NCBI GenBank assembly: GCA_950097015.1
Contig: CATNEN010000029.1
Location: 4,526,001 to 4,590,000 of the forward strand
Length of the DNA stretch: 64,000 nt
Origin: Macrostomum hystrix
Taxonomy: Eukaryota > Animalia > Platyhelminthes
Direction: 5' to 3'
The notes beneath the pieces were generated by a model that was not told the DNA's origin, did no database searches, and worked only from the letters and a program-made list of their open reading frames with translations. This document shows, piece by piece, positions 1-64,000 of the stretch. Numbering within the stretch: position 1 is the first letter of the stretch; every line of letters starts with the position of its first letter. A program made the position numbers and the translations under genes.

Positions 1-3000
1 AGTTTGATGTTCAGGTCTAGTAAGTTTGATGTTCAGGTCTACTAAGTTTGATGTTCAGGTCTAATAAGTTTTAGGTTCAGATCTACTAAGTTTGATGTTC
101 AGGTCTACTAAGTTTGATGTTCAGGTCTACTAAGTTTGATGTTCAGGTCTACTAAGTTTGATGTTCAGGTCTACTAAGTTTGATGTTCAGGTCTACTAAG
201 TTTTAGGTTCAGGTCTACTAAGTTTGATGTTCAGGTCTACTAAGTTTGATGTTCAGATCTACTAAGTTTGATGTTCAGGTCTACTAAGTTTGATGTTCAG
301 GTCTACTAAGTTTGATGTTCAGGTCTACTAAGTTTTAGGTTCAGGTCTACTAAGTTTGATGTTCAGGTCTACTAAGTTTTAGGTTCAGATCTACTAAGAT
401 TGATGTTCAGGTCTACTAAGTTTGATGTTCAGGTCTACTAAGTTTGATGTTCAGGTCTACTAAGTTTTAGGTTCAGGTCTACTAAGTTTGATGTTCAGGT
501 CTACTAAGTTTTAGGTTCAGATCTACTAAGTTTGATGTTCAGGTCTACTAAGTTTTAGGTTCAGATCTACTAAGATTTAGGTTCAGGTCTACTAAGTTTG
601 ATGTTCAGGTCTACTAAGTTTGATGTTCAGGTCTACTAAGTTTGATGTTCAGGTCTACTAAGTTTGATGTTCAGGTCTACTAAGTTTGATGTTCAGGTCT
701 ACTAAGTTTTAGGTTCAGGTCTACTAAGTTTGATGTTCAGGTCTACTAAGTTTTAGGTTTAGATCTACTAAGTTTGATGTTCAGGTCTACTAAGTTTTAG
801 GTTCAGATCTACTAAGATTTAGGTTCAGGTTCTACTAAGTTTGATGTTCAGGTCTACTAAGTTTGATGTTCAGGTCTACTAAGTTTTAGGTTCAGGTCTA
901 CTAAGTTTGATGTTCAGGTCTACTAAGTTTGATGTTCAGGTCTACTAAGTTTTAGGTTCAGGTCTACTAAGTTTGATGTTCAGGTCTACTAAGTTTTAGG
1001 TTCAGATCTACTAAGTTTGATGTTCAGGTCTACTAAGTTTAGGTTCAGATCTACTAAGATTTAGGTTCAGGTCTACTAAGTTTGATGTTCAGGTCTACTA
1101 AGTTTGATGTTCAGGTCTACTAAGTTTGATGTTCAGGTCTACTAAGTTTGATGTTTCAGGTCTACTAAGTTTGATGTTCAGGTCTACTAAGTTTTAGGTT
1201 CAGGTCTAGTAAGTTTGATGTTCAGGTCTACTAAGTTTGATGTTCAGGTCTAGTAAGTTTGATGTTCAGGTCTACTAAGTTTGATGTTCAGGTCTACTAA
1301 GTTTGATGTTCAGGTCTAGTAAGTTTGATGTTCAGGTCTAATAAGTTTTAGGTTCAGATCTACTAAGTTTGATCTTCAGATCTACTAAGTTTGATGTTCA
1401 GATCTACTAAGTTTGATGTTCAGGTCTACTAAGTTTGATGTTCAGGTCTACTAAGTTTGATGTTCAGGTCTACTAAGTTTGATGTTCAGGTCTACTAAGT
1501 TTGATGTTCAGGTCTACTAAGTTTGATGTTCAGGTCTACTAAGTTTTAGGTTCAGATCTACTAAGTTTTAGGTTCAGGTCTACTAAGTTTTAGGTTCAGA
1601 TCTACTAAGTTTTAGGTTCAGATCTACTAAGTTTGATGTTCAGGTCTACTAAGTTTGATGTTCAGGTCTACTAAGTTTGATGTTCAGGTCTACTAAGTTT
1701 GATGTTCAGGTCTAGTAAGTTTGATGTTCAGGTCTACTAAGTTTGATGTTCAGGTCTAATAAGTTTTAGGTTCAGATCTACTAAGTTTGATGTTCAGGTC
1801 TACTAAGTTTGATGTTCAGGTCTACTAAGTTTGATGTTCAGGTCTACTAAGTTTGATGTTCAGGTCTACTAAGTTTGATGTTCAGGTCTACTAAGTTTTA
1901 GGTTCAGGTCTACTAAGTTTGATGTTCAGGTCTACTAAGTTTGATGTTCAGATCTACTAAGTTTGATGTTCAGGTCTACTAAGTTTGATGTTCAGGTCTA
2001 CTAAGTTTGATGTTCAGGTCTACTAAGTTTTAGGTTCAGGTCTACTAAGTTTGATGTTCAGGTCTACTAAGTTTTAGGTTCAGATCTACTAAGATTGATG
2101 TTCAGGTCTACTAAGTTTGATGTTCAGGTCTACTAAGTTTGATGTTCAGGTCTACTAAGTTTTAGGTTCAGGTCTACTAAGTTTGATGTTCAGGTCTACT
2201 AAGTTTTAGGTTCAGATCTACTAAGTTTGATGTTCAGGTCTACTAAGTTTTAGGTTCAGATCTACTAAGATTTAGGTTCAGGTCTACTAAGTTTGATGTT
2301 CAGGTCTACTAAGTTTGATGTTCAGGTCTACTAAGTTTGATGTTCAGGTCTACTAAGTTTGATGTTCAGGTCTACTAAGTTTGATGTTCAGGTCTACTAA
2401 GTTTGATGTTCAGGTCTACTAAGTTTGATGTTCAGGTCTACTAAGTTTTAGGTTCAGATCTACTAAGTTTGATGTTCAGGTCTACTAAGTTTTAGGTTCA
2501 GATCTACTAAGATTTAGGTTCGGGTCTACTAAGTTTGATGTTCAGGTCTACTAAGTTTGATGTTCAGGTCTACTAAGTTTTAGGTTCAGGTCTACTAAGT
2601 TTGATGTTCAGGTCTACTAAGTTTGATGTTCAGGTCTACTAAGTTTTAGGTTCAGGTCTACTAAGTTTGATGTTCAGGTCTACTAAGTTTTAGGTTCAGA
2701 TCTACTAAGTTTGATGTTCAGGTCTACTAAGTTTTAGGTTCAGATCTACTAAGATTTAGGTTCAGGTCTACTAAGTTTGATGTTCAGGTCTACTAAGTTT
2801 GATGTTCAGGTCTACTAAGTTTGATGTTCAGGTCTACTAAGTTTGATGTTCAGGTCTACTAAGTTTGATGTTCAGATCTACTAAGTTTTAGGTTCAGGTC
2901 TACTAAGTTTGATGTTCAGGTCTACTAAGTTTGATGTTCAGGTCTACTAAGTTTGATGTTCAGGTCTACTAAGTTTGATGTTCAGATCTACTAAGTTTGA

Positions 3001-3405
3001 TGTTCAGGTCTACTAAGTTTTAGGTTCAGATCTACTAAGTTTTAGGTTCAGGTCTACTAAGTTTGATGTTCAGGTCTACTAAGTTTTAGGTTCAGGTCTA
3101 CTAAGTTTGATGTTCAGGTCTACTAAGTTTGATGTTCAGGTCTACTAAGTTTTAGGTTCAGGTCTACTAAGTTTGATGTTCAGGTCTACTAAGTTTTAGG
3201 TTCAGGTCTACTAAGATTTAGGTTCAGGTCTACTAAGATTTAGGTTCAGGTCTACTAAGTTTGATGTTCAGGTCTAATAAGTTTTAGGTTCAGGTCTAAT
3301 AAGTTTTAGGTTCAGGTCTACTAAGATTTAGGTTGAGGTCTACTAAGTTTTAGGTTCAGGTCTACTAAGATTTAGGTTGAGGTCTACTAAGTTTTAGGTT
3401 CAGGT
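1..3405. repeat. 22-bp tandem array (AAGTTTGATGTTCAGGTCTACT, with variant AAGTTTTAGGTTCAGATCTACT); runs off the window start
   Basis: Unit read directly; two interspersed variant types. Confidence 0.97.
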
Positions 3406-4454
3406 GTAATACAAAAAAATCGTGATTTTAGTCGCAATTTTGTTCGCAATAACAAAAAACCTGATTCAGTCATTCTCACAAACTCTGTGTTTGCGTTTGA
3501 ATTTGTTTTTTCTACATTTTTTGCTTTTTTAGTGTAACCTCAAGATCAGGTTCATTGTATGCGGAACGTTTGTTATCAGAGATGTTTTATCAGTAATAAT
3601 GATACTAAATCAGTTATAGTATGAAAAAATCTCTTGCCTATTGTATTGTGTCTATTTAGATTGGAATAATTTCAGAGTTAATTAATCTATTGTTAATCTG
3701 TTTCACTATTGATAACTAATTAATTCTTAGTTTTTTTCTTGCTCATTTGTATTTTTGTTATTTGTTCTAAACAGTTACCAGCCTTCCGATTGCATTCCTG
3801 ATTGAATCTTTTTTCAGGCGCTGTCACTGACCATTCGTTCAATTTTGCTTTCGGTATTGCCGAAGTTTGAAGTTCAATTTATTCAATTTGAGCAGAGTAT
3901 ACAAGTACAAAGTAACGATATTAACGTTTTTTAACTAGCTTAGCATAGCTAAGCTAATTAGTTAATCGTGAAAAAAGTAACGATTAACTCTTTGAAGTAT
4001 TTTTTCTTATCTAAAATTAGTTGATTATTGAGTCCATTCCAGATTTGATCTCTGTATTATGGACTTTTACTAACCACTATCTGCAACTCTCTAGCCTGAG
4101 TCCTTCCAGTTTGAAGGAGAGCTAGCACTATATACATTTTTTAGTTTCATTGACTGATCTGCCACTTGTAAATACATTTTTCATTGTTTTTCTCTATCAT
4201 TGTGTATGCATATTGCAGTGATTCTACAATGAAATATAATTATTCAAGCGCGGTCAAAGTTGTAAAAGAGATTTTGCTCCGTTATCTCGTCATATTCAAA
4301 GTAAAAAATATCTCCATAATTTGTACTTTTAGCAACTGTCCATCTCATTTGGAACTGTGACATAAATTTCTAGATTTTATTAGAAACCATACTAATATGT
4401 CAACCCCCTTTCTGTCTACATATCCTTGTATCTCGGAGTGTCACTCTAAAAAAT

Positions 4455-5135
4455 GACATTGTGGAAGAGACACTCAGAAAATTACATTTGGAAATGACAC
4501 TCAGAAAATTACATTTGGAAATGACACTCAGAAAATGACATTTGGATATGACACTCAGAAAATGACATTTGAAAATGACACTCAGAAAATGACATTTGAA
4601 AATGACACTCAGAAAATGACATTTGAAATGACACTCAGACCGATACATTTGGATATGACACTCAGAAAATGACATTTGAAAATGACACTCAGACCGGTAC
4701 ATTTGGATATGACACTCAGAAAATGACATTTGAAAATGACACTCAGACCGATACATTTGAAAATGACACTCAGAAAATGACATTTGAAAATGACACTCAG
4801 AAAATGACATTTGAAAATGACACTCAGAAAATGACATTTGAAAATGACACTCAGAAAATGACATTTGGAAATGACACTCAGAAAATGACATTTGAAAATG
4901 ACACTCAGAAAATGACATTTGAAAATGACACTCAGAAAATGACATTTGAAAATGACACTCAGAAAATGACATTTGAAAATGACACTCAGAAAATGACACT
5001 CAGAAAATTACATTTGAAAATGACACTCAGAAAATGACATTTGGAAATGACACTCAGTAAATGACATTTGGAAATGACACTCAGAAAATGACGCTCAGAC
5101 CGATAAATTTGGAAATGATACTCAGAAAATTTCAT
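4455..5135. repeat. 27-bp tandem array (GAAAATGACACTCAGAAAATGACATTT)
   Basis: Direct; explains the 9-aa periodic ORFs at 4400-5037. Confidence 0.95.
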
Positions 5136-5924
5136 TATGGAAAAAAACTCCCCATGCAAATTAATTTTTGAAATGACAACGAGGGAAGACGTCTTGGAAG
5201 TATCACTCAAAGGACTGAGCAATATGCTCATAAATAAAACCATTCTTAATGGCCATTGCATGATTGGCAAGTACAGAATAAGTTTACTCAAATCCGCCCT
5301 TCTTGATGCACTTTTACAAAATGCAGCTGCGTGGGCGGGGGAGAATATTTTCGGTGCCTTGGATTTCTGCGAAATGGCCTCTATATCTTAAGTATCTCTA
5401 GGATAATGTAGCTGGTCTTGATCCCCAGTTAAGCGTGTCATTGCGAAGACTAGTGACACCCCGTTCGAAAATGTCTCCACGCGGTGTCAAAACTGTTCCG
5501 ATGCCAATAGAAAGTTCAAAGACAAAAGGACAGGCCAGAAATTCCTGATCCCCAGCTAGGAATTCAGTTGGGATCAGAGGAAAAAAATGACCGAGTCAGT
5601 TGGTGGATGTGCGGGAGAAAAAGGGGCAGGAATTTTCCGCCCCTGGCAACAGTTGCTGCTCAATTATCTTTTCGCCATCTGTGCCAAATGTTTCCAGCTA
5701 GAATAACACCTTCGTTTACATAAGCGCATTGGTCTGCTCTGTTTCTTGCTTCTAGCCAAAACAATTGTTGGCGATGAGAGGTGAAATTTTCTTCACAAGC
5801 CTTCTGTAATTTCACTAAGCGGTTGCAGATTTTCTATGCCTTGCTATTTCTTCCTTCAATTATTTGCTGTATGCTGAGCAAATGCACTCCTAGGCTCATT
5901 AATTTATTGTTTTCGTTGAATCCC

Positions 5925-6850
5925 ACCCGCTTCCCATCTCCCGTCTAACAATCTCCCAATCTACCCATCTCCAAATCTCACCGTCACCCGATCTCCCCGC
6001 CTCCCAATCTCTTCGCCTCACAATCTCCCAACCTCCCAATCTACCCGCTTCCCATCTCCCGTCTAACAATCTCCCAATCTACCCACCTCCCAATCTCACC
6101 GTCACCCGATCTCCCCGCCTCCCAATCTCTTCGCCTCACAATCTCCCAACCTCCCAATCTACCCGCCTCCCAATCTCCCCGCCTCCCAATCTCTTCGCCT
6201 CACAATCTCCCAACCTCCCAATCTACCCGCCTCCCAATCTCCCCACCTCCCAATCTCCCCACCTCCCAATCTCCCCACCTCCCAATCTCCCCACCTCCCA
6301 ATCTCCCCACCTCCCAATCTCCCCACCTCCCAATCTACCCGCCTCCCAATCTCCCCACCTCCCAATCTCCCCACCTCCCAATCTCCCCACCTCCCAATCT
6401 CCCCACCTCCCAAATCTCCCCACCTCCCAATCTCCCCACCTCCCAATCTACCCGCCTCCCAATCTACCCGCCTCCCAATCTCCCCGCCTCCCAATCTCCC
6501 CACCTCCCAATCTCCCCACCTCCCAATCTCCCCACCTCCCAATCTCCCCACCTCCCAATCTCCCCACCTCCCAATCTCCCCACCTCCCAATCTCCCCACC
6601 TCCCAATCTCCCCACCTCCCAATCTCCCCACCTCCCAATCTCCCCACCTCCCAATCTCCCCACCTCCCAATCTCCCCACCTCCCAATCTCCCCACCTCCC
6701 AATCTACCCGCCTCCCAATCTACCCGCCTCCCAATCTCCCCACCTCCCAATCTACCCGCCTCCCAATCTCCCCACCTCCCAATCTCCCTGTCTCCCAATA
6801 TCCCGATCTCCCTGTCTCCTAATCTGCCCTTCCCCCAATCTCCCCACCTC
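5925..6850. repeat. 16-bp C-rich tandem array (CTCCCAATCTCCCCAC)
   Basis: Direct; degenerate edges. Confidence 0.95.
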
Positions 6851-7371
6851 CATGTCTCCCCGTCTCCACATCTCCTCAACTCCGAATATTCCCATTTAAC
6901 AATCTCCTAATCTCGCTATCTCTTCATCCCCAACGTCAAAATCTCCTCATCACTCAATTGCCCGATCTTGTTTTTGTCACTTTTTACTCTTAGTTTCTCT
7001 TTATCTCTCTGTATCTTCTAACTTCTTCCTTTAGTTTATTCTCTCTCCCACTACATAAGTGCTGTCGAATAAGCATTAATCAATCCTTAAAATGAATGTT
7101 TGAGTCAGACTGCGTCAATTTAGCTTGCTTTCTGACTGTCTAGATTGTGAACTTATCATCAGTTAATAAAATCGTGATTAATCAACTAATGCGCTTCGTT
7201 TAATTTCGAGTACTTCACGAACTATGTATGGCCTGGGCTCTGTCGGTGATTACGTAAATTTTATTTCTACTAGAAATTGTGTAGGCGGACAGGTATCAAT
7301 CTTCACCCACCCATTCTATTCTAGAACTCACCCATGCGAAGATTGTATCAAATTTGCATCAATTCTGCCCA

Positions 7372-7532
7372 TTTTGCTGACTCCTGAGCACAAACTCACA
7401 CAGGTGTGTACATCTGCCCTGACTTTCTCATCGTCAGACAGTGTACACTCTCACTGTGCCTTGGAGGTTGGCCTTCAAGGGCGTAAATTGCACGACAAGC
7501 CACCAAGCCTTCCCTCCGCGGCTGCGCCCCAA
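7372..7532 (-). mobile_element. SINE family A copy lacking the tRNA head
   Basis: Near-identical to 9040-9250 over the hairpin and CCCCAAATGAATG segments. Confidence 0.75.
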
Positions 7533-7900
7533 ATGAATGATAAATAAATTTTCCGTGAGCTAAGATTGGAAGTTAATTAAATGATTAAGTTTCTCATTGC
7601 AAAATAGTGCAGTGCCCCTCCATAGATTTAGTCTCTAATTCAGTGCACTAAATGCAGCTAATAAGTTGACACTTATAGCAATGGCATATTCTATCAATCC
7701 AAGTTAGAAAGAAGATTTCGGGTGACCAAAGCAGGAATTGGGATATTGCGGCCTAGCTGCATCTTGCTATAGTGGGCTAGAAATGGTTGCTAACTTCCCG
7801 CATCTGCTTACTCCTCATTCCCTGCTGGACACACACGCAGATCCTGATAGTTTTCATACCTGCGTCTGGATAGCAGCTAAGCGCTAAGACCCACCACTAT

Positions 7901-8118
7901 TCAAAAGATTACGCACGGGATGGGATTCGGTGCGCAGTCCAGTTTCTGGGATTCCTCTTGCGCTGAGGGGTCTCGGCTTCTTGTCTTGTTGTCCGTGGCC
8001 TGGCGGGCTGGCGGGCTGGGAGGGCGAGTGGGTGAGAGGTCGTTGGCGAGGCGGTGTCGAAGGAGTGCTAGACCCCCCCCCAGGCAGGCGGCTGGCAGCT
8101 GACGCTGCAACTTTTGAC

Positions 8119-8154
<36 letters not shown>

Positions 8155-8161
8155 CTGCTTG
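7901..8161 (-). CDS. Possible terminal exon (QAEAAAAA...CAPNPIPCVIF*) ending in a CaaX-like motif
   Basis: CTAAC...CCAG acceptor in phase 0, C-ending codons, ends CVIF-stop; upstream exons not identified. Confidence 0.3.
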
Positions 8162-8333
8162 CTGGATTTGTTAGTCCGCTCTGGCCATGCCATTGCCTAG
8201 CTAGATCTGATGGTGATCGCTTATTCCTATTGGTTGAGAGAATTCTTTATAAGCTGGCCTGCATTGCTGCGATTCTATTCACTGACAGCACACGACACCT
8301 GCATTGTTCTACTAAATTAATAACTTCAATCAG

Positions 8334-8523
8334 TACAATGCACAGCCTCATTAAGAAGGCTGTGTACTCGCAGCGACAAGTCGGCGGCAGCGGCGGCAGC
8401 GGTGGCAGCGGTGGAGCCGACGGCGGCGACAGCTGTTTCGAGGACTCCTGCGACTCCGGCTCCGTTGGCACACTGGGAGCTGCGACCGCAGCCAACACTG
8501 GCAAGAACTTGTTTGACGAGTGA
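8334..8523 (+). CDS. Possible terminal exon (TMHSLIKKAVYSQRQVGGSGG...NTGKNLFDE*)
   Basis: AT-rich tract ending CAG, GC3-rich codons, TGA, then AATAAA near 8585; upstream exons not identified. Confidence 0.4.
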
Positions 8524-9039
8524 GTGTTGATTGATTGATTGATTGATTGATTTGTGTCGGGTGTTGCGCCTTATTGTTATAAAAAATAAATAATTGTTAT
8601 TTTTTTCCCGAGATCCCAAAAAAGCATATTTATTACCGCTATTCCAATCAAGGTTGTTTCCCGGTCGCAGGTAAGCGAATCGCAATGCACTATTGTGTTG
8701 TCTGCTATTTAGACTTTTGTATTTGGCATTCTTTAGTCCAGCCTGGCTAAAGTCTATGGATGTAGCTACCTGGATAGGTAGATAGCCGTGTGTTTATCCT
8801 TCATCGTCCTATACTTTTGCATGTATTTTTCTATTGTACTGAAATTTTAGCTAATTGCAGACACAATGGAGTCAGTAAAGCTGCAAAAAATCATCGATAA
8901 TGTTGTTTTCTGTGCATTCTGTGCAATGCCAGGCTTATGTTGCGAGTTTAGTTTGTGCTATGTTTAATTGCTATGCTTTCCCCAGTTTCTGAAAACCTTG
9001 AAGGGTAGGCTGGTTAGCCAGCGAGGAGGCAATGCTGAC

Positions 9040-9250
9040 AATTTCGCTGACTCCTGAGCACACACTCACACAGGTGTGTACATCTGCCCTGACTTTCTCA
9101 TTGTCAGGCAGTGTACACTCTCACTGTAGGTTGGCCCCAAGCCTTCTCTCCGCGGCTGCGCCCCAAATGAATGCGGTTTCGCCGCGGAATCGAGCTCAGG
9201 GACCTTGTTGCGAGAGGCAAATGCGTGAGACCGCTCTGCCACTCACCCCA
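9040..9250 (-). mobile_element. tRNA-derived SINE family A, near full length
   Basis: On the minus strand GGGTGAGTGGCAGAG (A box) ... GCTCGATTCC (B box); homologous to 7372-7532 and 13145-13358. Confidence 0.8.
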
Positions 9251-9642
9251 CTGGTAGCATATGAAGCTTGTTACCCTTTCTACGTTGCTTGAATAATGCA
9301 TTGCGTATTTGCTAGCATCCTAATGTCCTTAATCTCCACTTTGTTGGGCTGCTAATTATTCACACAGCGGGACCCATCTCCTGCAAACTTTTAAACATTC
9401 TCCTAGGAACTTTGACGCATTTTGTGGCTTTGTCTCTGATCGATACAATAGTCAAGGGCTTTTAACACTGTTTCGCCATTTTCCACCATCTAGTACAGCG
9501 CTTTGAACGGAACTGGCTCCTCCCGTTCGATAAAAACTTTTAAATGTATCGCTTTTTTTCAAAGCTTGAAAAAGTTGTTATTAAATTTCAAAATACATGA
9601 ACCATATTGTTAATCTATCACACACAAAATCTGCTTGCATAA

Positions 9643-10340
9643 CCACATTCCACACAGTTCCCCACATCCCACACAGTTCCCACATCCTACACAGTTCCCC
9701 ACATCCCACACAGTTCCCCACATCCTACACAGTTCCCCACATCCCACACAGTTCCCCACATCCCTCACAGTTCCCCACATCCTACACAGTTCCCCACATC
9801 CCACACAGTTCCCCACATCCTACACAGTTCCCCACATCCCACACAGTTCCCCACATCCCTCACAGTTCCCCACATCCCACACAGTTTCCCACATCCTACA
9901 CAGTTCCCCACATCCCACACAGTTTCCCACATCCTACACAGTTTCCCACATCCTACACAGTTCCCCACATCCCACACAGTTCCCCACATCCCTCACAGTT
10001 CCCCACATCCTACACAGTTCCCCACATCCCACACAGTTCCCCACATCCCACACAGTTCCCCACATCCCACACAGTTCCCCACATCCCTCACAGTTCCCCA
10101 CATCCAACACAGTTCCCCACTTCCCTCACAGTTTCCCACATCCCACACAGTTCCCACATCCCACACAGTTCCCCACACCCCACACAGTTCCCCATATCCC
10201 ACACAGTTCCCCACATCCCACACAGTTCCCCACATCCCACACAGTTTCCCATATCCCAAACTGTTCGCCATACCCCACACTGTTCGCCATATCCCACACT
10301 GTTCGCCATATCCCACACTGTTCGCCATATCCCACACTGT
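9643..10340. repeat. 19-bp tandem array (CACAGTTCCCCACATCCCA)
   Basis: Direct. Confidence 0.95.
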
Positions 10341-11045
10341 CTCATTCTTTGCATATTAGTGAAGTTGAATGACAACTTGAAAAAGTGAGTTTCATTTGGG
10401 AATCGCAAATACGAGTACATATATTCTTTCCAGATGACTGCCCACACCGTCCCACAAATATCTCTAAAATTGAGTCACGGAGATTCACTTGGGAGTCACT
10501 GAGATTGAATTTTTTGTTCTATACAGAATCACTACATAGACTGATATATTTTTATAAGGTTAGCTGCATTACCTGACATGGACGAGTGCTTGGGAATGAA
10601 AATTATGTCCAGTATGAATTTCTATAGTTATAATAAATTCCAATAACTTTTTTTCTGATTATTATTTTTCGGAATAAATCAGACACTGCGATCAGATTTT
10701 CCTCATTTGCGGCCGAATCCCAAAGCTGTTAATTGCTTATCAGCCAGGCGGCAGGTGTGGCGTGATCCCCATTCTAACCTCATCTCATCCACCAGCAATG
10801 TCCAAAATTTCAGCCAAATCCATCAAACTATTAATTTCCTTTCAATCCAACGTAATAATTGTCAAATAAAATGCTTACTGCAACCAATAAAAGTACATAT
10901 GTATAGTGCACTTTTGCTTTACTTTAGTCGGCAGTAGCTTTATCAATAACAATAGTATGTACGATCGTAGGAAAGATTTTCTCGTGGCCCTTGACGAAGT
11001 TATTATAGTTTAGTTTTTTTTCGCTTCCAGTTAAGAAAAGCTGCA

Positions 11046-11480
11046 GCAGCCAGAGACTGTCTATGGTAAAACATGGCGAAACTGTGTTCAATCTAAGAAT
11101 ATCAAAAGACTGGCTGCCAGTTGCATCAGCCAGATACTGTCTATGGTAAAACATGGCGGAACTGTATTCAATCTAAGAATATCAAAAGACTGGCTGCCAG
11201 TTGCATCAGCCAGAGACTGTCTATGGTAAAACATGGCGGAACTGTGTTCAATCTAAGAATATCAAAAGACTGGCTGCCAGTTGCATCAGCCAGATACTGT
11301 CTATGGTAAAACATGGCGGAACTGTATTCAATCTAAGAATATCAAAAGACTGGCTGCCAGTTGCATCAGCCAGATACTGTCTATGGTAGAACATGGCGGA
11401 ACTGTGTTCAATCTAAGAATATCAAAAGACTGGCTGCCAGTTGCATCAGCCAGATACTGTCTATGGTAAAACATGGCGAA
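11046..11480. repeat. 80-bp tandem repeat, about 5.5 copies
   Basis: Near-identical ORFs start at 11121, 11201 and 11281 (80-bp period). Confidence 0.95.
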
Positions 11481-13144
11481 TATCAAGGTACACAGAATGG
11501 AAGGATAATGATTCACTTCTTGTCGATCCAAAAAAATTGAGAAACTTCACCAAGGAAAATTGGAAATTTTTAGTGTTTTCTTATGGATGTTTCCAGAAAG
11601 TGGATTAAAAAAGCAATTTATTTCGTCGAATGTCAGAAATTGGTGTCCTCAATAAATGATGAACTAACACGTTAATGATACAGTTAGCTAAAGCTGGACA
11701 GGAAAAATTGTTGAAAAAGATAAGCCTTTAGTGAGTTAATGATGATACAGTGGTCTGTATTCTGATCCTATTAGTTAAAGTACGCGAGCACTTGGTTTCT
11801 AGCAGCCTGCGGCGAATCCCTCACCAACTAAACCTAATAGGAGACAGCGAGTCAGATAGGCTGCAACCATCCTAAGAAATAATTGACTAAAATATTATAT
11901 TAGTTTGCCGAGCATTGAATGAAGGCGGCGGTCTTAAAGCGAGTTGCCAGGAAAGGAAATCCGCTTCGCCGGCGGCCTGGTAGGATCCCTGAATTCCCAC
12001 TATGAGAAGATAGTGAAATAGACCGACTCTGTTCATTTGAATTTGCACTAAATCTAGCCTGTCTGTGAAGCCTTTCATCGGCTCGTCATCCGTCACTATG
12101 AGGTGCTCCGTCATCTTCGTCAGCCTTAGCGGCCTTGGCTGGGGAGCCGCCACCTGATTCTCATCAGCTATATAGAATGAATTATCTCACTTTTCATGTC
12201 TCACTAAATCCTGGAAGCCTATTCTCAATCTCAGACTACAGTCTGATCCCATCGTTCGTCTTCTTCATTCTCTCTCTCTATCTCATATCTGTCTTTCTTC
12301 CTTAAGCTGTTAATTTAAAGTATTTTCTGTTAAACTTAAATTTTGCCATATAAAATCCAATTGCTTTTATTATTGGAAGTTTAATAGAATTTTTTAAGTA
12401 TGGAATCTGTTGTCTATGGTTCAAACAGTCCATCGAGCCTGAGCCCATCGAATCATTGAATGGTACCCCCGGGCAATCGGATTTCATAAGCGCCGTTTAA
12501 TTCAACGTAGTCTATGGTTTAAAAAGGCACAGACTTACAATAAATATAGTATCTGTGCTAACAACAGAATGCGAATTAAACGGCGTTTATCGTTTACATA
12601 ATATTTGGCTTACATATTTGGTCGTATTGAATTTTGCTGTAATATAATGCTTCATCTTAAAAGAAAGTTTTATGGAGTGGGGCTAAAAATCGAACTCCAG
12701 ACCTCTATGCTAAGTTTGGGAAGTTCTGGGCTAATCTTACTATCTGAATTCTTAAAATCCCAGATCTAATCTCTAGGAAAGGAATACTTATTCTACCGGA
12801 TCCAAGCAAGCGAATTAATTTGCATTACAATTCATGATAATGAACTGCTTTAGCTGCTCATTTGAGCTACTGCAATTATCTGTTCTGTAATCTACTGTTG
12901 TCAAGGCCATTTTGAATGCACTAAATTTTAGATTTCGAGAGAAGGCGCAGTTGAGAATGAACTAAAAAAGCTATTTAAATTAAGATGTAGATTAAAGTAC
13001 ATCTTAATTTGAGAAGTCATTTCCCTAGATGCTGGTTGTCAACTGATTACTGCTCAATCGTTTGACAATGTCCCGCTAAAATGCATAATATTATTTTTAT
13101 GAACTTCTATTGTCCATTCTCTTTCTAAATTAGTTTTTAGTCCA

Positions 13145-13358
13145 GTGGTTTGAGCTTCGACCCGGACGCACAGGTGTCCCCGCTTTCTCATCATCAGGCA
13201 GTGTACACTCTCACTGTACCTTGGAGGTTGGCCTTGGGGACAAGCCCCCAAGCCTTCTATCCGCGGCTGCTCCCCAAATGAATGCGGTTTCGCCGCGGAA
13301 TCGAGCCCGAGACCTTGGTGCGAGAGGCAAACGCGTTAACCACTCTGCCACTCACCCG
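13145..13358 (-). mobile_element. tRNA-derived SINE family A
   Basis: Minus strand GGGTGAGTGGCAGAGTGGTTAACGCG...GGGCTCGATTCCGCGG; body shared with the 9040-9250 copy. Confidence 0.82.
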
Positions 13359-13998
13359 CAAGCCCGAAGGTGTGTTTTATTCCTATTTTCAATCTTTATT
13401 TCCCAGGCTTCAAATTCCTTTTCGTCACTCGCTTTTTATCTCACTCTCTCCTATTCATTACTTTTTTAGTTTCTAATTTATACAAAAACACGAATATGAT
13501 CCCAAATTGCCTACTTCTAGTAGTTAAAAGCAAATAACATTGAGTGTAGTATACTGGCGTTATTTGTTTTATAAAGCCATTTTGAGAGTGTCCTTTCGGT
13601 AGCAACTAATCTTAAGGCCACTAATCTTAATCGCAAGCCTAAACTATTTTTATAGTTGCCGATTTCTGTTTTTGCCAGTCTATCGAAGTCTGTTTCAGTG
13701 GAGTATCAACCCTTCATTATCCCCTACTGTTTGAGTGAGTAGCAAATCAGCAGTCTGTTTACGGTCGACAAAGTCTACTGGTTGCCGTGCTATCTCCTTT
13801 CCTTGACTTCTTGTTCGATTGCATTGTAAAGAAAGGCTAGTTCATCTTAGCCAATCAGGTCTCACGCAGTCAGGCCAGTTAGTGTGAAACATAAGCGCTG
13901 CAACTTGAAGTATTGATTTAGTTTCACAAAATCTGCTTGGCTATCCGACTTTCGCTGATCTAAAAAATAATGGCTAGTAGAAGCTTGAGATCGCATAG

Positions 13999-14064
13999 AA
14001 ATCACCGATCGACTCTGGGCGATGATGAGGGCCAAGCGGACTGCCTGGAGTCCATGATGTCCAC
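13999..14064 (+). CDS. Upstream exon (NHRSTLGDDEGQADCLESMMST) of the ankyrin-like gene
   Basis: CATAG acceptor and GTGAGT donor; the phase-2 end splices in frame to the acceptor at 14644/14645 (T-PAA-MTSCP). Confidence 0.55.
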
Positions 14065-14644
14065 GTGAGTTCACGCCGCGTTCTCATTTGTATCTTATCT
14101 CATAAAAATCCCATTATCCCATCTCGTGTCTCAAGAGTACCTCGTTAGTGTCTCGCTGGTATTTTAATGGTACATCGTTAGTATCTCACTAGTCTCTCTT
14201 TCGTGCCTTCTCAGTATCTCCTTGGTATTCACCTAGTTGCTAAAATCTCCAAAACAGTAGGTTTTCAAACAGTTGTTACTTTAATAAATGACTATTTAAA
14301 CCTATCTATCGCTCTTTGCTTTCTTGGTACACCCAATCGTTTTTCTTAATAATTAATTTCCGAGCGATCTATTTTCGTTGCTGGGCTTACACTTTGTCAA
14401 GCTTTGTGCATCGCTGCTGCGCTACTGTACCTGTTGTGTTTGGTTCTAGTCAATAAACTGTCTATGGCCAAAATCTAAGCAAGCCACACACTCAGTGAGA
14501 CCGCACGCAGAGCTACTGCTTCACAAGCAGTTAGTTAAATTGTAGGAAAGCTAAAAAGAAATAAGCATCTCAATTCACAGAGGCCAAACCTAGAGACACA
14601 GCACTCAAATCGCTTGAAAGGACAATTAGCTGCTAATCGCTCAG

Positions 14645-16106
14645 GCCTGCAGCCATGACCAGCTGCCCGCTGCCGCCGCAGTTTCCCAACTCCCATCTGA
14701 ACATACCGCCATTCCTGCGCAGCCACCATCCGTACACGAAATGGATGATCAATATGATACGAGGCGGCTCCCACTATCGCCTCACAACCATGGTGCGCGA
14801 GAGGCCAGAGCTGTTCCAGCAGATCTTCCAGGTGGCCGACCAGCCGGACCTCATCGGCAGCGATCCGCGCGATTCGCAGTCTATTTTTCATCGCAACGCT
14901 GTGCTGTACCTAAATCCGCTCTGTCTGGCAATCTACCTGAAGGAGGAGAAATCTGTCGAGATTATCCTACGAAGCGGTGTCAACCACGCGTACCAGAAGA
15001 GCTACGGCACTGACGTGTTTAGTCGCGGAGTTGCCGGCGGTGATATCATCGAGATCCTACCTGTCTGCGTGGCCATCAGGCGGGAATTCTACGAGGCCAT
15101 CAGCGCGCTGAGCAGCGTGACGCCGCCCTTTATGAAGGACGGCCAGGCCCTGACCCTGGACATCAGCCGACCGCTCGAGCTGCACTACGAAAGCAAAGCG
15201 AGCCAGAAGACTTACAAATTTCGTGACACTCTTCATTACGGCACTGAAACTATGAAGACCCGGCTAAGCATCAACATCAGCAGCCTGCTGGAGAGCCTCA
15301 TCAACATCCGGCCGGAGATCTGGCAGCCGCAAGTGCTGGACGATGACGGATTCGGCCAGAAGATCAGCCTTTTTCGCCGCATTGCCCGCGTGGCCTACTA
15401 CGAGGACCCGGAGTGCCGCAAGTCGCACAACCTAATCAGCGCGCTGGAAACGCTGTTCAAGAACCGCTGCTTCGTTGAGCTCCAGCCGACGCCGGACACC
15501 AAGGCTGGCTTCATCGCTCGCATCCAGAGCCTGGACCCGATGATTCTGGATCAGGACTGCGCGGTTGCACTCCTCATGGGCCTCTACTATCGAATGCACT
15601 GCAAGATGAAGAACGGCCCGATGAATGCTCTGGCAGATATCATACGGCGCGCCCTGGTTGCCACCAAATGGCGTAAAACCTTCCTGCGACTCCCAGTTGA
15701 GCATCTGCAGAAAATCTTCAGCTGCCTGCCCGAGAATGTGGCCCTGCCAACCGACTCGCTGCTGGCCATCAAGACCCACATCAGCATCATCAACGAGAAG
15801 GAGCAGGACAGTGCCATCAACCTCACTGGCGCCGGTCGCATTCCGGCCACCGAGTTGCGCAACGTTGGCGACGACTGCGCCCTGCTGCGAGTGCGCCAGA
15901 GCGCCAACCGGTTCAGCAAGCCGCCATCGCTGAGCAGCTACATCCAGGCCAGTAGCAGCGGCATGCCACGGCCCAGACATCCGACTGCAGGCGTTTCAGA
16001 CGCCATGTCCGACTATGATGACTCCGCCATGGCTCAGGAGGGCATTCCATCAATGCCGCCGTCGCTGATGCAGCAGCACCATCAGCAGATGCTGCTAGAT
16101 CAGCAG

Positions 16107-16149
<43 letters not shown>

Positions 16150-16433
16150 TACGCCAGCAGCTTCTGACATCTCAATCGCCCTTCATTGGCCATGACACGG
16201 CAGACACGGTAGAACAAGATGAAGAGCGCTCTGAAGATTTGAACAGCTTCGAGAGGGAACTGGTGAAGCATATGTACTCCAGCACAGCTGGCAAGCAGCA
16301 GCAGCCGCCGCAGTTTACTGCCAGCGATATGGGCGACATCCGTCTCGGTCGAGTCGGCCTGCCGCAGCAACAGCAGCAGCAGCTATTCGATGCATTTGAC
16401 GCCGCAGCCAGTCCACAAGACATACCCTATTGA
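14645..16433 (+). CDS. Large terminal exon of an ankyrin-repeat-like protein with a polyQ low-complexity C-terminus (ATG at 14655, 592 aa)
   Basis: 592-codon non-repetitive ORF with strong GC3 bias; LNPLCLAIYLKEEKSVEIILRSGVN resembles an ankyrin repeat; CTAAT..CAG acceptor at 14644. Confidence 0.85.
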
Positions 16434-17204
16434 CCGAAATCGAATCGCCCAAGCAATACAGCTAACAACTCAATTCTTGTGTAGCTATAGTTAATTTTTT
16501 TTATCGTCAGCCTAAATAGTATTTTATTTAATTTTTCTGTGCCTCTAGTGCCCCTGCTCCACTCCCTAACCTTCTCAAACTCAAAACACAATGAGGAATT
16601 TTTTTCATTTTTTTTGTTAGTTTTCTGGTTTGTACTGGTTTTGGGCGAAAAATGAAATTGTAGAAGGTCAATCCCTGCGACTTATCTGAGCAGGAGCTTA
16701 ATGCTGAACTCAAGGAACTGACCAAGCAGAGGTCACCGAATCGAGACTAAAAACTGTCTTTCATTTGATGTACTCAAATAGTCGGGCATTAAGCACGATT
16801 CCAGACGGCTCCAAAGCAAACACCGCTGCCGTGTGGGAACTCGAAGGCGCTCAATTCAAAACTGACCAGCGATAACTCAGTTTAGTCCCTAGTTTAAGGT
16901 AGCATTTTTCAATATAGTGCCAACCCACTTGATCTAATGCAATTGTAAGTGCTCGAATCGAAAGGCTTTTAAACTACTTTTACTTTTTCTAAACATGCAT
17001 TCGTACACTTAATTGGTTTCATATGTTTACTATGTGTGCCGCGTGTATGACTATATGAGAATATATATAAAATATGATGCCATAGTTTAGTTTGAAAATA
17101 CTGCCACTTTTAGTGCTCCATAATATGCACACATAATAACCAAATCAGTGGGCTTTCATACTGATCACAGTCAAATTAGTGAGGAAAAATAAAAGTAGGA
17201 CAGG

Positions 17205-17950
17205 GTTGGAGAGAACGTGAGAGAACTGGAGAGAGTACGTGAGATTAAGTGAGAGTAGGTGAGATTAGGAGAGAGTAGGTGAGATTAGGAGAGAGTAGGT
17301 GAGATTAGGTGAGATTAGGAGAGAGTATGTGAGATTAGGAGAGAGTAGGTGAGATTAGGTGAGATTAGGTGAGAGTAGGTGAGATTAGGAGAGAGTAGGT
17401 GAGATTAGGAGAGAGTAGGTGAGATTAGGTGAGATTAGGAGAGAGTATGTGAGATTAGGAGAGAGTAGGTGAGATTAGGTGAGATTAGGTGAGATTAGGA
17501 GAGAGTAGGAGAGATTAGGAGAGAGTAGGAGTGATTGGGAGAGAGTGGGAGAGAGTGGGAGAGAGTAGGTGAGATTAGGAAAGACTGGGAGTGATTGGGA
17601 GAGAGTGGGAGAGAGTGGGAGAGAGTAGGTGAGATTAGGAAAGACTGGGAGTGATTGGGAGAGAGTGGGAGAGAGTGGGAGAGAGTAGGTGAGATTAGGA
17701 AAGACTGGGAGTGATTGGGAGAGAGTGGGAGAGAGTGGGAGAGAGTAGGTGAGATTAGGAAAGACTGGGAGTGATTGGGAGAGAGTGGGAGAGAGTGGGA
17801 GAGAGTGGGAGAGAGTGGGAGAGAGTGGGAGAGAGTGGGAGAGTGTGGGAGAGAGTGGGAGAGAGTAGGTGAGAGTAGGTGAGTGTTGGAGAGAGTAAGT
17901 GAGATTAGGAGAGAGTAGGTGAGAGTATGAGAGTAGGAGAGATTAGGAGA
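17205..17950. repeat. Purine-rich 10/20-bp tandem array (GAGAGTAGGTGAGATTAGGA / GGAGAGAGTG)
   Basis: Direct. Confidence 0.9.
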
Positions 17951-18469
17951 CAGACTTAGGAAAAGTACAGGCCAACTTATACTGATCTGATCAGAGAAGT
18001 TGAGTTTACCCAGAAAAGTTGCTCATTTTCTAGCTGATTGAGTCGAGTGGCAAACGAAAAAAGAAAATTTCTAAAGTGCAACCTGACGAGCTAATACTCG
18101 TACGCGGTCTACATCTAAGTTCATCTTGGCCTGCCATTAGTGAGCAAAAAAAGTCTGCGAATTTCGCGTCTTTGTTGCTCCGGCAGCGGCCACTTGAAAG
18201 AGGCCAAGAAAATCTAGGCGTAATTCCGTCTTTCCCTCTGTCCACTCTCACTCTCGCTTCACTCTGTCATAATTGCATCAGATCGCAAAGGATTTGTGCC
18301 CGGTTGGCGGGGGTGTGGGTGGATACGTCATAATTAGATTAGCTCGCGATTTCAATCAACCCTACCCCCAAGCGCCGTGGGTTAGATTTTCTTATCGATT
18401 GAAACGATTTTAGGTCAACTGATTTTTTTTACTTTGATTTCAGGCTAAAACCTATTCAATATTCTCATA

Positions 18470-18828
18470 ATTAGTTAATCTTTGGTTTCAATATTCTCCT
18501 AATTCGCTAGTCTGTGGTTTCAATATTCTCCTAATTCGCTAGTCTGTGGTTTCAATATTCTCCTAATTCGTTAATCTGTGGTTTCAATATTCTCCTAATT
18601 CGTTAATCTGTGGTTTCAATATTCTCCTAATTCGTTAATCTGTGGTTTCAATATTCTCCTAATTCGTTTATCTGTGGTTTTAATATTCTCTTAATCTGTT
18701 AATCTGTGGTTTCAATATTCTCTTCATTTGTTAATCTGTGGTTTCAATATTCTCCTAATTCGTTAATCTGTGGTTTCAATATTCTCCTAATTCGTTAATC
18801 TGTGGTTTCAATATTCTCCTAATTCGTT
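18470..18828. repeat. 32-bp tandem array (ATCTGTGGTTTCAATATTCTCCTAATTCGTTA)
   Basis: Direct, about 11 copies. Confidence 0.93.
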
Positions 18829-19880
18829 AGTTGTGTTGCTGTATTGTTTCTTTCGTTTATGGGTTGAACACTTTAATATTTCATGAAAGCGCCCGATATT
18901 ATAGAAAATATTTTGGGTTCGAATCTTTTTAGTGCTACTGAGATTTCGCTGGGACAGTAGTATAGTTTGTTTATTTTCTAATGCTTTGCTTTTTATAAAT
19001 ATTTACAAAATATGTAACTTCATTTGACTTAATTTCTATGCAATGTCTTCTTTTATGGCGCGAATATTTTCAAGCAAAAAAATCAAATTGCTTTACCTAA
19101 ATTCAGAATTTTTTGAAATTCACCCGGTTGTAGCAATATCATAGCTGGTACTAATTAGACAAGCAACAGCTGATTAAGAGAGAAACAAAAAGTCGATATA
19201 GGTATGCTGAGACAGCAACCGGTGGCTCACAGTAGTTGCTAAGGCGGCTTCCTTTGAACCAAAGTAAAATAACTCGGCGCCGACTGGGGAAGTTGTGCGA
19301 GTGTGAGAAGAATAAAAAATCCACAGGGAACGCCAAAAGAAAGGAAGGAGATGACAGCGACACTGAGACTCGGTCCTGAGCTTCTTGGAACCCCCCCAAC
19401 CCCTCCTACCCCCCGGTTGCTGAGATTGGAAGATGGAAGAGAAAGTCGCAGTTTCTCTGTCTCTGAGTGTGTGTGAGTAGTCGCTAGCAGCAGCAGTAGT
19501 AGGACATCTTGTTTCTAACACTGGCGTGTTCTGATCCCCCGGTTGCTAAAGGGGCGAGAAGGGACGGAGCTCGGGCGCCAACCCCACCTCCCCCGGCTAC
19601 TGCCGGCCAACGGTCTCTCTCCTTCTCAACCGAAAAGTTCTGTCTAGCTGGGCCATATTCGTTTCCCTACCAATTTTGCCACGGTGAGGTCTGCACCGGT
19701 CAGGATAGGAGGGTGGGATAACTTGATTCCGCGCATCCCCTACGCTATCGCGCGGTTGCTTTCTGTCCAGATTTTTTCTTCTTATTTCCCTTGAAAGTTC
19801 TCTTCCCATGACTGTCACCATGGACACTTTATCTTGACGTGACAGGCAGTTGTGTTTTAGCTGCAGTATTCAATAGAGAA

Positions 19881-20077
19881 ATGCCGACCTGCAAGAGACT
19901 GGTAGCCCAGTCCAGCTCTGACCACAGCCTGTCAGCCAGCAGCCTGCAGACAGTCTCCGAGACGCCGACGACTCCAGCCGACTCAGTCGACGGAATGTCT
20001 TTGTCGCTGTGGAATTTGTACCTGGAATACGCGACAGTTGGCAACAATCAGAGCGGAACGGAGGCCGGTGGTGTCCA
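19881..20077 (+). CDS. Probable first coding exon (MPTCKRLVAQSSSDHSLS...TEAGGVQ); possibly an alternative 5' exon of the Hv gene
   Basis: ATG, GC3-rich codons, GTGAGC donor at 20078; downstream partner exon uncertain. Confidence 0.5.
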
Positions 20078-20224
20078 GTGAGCTTGTGGGGGGCAAAGAT
20101 TCCGCTTGGCCTGTTTTCCCCATTGCAAACTTTGGGTTCCCCGTTTCAAATGGGTGGGTTCTGTGGTTCGTGGCTTTTGGATTGTGAAATCTGTGTGGTT
20201 TCCGAAGTGTGAGGCCTGTGGTTT

Positions 20225-21905
20225 CCCGAGTGTGAGGTCTAAGGATTCAGGAGTGTGAGGTCTGAGTATTCAGGAGTGTGAGGTCTGAGGATTCAGGAGT
20301 GTGAGGTCTGAGTATTCAGGAGTGTGAGGTCTGAGTATTCAGGAGTGTGAGGTCTGAGGATTCAGGAGTGTGAGGTCTGAGGATTCAGGAGCGTGAGTTC
20401 TGAGGATTCAGGAGTGTGAGGTCTGAGTATTCAGGAGTGTGAGGTCTGAATATTCAGGAGTGTGAGGTCTGAGGATTCAGGAGTGTGAGGTCTGAGGATT
20501 CAGGAGTGTGAGTTCTGAGGATTCAGGAGTGTGAGTTCTGAGGATTCAGGAGTGTGAGGTCTGAGGATTCAGGAGTGTGAGGTCTGAGGATTCAGGAGTG
20601 TGAGGTCTGAGGATTCAGGAGTGTGAGGTCTGAGGATTCAGGAGTGTGAGGTCTGAGGATTCAGGAGTGTGAGGTCTGAATATTCAGGAGTGTGAGGTCT
20701 GAGGATTCAGGAGTGTGAGGTCTGAGGATTCAGGAGTGTGAGGTCTGAATATTCAGGAGTGTGAGGTCTGATGATTCAGGAGTGTGAGGTCTGAGGATTC
20801 AGGAGTGTGAGGTCTGAGGATTCAGGAGTGTGAGGTCTGAGTATTCAGGAGTGTGAGGTCTGAGGATTCAGGAGTGTGAGGTCTGAGGATTCAGGAGTGT
20901 GAGGTCTGAGGATTCAGGAGTGTGAGGTCTGAGGATTCAGGAGTGTGAGGTATGAGGATTCAGGAGTGTGAGGTCTGAGGATTCAGGAGTGTGAGGTCTG
21001 AGGATTCAGGAGTGTGAGGTCTGAGGATTCAGGAGTGTGAGGTCTGAATATTCAGGAGTGTGAGGTCTGAGGATTCAGGAGTGTGAGGTCTGAGGATTCA
21101 GGAGTGTGAGGTCTGAGGATTCAGGAGTGTGAGGTCTGAATATTCAGGAGTGTGAGGTCTGAGGATTCAGGAGTGTGAGGTCTGAGGATTCAGGAGTGTG
21201 AGGTCTGAGGATTCAGGAGTGTGAGGTCTGAGGATTCAGGAGTGTGAGGTCTGAGGATTCAGGAGTGTGAGGTCTGAGGATTCAGGAGTGTGAGGTCTGA
21301 GGATTCAGGAGTGTGAGGTCTGAGGATTCAGGAGTGTGAGGTCTAAGGATTCAGGAGTGTGAGGTCTGAGGATTCAGGAGTGTGAGGTCTGAATATTCAG
21401 GAGTGTGAGGTCTGAGGATTCAGGAGTGTGAGTTCTGAGGATTCAGGAGTGTGAGTTCTGAGGATTCAGGAGTGTGAGGTATGAGGATTCAGGAGTGTGA
21501 GGTCTAAGGATTCAGGAGTGTGCATGAGGTCTGAGGATTCAGGAGTGTGAGGTCTGAGGATTCAGGAGTGTGAGTTCTGAGGATTCAGGAGTGTGAGTTC
21601 TGAGGATTCAGGAGTGTGAGGTCTGAGGATTCAGGAGTGTGAGTTCTGAGGATTCAGGAGTGTGAGGTATGAGGATTCAGGAGTGTGAGGTCTAAGGATT
21701 CAGGAGTGTGCATGAGGTCTGAGGATTCAGGAGTGTGAGGTCTGAGGATTCAGGAGTGTGAGTTCTGAGGATTCAGGAGTGTGAGGTCTGAGGATTCAGG
21801 AGTGTGAGGTCTGAGGATTCAGGAGTGTGAGGTCTGAGGATTCAGGAGTGTGAGGTCTGAGGATTCAGGAGTGTGAGGTCTGAGGATTCAGGAGTGTGAG
21901 GTTCT
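20225..21905. repeat. 23-bp tandem array (GAGGTCTGAGGATTCAGGAGTGT)
   Basis: Direct. Confidence 0.96.
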
Positions 21906-22454
21906 AAACTTGTTCTTGAGCTTCTTGAGTTGAGTTCGATAGAACTGTCTAGGTCCAGAACTTTGGGATGGTAGTTGATGGTGCCATCGAAATACTTCCA
22001 AGAAATTGTCAGAGACACGCAAGCGAAAACAAACGTACACAATCGTTCGTTGTTAACTAAGTTAGAGCTGTACTGTTAAATCCGTTTGTACTATGAGAGA
22101 GTAAGCGACGAGGGAGTGGCGACACGACTGAATCGAAATCCTCCAGTTAATGGGGGGGCCATGGAGCCATATAGCCTAGGGCTAGAAATTCTCAGATAAA
22201 GAGGCCAATTTCGATTTAGATAGTCACGAGATTCGCTTGAGTTTTGGTGCCTGAGGAAATTCTCATTTTTGTTGTTTTGGTTCCCGTTTCGGCAATCTTA
22301 CTGGCTGGTCAGCATTTGTTTTCCCATAGTTAACAAGGATTCGTATAATTAATGTGCACTTTTATCAAATTTCATTTCAAACAAACGCTCTACAATGACA
22401 AAATCCAAAAAAATTTAAACTGAGTTTAAGAAGAGAATGAAAATAATGAGAAAT

Positions 22455-24148
22455 AGGTTGATGAACACGAGAAAGAGGTTGATGAACACGAAAAAGAGGT
22501 TGATGAACACGAGAAAGAGGTTGTAAACATGAGAAAGAGGTTGTAAACATGAGAAAGAGGTTGATAAACATGAGAAAGAGGTTGTAAACATGAGAAAGAG
22601 GTTGTGAACATGAGAAAGAGGTTGATAAACACGAGAAAGAGGTTGATAAACATGAGAAAGGGGTTGGTAAACATGAGAAAAAGATTGATGAACATGAGAA
22701 AGAGGTTGATGAACACGAGAAAGAGGTTGATGAACACGAGAAAGAGGTTGATGAACACGAGAAAGAGGTTGATGAACACGAGAAAGAGGTTGATGAACAC
22801 GAGAAAGAGGTTGATAAACATGAGAAAGAGGTTGTTGAACACGAGAAAGAGGTTGTAAACAAGAGAAAGAGGTTGATGAACATGAGAAAGAGGTTGATGA
22901 ACATGAGAAAGAGGTTGTAAACAAGAGAAAGAGGTTGATGAACATGAGAAAGAGGTTGTAAACAAGAGAAAGAGGTTGATGAACACGAGAAAGAGGTTGA
23001 TAAACATGAGAAAGAGGTTGTTGAACACGAGAAAGAGGTTTTAAACAAGAGAAAGAGGTTGATGAACACGAGAAAGAGGTTGTAAACAAGAGAAAGAGGT
23101 TGATGAACATGAGAAAGAGGTTGTAAACAAGAGAAAGAGGTTGATGAACACGAGAAAGAGGTTGTAAACAAGAGAAAGAGGTTGTTGAACACGAGAAAGA
23201 GGTTGTAAACATGAGAAAGAGGTTGTTGAACACGAGAAAGAGGTTGTAAACAAGAGAAAGAGGTTGATGAACACGAGAAAGAGGTTGTAAACAAGAGAAA
23301 GAGGTTGTTGAACACGAGAAAGAGGTTGTAAACATGAGAAAGAGGTTGTTGAACACGAGAAAGAGGTTGTAAACAAGAGAAAGAGGTTGATGAACACGAG
23401 AAAGAGGTTGATAAACATGAGAAAGAGGTTGTTGAACACGAGAAAGAGGTTTTAAACAAGAGAAAGAGGTTGATGAACACGAGAAAGAGGTTGTAAACAA
23501 GAGAAAGAGGTTGATGAACATGAGCAAGAGGTTGTAAACAAGAGAAAGAGGTTGTTGAACACGAGAAAGAGGTTGTAAACATGAGAAAGAGGTTGATGAA
23601 CATGAGAAAGAGGTTGTTGAACACGAGAAAGAGGTTGATAAACACGAGAAAAAGGTTGATGAACATGAGAAAGAGGTTGATAAACATGAGAAAGGGGTTG
23701 GTAAACATGAGAAAAAGGTTGATGAACATGAGAAAGAGGTTGATGAACACGAGAAAGAGGTTGATGAACACGAGAAAGAGGTTGATAAACATGAGAAAGA
23801 GGTTGATGAACACGAGAAAGAGGTTGTAAACAAGAGAAAGAGGTTGATGAACATGAGCAAGAGGTTGTAAACAAGAGAAAGAGGTTGTTGAACACGAGAA
23901 AGAGGTTGTAAACATGAGAAAGAGGTTGATGAACATGAGAAAGAGGTTGTTGAACACGAGAAAGAGGTTGATAAACACGAGAAAAAGGTTGATGAACATG
24001 AGAAAGAGGTTGATAAACATGAGAAAGGGGTTGGTAAACATGAGAAAAAGGTTGATGAACATGAGAAAGAGGTTGATGAACACGAGAAAGAGGTTGATGA
24101 ACACGAGAAAGAGGTTGATAAACATGAGAAAGAGGTTGATGAACACGA
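22455..24148. repeat. Mixed 20/21-bp tandem array (GAGAAAGAGGTTGATGAACAC / GAGAAAGAGGTTGTAAACAA) with higher-order blocks
   Basis: Direct; matching blocks at 23581 and 23914. Confidence 0.95.
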
Positions 24149-24436
24149 TCGAATGAGGTTAATAAATATGAGAAAAAAGATAGAGAATAAGTCGAAATAT
24201 AGAATGATTATAGAAAATTAGTGTCGATTGTAAAATTGTTTGTTTCAATGCGGTCAAAATTAACCAGTTTGCTTCTCTGCTTGTTACTCGTGGCAAAGAG
24301 AAGACCCGTTCTTACAGAACGATACTTCCTTAATGAGATCTTGGAGTAACAGTTTTATCGAAAAAATCAACCGCTACAATTTTCCTGATTGCTTGGAATA
24401 GGCTTGCAGAAAATTTTCGAAATGTAGTACTAATCT

Positions 24437-24985
24437 CTAAAAAGTATTTTCTTTTTCCAGCTCTTCCTGCACTAGTTTTACTTCCATCTTCAGCTGTTCC
24501 TGCACTAGTTTCAGTTCCATCTTCAGCTGTTCCTGCACTAGTTTCAGTTCCATCTTCAGCTGTTCCTGTACTAGTTTTAGTTCCATCTTCAGCTGTTCCT
24601 GCACTAGTTTTAGTTCCATCTTCAGCTGTTCCTGCACTAGTTTTACTTCCATCTTCAGCTGTTCCTGCACTAGTTTTACTTCCATCTTCAGCTGTTCCTG
24701 CACTAGTTTTACTTCCATCTTCAGCTGTTCCTGTACTAGTTTTAGTTCCATCTTCAGCTGTTCCTGCACTAGTTTCAGTTCCATCTTCAGCTGTTCCTGC
24801 ACTCGGTTCAGTTCCATCTTCAGCTTTTCCTGCACTAGTTTCAGTTCCATCTTCAGCTGTTCCTGCACTCGGTTCAGTTCCATCTTCAGCTGTTCCTGCA
24901 CTAGTTTCAGTTCCATCTTCAGCTGTTCCTGCACTCGGTTCAGTTCCATCTTCAGCTGTTCCTGCACTTGCTTCAGTTCTTTAAA
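24437..24985 (-). repeat. 33-bp in-frame array encoding an 11-residue coiled-coil-like repeat (EQLKMELKLVQ)n
   Basis: 33-bp unit, stop-free on the minus strand; flanks FKELKQVQ and EELEKENTF* continue the pattern. Confidence 0.85.
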
Positions 24986-25687
24986 CTAGACTAACTTTAC
25001 CTAGATCTCTAGCTTTTTGCTAAATCTTGCTATCTTTACTACTAAAGGTAGCGAGTACAGGTGGTGTTAATTTTGTCTGCGAGAAATGGTTCACGTAAAA
25101 AAATGAACTGGTTTATAGCCTAGCCGCATAGGGAGCTGACATTGCATGCTCTTAGCTCATTTGGTTTTTTGTATTTTACAATCTTTTTTAGAGGCCGTCG
25201 ATGACCGTGTTATTGGACCCAATATAGTCATAGGTCGCTTGCGCAAGTTTACTAGAAATGAAAGAGGTCGCTTCGCTTTCCTACGTTGTTACACGTAGCC
25301 TCTGCATTCGCCAATCTCTTTACATGGGCCAGCTTTTATGAAGCTGCATCAATTATTCACCGCAGGAAGGCATCCTCACACACCTATACGAAGTCTCCAG
25401 AGTCCAGTCTCTGGTATTCATTTATTTTATCCCAGCTCAGATCCAAATTTTCAGTGGAATAAAGGTGACGAAGGTAGATAAGCAGGAAAGTTGAAAAATT
25501 GAGCACTAAATAATGCATAGCCGCACAGCAACTCACTTTTCAAGGTCATACTTTTTTGTATATTTTATGGATTAAAGTTCAGACACGCGTCACTGGTGGC
25601 AAGTCAAATACTCTTTGAAATGCATTATTAGGCCGCCATTTCTCCTACCCACCCCCTCCAAGAGTGTATGGAGGTGTTTTAGCACGA

Positions 25688-26082
25688 GCCAATCGGAACG
25701 CTCAGAAACCCCGGCGAAGAAGACTTTTTCATAAAGTCGTTTGTATGTACGCGTTAGAATGTACAGTCATGAAGATTTTTCGTCCCCTGCAGTGCGCATG
25801 ATGTGGTTAATCGCTAGCCAATCGGAACGCTCAAAAAACCCAGTGAAGAAGACTTTTTCATAAAGTCGTTTGTATGTACGCGTTAGAATGTACAGTCATG
25901 AAGATTTTTCGTCCCCTGCAGTGCGCATGATGTGGTTAATCGCTAGCCAATCGGAACGCTCAAAAAACCCAGTGAAGAAGACTTTTTCATAAAGTCGTTT
26001 GTATGTACGCGTTGGAATGTACAGTTATGAAGATTTTTCGTCCCCTGCAGCGCGCATGAGGTCATTTATCGCTAGCCAATCA
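25688..26082. repeat. 129-bp tandem repeat x3, each unit starting with GCCAATC
   Basis: GCCAAT at 25688, 25817, 25946 and 26075. Confidence 0.92.
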
Positions 26083-26904
26083 TCACCACGGGCTATTTTT
26101 ATTTATCACTTGATACAGTCTCGCCTTAACAAATAGGAACAGAATTAGTATTTATTTCGTGTTTCTTCTGTTGGTTGAGGCGTGTGTCACAGCTGGCCAA
26201 TCGTACGTTTTTAAGATTTCCCGTCCAAATGGTTCATTTATTTTGTTGTCTACTTTCATTACAACTTGTACTTTTAGCTTAGTCAGGCGAGCAATAATTA
26301 TTCTGCGATAAAAACCCATTCCACTGAGCTGACGAGCTCATTTTTCATTTTCAAATTTGTTTAGTTTTTCCCCTCCATTTTCATACCTCTTCCCAACTTC
26401 CCATACTTACTACCCTCGCCTTCGCAAGGAAGCGAAAGTTAAAGTAAACCAATGAAGCCTTCGCTTTTCTTGGTATTCTCCGGGCACCGAAACGCATTTC
26501 GGAATGTTTGCCAATGGCAGTTTTCTTGGAGACTTCTCTCTCTCTCTCTCTCTCTCACTTTAACTGGATAAACAATGAAGAGCTTGGGGGAGATGCCCTT
26601 ACATAGCTACGGCGTCATTTGCCAGATCCTCAAAGACTGGGATCTAAAATGAGGAAATTCATCAAGACTCCCCGTCTATCACTCCGGTCCAATAGGGAAT
26701 GGGATGCGACTGGGCAGAGATTGATAAGACAAGTGCGACATCACAGAATCCCCAATCACCACTCGACCCTCTCATCCACCAAACAGCGGTTTTCTCTTAT
26801 TAACCTTCAAAGTAGAAAGCCGTTTACAAATCGAAAATTTTTAGGATAATGAAAAATGCGAACTCGATTTTTAGCTTAGTTTGTTGCTAGGGCTGTCCTT
26901 TGCA

Positions 26905-27128
26905 ATGTCCCACTCCGGCCAGCGACTGCCAAATCGGCAGAGTCTCGAGAGGAGGCGCAACGCGGCCCTGTTCGTCGTTGAAACCGACGACGATCCGGCA
27001 TTGGACGAAGGCTGTCCGGCTGACGCCGCAGTCGCTGCTGCCGTCGGCGCACCCGGCGCCGGTGGCGATGGCAGCCACGACGACAGGCGAGGAGGAGGAG
27101 GAAATAGACGATCTCGAGGCTGCAACGG
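26905..27128 (+). CDS. HVCN1: Hv proton channel, N-terminal exon (MSHSGQRLPNRQ...SRGCNG)
   Basis: GC3-rich, acceptor at 26890, GTGAGG donor at 27129 in phase 2, compatible with the next exon. Confidence 0.6.
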
Positions 27129-27302
27129 GTGAGGGATGTGGCAGATTCTCACAGCTTCCACAGTCTTCGCCAATTTGCTCTCTTGTGGGAGAAAAAACTT
27201 TGTTCTGCGACAGACAATTCTGCCCATTCCGCTGACTCCGGAGCACACACGGACAGTCACAATCCTCTTACAGGAGCGTAAATCTGGCCTAAGTTTTTAA
27301 TC

Positions 27303-27402
27303 CTCAGACTGTCACTGCGAAAGCCTCCAGGCCTTCTCTCCGGCTTGGAGGCACCCCCCCCCAAATGAATGTGGCCTTGTCGTAGATTCGAACTCCGGGC
27401 GT
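27303..27402 (-). mobile_element. Diverged SINE family A-related fragment
   Basis: B box GGAGTTCGAATC on the minus strand; CCCCAAATGAATG and AGCCTT/GGCCTTCTCTCCG segments shared with family A. Confidence 0.55.
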
Positions 27403-29034
27403 ATGTTGCGAGATTCGAGATTTTGCATTATAATTTTCATCTTAATAAATCACAATATATTTTTAGGCTTAGAAATTGAAGTAGATATAGAAAGCTGTAC
27501 TAGTCCCAGAAAGGCGTCACTTGAAGGGCTCGCGTTTCACTTTTATCTTAGCTTCATTCTCTCTCCATCTCTTTCTTTCTCTGAGCTTCTTGTGATCTGC
27601 CCGGGCGTGGGCGAGTTCGGACAGACTATTTCTTGCTTCCGAGTAGAAAAATGTAGATTTTTCCCGCTAACTATACACGAGACGAGGATCCACTGTCGTT
27701 GGTAACTAATAATCAAACACCCGAGAGCTTAGGAATGTAACCTGCAATTAGAAGGCCTTTTAAACTAGACTATGAGCCTCCGAGTCTAAGAAGTATAATC
27801 ACTCAACGTTTGGCCAATCCGTTGGTGAAGAAATTGTTTTTCAGTAAATTACGCGACGCAGGTGGACTTCAGATTTCTCCTGAAACCTTATTGTGATCTA
27901 GTGATCTAGGTAATTTAAGTTAAGACAAAGACTTATCTTCGGGAAAAGATAGGTTAATCTTTCAATTGGTGCAGGAGGAAATGGAGGTTAAAAAATAAAT
28001 TTAGGTGATAGAATGTTTATGTGATGCTGGTACACATTTAACAGCTGCGTGAGCTGAAGCAATGCTGAGTTTAGTGTCTTGCTGTAGGGCAACATTTATA
28101 AAAAATGGAGTCAAGAATCGAACCCCCGACCTCACCCCTGTCGGGTGTAAATTATGTTGCAATTCCGCGAACTAGTTTGACTTATCGATTTCTAATCGAC
28201 AGCATAGCCAACGAGGACGAAATACGCATTTATTAAGTGTTATTGTTCGAGAATATTTTTGGCAAACTGTTTACTAAATCTTTAAGTAGCCCCTAGCAAC
28301 TATCTTTCTAGACTGAATACGTTAGAAAGATGATTTCTTTAGCCACACATCACAGCCCAAAGGCTAGATTGTGATTAGTGTCCTCTCAGAGTGAAACAGT
28401 TCTGGCAGTTGAGTTCCCAGGAGGGAGAGAGTAGTTCGTCTGTAAGAGGCCGACAGGCAGGCAGTGAATAGCGGGTCAACTTGCGGCCAACCATGCGTGC
28501 ACAGTTGACCAAAGTGAAGCGCAGTCCACTTGTTCTATACAATTATGTATAGCAGTGAATAGTCAGCCTGTCCATTGTGAGTGCATGAGAAGTTGGATTT
28601 CGATATAGTTTTAGTTGAGAAAAATATCTATAGAAGAACTTTAGCATATGAGTGTAGATATCATCGTGCAAGCCTCAAATAGATACGATTTTATAGTTTT
28701 CTATTGAGTTTTAGTCCGTGAATCAATAACAGCTGATGGGAATTACAAACTACACGGAATTTAGGAACTATATGGGAGAAGTATTCAGGCTAAACGTTTC
28801 CGATGATGTTAATCCGCCGGCCAAGCACGCGATGTTGGACTTGTGACTACTTTGTATGACTCCCCTTCTGCGGCTCATATTTTCTTACCGATGATAATCA
28901 TCGATTAAACTAGTTCAACTAAATTTCAACTGAGTGAGTCGGTGACCATTTCATTAGTCGGAAATTAATCGGTAAAAAATTTCAACCGACTGCTCCCTCA
29001 CACAAGAAAATGAACTATTAAAACACAGCGTGAA

Positions 29035-29275
29035 TACCGCCGATTGGTTAAAAGTCAGTAAGCCAATCGGCGCATGAGCTGAGAGACGAAATCGAAGAAG
29101 GCCGCTGATTGGTTGGAATTCAATAAGCCAATCGGCGCATGAGCTGAGGGACGAAAACAAAAAGACCACTGGTTGGTTAAAATTCAGTAAGCCAATCAGC
29201 GCTTGTGCTGAGAGAAGAAACATAAGAATGCCGCTGATTGGTTACCAAGTCTCTAAGCCAATCGATGCTTATCTG
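29035..29275. repeat. About 65-bp degenerate repeat x4, each with an inverted ATTGG...CCAAT pair
   Basis: GATTGG/GGTTGG at 29042, 29107, 29171 and 29236, each followed by AGCCAATC. Confidence 0.75.
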
Positions 29276-29634
29276 AAGAGAAGCTGATTGTCCAGAATTC
29301 AGCAAGCCGACGCCCATAGAATAACAAAATAATTCTTTCATTAAAAATTATTCTAACATCTAATTCAACAACGGAGGCAATTCGTCGTTTCTCGTTTAGC
29401 CTCGTTGAGATTAATCTATATTTCCAAAAATACAAGGTATATATTTTAAATGAATGATACCTGGATTTGCGGGTCCAGCTTTTTATCGGCTCATTTTTGT
29501 TCAAGAGTAAGAACGTGCTTTGGGTTGGATTTGCTTTTTTCTGGTACTTTATATACCTACCAGAATAAATGTAATTAGTGAGAGTTGCATTTTTAGTCAT
29601 TCAAGCCAAAAACATAGCTTATATTCCATTCCAG

Positions 29635-29760
29635 ATACTCTTATCAGTTCGGTTGGATGAACAACAAGAAATTCATCAAACAGCTGCAAAAGGACAATAT
29701 TGACTTGGCCATTCTGCAGAGCGAAATCGGTGCGGTCAGCACAAAGAGGCGAAAGAAGTC
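29635..29760 (+). CDS. HVCN1: Hv channel exon (YSYQFGWMNNKKFIKQLQKDNIDLAILQSEIGAVSTKRRKKS)
   Basis: TTCCAG acceptor, GTGAGT donor, 126 bp, phase 2/2. Confidence 0.75.
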
Positions 29761-29782
29761 GTGAGTAAAAGTTCTGTGTCGG

Positions 29783-32700
29783 TAAATCAGTGTGTCAGAC
29801 ATCAGTTTGTTGGTGAATCAGTGTGTCAGACATCAGTTTGTTGGTGAATCAGTGTGTCAGACATCAGTTTGTTGGTGAATCAGTGTGTCAGACATCAGTT
29901 TGTTGGTGAATCAGTGTGTCAGACATCAGTTTGTTGGTGAATCAGTGTGTGTGTCAGACATCAGTTTGTTGGTGAATCAGTGTGTGTGTCAGACATCAGT
30001 TTGTTGGTGAATCAGTGTGTGTGTCAGACATCAGTTTGTTGGTGAATCAGTGTGTGTGTCAGACATCAGTTTGTTGGTGAATCAGTGTGTGTGTCAGAAA
30101 TCAGTTTGTTGGTGAATCAGTGTGTGTGTCAGACATCAGTTTGTTGGTGAATCAGTGTGTGTGTCAGACATCAGTTTGTTGGTGAATCAGTGTGTGTGTC
30201 TGAAATCAGTTTGTTGGTGAATCAGTGTGTGTGTCAGACATCAGTTTGTTGGTGAATCAGTGTGTGTGTCAGACATCAGTTTGTTGGTGAATCAGTGTGT
30301 GTGTCAGACATCAGTTTGTTGGTGAATCAGTGTGTGTGTCAGACATCAGTTTGTTGGTGAATCAGTGTGTGTGTCAGACATCAGTTTGTTGGTGAATCAG
30401 TGTGTGTGTCAGACATCAGTTTGTTGGTGAATCAGTGTGTGTGTCAGACATCAGTTTGTTGGTGAATCAGTGTGTGTGTCAGAAATCAGTTTGTTGGTGA
30501 ATCAGTGTGTGTGTCAGACATCAGTTTGTAGGTGAATCAGTGTGTGTGTCAGACATCAGTTTGTAGGTGAATCAGTGTGTGTGTCAGACATCAGTTTGTT
30601 GGTGAATCAGTGTGTGTGTCAGACATCAGTTTGTTGGTGAATCAGTGTGTGTGTCAGAAATCAGTTTGTTGGTGAATCAGTGTGTGTGTCAGACATCAGT
30701 TTGTTGGTGAATCAGTGTGTGTGTCAGACATCAGTTTGTTGGTGAATCAGTGTGTGTGTCAGACATCAGTTTGTTGGTGAATCAGTGTGTGTGTCAGACA
30801 TCAGTTTGTTGGTGAATCAGTGTGTGTGTCAGACATCAGTTTGTTGGTGAATCAGTGTGTGTGTCAGACATCAGTTTGTTGGTGAATCAGTGTGTGTGTC
30901 AGAAATCAGTTTGTTGGTGAATCAGTGTGTGTGTCAGACATCAGTTTGTTGGTGAATCAGTGTGTGTGTCAGACATCAGTTTGTTGGTGAATCAGTGTGT
31001 GTGTCAGACATCAGTTTGTTGGTGAATCAGTGTGTGTGTCAGACATCAGTTTGTTGGTGAATCAGTGTGTGTGTCAGACATCAGTTTGTTGGTGAATCAG
31101 TGTGTGTGTCAGAAATCAGTTTGTTGGTGAATCAGTGTGTGTGTCAGACATCAGTTTGTAGGTGAATCAGTGTGTGTGTCAGACATCAGTTTGTAGGTGA
31201 ATCAGTGTGTGTGTCAGACATCAGTTTGTTGGTGAATCAGTGTGTGTGTCAGACATCAGTTTGTTGGTGAATCAGTGTGTGTGTCAGAAATCAGTTTGTT
31301 GGTGAATCAGTGTGTGTGTCAGACATCAGTTTGTTGGTGAATCAGTGTGTGTGTCAGAAATCAGTTTGTTGGTGAATCAGTGTGTGTGTCAGACATCAGT
31401 TTGTTGGTGAATCAGTGTGTGTGTCAGACATCAGTTTGTTGGTGAATCAGTGTGTGTCAGAAATCAGTTTGTTGGTGAATCAGTGTGTGTGTCAGACATC
31501 AGTTTGTAGGTGAATCAGTGTGTGTGTCAGACATCAGTTTGTAGGTGAATCAGTGTGTGTGTCAGACATCAGTTTGTTGGTGAATCAGTGTGTGTGTCAG
31601 ACATCAGTTTGTTGGTGAATCAGTGTGTGTGTCAGAAATCAGTTTGTTGGTGAATCAGTGTGTGTGTCAGACATCAGTTTGTTGGTGAATCAGTGTGTGT
31701 GTCAGACATCAGTTTGTTGGTGAATCAGTGTGTGTCAGAAATCAGTTTGTTGGTGAATCAGTGTGTGTGTCAGACATCAGTTTGTTGGTGAATCAGTGTG
31801 TGTGTCAGACATCAGTTTGTTGGTGAATCAGTGTGTGTGTCAGACATCAGTTTGTTGGTGAATCAGTGTGTGTGTCAGAAATCAGTTTGTTGGTGAATCA
31901 GTGTGTGTGTCAGACATCAGTTTGTTGGTGAATCAGTGTGTGTGTCAGAAATCAGTTTGTTGGTGAATCAGTGTGTGTGTCAGACATCAGTTTGTAGGTG
32001 AATCAGTGTGTGTGTCAGACATCAGTTTGTAGGTGAATCAGTGTGTGTGTCAGACATCAGTTTGTTGGTGAATCAGTGTGTGTGTCAGACATCAGTTTGT
32101 TGGTGAATCAGTGTGTGTGTCAGACATCAGTTTGTTGGTGAATCAGTGTGTGTGTCAGACATCAGTTTGTTGGTGAATCAGTGTGTGTGTCAGACATCAG
32201 TTTGTTGGTGAATCAGTGTGTGTGTCAGAAATCAGTTTGTTGGTGAATCAGTGTGTGTGTCAGACATCAGTTTGTTGGTGAATCAGTGTGTGTGTCAGAC
32301 ATCAGTTTGTTGGTGAATCAGTGTGTGTCAGAAATCAGTTTGTTGGTGAATCAGTGTGTGTGTCAGACATCAGTTTGTAGGTGAATCAGTGTGTGTGTCA
32401 GACATCAGTTTGTAGGTGAATCAGTGTGTGTGTCAGACATCAGTTTGTAGGTGAATCAGTGTGTGTGTCAGACATCAGTTTGTTGGTGAATCAGTGTGTG
32501 TGTCAGAAATCAGTTTGTTGGTGAATCAGTGTGTGTGTCAGACATCAGTTTGTTGGTGAATCAGTGTGTGTGTCAGACATCAGTTTGTTGGTGAATCAGT
32601 GTGTGTGTCAGACATCAGTTTGTTGGTGAATCAGTGTGTGTGTCAGACATCAGTTTGTTGGTGAATCAGTGTGTGTGTCAGACATCAGTTTGTTGGTGAA

Positions 32701-34100
32701 TCAGTGTGTGTGTCAGACATCAGTTTGTTGGTGAATCAGTGTGTGTGTCAGACATCAGTTTGTTGGTGAATCAGTGTGTGTGTCAGACATCAGTTTGTTG
32801 GTGAATCAGTGTGTGTGTCAGACATCAGTTTGTTGGTGAATCAGTGTGTGTGTCAGACATCAGTTTGTTGGTGAATCAGTGTGTGTGTCAGACATCAGTT
32901 TGTTGGTGAATCAGTGTGTGTGTCAGAAATCAGTTTGTTGGTGAATCAGTGTGTGTGTCAGACATCAGTTTGTTGGTGAATCAGTGTGTGTGTCAGACAT
33001 CAGTTTGTTGGTGAATCAGTGTGTGTGTCAGACATCAGTTTGTTGGTGAATCAGTGTGTGTGTCAGACATCAGTTTGTTGGTGAATCAGTGTGTGTGTCA
33101 GACATCAGTTTGTTGGTGAATCAGTGTGTGTGTCAGAAATCAGTTTGTTGGTGAATCAGTGTGTGTGTCAGACATCAGTTTGTTGGTGAATCAGTGTGTG
33201 TGTCAGACATCAGTTTGTTGGTGAATCAGTGTGTGTGTCAGAAATCAGTTTGTTGGTGAATCAGTGTGTGTGTCAGACATCAGTTTGTTGGTGAATCAGT
33301 GTGTGTGTCAGACATCAGTTTGTTGGTGAATCAGTGTGTGTGTCAGACATCAGTTTGTTGGTGAATCAGTGTGTGTGTCAGACATCAGTTTGTAGGTGAA
33401 TCAGTGTGTGTGTCAGACATCAGTTTGTAGGTGAATCAGTGTGTGTGTCAGACATCAGTTTGTTGGTGAATCAGTGTGTGTGTCAGACATCAGTTTGTTG
33501 GTGAATCAGTGTGTGTGTCAGACATCAGTTTGTTGGTGAATCAGTGTGTGTGTCAGACATCAGTTTGTTGGTGAATCAGTGTGTGTGTCAGACATCAGTT
33601 TGTTGGTGAATCAGTGTGTGTGTCAGACATCAGTTTGTTGGTGAATCAGTGTGTGTGTCAGAAATCAGTTTGTTGGTGAATCAGTGTGTGTGTCAGAAAT
33701 CAGTTTGTTGGTGAATCAGTGTGTGTGTCAGACATCAGTTTGTAGGTGAATCAGTGTGTGTGTCAGACATCAGTTTGTTGGTGAATCAGTGTGTGTGTCA
33801 GACATCAGTTTGTTGGTGAATCAGTGTGTGTGTCAGACATCAGTTTGTTGGTGAATCAGTGTGTGTGTCAGAAATCAGTTTGTTGGTGAATCAGTGTGTG
33901 TGTCAGACATCAGTTTGTTGGTGAATCAGTGTGTGTGTCAGACATCAGTTTGTTGGTGAATCAGTGTGTGTCAGACATCAGTTTGTAGGTGAATCAGTGT
34001 GTGTCAGACATCAGTTTGTAGGTGAATCAGTGTGTGTGTCAGATCAGTTTGTTGGTGAATCAGTGTGTCAGACATCAGTTTGTTGGTGAATCATTGTGTC
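29783..34100. repeat. 35-bp tandem array (CAGACATCAGTTTGTTGGTGAATCAGTGTGTGTGT), about 4.3 kb, intronic
   Basis: Direct; 31- and 33-bp variants differ in GT count. Confidence 0.97.
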
Positions 34101-34496
34101 AGAAATCTCCGTGTAAATATTATTCTGGTGAATGGGGTTCTATAGTCCAAACATTGATGCTTACTAATTCTGACTGTATGCAATATTATACGTCATTTTA
34201 TAAATATCATGGAAGATAACTTTTCTACTCTAATTAGTCTACTGTAAGTAGCGTTGAACGCGTTCTCAAGTCTAGTAAAAGAGTGTCGCATATTTTTCAA
34301 GAGTAAAAGAGCAAATGCCGAAGGCAATCTTAAATTATTCAGAGCGCTCTTCTAGAAGACTAGATGGGAAGAGACGTTTCCAGCCTAATGCCCTTGGAAT
34401 CGAGCCCCACATAGAAAATGTGACCTTTCAGCCAATCATCGATAGAAAGAATCATTTCCTTCGCGGCTTATTGCACTTCTCAGATTTGAATGGATT

Positions 34497-34570
34497 GGGG
34501 CTTGTAGCTCACTGGTTAGAGCTTCGGACTTCTGACCGTGTTGGTCTGGAGTTCGATTCTCAACGATTAA
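34497..34570 (+). mobile_element. tRNA-like SINE head (family B)
   Basis: TGTAGCTCACTGGTTAGAGC (A box) and GGAGTTCGATTC (B box); no acceptor stem; similar to the head at 43655. Confidence 0.65.
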
Positions 34571-34689
34571 GATTTTAGTTGTTCTGGCTTTTCATGGCGA
34601 TTGGTTCAATATTTTTGGAGATACAAAAAAGAGTAATGTGGGTAATTGAAATACCCGTGGTCTGCTGTTTAGCCAATCAATTGGTGTCC

Positions 34690-34990
34690 TTGAAGGTCCA
34701 GCAGTCTGTCTAGATAAAGGTAGGTGACCACCGAAGACGGAGATGATGCAGGCACATTCGGGTGACATGCTGATAAATTTTAAATGCCTTGGCACGAGGT
34801 GTTTGAAATACACTAGCGCTTATCGGAAAAATCTGAACTTCGTCCAGAACCATTGAATATCTCGACGGTCTGAAGAGCTGGCGACTTGTTAATTGCTTCA
34901 GAAGATGCCCAACAAAAAGCTGGTCGGTGTTCTTGAGTTTCGTGTGCTTGCGTTGTTCCGTTCGAGTGCAGCAAAAAATTATCAGGGGGG
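34690..34990. mobile_element. Unclassified interspersed repeat, copy 1 (homolog at 50547-50880)
   Basis: Long shared blocks, e.g. GAATATCTCGACGGTCTGAAGAGCTGGCGACTTG; both copies end in CAGGGGGG. Confidence 0.8.
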
Positions 34991-34994
34991 CTGT

Positions 34995-35765
34995 TAAATT
35001 TTGACGCTCTTAAATTTCGACGCTCTTAAATTTCGACGCTCTTTAATTTCGACGCTCTTAAATTTCGACGCTCTTAAATTTCGACGCTCCTAAATTTCGA
35101 CGCAATTAAATTTCGACGCTCTTAAATGTCGACGCTCTAAAATTTCGACGCAATTAAATTTCGACGCTTTTAAATTTCGACGCTCCTAAATTTCGACGCT
35201 ATTAAATTTCGACGCTCTTAAATTTCGACGCTCTTAAATGTCGACCTCTAAAATTTAGACGCTCTTAAATTTCGACGCTCTTAAATTTAGACGCTCTTAA
35301 ATTTCGACGCTCTTTAATTTAGACGCTCTTTAATTTCGACGCTCTTAAATTTCGATGTTCCTAAATTTCGACGATATTAAATTTCGACGCTCTTAAATTT
35401 CGACGCTCCTAAATTTCGACGCAATTAAATTTCGACGCTCTTAAATGTCGACGCTCTAAAATTTAGACGCAATTAAATTTCGACGCGATTAAATTTCGAC
35501 GCTTTTAAATTTCGACGCTATTAAATTTCGACGCTCTTAAATTTCGACGCAATTACATTTCGACGCTCTTAAATGTCGACGCTCTAAAATTTAGACGCTT
35601 TTTAATTTCGACGCTCTTAAATTTCGACGCTCCTAAATTTCGACGCTATTAAATTTTGACGCTCTTAAATTCCGATGCTATTAAATTTCGACGCTATTAA
35701 ATTTCGACGCTATTAAATTTCGACGTTCTTAAATTTCGACGCTTTTAAATTTCGACGCTCTATAA
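34995..35765. repeat. 16-bp tandem array (CTCTTAAATTTCGACG)
   Basis: Direct. Confidence 0.94.
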
Positions 35766-36206
35766 TTTCAACGCTTTTTTAAGAGTATCCGAATTTCGAC
35801 GATTTCCGGAATCAAGTAAATCTAACGATAGCGAAACGCAATCTAACTGAGTCTTCAATTCTAATTCGCAGCCAGTCCTCCTCCTTAATTATCCCATTCT
35901 TATTTGGCTTTGCCCAACGAAATCCCCATTCGCTGGCGAGGCCCAAGATGAGGCAGTCCGGATGGGGGCGTTGCGCGTCCTCTGATCTTAGTCCAGATAA
36001 GAAACGGACGATAGACAATCAGCCAAGGCTACAGAACTTAGATCAACGGAACCCACCCCTGAGAGGAGGGTCATGTCAGAGCCGGGCTCCCTGCTCAGCC
36101 TCCTTCCTGGCAGTCGGCGTCATCCGCTGGACTCGCCGCCAGCCGACGACTATCGACAGCCGCGCAACCTCAAAGCCTCTGGCCAATCCGTCCGCCTGCG
36201 TTTCAG

Positions 36207-36331
36207 ATGGCGCGAGCGACTGCTGCACGTTATCAGGTCCAACGTGGTGCAGATCATCCTGTGCGCCCTGGTGCTCATCGATGCCGGCATTGTCATCGCT
36301 GAGATCATCCTGGAGATCAAGGCCATCACCA
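36207..36331 (+). CDS. HVCN1: Hv channel S0-S1 exon (WRERLLHVIRSNVVQIILCALVLIDAGIVIAEIILEIKAIT)
   Basis: Aligns with human Hv1 S1 ([23 protein letters not shown]), selectivity Asp (D112 equivalent) retained; TTTCAG acceptor phase 2, GTGAGT donor phase 1. Confidence 0.92.
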
Positions 36332-36417
36332 GTGAGTCTATTGTGGGCCCTGGCTGCTATACTTTAACTTGATATTTCAATGAGCTCTGATGAGCGGCCT
36401 TGGATGAAACTGCACTG

Positions 36418-36610
36418 TCTAATCTATGGATGTAGGGATAGAATGGATTGCTAATCTATGCCATGGGTGAAGGGATAGAATGGATTGCTAATCTATGCCA
36501 TGGGTGAAGGGATAGAATGGATTGCTAATCTATGCCATGGGTGAAGGGATAGAATGGATTGCTAATCTATCCCATGAATGAAGGGAAAGAATGGATTGCT
36601 AATCTATCCT
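36418..36610. repeat. 37-bp tandem repeat, about 4-5 copies
   Basis: GGGATAGAATGGATTGCTAATCTATGCCATGGGTGAA. Confidence 0.9.
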
Positions 36611-37444
36611 CAATTGATGAAACAATAAAATATATTGCCTATCTAACCTCCCTGCTGTAGGAATGTACTGTTAGGTGTCTCATTATTTCGATGCTAATTA
36701 TCTGCTGTACTGCACAGTGAAAAGCTGTGGCCAATGCACTGGGTTTGTCGCAGAAGTCACCGCAAGCACCCACCTCCCTCCCCGGCTGTCAGGCTGGAGT
36801 GTTTGTCGAATCATTCATTTAGCTTGGACCAAAGTCCACCAGCCAGTCCAGCTTTAGACTTCCTTTTTGGAATAAAAAAAATTCCGAATTAAGAAATTAT
36901 CTTACTTAAAATTCTGTCAAAAATTGCTGCTTTGCTATCTTTTTCTTTGTGGCAGTCAAATTGGACAAAGAAAATTCTTAAGAAAGTATAGTATAAGATT
37001 GTATGGTAGAATAATGAGACACCCGATATTAAGTATACTTTTTTATTGATTGACAGTCAATTGTTTGGGTTATGGGCTGTGTGAATATGAAGTATAAACA
37101 ACTTTATACTTGAGGCTGTGACTAAGTAAGAAAAAATATAGATGATAATTCCTGAAAATTTGCTTGGACTCGATGGGACATTGCATTGGGACATATTCCA
37201 GTCTCATTACCTCAGGGATTTTTTTAGTTACTGTCAATTTAAATGCTATTGATAGGATTTCAAGTATATAATGAGACCGTGAGAAAATAATGGGGATCAC
37301 ATATAAAATAATGGTACATAGGTACACAATGGGAAATGCCAGGGATATATTCGGGATTATAAGGATGTAACGGGACCACAGATATATTGTGGGGATAAAG
37401 TTAAATAGCATTGAAATGTAATTGGGATTCCAGGAATAAAATTT

Positions 37445-38638
37445 GAATCATGGGGAGAATCATGTGGGGAATCATGGGGGGAATCATGTGGGGAATCATG
37501 TGGGGAATCATGTGGGGAATCATGTGGGGAATCATGTGGGGAATCATGTGGGGAATCATGTGGGGAATCATGGGGAGAATCATGGGGAGAATCATGGGGA
37601 GAATCATGGGGAGAATCATGTGGGGAATCATGGGGAGAATCATGTGGGGAATCATGGGGAGAATCACGGGGAGAATCACGGGGAGAATAATGTGGGGAAT
37701 CATGGGGAGAATCATGTGGGGAATCATGGGGAGAATCATGGGGAGAATCATGGGGAGAATCATGGGGAGAATCATGTGGGGAATCATGGGGAGAATCATG
37801 GGGAGAATCATGTGGGGAATCATGGGGAGAATCATGTGGGGAATCATGGGGAGAATCATGGGGAGAATCATGTGGGGAATCATGGCGAGAATCATGGGGA
37901 GAATCATGGGGAGAATCATGGGGAGAATCATGGGGAGAATCATGGGGAGAATCATGTGGGGAATCATGGGGAGAATCATGTGGGGAATCATGGGGAGAAT
38001 CATGGGGAGAATCATGTGGGGAATCATGGCGAGAATCATGGGGAGAATCATGGGGAGAATCATGGGGAGAATCATGGGGAGAATCATGGGCAGAATCATG
38101 GGGAGAATCATGGGGAGAATCATGTGGGGAATCATGGCGAGAATCATGGGGAGAATCATGTGGGGAATCATGGGGAGAATCATGGAGAATCATGGGGAGA
38201 ATCATGGGGAGAATCATGGAGAATCATGGGGAGAATCATGTGGGGAATCATGGGGAGAATCATGGAGAATCATGGGGAGAATCATGGGGAGAATCATGGG
38301 GAGAATCATGGGGAGAATCATGGGCAGAATCATGGGGAGAATCATGGGGAGAATCATGTGGGGAATCATGGCGAGAATCATGGGGAGAATCATGTGGGGA
38401 ATCATGGGGAGAATCATGGAGAATCATGGGGAGAATCATGGGGAGAATCATGGAGAATCATGGGGAGAATCATGTGGGGAATCATGGGGAGAATCATGGA
38501 GAATCATGGGGAGAATCATGGGGAGAATCATGGGCAGAATCATGGGGAGAATCATGGGGAGAATCATGGGGAGAATCATGGGGAGAATCATGGGGGAGAA
38601 TCATGGGGAGAATCATGGGGAGAATCATGGGGAGAATT
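37445..38638. repeat. 12-bp tandem array (GAATCATGGGGA / GAATCATGTGGG)
   Basis: Direct. Confidence 0.96.
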
Positions 38639-39289
38639 ACGTGCGTAAAATGAAAATATAAAGTTGTCCCCAGAAAACCATCTGATGAAGGAATATAATG
38701 GATTGCTAATCTATTCTATATTAATAAAGGAAAATAAATTTATAACACTTGTGGATTGATTATTAACAGGTTAAGTACGAGCTATGTGTTTATGCGATGG
38801 TAGATAAAAACTAGGAAAAAAATTACCTCAAGGTCACTAAGTACATGCCCTTTTCATGCACGAATAATTTTTTTACTATAAACTGAACCAACACAAAAGG
38901 CACAGAAAGATGGTAATCTGGCATGTCACAAAGGAAATACCAGATACAAGATAGATAGATTTGTGTGTGTCGATTGTCAAGATGTGAAAAAATCATGTTT
39001 GAGTACCACAAAAATCCTTACAGGAGTAAAAACTTCTCGCATGAGTAAAAAAGTATATAAAAACGATCAGATCAAGACGAAGCAGGCGCAACAAAAACAA
39101 CAAAATGGAAATGGTCATCGAAATGGTTCACAATTGGTTGCCTGCAAGTCAGCCGACAAGACAGCCGTTATTAGTTCATCCGGTTTCTCAAACTTTCTTA
39201 GGCTTAGTTATCTGATCCTGGGTATAGCGCAAATTTAGTGGGCGATGATAATGTAATGTTGAGGTCGCTGGGTATGGCGGGTGTTATGG

Positions 39290-39455
39290 AGTGAGGTGGG
39301 TGTTATGGAGTGAGGTGGGTGTTACGAAGTGAGGTGGGTGTTACGGAGTGAGGTGGGTGTTACGAAGTGAGGTGGGTGTTACGAAGTGAGGTGGGTGTTA
39401 CGGAGTGAGGTGGGTGTTACGGAGTGAGGCGGGTGTTACGGAGTGAGGTGGGTGC
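39290..39455. repeat. 19-bp array (GGAGTGAGGTGGGTGTTAC)
   Basis: Direct. Confidence 0.9.
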
Positions 39456-39616
39456 TTTGCAGTGAGCTTGGTGTCAGGCATAAAGTGTGTTTTAGTAGTG
39501 AGGCGCTTATCAGAAATCAGGTTATATTTCGTTAGCTGTCAGGAAGTGTGGAAGTGAGAGCAAATGCTTGATACGTATAAAGCCTAAATTTTCCGTCACA
39601 TCTTTAAAATTCACAG

Positions 39617-40167
39617 GTGAAAAAGTAGCCCTCGAAGGGGCCTTTGTAAAGACAGCCGGTTTCGTCAATCGCACTTTTGCACCCTGTCTGGCGGAGCGAG
39701 GCCTCCTTCTGCCGGAGCTCACGCAGCGGCTGATCTCAGCCCCGCAATTCGCCGAACGGCTGGCCTCCAGCATGCTCAGCATTCTCCTTGCCATCGGAGG
39801 TCGAAATGCCACCTCGGCAGCCTGCAACGCCAGCGTTGTTGGCGCGTCCGCCGCCGCCGCCGCGGCAACCACCTCCTCGCCGGCGCGTTCCTCCTCAGCT
39901 GGACGGCCCGCGTCGGCCGCGGCGGCATCGGCAACTCTCCGACTGAGACGGGCGGCAAGCAGCGGCAGCGTCGGCACCGCAGTCGGTGGCAGCGGTGGCG
40001 TCAGGTTTTTCAACTCCTATCAGCAGGATTATAGCCACGCGAAGCTGCTGCACGATGTGTCCTCCGTTCTGCACTACGTCAGCATCGGCATTCTCGGATT
40101 GTTTGTACTCGAAGTGGCGCTTAAAGTCGCATGTCTTGGGAGAAATTTTGTGCGCGAAAAGTTCGAG
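39617..40167 (+). CDS. HVCN1: Hv channel exon: long S1-S2 loop plus S2 (…VSSVLHYVSIGILGLFVLEVALKVACLGRNFVREKFE)
   Basis: S2 matches human FHYMSITILVFFMMEIIFK (H140, F150, E153 and K157 equivalents kept); CACAG acceptor phase 1, GTAAGC donor phase 0. Confidence 0.92.
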
Positions 40168-40261
40168 GTAAGCCGTTAGTGACTTAGTGACGCTAGCGGA
40201 CTACTGTTTAAAATACCGCCGCAATAAAGGATAGTAAACATCACAATGAACAGCGCAAAAG

Positions 40262-40780
40262 TGTGAGGTGAGTGTTACGGAGTGAGGTGGGTGTTACAGA
40301 TTCAGGTTGGTGTGACGGAGTGAGAAGCCTGTTTCGGTGTGAGGTGGGTGTGAGTGTAACGGAGTGAGCTAGGTGTTTCGGAGTGAGGTGGGTGTTACGG
40401 AGTGAGGTGGGTGTTACGGAGTGAGGTGGGTATTACAGATTCAGGTTGGTGTGACGGAGTGAGAAGCCTGTTTCGGTGTGAGGTGGGTGTGAGTGTAACG
40501 GAGTGAGCTAGGTGTTTCGGAGTGAGGTGGGTGTTACGGAGTGAGGTGGGTGTTACGGAGTGAGGTGGGTGTTACGGAGTGAGGTGGGTATTACGGAGTG
40601 AGGTGCGTGTTACGGAGTGAGGTGGGTTTTACAGATTCAGGTTGGTGTGACGGAGTGAGAAGCCTGCTTCCGTGTGAGGTGGGTGTGAGTGTAACGGAGT
40701 GAGGTGGGTGTTTCGGAGTGAGGTGGGTGTTACTGAGTGAGGTGGGTATTACGGAGTGAGGTGGGTGTTTCGGAGTGAGT
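40262..40780. repeat. 19-bp array (GGAGTGAGGTGGGTGTTAC) with a thrice-repeated longer insert
   Basis: Direct. Confidence 0.88.
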
Positions 40781-41299
40781 GTGAACTGAGATAAAATCAG
40801 AGTACATTTGATTAGGGAATTAGCTGTATGAACTAAAACCTAACCACCTTGCTTAACTAGTTAGCTTTCAAAGTTAAAAATGCGTGCATGAATTTTTTCA
40901 ATTCCTATGGCGAACAGCTCCGAACAAGTTTTTTCTTGCTCTGACCTACTTTCGCATTTTATTTGTTCACTTTGGAGATTCTTGTCGGCTAGGAAAGGTA
41001 TGTGCCAGCTTGCGCGGAGCAGAAATAAATGGATATAAAAAATAGCAAATTATGCGCCCTAGAAAAAAAACAGATCTAAAATATTGTTGCCGAATCCGCA
41101 GGAGAGGCTGGTGGGAAATTCCTTTCGGACAGTGGGGAAGAATTCGCTAAGTAAAAGTAGTAATAACAGCTTGCGTGGGGCACTAAAATATGGGACACAA
41201 CTGTGTGGCAATGGGAGAGAGGATCTGGGATTCCTTAACCAGTGAAACTGGATATAGGTGTAAAGGCTGCAAATCAAATGTTGGTAGGGTCTTCTGCTT

Positions 41300-41470
41300 G
41301 TACAAACTTTTTCGCCTTGAAGGTACTAATTACTCGACCTCTGCCAAGAATTCCTGGGCTACCTGGTGCCGGGGTGGGTCTGACATTGTTATCAGATGAG
41401 AAAAGTGCAAACTGGGACTTTGTGAACGGAACAGTAGTGGGTCCGGTTTTCAGTTTAGTTTGTAACTCAC
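41300..41470 (+). pseudogene. Possible degenerate PIF1/Helitron helicase fragment
   Basis: PGLP...LTLL...NWDFVNGTVV loosely resembles the PIF1 LLRNL...GLxNGTR motif; weak. Confidence 0.25.
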
Positions 41471-41769
41471 AGCGCAGATTTGATGTGATAATTGAAAAAA
41501 AATGCAATCAGCATACTTTCTACGTTCTTGTGAATTTTTTCTGTCTGCTGTCAACTGTCTTTTCAAAGTGTACTGACTTGTACTTTCAACTATTCAACAA
41601 CCCGTTCACACTTTCATTGTCTATTCACCAATAAACTTTCCATTCACCAACTCACTGTCTATTCACTCTTTCATTGTCTATTCATCAATTAACTGTTCAT
41701 TCACTAACTCACTGTCTATTCACCAATTCACTTTTTATTCACCAATTAATTTTTTATTCACCAATTCAC

Positions 41770-42795
41770 TGTCCATTCATACATACACTGTCTATTCATA
41801 CATACTTGTACACTGTCTATTCATACATACACTGTCTATTCATACATACACTGTCTATTCATACATACACTGTCTATTCATACATACACTGTCTATTCAT
41901 ACATACACTGTCTATTCATACATACACTGTCTATTCATACATACACTGTCTATTCATACATACACTGTCTATTCATACATACACTGTCTATTCATACATA
42001 CACTGTCTATTCATACATACACTGTCTATTCATACATACACTGTCTATTCATACATACACTGTCTATTCATACATACTTGTACACTGTCTATTCATACAT
42101 ACTTGTACACTGTCTATTCATACATACACTGTCTATTCATACATACACTGTCTATTCATACATACACTGTCTATTCATACATACACTGTCTATTCATACA
42201 TACACTGTCTATTCATACATACTTGTACACTGTCTATTCATACATACACTGTCTATTCATACATACACTGTCTATTCATACATACACTGTCTATTCATAC
42301 ATACACTGTCCATTCATACATACACTGTCTATTCATACATACACTGTCTATTCATACATACACTGTCCATTCATACATACACTGTCTATTCATACATACA
42401 CTGTCTATTCATACATACACTGTCCATTCATACATACACTGTCTATTCATACATACACTGTCTATTCATACATACACTGTCTATTCATACATACTTGTAC
42501 ACTGTCTATTCATACATACACTGTCTATTCATACATACAGTCTATTCATACATACACTGTCTATTCATACATACACTGTCTATTCATACATACACTGTCT
42601 ATTCATACATACACTGTCTATTCATACATACACTGTCCATTCATACATACACTGTCTATTCATACATACACTGTCCATTCATACATACACTGTCTATTCA
42701 TACATACACTGTCTATTCATACATACACTGTCCATTTATACATACACTGTCTATTCATACATACACTGTCTATTCATACATACACTGTCTATTCA
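41770..42795. repeat. 19-bp tandem array (ACTGTCTATTCATACATAC)
   Basis: Direct; degenerate flanks extend to about 41620 and 42860. Confidence 0.95.
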
Positions 42796-42873
42796 CCAAT
42801 TCAGTGCATGTTCATAAACTCATTGACCATTCAAAAATTCACAGTATGTTCACCAATTAACTAATTCGATCAG

Positions 42874-42997
42874 ATCGTGGACGCGGCGGTCATAATGATC
42901 TCCTTCGTGGCAGACATTGTGTTTGTCAAGCTGGAATCCACCGAAGTGTCGGTCATGGTTCTATTCCTACTGTGGCGCATTGTGCGTGTCATCAACG
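42874..42997 (+). CDS. HVCN1: Hv channel S3-S4 exon (IVDAAVIMISFVADIVFVKLESTEVSVMVLFLLWRIVRVING)
   Basis: Missed by the ORF track; aligns with human ILDAVVVVVSFILDIV...LLILLRLWRVARIING; CAG acceptor phase 0, GTGAGT donor phase 1. Confidence 0.93.
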
Positions 42998-43021
42998 GTG
43001 AGTGCGCTGCACGCTCATATT

Positions 43022-43280
43022 TGGAGGTGGGTGCAGTGGAGTGAGGTGGGTGCAGTGAAGTGAGGTGGGTGCAGTGGAGTGAGGTGGGTGTAGTGAAGTG
43101 TTAGTGGGTGCAGTGAAGTGAGGTGGGTGCAGTGCAGTGAGGTGGGTGCAGTGGAGTGAGGTGGGTGCACTAGAGAGGGTGGGTGCGATTGAGAGAGAGG
43201 AGTGAGGTGGTGTAGTGGAGTGAGGTGGGTGCAGTGGAGTGAGGTGGGTGCAGTGGAGTGAGATGGGTGCAGTGGAGTGA
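43022..43280. repeat. 19-bp array (GGAGTGAGGTGGGTGCAGT)
   Basis: Direct. Confidence 0.9.
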
Positions 43281-43356
43281 GGCTCACTCCACGCGCATTA
43301 CATGCAGCAAGGGTACGCGCATTGTCACACTCTCCAACGCGAACATCCCATTGCAG

Positions 43357-43472
43357 GCCTGATGATGCACGAGAAGCAGCGTGACGAATTCCGCATTCAG
43401 CTGCAGAAGCGGGCCAGGCGCATGTCCGAGATGAAGTGCGACACCCTGGAGACTGAGCGCGACTTGCAAGAG
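43357..43472 (+). CDS. HVCN1: Hv channel C-terminal coiled-coil exon (LMMHEKQRDEFRIQLQKRARRMSEMKCDTLETERDLQE)
   Basis: TTGCAG acceptor phase 1, donor at 43473 phase 0; charged helical composition. Confidence 0.85.
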
Positions 43473-43654
43473 GTTTGCAGCTTGAGCTTGTGCTCATATG
43501 CGGCAGCAAATCTATTGCAGCCACAATCAATTTTTAGCAAGAATAATATTTTCCTGAATTGTTCCCTACGCGTGGCTCTGATCTTGTCGAATATTTGAAT
43601 AGCTCCGTTTAAACCGCACATTTAGTTCTTACTAATGCTTTAACGGCTACAAAG

Positions 43655-43820
43655 GAGGTTGTAGCCTTGTGGTTAGAGCTTCGGACTCACGACTTGAAGG
43701 TCGGAGGTTCGATTCTCGGCTCCACTGGAACAATTTGAGTCCTTTAGCAAGACACGTAACTTTGAATTGCTTCCGTTCACCAAGCTGTTAAATGGGTACC
43801 AGCATTAGCTGGGGTAATTG
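43655..43820 (+). mobile_element. tRNA-derived SINE family B with a CORE-like central domain
   Basis: A/B boxes, then GTCCTTTAGCAAGACACGTAAC...GCTGTTAAATGGG, resembling the CORE consensus GTGACCTTGGGCAAGTTACTTAAC...CTGTAAAATGGG. Confidence 0.7.
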
Positions 43821-44179
43821 AAGGTGAGTGTGGCGTTCCCCCTGTCCATGGACTGAACTGTTGTACGCAGCCGATCAGATGCGCCGCGCAATAGCTGCGG
43901 CATTTGCTATCTGGCATAAAATAGGGTCTAGTGTAATCAGTTATTAATTACTACTTATTCAGTTATTCAGTTATTCAGTTATTAAATCAGTTATTATTAT
44001 TTAACGGCAATAATGCCGAATGCATGTCGGCAACCCCCTATTCCATTATGGCAACCATCGAATCCATTGTGGCGTGCTGGCAACCCATATTTCATGGTGG
44101 CAACCCCGATTTAATGGTGGCAACCTCAAATACAATTTAATCGCCCAACGTCTCAATCATACCCTCTCAATTGCTACAG

Positions 44180-44258
44180 AAGCAAATCATGTTTCTGGAG
44201 GAGCTGTGCCGTGAGCTTGGTGCCAGCGACGAACAAATCGGCAACTGCAAGCCTCGCT
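44180..44258 (+). CDS. HVCN1: Hv channel coiled-coil exon (KQIMFLEELCRELGASDEQIGNCKPR)
   Basis: CTACAG acceptor phase 0, GTGAGT donor phase 1. Confidence 0.85.
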
Positions 44259-44394
44259 GTGAGTTTGCCTAATATTCAAATCCTCATTTTATCAGCTGCT
44301 TTGGCTTGTGTTTTGGTGTGGCAGCATCCATAGTCCATGGACTAAAATGGTCTACACAGCCTTTAGATTTGAATTAAATCTTCTCTACTTGATA

Positions 44395-44970
44395 GGTGGG
44401 GTGGGTGCAGTGGAGTGAGGCGGGTGCAGTAGGGTGAGGTGGGTGCAGTGAAGTTAGGTGGGTGCCGTGGAGTGAGGTGGGTGCAGTGTAGTGAGGTGGG
44501 TGCAGTGTAGTGAGGTGGGTGCAGTGTAGTGAGGTGGGTGCAGTGTAGTGAGGTGGGTGCAGTGTAGTGAGGTGGGTGCAGTGTAGTGAGGTGGGTGCCG
44601 TGAAGTGAGGTGGGTGCAGTGTAGTTAGGTGGGCGCAGTGGAGTGAGGTGGGTGCAGTGTAGTGAGGTGGGTGCAGTGTAGTGAGGTGGGTGCAGTGTAG
44701 TGAGGTGGGTGCCGTGAAGTGAGGTGGGTGCAGTGTAGTTAGGTGGGCGCAGTGGAGTGAGGTGGGCGCAGTGGAGTGAGGTGGGTGCAGTGGAGTGAGG
44801 TAGGTGCAGTGGAGTGAGGTGGGTGCAGTGAAGTTAAGTGGGCGCAGTGGAGTGAGGTAGGTGCAGTGGAGTGAGGTGGGTGCAGTGGAGTGAGGTGGGT
44901 GCAGTGGAGCGCGGTAGGTGCCGTGGAGTGAGGTGGGCGCAGTGGAGTGAGGTGGATGCAGTGCAGTGAG
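44395..44970. repeat. 19-bp array (GGAGTGAGGTGGGTGCAGT family)
   Basis: Direct. Confidence 0.92.
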
Positions 44971-45448
44971 GTAGGTCCAGAGAAGTGATTTGGTAAACTT
45001 GATCATCATTTAGTCAAGTAAAAATAATACAAAATCTACGAGTATGTAATTGTCAATTACCCCCTAAAATAATAGTTATTACATATAGTTCCATGCAATA
45101 TGAAGGAGATAACAGAGCTTACGGGTTCTATTTTTAATTCAGCACAGTCAGCACAACTGAGCGAAGCGTCAAGTAAACGAAAAAAGTGTCTAAGGTAAAA
45201 GGGCTCTGAATAGGATATTTTTGTTCATTTATACGAAGTACTATACTAAAAAGGTAATGTTTCTTTCGCTTGAAAATTAGAAAAAGTGGCTCAACCAGAT
45301 TTTCACTAAACTTGCACCATTCGATCAGAAATTTTCCAAAGACGGTGCAAATCTTATGTACGACTAAGAAATTTCTCAATGCTAAAGGAATTAAAAATAT
45401 TCGAAAAGCATGCAGGGGGCCTATAAATCGCTTTAATTTCACCTGCAG

Positions 45449-46007
45449 TCGTCAACATCAGCAAGCGCCAGTCCAATAATGCCCTGAAGTCGATGGCGGC
45501 CATGTCGGCGGGCATTTTCGGTGGCATTGCCGGGGCCCAGCACCGTCGCTCTCTGAGCGTCTTGGCCAGCAATCTGGGCGGAACGCCGCCGAAACACCTC
45601 ACGCCAGTCATCCGGGCTGGACACCATCGCAGAGGATGCCGACTCATCGCGACCGTCTGGCAACGCTGACGGCATCGTTTTAGTTGACGAAGATGACAGA
45701 GAAAGTGACGAAGATTGCGCAAGCGTTGCGGCAACTCCGGCTACAACGGCAATTGAGGAATTGGAAGCGCCGACTGTGATGCTTAACGGGCAGACTAGTC
45801 AAGTCAGGTGCCAGCAGCAGCAGCAGCAGCAGCAGCGATCGTCATCCTCATCTGAATCGCCGGCCTCGGCATCAGGAGCAGTCGCAGGTTGAGCGGCGAC
45901 CTCCCATGCAGCGACCGCGCCGCTTGCTGCCGATTCCAAAGCCGGAAACTGCTTCAACACCGCGCAACGACGACAGTCCATGCGATGAGAATCCTTGGGA
46001 GCTCAGG
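45449..46007 (+). CDS. HVCN1: Hv channel distal C-tail exon, with two apparent +1 frameshifts
   Basis: CTGCAG acceptor phase 1 (FVNISKRQSNNALKSM...); coding-like frame moves +1 near 45577 and again between about 45785 and 45890; donor GTACGC at 46008. Confidence 0.65.
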
Positions 46008-46217
46008 GTACGCAAGCATGGCCTGTTTGATTCGAACAGTCAAGCAAATCGAGTTGAAATTTATATTAATTGAATTATTCTAGTCATATTTTATACCTAC
46101 GCGGCATGGTTCAACTCACGCTTTGAAATTTATCTACACTTTAAGCTCAACGTCGTGTCATTTACCTATCTTATGCGATTATCATCCTCTCTTTTCCTAC
46201 TTTCATCCCAACTATAG

Positions 46218-46259
46218 GTGCAGCTTGTTACCCTCGTCGAGGAAGAATGCTTCGACTGA
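46218..46259 (+). CDS. HVCN1: Probable Hv terminal exon (VQLVTLVEEECFD*)
   Basis: Pyrimidine tract plus TAG acceptor, phase 0, matching the donor at 46008. Confidence 0.5.
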   Translation: MQLVTLVEEECFD

Positions 46260-46304
46260 GTGAGTCGGAAGAAAACAAAAAGGTGTCAGATGGACTGATG
46301 AACT

Positions 46305-46712
46305 GTGACGAGTGCGAGTGACTGGCAGTGTGACTGTGCGAGTGACTGGCAGTGTGACTGTGCGAGTGACTGGCAGTGTGACTGTGCGAGTGACTGGCTG
46401 TGTGACTGTGCGAGTGACTGGCTGTGTGACTGTGCGAGTGACTGACTGTGTGACTATGCGATTGACTGACTGCTGTGTGACTGTGCGAGTGACTGGCTGT
46501 GACTGTGCGAGTGACTGACTGTGTGACTGTGCGAGTGACTGGCTGTGACTGTGCGAGTGACTGGCAGTGTGACTGTGCGAGTGACTGGCAGTGTGACTGT
46601 GCCAGTGACTGGCAGTGTGACTGTGCGAGTGACTGGCTGTGTGACTGTTCGAGTGACTGGCAGTGTGACTGTGCGAGTGACTGGCTGTGTGACTGTTCGA
46701 GTGACTGGCTGT
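46305..46712. repeat. 24-bp tandem array (GTGACTGTGCGAGTGACTGGCAGT)
   Basis: Direct. Confidence 0.92.
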
Positions 46713-47624
46713 GCCATGCTTGTGTTGGCGAGATAATAGGTTAATCAGAAGTGCTCATTCCCGACTGCTTAACTTAATCAAACTGGTAAGACGATTTCTA
46801 AATTTAAAAAATCAGCAGTGAAAATGTGAAAGATTTAAGTCAAAAAGTTTATTAAAAAGTGTAAATTTTTCAGTTTAAGTTCTGTGAGCAAAGGTCAAAG
46901 GTCAAAGCATGTGGTCAATTATGAGATGATTGTACAAAGTCAAGCACTGACACTAAACACAAGAAATCCGGACAGAATTAACCTGTCCGGGTCTTTGTTG
47001 TTTTATCAGAAACTTGCTTGTTGCTTGAAATTTTACTACATTTCATCACATTCCTCGTTTATATGTGAACTGGTTGGCTTGCCACTACTGGCTGCTGATC
47101 CTGTTATCTCCAATAAGTGTAGTTATTTCTTTCAGTCTGTGTGCTTGAGTCACTATGCTGTTTTCGCAAATTAGAAGCAGTTAATTAATGAAAGTTATAC
47201 GTATATACTTGCGCAGCGATAGATAAATTTTTGATTAAAAATTTGTTAATTGAATTGAATAGTACTTTGATCTCGTAAAACTGAAAGACCTAATTAAACG
47301 AGTGTTCCGTGCACTTTTAAACATAACAGATCGCGTGCAACACATTGAATCCTAATCTAAAATGTTAATACAGGAAGATGTCATTGCAACCGGCCCTGGC
47401 AGACGGGACCAAGTTCCTGAGGTGGGCTGTGTTACCGAATACCTGGCCGCAACCTAAGGAGAACTTAACTTTTTTGTTGGTGTGTTGTATGATTATTTTA
47501 ACTGTAACAATTCTTTTGTACTAAATTACTTTTATTCATTGTCATTTGAGAAACAGATAAATGGTAATTCATTAGGGGCTTGAAGGTAACTATAATCAAT
47601 TTAATACAACAAGGGATCACCGAT

Positions 47625-47818
47625 TAGCTGTTGGTCATTGCTGGCCCCTTCCCAAATCCTTCAGTTGGTCGGCCCCTTCCCAAATCCTTCAGTTGGTCGG
47701 TCCCTTCCCAAATCCTTCAGTTGGTCGGCCCCTTCCCAAATCCTTCAGTTGGTCGGCCCCTTCCCAAATCCTTCAGTTGGTCATTGCTGGCCCCTTCCCA
47801 AATCCTTCAGTTGGTCAC
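47625..47818. repeat. 28/34-bp tandem repeat (GGCCCCTTCCCAAATCCTTCAGTTGGTC)
   Basis: Direct. Confidence 0.9.
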
Positions 47819-48339
47819 CGCAAGCCGCCAATAATACCTTTGAACGGATCATTGAATTACAAGCCCCACATACTCAATTAAGGTCATGCAATATTGTTAG
47901 TTTTTGTAAAGCATTGTTTAAAGTAATCTATGAGCTAAATGGCTCACCAAAGAGCTGACAGTAGCACATAACGCATATATACACTCGTAATTCATGCGCC
48001 AATTAAACTAATATAAACCAAGATTTGTATTTGTGTTAGTCGAATTCGAAGACACCCATTGTGTTCCTTTGATGATGAATGAATATCCCTACCTCATTGT
48101 GAGGCAACCGAAAAGTTGACTGATTATAAACAGTGCTGATAATTCAAGATGCTGATCGCACTCTCTAATAGTTTTCCCGATGCCGTTCACTTTAACAATT
48201 CTCTTGTACATATGCTTATATATTAAGTTCATGCTTTTTTACTCTATGCGAAAATAAAAAGAGCAAGATCTGTGCAAAATATTTTTTTCGACTAATCAGA
48301 TAATAGCATATTTAGGATTATATTGACAGTGGGACTACC

Positions 48340-49717
48340 AAGGGCCATTTTGCCGCCCGTTTTTATACCAAGATTGCGACAGTTGTTGAAATGGAAGGCT
48401 TTATTGGAGCACTGCTTTATTTAGGAGCTCACAACATCGATAATGAAAGTTTTCAGCAGCTTTGTTCTGTCGATCTCTGTCATCCAATTCACACCTTATT
48501 GGTGACAAGTTTCTCAAGACATCGATTTGTGCAAATTTGGAGCTGCTTAGGACTGCCAGAGATCCGATTTATGGCATTCGAGCTCTGTACAGCCAATTTC
48601 AAGATCGCCTCACAATGCCTGTCCTGCCTGGAGCCTACATCTGTATAGATGAACAGCTCATTAGATAATTATGGCAGCGACTGCAACTTCGACTGTCTTC
48701 ATGAAGGACAAGCCGGCCAGAAATGGTCTAAAGTTTTTCATGGCAACGACTGCTCGAAATCCGACCGACGAATGCAGTGACACATTTCATTATGCGTTCA
48801 AATCAGAAGTGTACACCGCTGACAACAATCTGCTGATGAAAGCGGAGAGCGGTGGTATCGGCAAATACTGGAATGCATGGCGAGCAAGTTTTACTTCGGC
48901 TATCTGAACTTTTCGAAGGATTCTGGGTAAATATTACCACTGATCGCTTTTTTTACCAGCCCAAGGGTGGCAGCCGCGATTTACGATAAGAAGATTACCC
49001 TTCTGGGAACCGTGAAGCGCGATCGCAAAGGCTTGCCCCCTCAGTTCAAGGACAATAAGAGACCAAGTGAGCCGGAGTTCCTGTATGATGGGCCTCTTAC
49101 AGTCGTGCGGGCTTCAAGCAAACGAAGAACTATAATTCTGTTGTCGACTAGTCACCATGACAGCCGTCGTGTGCCCCCAAAGAACAAGCCAGAGCTGATA
49201 CAGCACTATAATCTAACCAAGGCCGGCACTGACACCATCAACAGAATGGCTTCGACAATGAACTGCATGCCATCGAATGTCCCGCTGTCTCGAAAGGACT
49301 ATTTTCACCGGTCATATGCTCAATGTAGCATGGATCAACGGGCACACAGTGTACCGTCTTTCCGGTCATACTGGTCTTACGCACAAAGAATTTCTCCTTC
49401 AAGCTGCTTCCGGGTTGCTGCAACCACAGATCGAACGTCGTGCACGTGACCAAACCGGAATGTCAAGTCATCTAAGATCACTTTTCAACACAGTGTTGAA
49501 CATCCAATCTGGAAGTCTGCGCCCTGTTCGTACTTCTGCGGAACAACCAGCTGGACAGCGAGGGCGGTGTCGACTATGCATGGCTGAAAGAAGCACAAGC
49601 GCGGAAAAGTACTCGCTGAACACGCGCAACAAAAACTGTGCCTCCTGCGCTAGCTTCGTATGCAAGAGGCATCGAAACGATGTTTACCTGTGTGATACCT
49701 GCCTCAATCAAAAGTAA
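48340..49717 (+). mobile_element. Degenerate piggyBac transposase (frameshifted, 5'-truncated)
   Basis: EMEGFIGALLYLG, SRHRFVQI, CIDEQL (D1), KPARNGLKFF, NITTDRFFTS (D2), YNLTKAGTD (D3) and C-terminal RCRLC...CASC...C..H...CDTC, spread over several frames. Confidence 0.9.
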
Positions 49718-49741
49718 CGGTTTGTCTGCACAAAATGTGCA

Positions 49742-50313
49742 GAATAATAACCGATAAAACCAATGATAATCTAATAATAACCGATAAAACCAATGATAGT
49801 CTAATAATAACCGATAAAACCAATGATAATCTAATAATAACCGATAAAACCAATAATAATCTAATAATAACCGATAAAACCAATAATAATCTAATAATAA
49901 CCGATAAAACCAATAATAATCTAATAATAACCGATAAAACCAATGATAATCTAATAATAACCGATAAAACCAATGATAGTCTAATAATAACCGATAAAAC
50001 CAATGATAATCTAATAATAACCGATAAAACCAATGATAGTCTAATAATAACCGATAAAACCAATGATAGTCTAATAATAACCGATAAAACCAATGATAGT
50101 CTAATAATAACCGATAAAACCAATGATAGTCTAATAATAACCGATAAAACCAATGATAGTCTAATAATAACCGATAAAACCAATAATAATCTAATAATAA
50201 CCGATAAAACCAATGATAATCTAATAATAACCGATAAAACCAATGATAGTCTAATAATAACCGATAAAACCAATGATAATCTAATAATAACCGATAAAAC
50301 CAATGATAATCTA
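49742..50313. repeat. 30-bp tandem array (CTAATAATAACCGATAAAACCAATGATAGT)
   Basis: Direct. Confidence 0.96.
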
Positions 50314-50546
50314 ATGTAGCACAAAATTCACGGGAAATAGAGACTATGTGCTGTCTTAAGGCGTACATTCACTTTAACAGAGAAACCTGTTGACCCTGCT
50401 GAAGGTGCTGACGGCGTCGGGGTGGTGACTGATTGGTTGACGGACTAGAGGAGCATGTAAAGTAGTTGAGTGTTGCCTAATGTCGAGGCTTGAATCAGCG
50501 AAAGTAGAGAAATTCGCCTTAAGGACTTCATAGTCGGCTGGTGCCA

Positions 50547-50880
50547 CTTGTTGAAGGTCCAGCAGCTCCGTCTAGATAAAGGTCGGTGAGCGCCGAAGTC
50601 GGAGATGATGCAAGCACATTCGGGTGACATGCTGATAAAGTTTGAAAGGTCTGGAAAGGCCGCACTGAGGCGCAGTGCAAATTCGTTAATGAAATACACT
50701 AGCTCTTATGGGAAAAATCGGACCTTCGGCCAGAAACATTGAATATCTCGACGGTCTGAAGAGCTGGCGACTTGATTCTTGTTTCAACAGATGCGCAACA
50801 AAAAGTTGGTCCGTGTTCTTGAGTTTCGTGTGCTTGCATTGTTCCGTTCAGGTGCAGCAAAAAAATTGTCAGGGGGGGGA
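50547..50880. mobile_element. Unclassified interspersed repeat, copy 2 (homolog at 34690-34990)
   Basis: Shared blocks with copy 1, same orientation. Confidence 0.8.
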
Positions 50881-51179
50881 ATTTCCAACTCAACTAAAAG
50901 ATATTGAGTTGAGCATTCCCACTTTAGTGTTTCTTTTTTTCGTGTTTAAGCGCGTGAGTCACTTATCGAAGCAACTAAATCACACATGTGCTAAGAAATC
51001 TTAGCTTTCTTGGTTCGTCTATAGAATATCGAAATATTCGCGATTACTTACTTTAAGTAGGGAGATAAAAGTATTATTTGAAGTATCTTAAATATCTTAA
51101 AATCGATTTAATTCGGTCCGTATCATAGATATTTCAGGCGATTCCAACAAGATATTCTTAATTTGGTCCCCTATTAAAG

Positions 51180-51790
51180 ATATTTGAGGCGATTCCTAAG
51201 AGATTTGAGGCGAATTTTAAAAGATTTGATGCGATTCTTAAGAGATTTGAGGCGATTCTTAAGATATTCGAGGCGATTCCTAAGAGATTTGAGGCGATTC
51301 CTAAGAGATTTGAGGCGATTCCTAAGATATTTGAGGCGATTCTTAAGAGATTCGAGGCGATTCCTAAGAGATTTGAGGCGATTCCTAAGAGATTTGAGGC
51401 GATTCCTAAGATATTTGAGGCGATTCTTAAGAGATTTGAGGCGATTCCTAAGAGATTTGAGGCGATTCCTAAGAGATTTGAGGCGATTCTTAAGAGATTT
51501 GAGGCGATTCCTAAGAGATTTGAGGCGATTCCTAAGAGATTTGAGGCGATTCCTAAGAGATTTGAGGCGATTCCTAAGAGATTTGAGGCGATTCTTAAGA
51601 GATTTGAGGCGATTCCTAAGAGATTTGAGGCGATTCTTAAGAGATTTGAGGCGATTCCTAAGAGATTTGAGGAGATTCTTAAGAGATTTGAGACGATTCC
51701 TAAGAGATTTGAGGCGATTCCTAAGAGATTTGAGGCGATTCCTAAGAGATTTGAGGCGATTCTTAAGAGATTTGAGGCGACTTTTAAAAT
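51180..51790. repeat. 21-bp tandem array (TTCCTAAGAGATTTGAGGCGA)
   Basis: Direct. Confidence 0.95.
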
Positions 51791-52104
51791 TATTTGAGGA
51801 GATTTATATTCTAGATTTCTTCGATTCCTATAAGAGCTCTGAGGTGATTGCTTTTAAGGAGTGAAACGGATATCTACCCCAGCTAGAAAGGACACAAAAA
51901 GCCGAAGTACACAATTCGTGACAGAACATAAGAGTTTTTTTTCAATCCAATGAATGCCAAGCCATCAGCCAGGAAGCCAGTCTGCAAGGTGCATACTGCA
52001 TAATTCTTTTGTAATTATAATTCCATCATTGTTACAACGCGCCAGCAGTCAAAATTGCCAACGAATTTTACTTGTCAAATCTAAATCGTTTGATGCAAAC
52101 TGAT

Positions 52105-52661
52105 TCACTCGAGAGCCTCCGTCCGCTTCTGGGCCACGCGGTCCTGGCGCCGCTTCCTGGCCTCCTTGGCGCGGGTGCGCCTGGCCTCGGCCTGGTCCAT
52201 GAGCTGCTTGGTGCGGGCTCGCTCGGCCTTCTTCCTGTGGATGTGCTCTAACCAGGATGCGCTTGTTCTTGAAGCCGTTACCTTTGCAGCTGACGTACAG
52301 CTGGTGGTAAAGGTGCTTGTCGATCTTCTTGGCCTCGCGGTAGCGCTTGAGAAGGCGGCGAAGGACGCGCATTCTGCGCATCCACAGAACCTTCTCAGGC
52401 ATGCGAGCGTTGGCCGTACCCTTGCGCTTACCCTGGCCCATGTGGCGACCTTTGCGCCTGGCGATTAAATTCTTGCGACAGCGGGCGCGGGAATGGACAG
52501 CGACCGGCTTGCGAATGATCAGGCCGTCCTTCACCAGCTTGCGAATATTCTGCCGGCTGTTGGCATTGGCAATCTCGCTGTTCTCATTGGGATCTAGCCA
52601 GATCTTGGCCTTGCCGCACTTCAGCACAGCGGCGGCTAGTCTCTTCTGCAGACGGAGGTTG
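52105..52661 (-). CDS. RPL19: 60S ribosomal protein L19 (eL19), main exon, with a 1-nt insertion near 52250
   Basis: [26 protein letters not shown]...[17 protein letters not shown]; after the shift [24 protein letters not shown]...EALE*; TTAG acceptor at 52662. Confidence 0.95.
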
Positions 52662-52808
52662 CTAATGAGAGAAGGCGGGATGGGCGGAAAACACAGGTGT
52701 CAGCTTGAAGCTTGCGAATTATATATGCTCTTTTGGAATATTATATTGCATAGTCCTTCCATTAAGCAAACACTACAAACCACACATTAACAAGTGTATT
52801 TCCTAGAA

Positions 52809-53950
52809 CAGCGGTTCTCAACCTTTTATTCAGGCGACCCTAATTTATTCCCATGCATCTTTTTTGTTTGTTTGCGACCCCTATAATAAGCATGCGACCA
52901 TGCGATAGCCAGCGAACTTTGGTGTGGAGAAGTAGGGAACTGTGCTCAGCCTCCATTTCCTCGCACAGCGCTGTGAACAGTCGATGATTCAGAGGTCAGA
53001 TTTTGATGAAGTTCACCACGGAAACGTCTGTCAGCTGACAAGTCTTTGGCTGCCAGTGCTTCACGATGGATGAAGCAATGTGTCCAGCTAGCGTCAGGCG
53101 TGACATCCTGGATGCGTTTCACAGCACCACTGTTCTTTCCTGTGCACGCTGCCTGTGCACGCTGGTTCAGTGATACCAACTGATGGAATTTGACGCCTTA
53201 ACTTCTCCATAAAGTATACTCGCGTGGCTTAGTCGCAACTTCAGGGTGCTATGTTTGCAGATGGCGCTTGAGTTTTTTTGGTTTCATTGACTCCTTTGAC
53301 AATAATGTGACTTCGCAGATAACACATTGTGGTTTTTCATTTGCAGTTGTGAAACCGAACTCAAGAAATGCTTCATTATAACTGCACTTAGGTGAGTTTG
53401 CAGACGATGCCATTAACAACAGATGAGATTGAATATCTAAATAGATGCCTCTCTAATCCTAATCTAACCCTAATCCTAAGCAGGTTATTGTGCCTCCAAT
53501 CGGCTAAGCCAAAAGGAATGGGAATGCATTTAAATGTGGGGGTGGATTGTTGAGAGGAGTTCCTCCTCTGGGTAAGGAGTTGTGATTGTTCGTTTTAAGC
53601 TCGCTGGGGTAACAAGGTAAAAGGGAGACAGAGAAGGAAAGTTTGTTTTGCTTGTCGTGTGGTGTCGTGTGACTCAGCCCATATCTAGCAGAACAGGCTT
53701 AGCTTGCGACTGCGTGCATATTTTTTGTTGCGACTTCAAGTTGAGTGCTAGGCCACTAGTGCTATAGCCATTGCAATGTAGCTAACAGCCTTTGACTTAC
53801 TTTTACTTTTACTAAGAATGTTTTACTCTAATATCTCTAAAGGGATTCTTCCCCAATAAAAAATACATGTTTTTTTCTTTTTGCTGCAACCCCCAGAAAA
53901 TGGTCACACAACCCCACTGGGGGTTGCGACCCACAGGTTGAGAACCACTG
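52809..53950 (-). mobile_element. Internally deleted hAT (Buster/ZBED5-type) DNA transposon in RPL19 intron 1
   Basis: TIRs CAGCGGTTCTCAACCT / AGGTTGAGAACCACTG; perfect 8-bp TSD TCCTAGAA; remnants KPQCVIC..SMKPKKLKRHL (BED finger) and WTHCFIHREALA. Confidence 0.95.
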
Positions 53951-55184
53951 TCCTAGAATATTCTTTAATGTATGCTTGTGTTTTACTTTTTTTAATTAAA
54001 AAGAAAAAATATAAACAAACTAATTTTGATCCAGAAAATCCAAACCTAGACCTACACAATAAACCAACACAGTTTTTAACTTTTAGTATAGTTGACAAAC
54101 AAACATACAAGATTTTCATTTTTTGTATATTAGATGTAGCTAATTTTTATTTAACAACATGAGATGATTAAACTTATCAATTAGTGTATTTTTTCTAAAA
54201 ATGTAATAGATGGTCAGATATAATTTGTCAAAGTATTTCAATAGGGTATTATATATCAAAAGAGGGGTTTTAGAGTGAAACTTAACAACCTAATAATTTA
54301 ACCTAATTTGTCAGCATAGTAATCCTATTCAATGTAAAATCGAAATTTAGTACTTTAATACTGATTGTTAATAGAAAAAAATAGATTCCATAGTGTAGAT
54401 AACGAAAAAATGAATTATATACTTTTAGAATTTTTTAAATCCAATTAAAAAATGAAAAGTTATCGCAATTATTTTGTTTTCCAAGTCAAAATCTATCCAG
54501 TCACCTGGATCACAGCCCCTAATGGGAAAAATACATTACGAAAACATTTAAAATGTTGATCAAAAATTGTTTAACTTTTTTATTAATTGACCAATTTTGA
54601 TGAGTGAGGTGTCTTTTAACTCAGACAAGCAAGATCTGTAACACAAGAAAACCAAAAATATGGAATTTTTTTATTTCTCACTGGAGCTCCTACAATAAGT
54701 ATCCAGGATACATTGCAAGGGCTTCTTTGCAGTATAAACTTAATGAAGTATATTAAGTGTCAATATTATCTAGTATGTTTCATGCATATGGATTATGTAT
54801 AACCTTCCATTTAATTTCCATAAATCGGAAAAACGATGGTATAGAATACAAAACAGTAACTTTTAAATCTAGCAAATCTAGCTAGCTGAAAAGTAGAACT
54901 GCTTGTTTAGATAGCTTAAAGCATTTTGCAGATAATCAATTCATCCATATTACTTTTTAGCAAAACATTGGTTGGCTGCTAATTATTTATATATATATAT
55001 ATATAATGCATACATACTATTGCTATAATATCATTCTATATGAATTAGCCTAATAGTATTTTTATTAAAACTTGCTAAAATAAAATATCTGCTAGCAATC
55101 ACAAGATGCCCAATGAGTCACAACGGAGACGATTTAGACACATTGGTCAGTAAATATAAGATAAATATATTATTAGTTTCTTAC

Positions 55185-55189
55185 CTCAT
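55185..55189 (-). CDS. RPL19: RPL19 first coding exon (ATG AG)
   Basis: Minus strand CTTTCAG-G-ATG-AG|GTAAGA; joins C AAC CTC to give MSNLRLQK; same 5-nt first coding exon as in vertebrate RPL19. Confidence 0.8.
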
Positions 55190-56863
55190 CCTGAAAGACT
55201 GACAACTACCTCTTGACTAAGCAATTCTTTAGTTATGTTTGTCTTGTGCTTATCAACAGAAAGTAAGTTTTCGAACTGTGCAAATTCACATATTGCAGAG
55301 TGCCACGATTTAAAATAAAATTGTGCCAGAAACTGTTATTCTAATTAGTGAATTAAAACGCTGAAGAAAACATGCTAGCCCAGTAAAATGTACTACACTG
55401 TTATATTGCTATCTTTATAAAGTAATAATTTGAAAGCTTTGTTTATACTATATTGTTGTTGCAATTCAAAGTCGTACATTTTAAAAGCATTTGCTGACAA
55501 AGCAACGGATAATTGATCTAAAACGTTAAGTAATACTGTAGCGGACCTAAAAGCGAAGATTTCGGTATGTCGATTCGGAGCTCTAAAGTTATCCAACGTC
55601 TCTCACGTACTTTGCCATGCCACTTGACCATCGTTTCCCCAAACCCTTGTTGGCTTAGTTATCGTCTATGGTCCTTATAGTCTGACGCACAGTTGCGACT
55701 TAGATGAAGTCACTTGTATGCGCGAGTTTGGTTGTTTAACTTTCTGCTCGCAAGCTAGAGAGCTACACACAAATATATGCTCGATTTCTGATCCTCTACA
55801 ATACTGTCAATAAAAACACAATCTTAATATCCAAGAGTACATAAACTAACACAAACTCTGCCCACCACCACTATCGCAAATTTAATATGCTGCTGTAGCA
55901 TAAACGTGATTTTGACATGTAAATGTATAAGGTTTAAACACAATAAGTGCGTCAAGTCCCTGGAAAGATCAAGAACGGCAGCCATTTACAGACCAAGATC
56001 TGCTTTTGGTTTCTTTACCTTCGTAAACCACTCATAGCCACAGGTGTTCAGCCTCCACACTCAGTATTTGGGCGATCGCAATTACGATTAAGTTTTGTTT
56101 GAGCTCCATCTCGGTGGTGCAGATTTCAGCACTTAAATTTAATTTTAAACAGCCAGTTTGGAAATGCAAGCTGGATACATGTAAAACGGGCCCTAATTGG
56201 GTTATTTTGATAAGATCTTTTCTGTACTTTGTCACTGTTTCTTTTCAGGGAGCAGTCCAAGTCCTTGAGAGCAGGACAGGAGGCCATCTATATACAACTT
56301 TCTCTAAAATAAGTCTTGAAAAATTACAAGTTGTAGAATGCCACTGGCGGAATAGCCTTGATAATACACTTCTGTACTAAATTCGATTTGAGCCAACATA
56401 GAAATCTCAGCAGCTTGTTTAATATAGAGTACATGCAAGTGTGTTTTCCCAGAAGAGTTGGCCCAATGAGCGCAAAAGCAGCAAGTAAATAACAGATAAA
56501 TAGAGCTGATAAATCACACTGATTTGAATTTGCCACGAAGGCGGCCTCGTTATAATGGACTGCAGTGTCGCCTCCAAATTGCTAAATAAGTTTTTGGCAC
56601 TTTCCCTGCTGATAATGCGAACGTTTCGTCGAGCTAGGCTGTACAATTGGTGCCACTGCTGCTGCATAATGAGGATTTGGGGCAACTCCAATCTCTGTAG
56701 AATGAAGCAACACCCTTCTGACCCAACCAATCAGGGAACTGCTCAATTTGATTGCTGCTGCGCATCGCACAGAACGCACAGACACATACACAGATCAAAG
56801 TAGGAATCGACCGATCACCACAGAATTCTGCCTCCGTGTATAGCTATAGCGTTGACGCCTCTA

Positions 56864-56933
56864 ATGTCTCCATCTCTATGCCTCTGCATGGTCAGTGTAG
56901 CAGTTATTCTATGGCTAAAGCTGATGCCTTCAG
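56864..56933 (+). CDS. CA10-like: CA-related protein exon 1: signal peptide (MSPSLCLCMVSVAVILWLKLMPS)
   Basis: Hydrophobic N-terminus; GTGAGC donor phase 1. Confidence 0.7.
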
Positions 56934-57000
56934 GTGAGCTGCGAATCGCAATTAATTCTTGAACAGTAAGAAATAAATAGCATTTTAAACACCATTTCAG

Positions 57001-57078
57001 CGCTGGCAGTTTGGAAGGACGAAAACTGGAACTCCCAACTGGACGACTGGTGGCACTATAAGATTGGCGTGATTGGCG
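57001..57078 (+). CDS. CA10-like: CA-related protein exon 2 (LAVWKDENWNSQLDDWWHYKIGVIG)
   Basis: WWHY motif typical of CA10/11 N-termini; TTTCAG acceptor, phase 1/1. Confidence 0.85.
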
Positions 57079-57138
57079 GTGCGTGCATGATGCTTGTGCT
57101 GATATGCCCCAGGTCAGCGGGATTTCTGAGATTTCTGT

Positions 57139-58921
57139 GGAAGTGGGATATCTGGAAGTGGGATATCTGGAAGTGGGATATCTGGAAGTGGGATATCTGG
57201 AAGTGGGATTCCTGGAAGTGGGATATCTGGAAGTGGGATATCTGGAAGTGGGATATCTGGAAGTGGGATATCTGGAAGTGGGATTCCTGGAAGTGGGATA
57301 TCTGGAAGTGGGATATCTGGAAGTAGGATTCCTGGAAGTGGGATATCTGGAAGTGGGATATCTGGAAGTGGGATATCTGGAAGTGGGCCATCTGGAAGTG
57401 GGATATCTGGAAGTGGGATATCTGGAAGTGGGATATCTGGAAGTGGGATTCCTGGAAGTGGGATATCTGGAAGTGGGATATCTGGAAGTGGGATATCTGG
57501 AAGTGGGATATCTGGAAGTGGGATATCTGGAAGTGGGATTCCTGGAAGTGGGATATCTGGAAGTGGGATATCTGGAAGTAGGATTCCTGGAAGTGGGATA
57601 TCTGGAAGTGGGATATCTGGAAGTGGGATATCTGGAAGTGGGATATCTGGAAGTGGGATATCTGGAAGTGGGATATCTGGAAGTGGGATATATCTGGAAG
57701 TGGGATATCTGGAAGTGGGATATCTGGAAGTGGGATATCTGGAAGTGGGATATCTGGAAGTGGGATATCTGGAAGTGGGATATCTGGAAGTGGGACATCT
57801 GGAAGTGGGATATCTGGAAGTGGGACATCTGGAAGTGGGATTCCTGGAAGTGGGATATCTGGAAGTGGGATTCCTGGAAGTGGGATATCTGGAAGTGGGA
57901 TATCTGGAAGTGGGATATCTGGAAGTGGGATTCCTGGAAGTGGGATATCTGGAAGTGGGATATCTGGAAGTAGGATTCCTGGAAGTGGGATATCTGGAAG
58001 TGGGATATCTGGAAGTGGGATATCTGGAAGTGGGACATCTGGAAGTGGGATATCTGGAAGTGGGATATCTGGAAGTGGGATATCTGGAAGTGGGATTCCT
58101 GGAAGTGGGATATCTGGAAGTGGGATATCTGGAAGTGGGATATCTGGAAGTGGGATATCTGGAAGTGGGATTCCTGGAAGTGGGATATCTGGAAGTGGGA
58201 TATCTGGAAGTAGGATTCCTGGAAGTGGGATATCTGGAAGTGGGATATCTGGAAGTGGGATATCTGGAAGTGGGATATCTGGAAGTGGGATATCTGGAAG
58301 TGGGATATCTGGAAGTGGGATATCTGGAAGTGGGATATCTGGAAGTGGGATATCTGGAAGTGGGATATCTGGAAGTGGGATATCTGGAAGTGGGATATCT
58401 GGAAGTGGGATATCTGGAAGTGGGATATCTGGAAGTGGGATATCTGGAAGTGGGACATCTGGAAGTGGGATATCTGGAAGTGGGACATCTGGAAGTGGGA
58501 TTCCTGGAAGTGGGATATCTGGAAGTGGGATTCCTGGAAGTGGGATATCTGGAAGTGGGATATCTGGAAGTGGAATTCCTGGAAGTGGGATATCTGGAAG
58601 TGGGATATCTGGAAGTGGGATATCTGGAAGTGGGGTTCCTGGAAGTGAGATATCTGGAAGTGGGACATCTGGAAGTGGGACATCTGGAAGTGGGATATCT
58701 GGAAGTGGGATATCTGGAAGTGGGATTCCTGGAAGTGGGATATCTGGAAGTGGGATATCTGGAAGTGGGATATCTGGAAGTGGGACATCTGGAAGTGGGA
58801 TATCTGGAAGTGGGATATCTGGAAGTGGGACATCTGGAAGTGGGATATCTGGAAGTGGGATATCTGGAAGTGGGATATCTGGAAGTGGGATATCTGGAAG
58901 TGGGATATATGGAAGTGGGAC
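57139..58921. repeat. 15-bp tandem array (GGAAGTGGGATATCT), intronic
   Basis: Direct; source of the 631-744 aa artefact ORFs. Confidence 0.97.
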
Positions 58922-58968
58922 ATAATGAGGAATTCGCATCCCAGCTCCCATCGCAATCGCAACTCCAG

Positions 58969-59123
58969 GCCCAGATCAGTGGGGTCGGCGAGCCTACATG
59001 TCCTACAACACCTGGCACGTGTGTCACCTGGGCAGGCATCAGTCGCCAATTAACGTCGCCACGGCTAATTTAGTATTCGACTCGAACCTCGGACCTCTAG
59101 TCTTTGTTGGCGCAGATAGACCC
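58969..59123 (+). CDS. CA10-like: CA-related protein exon 3 (PDQWG...TWHVCHLGRHQSPINV...)
   Basis: Alpha-CA WG..C..G..QSPINV motif; splice phases 1/0. Confidence 0.92.
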
Positions 59124-59193
59124 GTGAGACTGGTTCTAAAGATTCTAAATGAGCCTTGAATTTTTTAACAAACAACTCATTCCTTAAATTTAG

Positions 59194-59376
59194 AGCCGCG
59201 TGTCAGTCACTAACACAGGAACAGACATTACGCTGAGGTTCGAATCTGGTCGGGCTTTCGCATCGGGCGGTCCGCTATCCTACAATTATTCTATATTTGG
59301 CGCTCTGGTCAAATTCGGGTCCAGTGACAGACGCGGCTCCGACCACCGGATCGACGCCGGTGCTTTTCCAGGCGAG
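59194..59376 (+). CDS. CA10-like: CA-related protein exon 4 (SRVSVTNTGTD...GGPLSYNY...GSDHRIDAGAFPGE)
   Basis: GGPL..Y and GS[E/D]H..FPGE motifs; phases 0/0. Confidence 0.93.
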
Positions 59377-59503
59377 GTGAGAGCTGCATAACACCTGGAA
59401 ATTTGCATAACTTGCATCATAGCTGGTCAGGCTATCAGACCTCACTCATACACCCGTTAACGTACTTTTGAAAGAGTAAGATATGATCAATTATCAATTT
59501 CAG

Positions 59504-59599
59504 CTTCAATTTTACGCCTTCAATTCTGATTTGCATGCTGATTTTCCTAGCGCCTTGGCCTCAGCCAACGGGATTGCAGCTATTTCTGCATTTTTAAAG
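59504..59599 (+). CDS. CA10-like: CA-related protein exon 5 (LQFYAFNSDLHADFPSALASANGIAAISAFLK)
   Basis: ELQ..N..A...G+A++ motif; phases 0/0. Confidence 0.9.
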
Positions 59600-59688
59600 G
59601 TAAAATCCAATGCTCATCTTTGTAAGCACGAATCATAACCTTAACTAGCTTTACCTCTGCAATGTGAATTGTGTGATTTATGTTTTAG

Positions 59689-59755
59689 ATTGAAGCTGCA
59701 TCAACAAAGGACGTCGCGGCACTGATTGAAGCCACTAAAAAAACTGTTTTAAAAG
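59689..59755 (+). CDS. CA10-like: CA-related protein exon 6 (IEAASTKDVAALIEATKKTVLK)
   Basis: TTTTAG acceptor phase 0; weak donor in phase 1, compatible with exon 7. Confidence 0.75.
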
Positions 59756-59778
59756 GTTCACTTACTTTTCAGCTGTCT

Positions 59779-60675
59779 CCTAGACCTGCTGACACAGATT
59801 CTATGACCACTCCTAGACCTGCTGACACAGATTCTATGACCACTCCTAGACCTGCTGACACAGATTCTATGACCACTCCTAGACCTGCTGACACAGATTC
59901 TATGACCACTCCTAGACCTGCTGACACAGATTCTCTGACCACTCCTAGACCTGCTGACACAGATTCTATGACCACTCCTAGACCTGCTGACACAGATTCT
60001 ATGACCACTCCTAGACCTGCTGACACAGATTCTATGACCACTCCTAGACCTGCTGACACAGATTCTATGACCACTCCTAGACCTGCTGACACAGATTCCC
60101 TGACCACTCCTAGACCTGCTGACACAGATTCCCTGACCACTCCTAGACTTGCTGACACAGATTCCCTGACCACTCCTAGACCTGCTGACACAGATTCCCT
60201 GACCACTCCTTGACCTGCTGACACAGATTCCCTGACCACTCCTAGACCTGCTGACACAGATTCCCTGACCACTCCTAGACCTGCTGACACAGATTCCCTG
60301 ACCACTCATTGACCTGCTGACACAGATTCTATGACCACTCCTAGACCTGCTGACACAGATTCTCTGACAGCTCCTAGACATGCTGACAACAGATTCTATG
60401 ACAACTCCTAGACCTACTGACACAGATTCCCTGACCACTCCTAGACCTGCTGACACAGATTCTCTGACCACTCCTAGACCTGCTGACACAGATTCTCTGA
60501 CAACTCCTAGACCTGCTGACACAGATTCTCTGACAACTCCTAGACCTGCTGACACAGATTCTCTGACAACTCCTAGACCTGCTGACACAGATTCCCTGAC
60601 AACTCCTAGACATGCTGACACAGATTCCCTGACCACTCCTAGACCTGCTGACACAGATTCTCTGACAACTCCTAG
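59779..60675. repeat. 33-bp tandem array (CCTAGACCTGCTGACACAGATTCTATGACCACT), intronic
   Basis: Direct. Confidence 0.95.
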
Positions 60676-60897
60676 ACTGACTGAACCAGACACAGCTGTC
60701 TAATACCCCATTAACTCTAAGAGCCAAAGAATTTAGCGTTTTTTAGTGGCACGCTACTAGCATAAGTAGGGCATTAAGCATCAGATACATAAAGTATATT
60801 TATGAAAACTAGCTTCATAAGCATCAGCTAGGGCACGACACTTCCAAAGGCCGTGTACAACTATACTGAGCAGTGCTGAGCAGTGACTTGCTCAACA

Positions 60898-60970
60898 ACA
60901 AAAATGTCTCCATTTGGTCTGAGATTTGAACTCCCGACCTCTCGATCAGAAAACCGCTAGGCTACAAGCG
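60898..60970 (-). mobile_element. tRNA-like SINE head fragment (family B-like)
   Basis: Minus strand TGTAGCCTAGCGG...GGTCGGGAGTTCAAATCTC. Confidence 0.5.
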
Positions 60971-61016
60971 AAAGTGCAACCACAGTGGGATCGCCTCCTA
61001 TCCGCCTCTTCCGTAG

Positions 61017-61171
61017 GCAATCGCGTGGAAATTTCCGGCATAATTTTGAAGAACTTGCTGCCAGATTCAACTGAGTACATCACTTACGAGGGCTCGCTAC
61101 CATTTCCCGGCTGCTACGAGTCTGTGACTTGGCTCATTCTCAACCGGCCCCTGGCGGTCACGGCCGGTCAG
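61017..61171 (+). CDS. CA10-like: CA-related protein exon 7 (…LLPDSTEYITYEGSLPFPGCYESVTWLILNRP…)
   Basis: YITYEGS..P.CYE...W motif as in CA10; phases 1/0. Confidence 0.95.
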
Positions 61172-61484
61172 GTGAGGCTGTTTTAGCAAAAGCCGACTAA
61201 GAAAAACTGATCAATTTCTAGCGGATGTACTTTCCGCATGCAATTAGCATAATTAGGATTCAATAGTAGAGAATACGTGGCGCTTCCAAGCTTGATCCAA
61301 CTGACGAGAGATTGTTAGTGCCAAAAGTCTTATTGATGGATGCCAGAGTTTAAAAGTGCAACCGATAGAATCATTTCATAGCTGCTAGAGTGCAAACTGT
61401 GAACCCAACATAGAAGGAAAATTCTGTGAGAAATATCTCTTTTCTAAACGAGTTTTTTCAAACAAAATGTTTGACACAACAAAA

Positions 61485-61895
61485 TAAAATTCCTGACACA
61501 TTGAAATAAAATTCCTGACACAATGAAATCGCATTTCTGACACTATAAAAACACATTACTGACACAATTATTCGCAATTCTGACACAATGAAATGTCAAT
61601 TCTGATACAATGAAAAGTCAATTCTGACACAATGAAATATCAATTCTGACACAATGAAATGTCAATTCTGACACAATGAAATATCAATTCTGACACAATG
61701 AAATGTCAATTCTGACACAATGAAATATCAATTCTGACACAATGAAATGTCAATTCTGACACAATGAAATATCAATTCTGACACATTACGAACACTTTCC
61801 TGACACAATCAAATTTCATTGATGACACAAAGAAGTAAAATTTCTGACACAATTCAATATCATATCTGGTGCAATAAAAATTTTACTGACACATT
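61485..61895. repeat. 22-bp degenerate array (CAATTCTGACACAATGAAATGT)
   Basis: Direct. Confidence 0.85.
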
Positions 61896-61935
61896 GAAAT
61901 AACATTTCTAAAAGAATAGATACTCACTTTTTCAG

Positions 61936-62073
61936 TTGGAGACGCTGAGAAAACTGCGTATTTCAAGTGTTCCATCATCAGCTTTTATGTCTGATAACTG
62001 GCGACCAACCCAGCCTGTACACAAGCGCAGCGTGCGGACCAATATTAGGCTGAGGAGTCGACTGCACGATAAG
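61936..62073 (+). CDS. CA10-like: CA-related protein exon 8 (LETLRKL...MSDNWRPTQPVHKRSVRTNI...)
   Basis: DN.RP.QP..R..RTNI C-terminal CA motif; phases 0/0. Confidence 0.93.
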
Positions 62074-62164
62074 GTAATTATTCTATATTCTTTGTAGAAC
62101 TACTAATACAGTGTATTTTTAAAACAAATGTTTTCCTGATTTAAGCTCGTGTTATCACAATATT

Positions 62165-62795
62165 CCAACCGTGTTCTCATGATTCCAACCGGTGTTCTCG
62201 TGATTCCAACCGGTGTTCTCATGATTCCAACCGGTGTTCTCATGATTCCAACCGGTGTTCTCATGATTCCAACCGTGTTCTCATGATTCCAACCGGTGTT
62301 CTCATGATTCCAACCGGTGTTCTCATGATTCCAACCGGTGTTCTCATGATTCCAACCGGTGTTCTCATGATTCCAACAGGTGTTCTCATAATTCCAACAT
62401 CTGTTCTCATAATTCTAGCTGTGTTCTCATAATTCTAGCTGTGTTCTCATAATTCTAGCTGTGTTCTCATAATTCTAGTTGTGTTCTCATAATTCTAGCT
62501 GTGTTCTCATAATTCTAGCTGTGTTCTCATAATTCTAGCTGTGTTCTCATAATTCTAGCATGTGTTCTCATGGTTCCAACCGGTGTTCTCATGATTCCAA
62601 CCGGTGTTCTCATGATTCCAACAGGTGTTCTCATAATTCCAACATCTGTTCTCATAATTCTAGCTGTGTTCTCATAATTCTAGCTGTGTTCTCATAATTC
62701 TAACAGGTGTTCTCATAATTCTAACAGGTGTTCTCATAATTCTAACAGGTGTTCTCATAATTCTAACAGGTGTTCTCATAATTCTAACAGGTGTT
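62165..62795. repeat. 20/21-bp composite array (GGTGTTCTCATGATTCCAACC / GTGTTCTCATAATTCTAGCT)
   Basis: Direct. Confidence 0.92.
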
Positions 62796-62848
62796 CTTAG
62801 CCAAAATCTTTATTGTTATCTTAAATTTTTTATCAATGTCACTTTCAG

Positions 62849-62888
62849 ATCGATACATGTGAAACCTCAACGCCCCAATACTTTCATA
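62849..62888 (+). CDS. CA10-like: CA-related protein exon 9 (IDTCETSTPQYFH)
   Basis: TTTCAG acceptor, GTGAGT donor; Cys in a position like the CA10 C-tail. Confidence 0.6.
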
Positions 62889-62985
62889 GTGAGTCAATAA
62901 TAATTTTCTGTTTCCAACTTGGTCCAAATAAAATAATTAAATAATAATATGAAATCACTAGACAACTATAATCTGACAATTTCAG

Positions 62986-63005
62986 TCGGATGGCCAGAAG
63001 ATTAA
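62986..63005 (+). CDS. CA10-like: Probable CA-related protein terminal exon (IGWPED*)
   Basis: TTTCAG acceptor, phase 1, matching the previous donor. Confidence 0.45.
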
Positions 63006-63213
63006 GACGTGTCACAATGATGCGGGCCCAATGCATTTGCAGGCATACTCGGCGAGACACCTGTGTGAACACCACTGGCTAATTAGAATGAAATTGCAGT
63101 TTTTATTGCTTGCTAATAAAGTACAAAAACTTGCTTCCCATGGTCTGACCGCAGTATGAAAAATAAAGTTAATTACGACTTTGCTAATCGGTGAGAATAT
63201 TATGAAAGGCCAG

Positions 63214-63228
63214 ATATTATTATTATTA

Positions 63229-63318
<90 letters not shown>

Positions 63319-63342
63319 TATTATTTTTATTATTTTTATTAT
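63214..63342. repeat. (TTA)n microsatellite, probable LINE 3' tail
   Basis: Direct; reads (TAA)n on the strand of the adjacent LINE. Confidence 0.9.
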
Positions 63343-63604
63343 TGGGTGCTGATTTTTGTTTATTTTATGTTTGCGGCTGAACAATTCGATTTAAAAAACA
63401 AAGCGATAGGAAAACAGTAGCATGCATAAGATTAATTTTAGGTGAATAAAATATTTTTAAAAAAACTATTTTTTGAAATAAACAAAGGCATTAAAACAAA
63501 AAATGAAATATTGAAATTTAAAGAGAAAATTAAAACTGACCGAAAGGAGAATAGCTATTGTGTTTTTGCATTCTAACTATGGGCCTCAGGGCAGTGGCTT
63601 TTTT

Positions 63605-64000
63605 ATCTAGCTTTAATTATGCTTTCTTTGAAGTCCACAAAACTTTCTGTTAACTCTGTGCTTTCCTGTGTCATTAAATACACAATTTTGTCATCAGCTG
63701 TTATAGGCTTACGAAATTTCGAACAGAACCTGCCACTTTCTCTATGAATTTATTTCTAATTGGAACATAAACGGACCAATCGCATCTAAAGAGAATATGA
63801 GTTTCGTTCTCTACCTCGACTCTACAGTTTGGACATGTTCTGCTTTCATAGGCGATTTTCGGTCTTACAGTGCGCAATGTCTCACAGGCCAGTTTGTGGT
63901 TTCCTAGACGAAATCGGGACATTGTGCGCCTTTGTTCTGGGTTAGAGATTATTGTTAGGTACTTTTCTCTGGAGAAATCTTTCTTAAATGTGTAATAGAA
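63605..64000 (-). mobile_element. 3' end of a non-LTR retrotransposon ORF2 (CR1/L2-group-like C-terminus), continuing beyond the window
   Basis: FKKDFSREKYL...SRFRLGNHKLACET.R...RTCPNC..EVENETHILFRC..Y..IR; after a frameshift DDKIVYLM...KAR*. Confidence 0.85.

What the first reader, a model, noticed from the sequence alone, without database searches (positions are those of the whole stretch)
42874..42997. Voltage-gated proton channel with a two-arginine S4 (first Arg replaced by Leu): Hv3-like channel in a probable flatworm
Seen: this exon, absent from the ORF track, encodes VMVLFLLWRIVRVING, against the canonical Hv signature RxWRxxRxxN (human LLILLRLWRVARIING). The R205/R1 position is Leu (codon CTA). 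W207, R208, R211 and N214 equivalents are intact, as are S1 D112, S2 H140/F150/E153/K157 and S3 D174/D185. Known: Aplysia AcHv3 lacks the first S4 Arg and shows proton leak and weak voltage dependence, and R1 neutralisation in human Hv1 opens a resting-state proton shuttle. Inference: this is a natural, possibly leaky, weakly voltage-dependent Hv outside molluscs, either an Hv3 orthologue or a convergent loss. Caveat: CTA is one substitution from the Arg codon CGA.
Basis: partly seen in the sequence, partly recalled or inferred. Interest (0 to 1): 0.82.

Follow-up and report, generated by a model that had tools for sequence, protein, structure and literature searches.

The report
Flatworm proton channel lacking first S4 arginine
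This is a real, expressed gene of a Macrostomum flatworm for a voltage-gated proton channel with leucine in place of the first of its three voltage-sensing arginines; all flatworm orthologues found and the already described mollusc Hv3 channels share this, so it is a new member of a known odd family, not a one-off.

Summary
Exon 42874-42997 (+) encodes S3-S4 of an Hv-type proton channel. S4 reads LLWRIVRVING, and CTA (Leu, 42967-42969) sits where human Hv1 has R205. One DNA run and two RNA contig sets from another study match the exon without a difference. The RNA contigs splice it by GT..AG joints to the next exons.

The host is a Macrostomum flatworm: the protein is 77-88% identical to M. 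lignano 'Voltage-gated hydrogen channel 1'.

The missing R1 is not private to this gene. Every flatworm orthologue found (cestodes, trematodes, M. lignano) has a hydrophobic residue there and an S1-S2 loop of 85-260 aa. So do relatives in an annelid, a nemertean, a brachiopod and a bryozoan. Together with the mollusc LPWR group, which includes Aplysia AcHv3, they form one clade (100/94; still 97 with S4 removed). This points to one old loss, not convergence or error.

Unlike AcHv3, this channel has no S4 proline and keeps the gasket residues V109 and F150. Leak and weak voltage dependence are inferred, not shown.

Verdict: a new member of a known kind, of moderate interest. The scan also noted a second LLWRIVRVING copy on another piece of this genome.

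The parts
29635..29760 (+). Conserved N-terminal coding exon (..YSYQFGWMNNKKFIKQLQKDNIDLAILQSE..KRRKKS). It begins in mid-codon, so at least one further 5' exon carrying the start codon was not found.
   Evidence: tblastn of cestode and trematode orthologues, E 1e-6 to 3e-9. AG at 29633-4 and GT at 29761-2. The frame joins the S1 exon without a stop.
36207..36331 (+). S1 exon (WRERLLHVIRSNVVQIILCALVLIDAGIVIAEIILEIKAIT), with the selectivity-filter Asp (D112 equivalent) in LIDAG. The frame is also open upstream to an ATG at 36073, which may be an alternative first exon.
   Evidence: AG at 36205-6 and GT at 36332-3. Orthologues align across the 29760>36207 join (RRRRS|WR..). D112, V109 and E119 equivalents are shown.
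39617..40167 (+). Exon for the roughly 145-aa extracellular S1-S2 loop and S2 (..VLHYVSIGILGLFVLEVALKVACLGRNFVREKFE), with the H140, F150, E153 and K157 equivalents.
   Evidence: AG at 39615-6 and GT at 40168-9. The M. lignano protein P0001 reads KAITSEKVALEGAF.. across the join. An RNA contig of X3 carries the end of this exon fused to 42874 (loose end).
42874..42997 (+). The finding: the S3-S4 exon, with S4 = LLWRIVRVIN(G).
   Evidence: The exon boundaries fall at the same protein positions in the Rodentolepis and Clonorchis orthologues.
42967..42969 (+). CTA = Leu at the position of human R205 (R1).
   Evidence: Alignment to 5oqk. No other letter in DNA run X1 or in RNA contigs X2 and X3. 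Orthologues use CTG for the same Leu.
43357..43472 (+). Exon that completes Gly215 and encodes the post-S4 helix that aligns with the Hv1 coiled coil (LMMHEKQRDEFRIQLQKRARRMSEMKCDTLETERDLQE).
   Evidence: RNA joint 42997>43357, GT..AG, in X2 and X3. It is 97.5% identical to M. lignano P0002.
44180..44258 (+). C-terminal exon (KQIMFLEELCRELGASDEQIGNCKPR), conserved in flatworm orthologues.
   Evidence: RNA joints 43472>44180 and 44258>45449, GT..AG, in X2. tblastn of orthologues.
45449..46007 (+). Cytoplasmic tail exon (FVNISKRQSNNALKSMAAMSAGIFGGIAGA.., then an acidic, Ser- and Gln-rich tail). The window has one more base than the reads at 45591 and at 45874, and each shifts the frame.
   Evidence: RNA contigs X2 45449-45803 and X3 45456-45743 and 45886-46008. 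Orthologues align to 45442-45585.
47374..47457 (+). Probable last coding exon (EDVIATGPGRRDQVPEVGCVTEYLAAT, then stop), in the frame supported by the reads.
   Evidence: The loose end of the X3 RNA contig behind 46008 matches the window at 47375 just after an AG.

Best explanation
The exon is part of an expressed gene of at least nine exons (about 29.6-47.5 kb, + strand) in a Macrostomum flatworm. The gene encodes a voltage-sensor-only proton channel of the Hv family. It belongs to an old lophotrochozoan branch in which the outermost S4 arginine (R1) was replaced by a hydrophobic residue and a long extracellular S1-S2 loop was inserted. Mollusc Hv3 channels, including Aplysia AcHv3, are the proline-bearing part of that branch. 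This gene sits in the proline-less part, inside a flatworm-wide subclade. How it most likely works (inferred): protons pass through the S1-S4 bundle, and selectivity comes from the S1 Asp pairing with R2 or R3. S4 carries two charges instead of three, so the conductance should depend less steeply on voltage. The resting-state D112-R1 salt bridge cannot form. In human R205W and in AcHv3 that goes with faster opening and a proton leak through nominally closed channels. Because this channel keeps an intact hydrophobic gasket (V109, F150, V177, I178) and has no helix-breaking Pro, any leak should be smaller than in AcHv3. The helix after S4 aligns with the Hv1 coiled coil, which suggests a dimer. 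Shown here: sequence, splicing, expression, residues and phylogeny. Inferred: conduction, gating and leak. I put about 0.85 on the identity and descent, and about 0.5 on leak or clearly weakened voltage dependence.
For: Sequence and splice sites. Hv identity: the best solved-structure matches are human Hv1 5oqk (E 5e-14) and mouse Hv1 3wkv, far ahead of Ci-VSP. All Hv landmark residues except R1 are present. Host: the three hits are M. lignano 'Voltage-gated hydrogen channel 1' proteins, 77-88% identical to the spliced model, and two of them carry LFLLWRIVRVING. Expression and codon: spliced RNA contigs from two runs of a second study have GT..AG joints and no difference in the exon. Family: phmmer against 1.84 billion representatives found 731 relatives. 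The nearest are cestode and trematode proteins with L[LIV]WRxxR, followed by Owenia, Lingula, Tubulanus and Bugula. P0082 is the 980-aa Aplysia protein with L429 and P430, i.e. AcHv3. All 58 R1-less proteins with a detectable S1 have S1-S2 loops of 85-575 aa, against a median of about 5 aa in R1-bearing ones. Trees built without the R1 and R1+1 columns put all R1-less rows on one side of a single branch (SH-aLRT 98; UFBoot 100 / SH-aLRT 94). The branch is still at 97 with the whole of S4 removed. The other side holds sponge, cnidarian, echinoderm, hemichordate and crustacean Hv1, so the root lies there. Function of relatives: AcHv3 is H+ selective, leaky, and changes about e-fold per 60 mV. 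Human R205W leaks when closed and has weakened voltage dependence.
Against: No electrophysiology exists for any proline-less R1-less Hv. AcHv3 also differs at the gasket: Thr at V109 and Leu at F150. All 38 LPWR-type rows lack Phe at F150. Its authors could not say whether R1, the proline or the gasket causes the leak, and they note that no leak was reported for Arg-to-Ala mutants of S4. The alignment used for the trees is short (139-158 columns), the LPWR clade sits on a long branch, and the careful run's bootstrap had not fully settled. Over the voltage-sensor domain the window protein is more identical to a mammalian Hv1 (36%) than to AcHv3 (28%). The 5' end of the gene is unresolved and the 3' tail is uncertain.
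Confidence: 0.8

Rival explanations
1. The identity and descent are as above, but the channel gates like an ordinary Hv1: steep voltage dependence and tightly closed. Its intact hydrophobic gasket, and the absence of the S4 proline, would compensate for the missing R1.
For: V109, F150, V177 and I178 are kept, whereas the leaky AcHv3 has Thr and Leu at the first two positions. [quoted passage not shown]
Against: Human R205W has an intact gasket and still leaks and loses voltage dependence. Two charges instead of three must lower the gating charge unless another residue takes over, and no extra basic residue is seen in S4.
Confidence: 0.35
2. Convergent loss: flatworms lost R1 independently of the mollusc Hv3 lineage, and the tree grouping is an artefact.
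For: Identity to AcHv3 is low (28%), the LPWR clade sits on a long branch, and there are few alignment columns.
Against: One branch unites all R1-less rows (100/94) and survives removal of all S4 columns (97). The long S1-S2 insertion, which is not used in the tree, is shared by all of them. Annelid, nemertean, brachiopod and bryozoan intermediates without Pro bridge the two groups.
Confidence: 0.07
3. A non-conducting voltage sensor (TMEM266-like) or a decaying gene, rather than a proton channel.
For: NCBI names some Lingula isoforms of the sister group 'transmembrane protein 266'. As assembled, the window has a frameshift in the tail.
Against: The S1 Asp, which distinguishes Hv from TMEM266, is present. 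AcHv3, with the same S4 type, conducts protons. The gene is spliced and expressed, and the frameshifting bases are absent from the reads. The voltage-sensor domain is about 95% identical to M. lignano's, and the Leu persists under synonymous change.
Confidence: 0.07
4. A sequencing or assembly error, or a private allele, of a canonical CGA (Arg) codon.
For: CTA is one substitution from CGA. The window does show indel differences from the reads elsewhere in the gene.
Against: There is no other letter at the codon in one DNA data set and two RNA data sets. Leu is present in M. lignano copies, in every flatworm orthologue found, and in a second copy noted in this genome.
Confidence: 0.01

Closest known systems
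Proline-less, large-loop 'unconventional' Hv channels of Annelida, Bryozoa and Nemertea (mentioned in Chaves et al. 2023, PMC10377628)
   Same: [quoted passage not shown] R1 is hydrophobic in the representatives I retrieved.
   Different: Platyhelminthes are not named in that group. For flatworms the review describes a different Schistosoma pair that keeps R1 and has a long S3-S4 loop. None of these channels has been recorded electrically.
Aplysia californica AcHv3 / mollusc Hv3 family (Chaves et al. 2022, PMC10911540)
   Same: R1 is replaced by Leu, while W, R2, R3, N214 and the S1 Asp are kept. There is a very long S1-S2 loop and a coiled coil after S4, and they share a clade.
   Different: AcHv3 has LPWR (Pro430), Thr at V109, Leu at F150 and Ser at G215. 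Its S1-S2 loop is 299 aa and its C-terminus 535 aa. The flatworm channel has LLWR, V109, F150 and G215, a loop of about 145 aa and a shorter tail. Identity over the voltage-sensor domain is only 28%.
Human Hv1 mutants at R205 (R205W in PMC11853527; R205H as cited in PMC10911540)
   Same: These are engineered or somatic losses of R1 in an otherwise canonical channel with an intact gasket, which is the closest mimic of this natural sequence. R205W leaks when closed, opens faster and has weaker voltage dependence.
   Different: The replacing residue is Trp or His, not Leu. These mutants also have the human short-loop background.
Canonical Hv1 / HVCN1 (structures 5oqk, 3wkv)
   Same: It has the four-helix voltage-sensor-only architecture with D112, F150, E153, K157, D174, D185, W207, R208, R211 and N214, and a coiled coil after S4.
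   Different: Canonical Hv1 has RxWRxxR and an S1-S2 loop of a few residues. H193 of the human Zn2+ site has no counterpart here.
TMEM266 / C15orf27
   Same: It is a voltage-sensor-only protein related to Hv1, and its name is applied by NCBI to some Lingula isoforms of the sister group.
   Different: It does not conduct, and it lacks the S1 Asp that was identified as the Hv selectivity filter. The window protein has that Asp.

Membership tests
Voltage-gated proton channel (Hv / HVCN1) family | A voltage-sensor-only protein: S1-S4 with no S5-S6 pore domain. | tested here: met
   S1 and S2-S4 align to an Hv profile. The RNA contig joins the S4 exon directly to the coiled-coil and tail exons. No pore-domain exon is present in the spliced model.
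Voltage-gated proton channel (Hv / HVCN1) family | An acidic selectivity-filter residue in S1 (human D112). | tested here: met
   Asp in LIDAG aligns with D112.
Voltage-gated proton channel (Hv / HVCN1) family | The S4 signature RxWRxxR, with the conserved Trp. | tested here: not met
   S4 reads LLWRIVR. W, R2 and R3 are present but R1 is Leu. The same departure defines the functional channel AcHv3, so this excludes 'canonical Hv1', not 'Hv family'.
Voltage-gated proton channel (Hv / HVCN1) family | Closest sequence relatives are proven Hv channels. | tested here: met
   PDB best hits are human Hv1 (E 5e-14) and mouse Hv1 (2e-12), against Ci-VSP at 1.5e-3. It shares a clade with AcHv3.
Voltage-gated proton channel (Hv / HVCN1) family | Proton-selective, voltage- and delta-pH-dependent conductance. 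| not testable with these tools
   This needs heterologous expression and patch clamp.
Mollusc-type Hv3 (AcHv3-like, xPWRxxR) | R1 replaced by a non-basic residue. | tested here: met
   Leu at R205.
Mollusc-type Hv3 (AcHv3-like, xPWRxxR) | A proline directly before the S4 Trp. | tested here: not met
   Leu is at that position, as in all flatworm orthologues. I therefore do not file it as Hv3 in the strict sense.
Mollusc-type Hv3 (AcHv3-like, xPWRxxR) | [quoted passage not shown] | tested here: met
   About 145 aa between the S1 and S2 profile matches. R1-less relatives have 85-575 aa. M. lignano P0001 reads across the exon join.
Mollusc-type Hv3 (AcHv3-like, xPWRxxR) | Large intracellular domains. 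| tested here: inconclusive
   The tail after S4 is roughly 120-270 aa, depending on two disputed bases. That is much shorter than AcHv3's 535 aa. The N-terminus is incomplete.
Proline-less large-loop lophotrochozoan Hv group (Chaves 2023 review) | A large S1-S2 loop, no S4 proline, lophotrochozoan host, and relatedness to Hv3. | tested here: met
   Named neighbours are Owenia, Lingula, Tubulanus and Bugula.

The most novel reading that the evidence does not exclude
The flatworm branch may preserve the first step in the evolution of Hv3: R1 lost and the loop inserted, but the gasket and S4 helix still canonical. If so, this channel would be a natural 'R1-only' variant. It would show whether loss of R1 by itself gives a constitutive proton leak and shallow gating in a native protein. 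Flatworms might also have no three-arginine Hv at all, because the only other flatworm Hv-like genes shown in the literature have lost R2 or R3 (RLWYIKE.., RLWRVIF).
Probability: 0.35. Interest if true: 0.6.

Novelty: new member of a known kind. Interest (0 to 1): 0.42.

Why it matters
AcHv3 is the only R1-less proton channel that has been recorded. Its authors could not tell whether its closed-state leak and roughly 60 mV per e-fold gating come from the missing arginine, from the S4 proline, or from a breached hydrophobic gasket. The flatworm channel carries only the first of these three changes. Expressing it alongside an L-to-R revertant would separate the causes in a natural protein. It also extends the unconventional Hv branch to Platyhelminthes, including Schistosoma, Fasciola, Clonorchis and tapeworms. 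In those parasites a proton pathway unlike the host's Hv1 could be of physiological or pharmacological interest. Macrostomum is a laboratory model flatworm, so a loss-of-function test in the animal should be practical.

Tried and rejected
- **First gene model.** My first model was wrong: start at ATG 36073, and the S4 exon joined directly to the exon at 45449, giving ..RVINV... Orthologue tblastn and RNA joints show exons at 43357 and 44180 in between, and a conserved upstream exon at 29635.
- **Alternative acceptor at 40024.** This would have removed the long loop. I rejected it because the phase does not fit the donor at 36332, and M. lignano P0001 reads through the loop.
- **Pfam on single exons.** No hits; the pieces are too short.
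- **The look-up of encoding contigs for the M. lignano proteins P0002 and P0003.** Not on record, so the M. lignano codon could not be read. The Rodentolepis and Clonorchis loci were used instead.
- **High-copy intron element at 43619-43942.** No tRNA and no Rfam family.
- **AU test of convergent loss.** Not run, because the only simple constraint is also satisfied by a single-loss tree. I rebuilt the tree without S4 instead.
- **Structure prediction.** Not run. The spliced window protein has no reference, and the M. lignano full-length model P0001 has a garbled S4 (LLCAHCRVING).
- **A three-arginine Hv in Macrostomum.** I could not establish whether one exists.

Full report
**Observation.** On the + strand an AG at 42872-3 and a GT at 42998-9 bracket a 124-nt exon. 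It translates to IVDAAVIMISFVADIVFVKLESTEVSVMVLFLLWRIVRVIN plus one base. phmmer against all PDB chains finds only human Hv1 (5oqk) and the mouse Hv1 chimera (3wkv). It aligns LFLLWRIVRVIN with LLRLWRVARIIN, so the CTA at 42967-42969 stands at R205 (R1), and W207, R208, R211 and N214 are kept. The one nuance is that Gly215 is completed across a splice (g + gc at 43357-8) rather than by the intron's ggt.

**Gene model.** My first model was partly wrong and was corrected by two independent lines of evidence.

- A word search with the long exon-2 frame found three Macrostomum lignano UniRef proteins called 'Voltage-gated hydrogen channel 1'. Two carry LFLLWRIVRVING followed by GLMMHEKQRDEF.., which placed the next exon at 43357-43472.
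- tblastn of flatworm orthologues on the window revealed further conserved exons at 29635-29760, 44180-44258 and 45449 onward. It also showed that the S1 exon is entered at 36207 rather than from the ATG at 36073.

Laying contigs of four public runs on 42863-46100 showed that X2 and X3 hold spliced RNA contigs. X2 and X3 come from a 2020 study, different from that of the DNA run X1. The joints are 42997>43357, 43472>44180 and 44258>45449, all GT..AG. The end of exon 2 is fused to 42874, and a further joint runs from 46007 to 47374. The spliced model reads without a stop from the upstream exon through S1-S4 and the coiled-coil region. The first exon with the start codon was not found.

**Codon check.** X1 (DNA) and the X2 and X3 RNA contigs cover the S3-S4 exon with no other letter. 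The Leu is therefore neither an assembly error nor unexpressed. In Rodentolepis nana and Clonorchis sinensis the same position is Leu, encoded by CTG. The S3-S4 exon there begins and ends at the same protein positions. Leu has thus been kept through synonymous change.

**What it is.** In a profile alignment the window protein has the equivalents of V109, D112, E119, H140, F150, E153, K157, E171, D174, V177, I178, D185, W207, R208, R211, N214 and G215. Only R205 is changed. The S2-to-coiled-coil part of the M. lignano orthologue matches human Hv1 at E 5e-14, against 1.5e-3 for the Ci-VSP sensor. The S1 Asp is the residue that separates Hv channels from the non-conducting TMEM266. About 145 residues lie between S1 and S2. 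Canonical Hv1 has a handful.

**Relatives.** phmmer of the S2-coiled-coil part against 1.84 billion cluster representatives gave 731 hits at E<=1e-3.

- The best hits are long proteins from cestodes (Hymenolepis, Rodentolepis, Spirometra, Sparganum) and trematodes (Calicophoron, Clonorchis, Fasciola, Schistosoma mekongi, Heterobilharzia). All have L[LIV]WRxxR.
- Next come Owenia (annelid), Lingula (brachiopod), Tubulanus (nemertean) and Bugula (bryozoan), with L/I at R1 and no proline.
- Then comes a large LPWR/VPWR group that includes the 980-aa Aplysia protein with L429 and P430, i.e. AcHv3 (paper data).
- All 58 R1-less proteins with a detectable S1 have S1-S2 loops of 85-575 aa.

**Phylogeny.** Maximum-likelihood trees of 120 rows were built with the R1 and following columns left out. 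They put all R1-less rows on one side of a single branch: SH-aLRT 98, and UFBoot 100 / SH-aLRT 94. The branch survives removal of all 21 S4 columns (97). The other side contains sponge, cnidarian, echinoderm, hemichordate, crustacean, rotifer and bivalve Hv1, so the root lies there and the R1-less set is a clade. Within it the flatworm sequences form a subclade (100/99) that contains the window protein. Two cestode paralogue lines, both R1-less, lie inside that subclade.

**Comparison with the literature.**

- Chaves et al. 2022 described AcHv3 as H+ selective, leaky, and changing only e-fold per about 60 mV. They left open whether the missing R1, the proline or a gasket breach is responsible.
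- Their 2023 review states that large-loop Hv channels without the S4 proline exist in annelids, bryozoans and nemerteans. It proposes that the loop arose in an early lophotrochozoan.
- For Platyhelminthes the review describes a different pair in Schistosoma. Its supplement shows these keep R1 but lack R2 or R3. A Macrostomum accession is listed there without comment.
- A 2012 paper merely counts three HVCN1-like transcripts in M. lignano.
- I found no paper that notes R1-less Hv channels in flatworms.

**A difference that matters.** All 38 LPWR-type sequences lack Phe at F150 (Leu or Met instead). Most have Asn, Cys or Thr at V109, and AcHv3 itself has Thr and Leu. These are two of the four hydrophobic-gasket residues, and reducing their hydrophobicity causes closed-state proton leak in human Hv1. 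The window protein and the flatworm clade keep V109, F150, V/I177 and I178, and have no proline. Human R205W, which has an intact gasket, nevertheless leaks when closed, opens faster and loses voltage dependence. Its authors attribute this to loss of the D112-R1 interaction.

My mechanistic expectation is therefore a proton-selective channel with reduced gating charge and probably some resting leak, milder than in AcHv3. This is inference. The rival view, that the intact gasket keeps the channel tight, is held at about one in three.

**Host.** The nearest proteins are M. lignano's, at 77-88% identity, so this is a Macrostomum species or a divergent paralogue. Run and organism names were coded. 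A 2023 two-species Macrostomum genome paper appears in the literature search, but I cannot tie the window to it. Earlier notes of this scan report a second LLWRIVRVING locus, an array of alternative first exons at that locus, and two other 'rewired Hv-like S4' genes on other pieces of this genome. I could not check any of these.

**Verdict.** It is a real and tidy case, but it is a lineage-wide feature of a family that is already described, and the flatworm proteins already sit in public databases under the name Hv1. Its value is as a natural 'R1-only' variant for separating the causes of the Hv3 phenotype, and as the first explicit placement of flatworms in that branch.

Noticed in passing
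window 45591 and 45874: The window has one base more than the reads at each place. At 45591 the base is absent from DNA run X1 and from both RNA contig sets. At 45874 it is absent from X1, and RNA does not cover the place. As assembled, the ORF stops at 45667-9. Without the two bases it runs through the 46007>47374 splice to a stop at 47455-7. These are probably assembly indels, or a frameshifted allele of the C-terminal tail.
   Followed up: partly
window 43619-43942 (intron between the coiled-coil exon and the next): This is a very high-copy element. Summed contig depth is 186,000-366,000 in the DNA run and about 1,400 in the RNA runs, with many rearranged joints. ARAGORN and Rfam find nothing. 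Related translated motifs also occur near 34480-34570.
   Followed up: partly
window 39279-39454, 40263-40779, 41613-42862, 43024-43282, 44396-44988; also 37445-38637: Minisatellites with a 19-bp period (one has a 12-bp period) fill much of almost every intron and often abut the exons. Several share the unit GTGAGGTGGGTG....
   Followed up: no
window 29635-29760 and 36001-36206: There is a conserved N-terminal exon 6.4 kb upstream of the S1 exon, and the start-codon exon is still missing. The frame upstream of the S1 exon is open back to an ATG at 36073, which could be an alternative first exon.
   Followed up: partly
related proteins P0035-P0148 (LPWR group) against P0004-P0014 (flatworms): The mollusc-type LPWR channels have all lost Phe at F150, and most have lost Val at V109. 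Parasitic flatworm orthologues have replaced E153 by Cys, Thr, Gln or Tyr, while Macrostomum keeps Glu. The nemertean Lineus longissimus has an LPWR channel, outside the phyla listed for the proline type in the 2023 review.
   Followed up: partly
window 39617-40060 (S1-S2 loop): The loop has three N-glycosylation sequons (NRT, NAT, NAS), an Ala/Ser/Gly-rich low-complexity core and an RLRR motif. Its outer parts are conserved with M. lignano (67% over 72 aa), while the core varies. This is the subject of another first-stage note.
   Followed up: no
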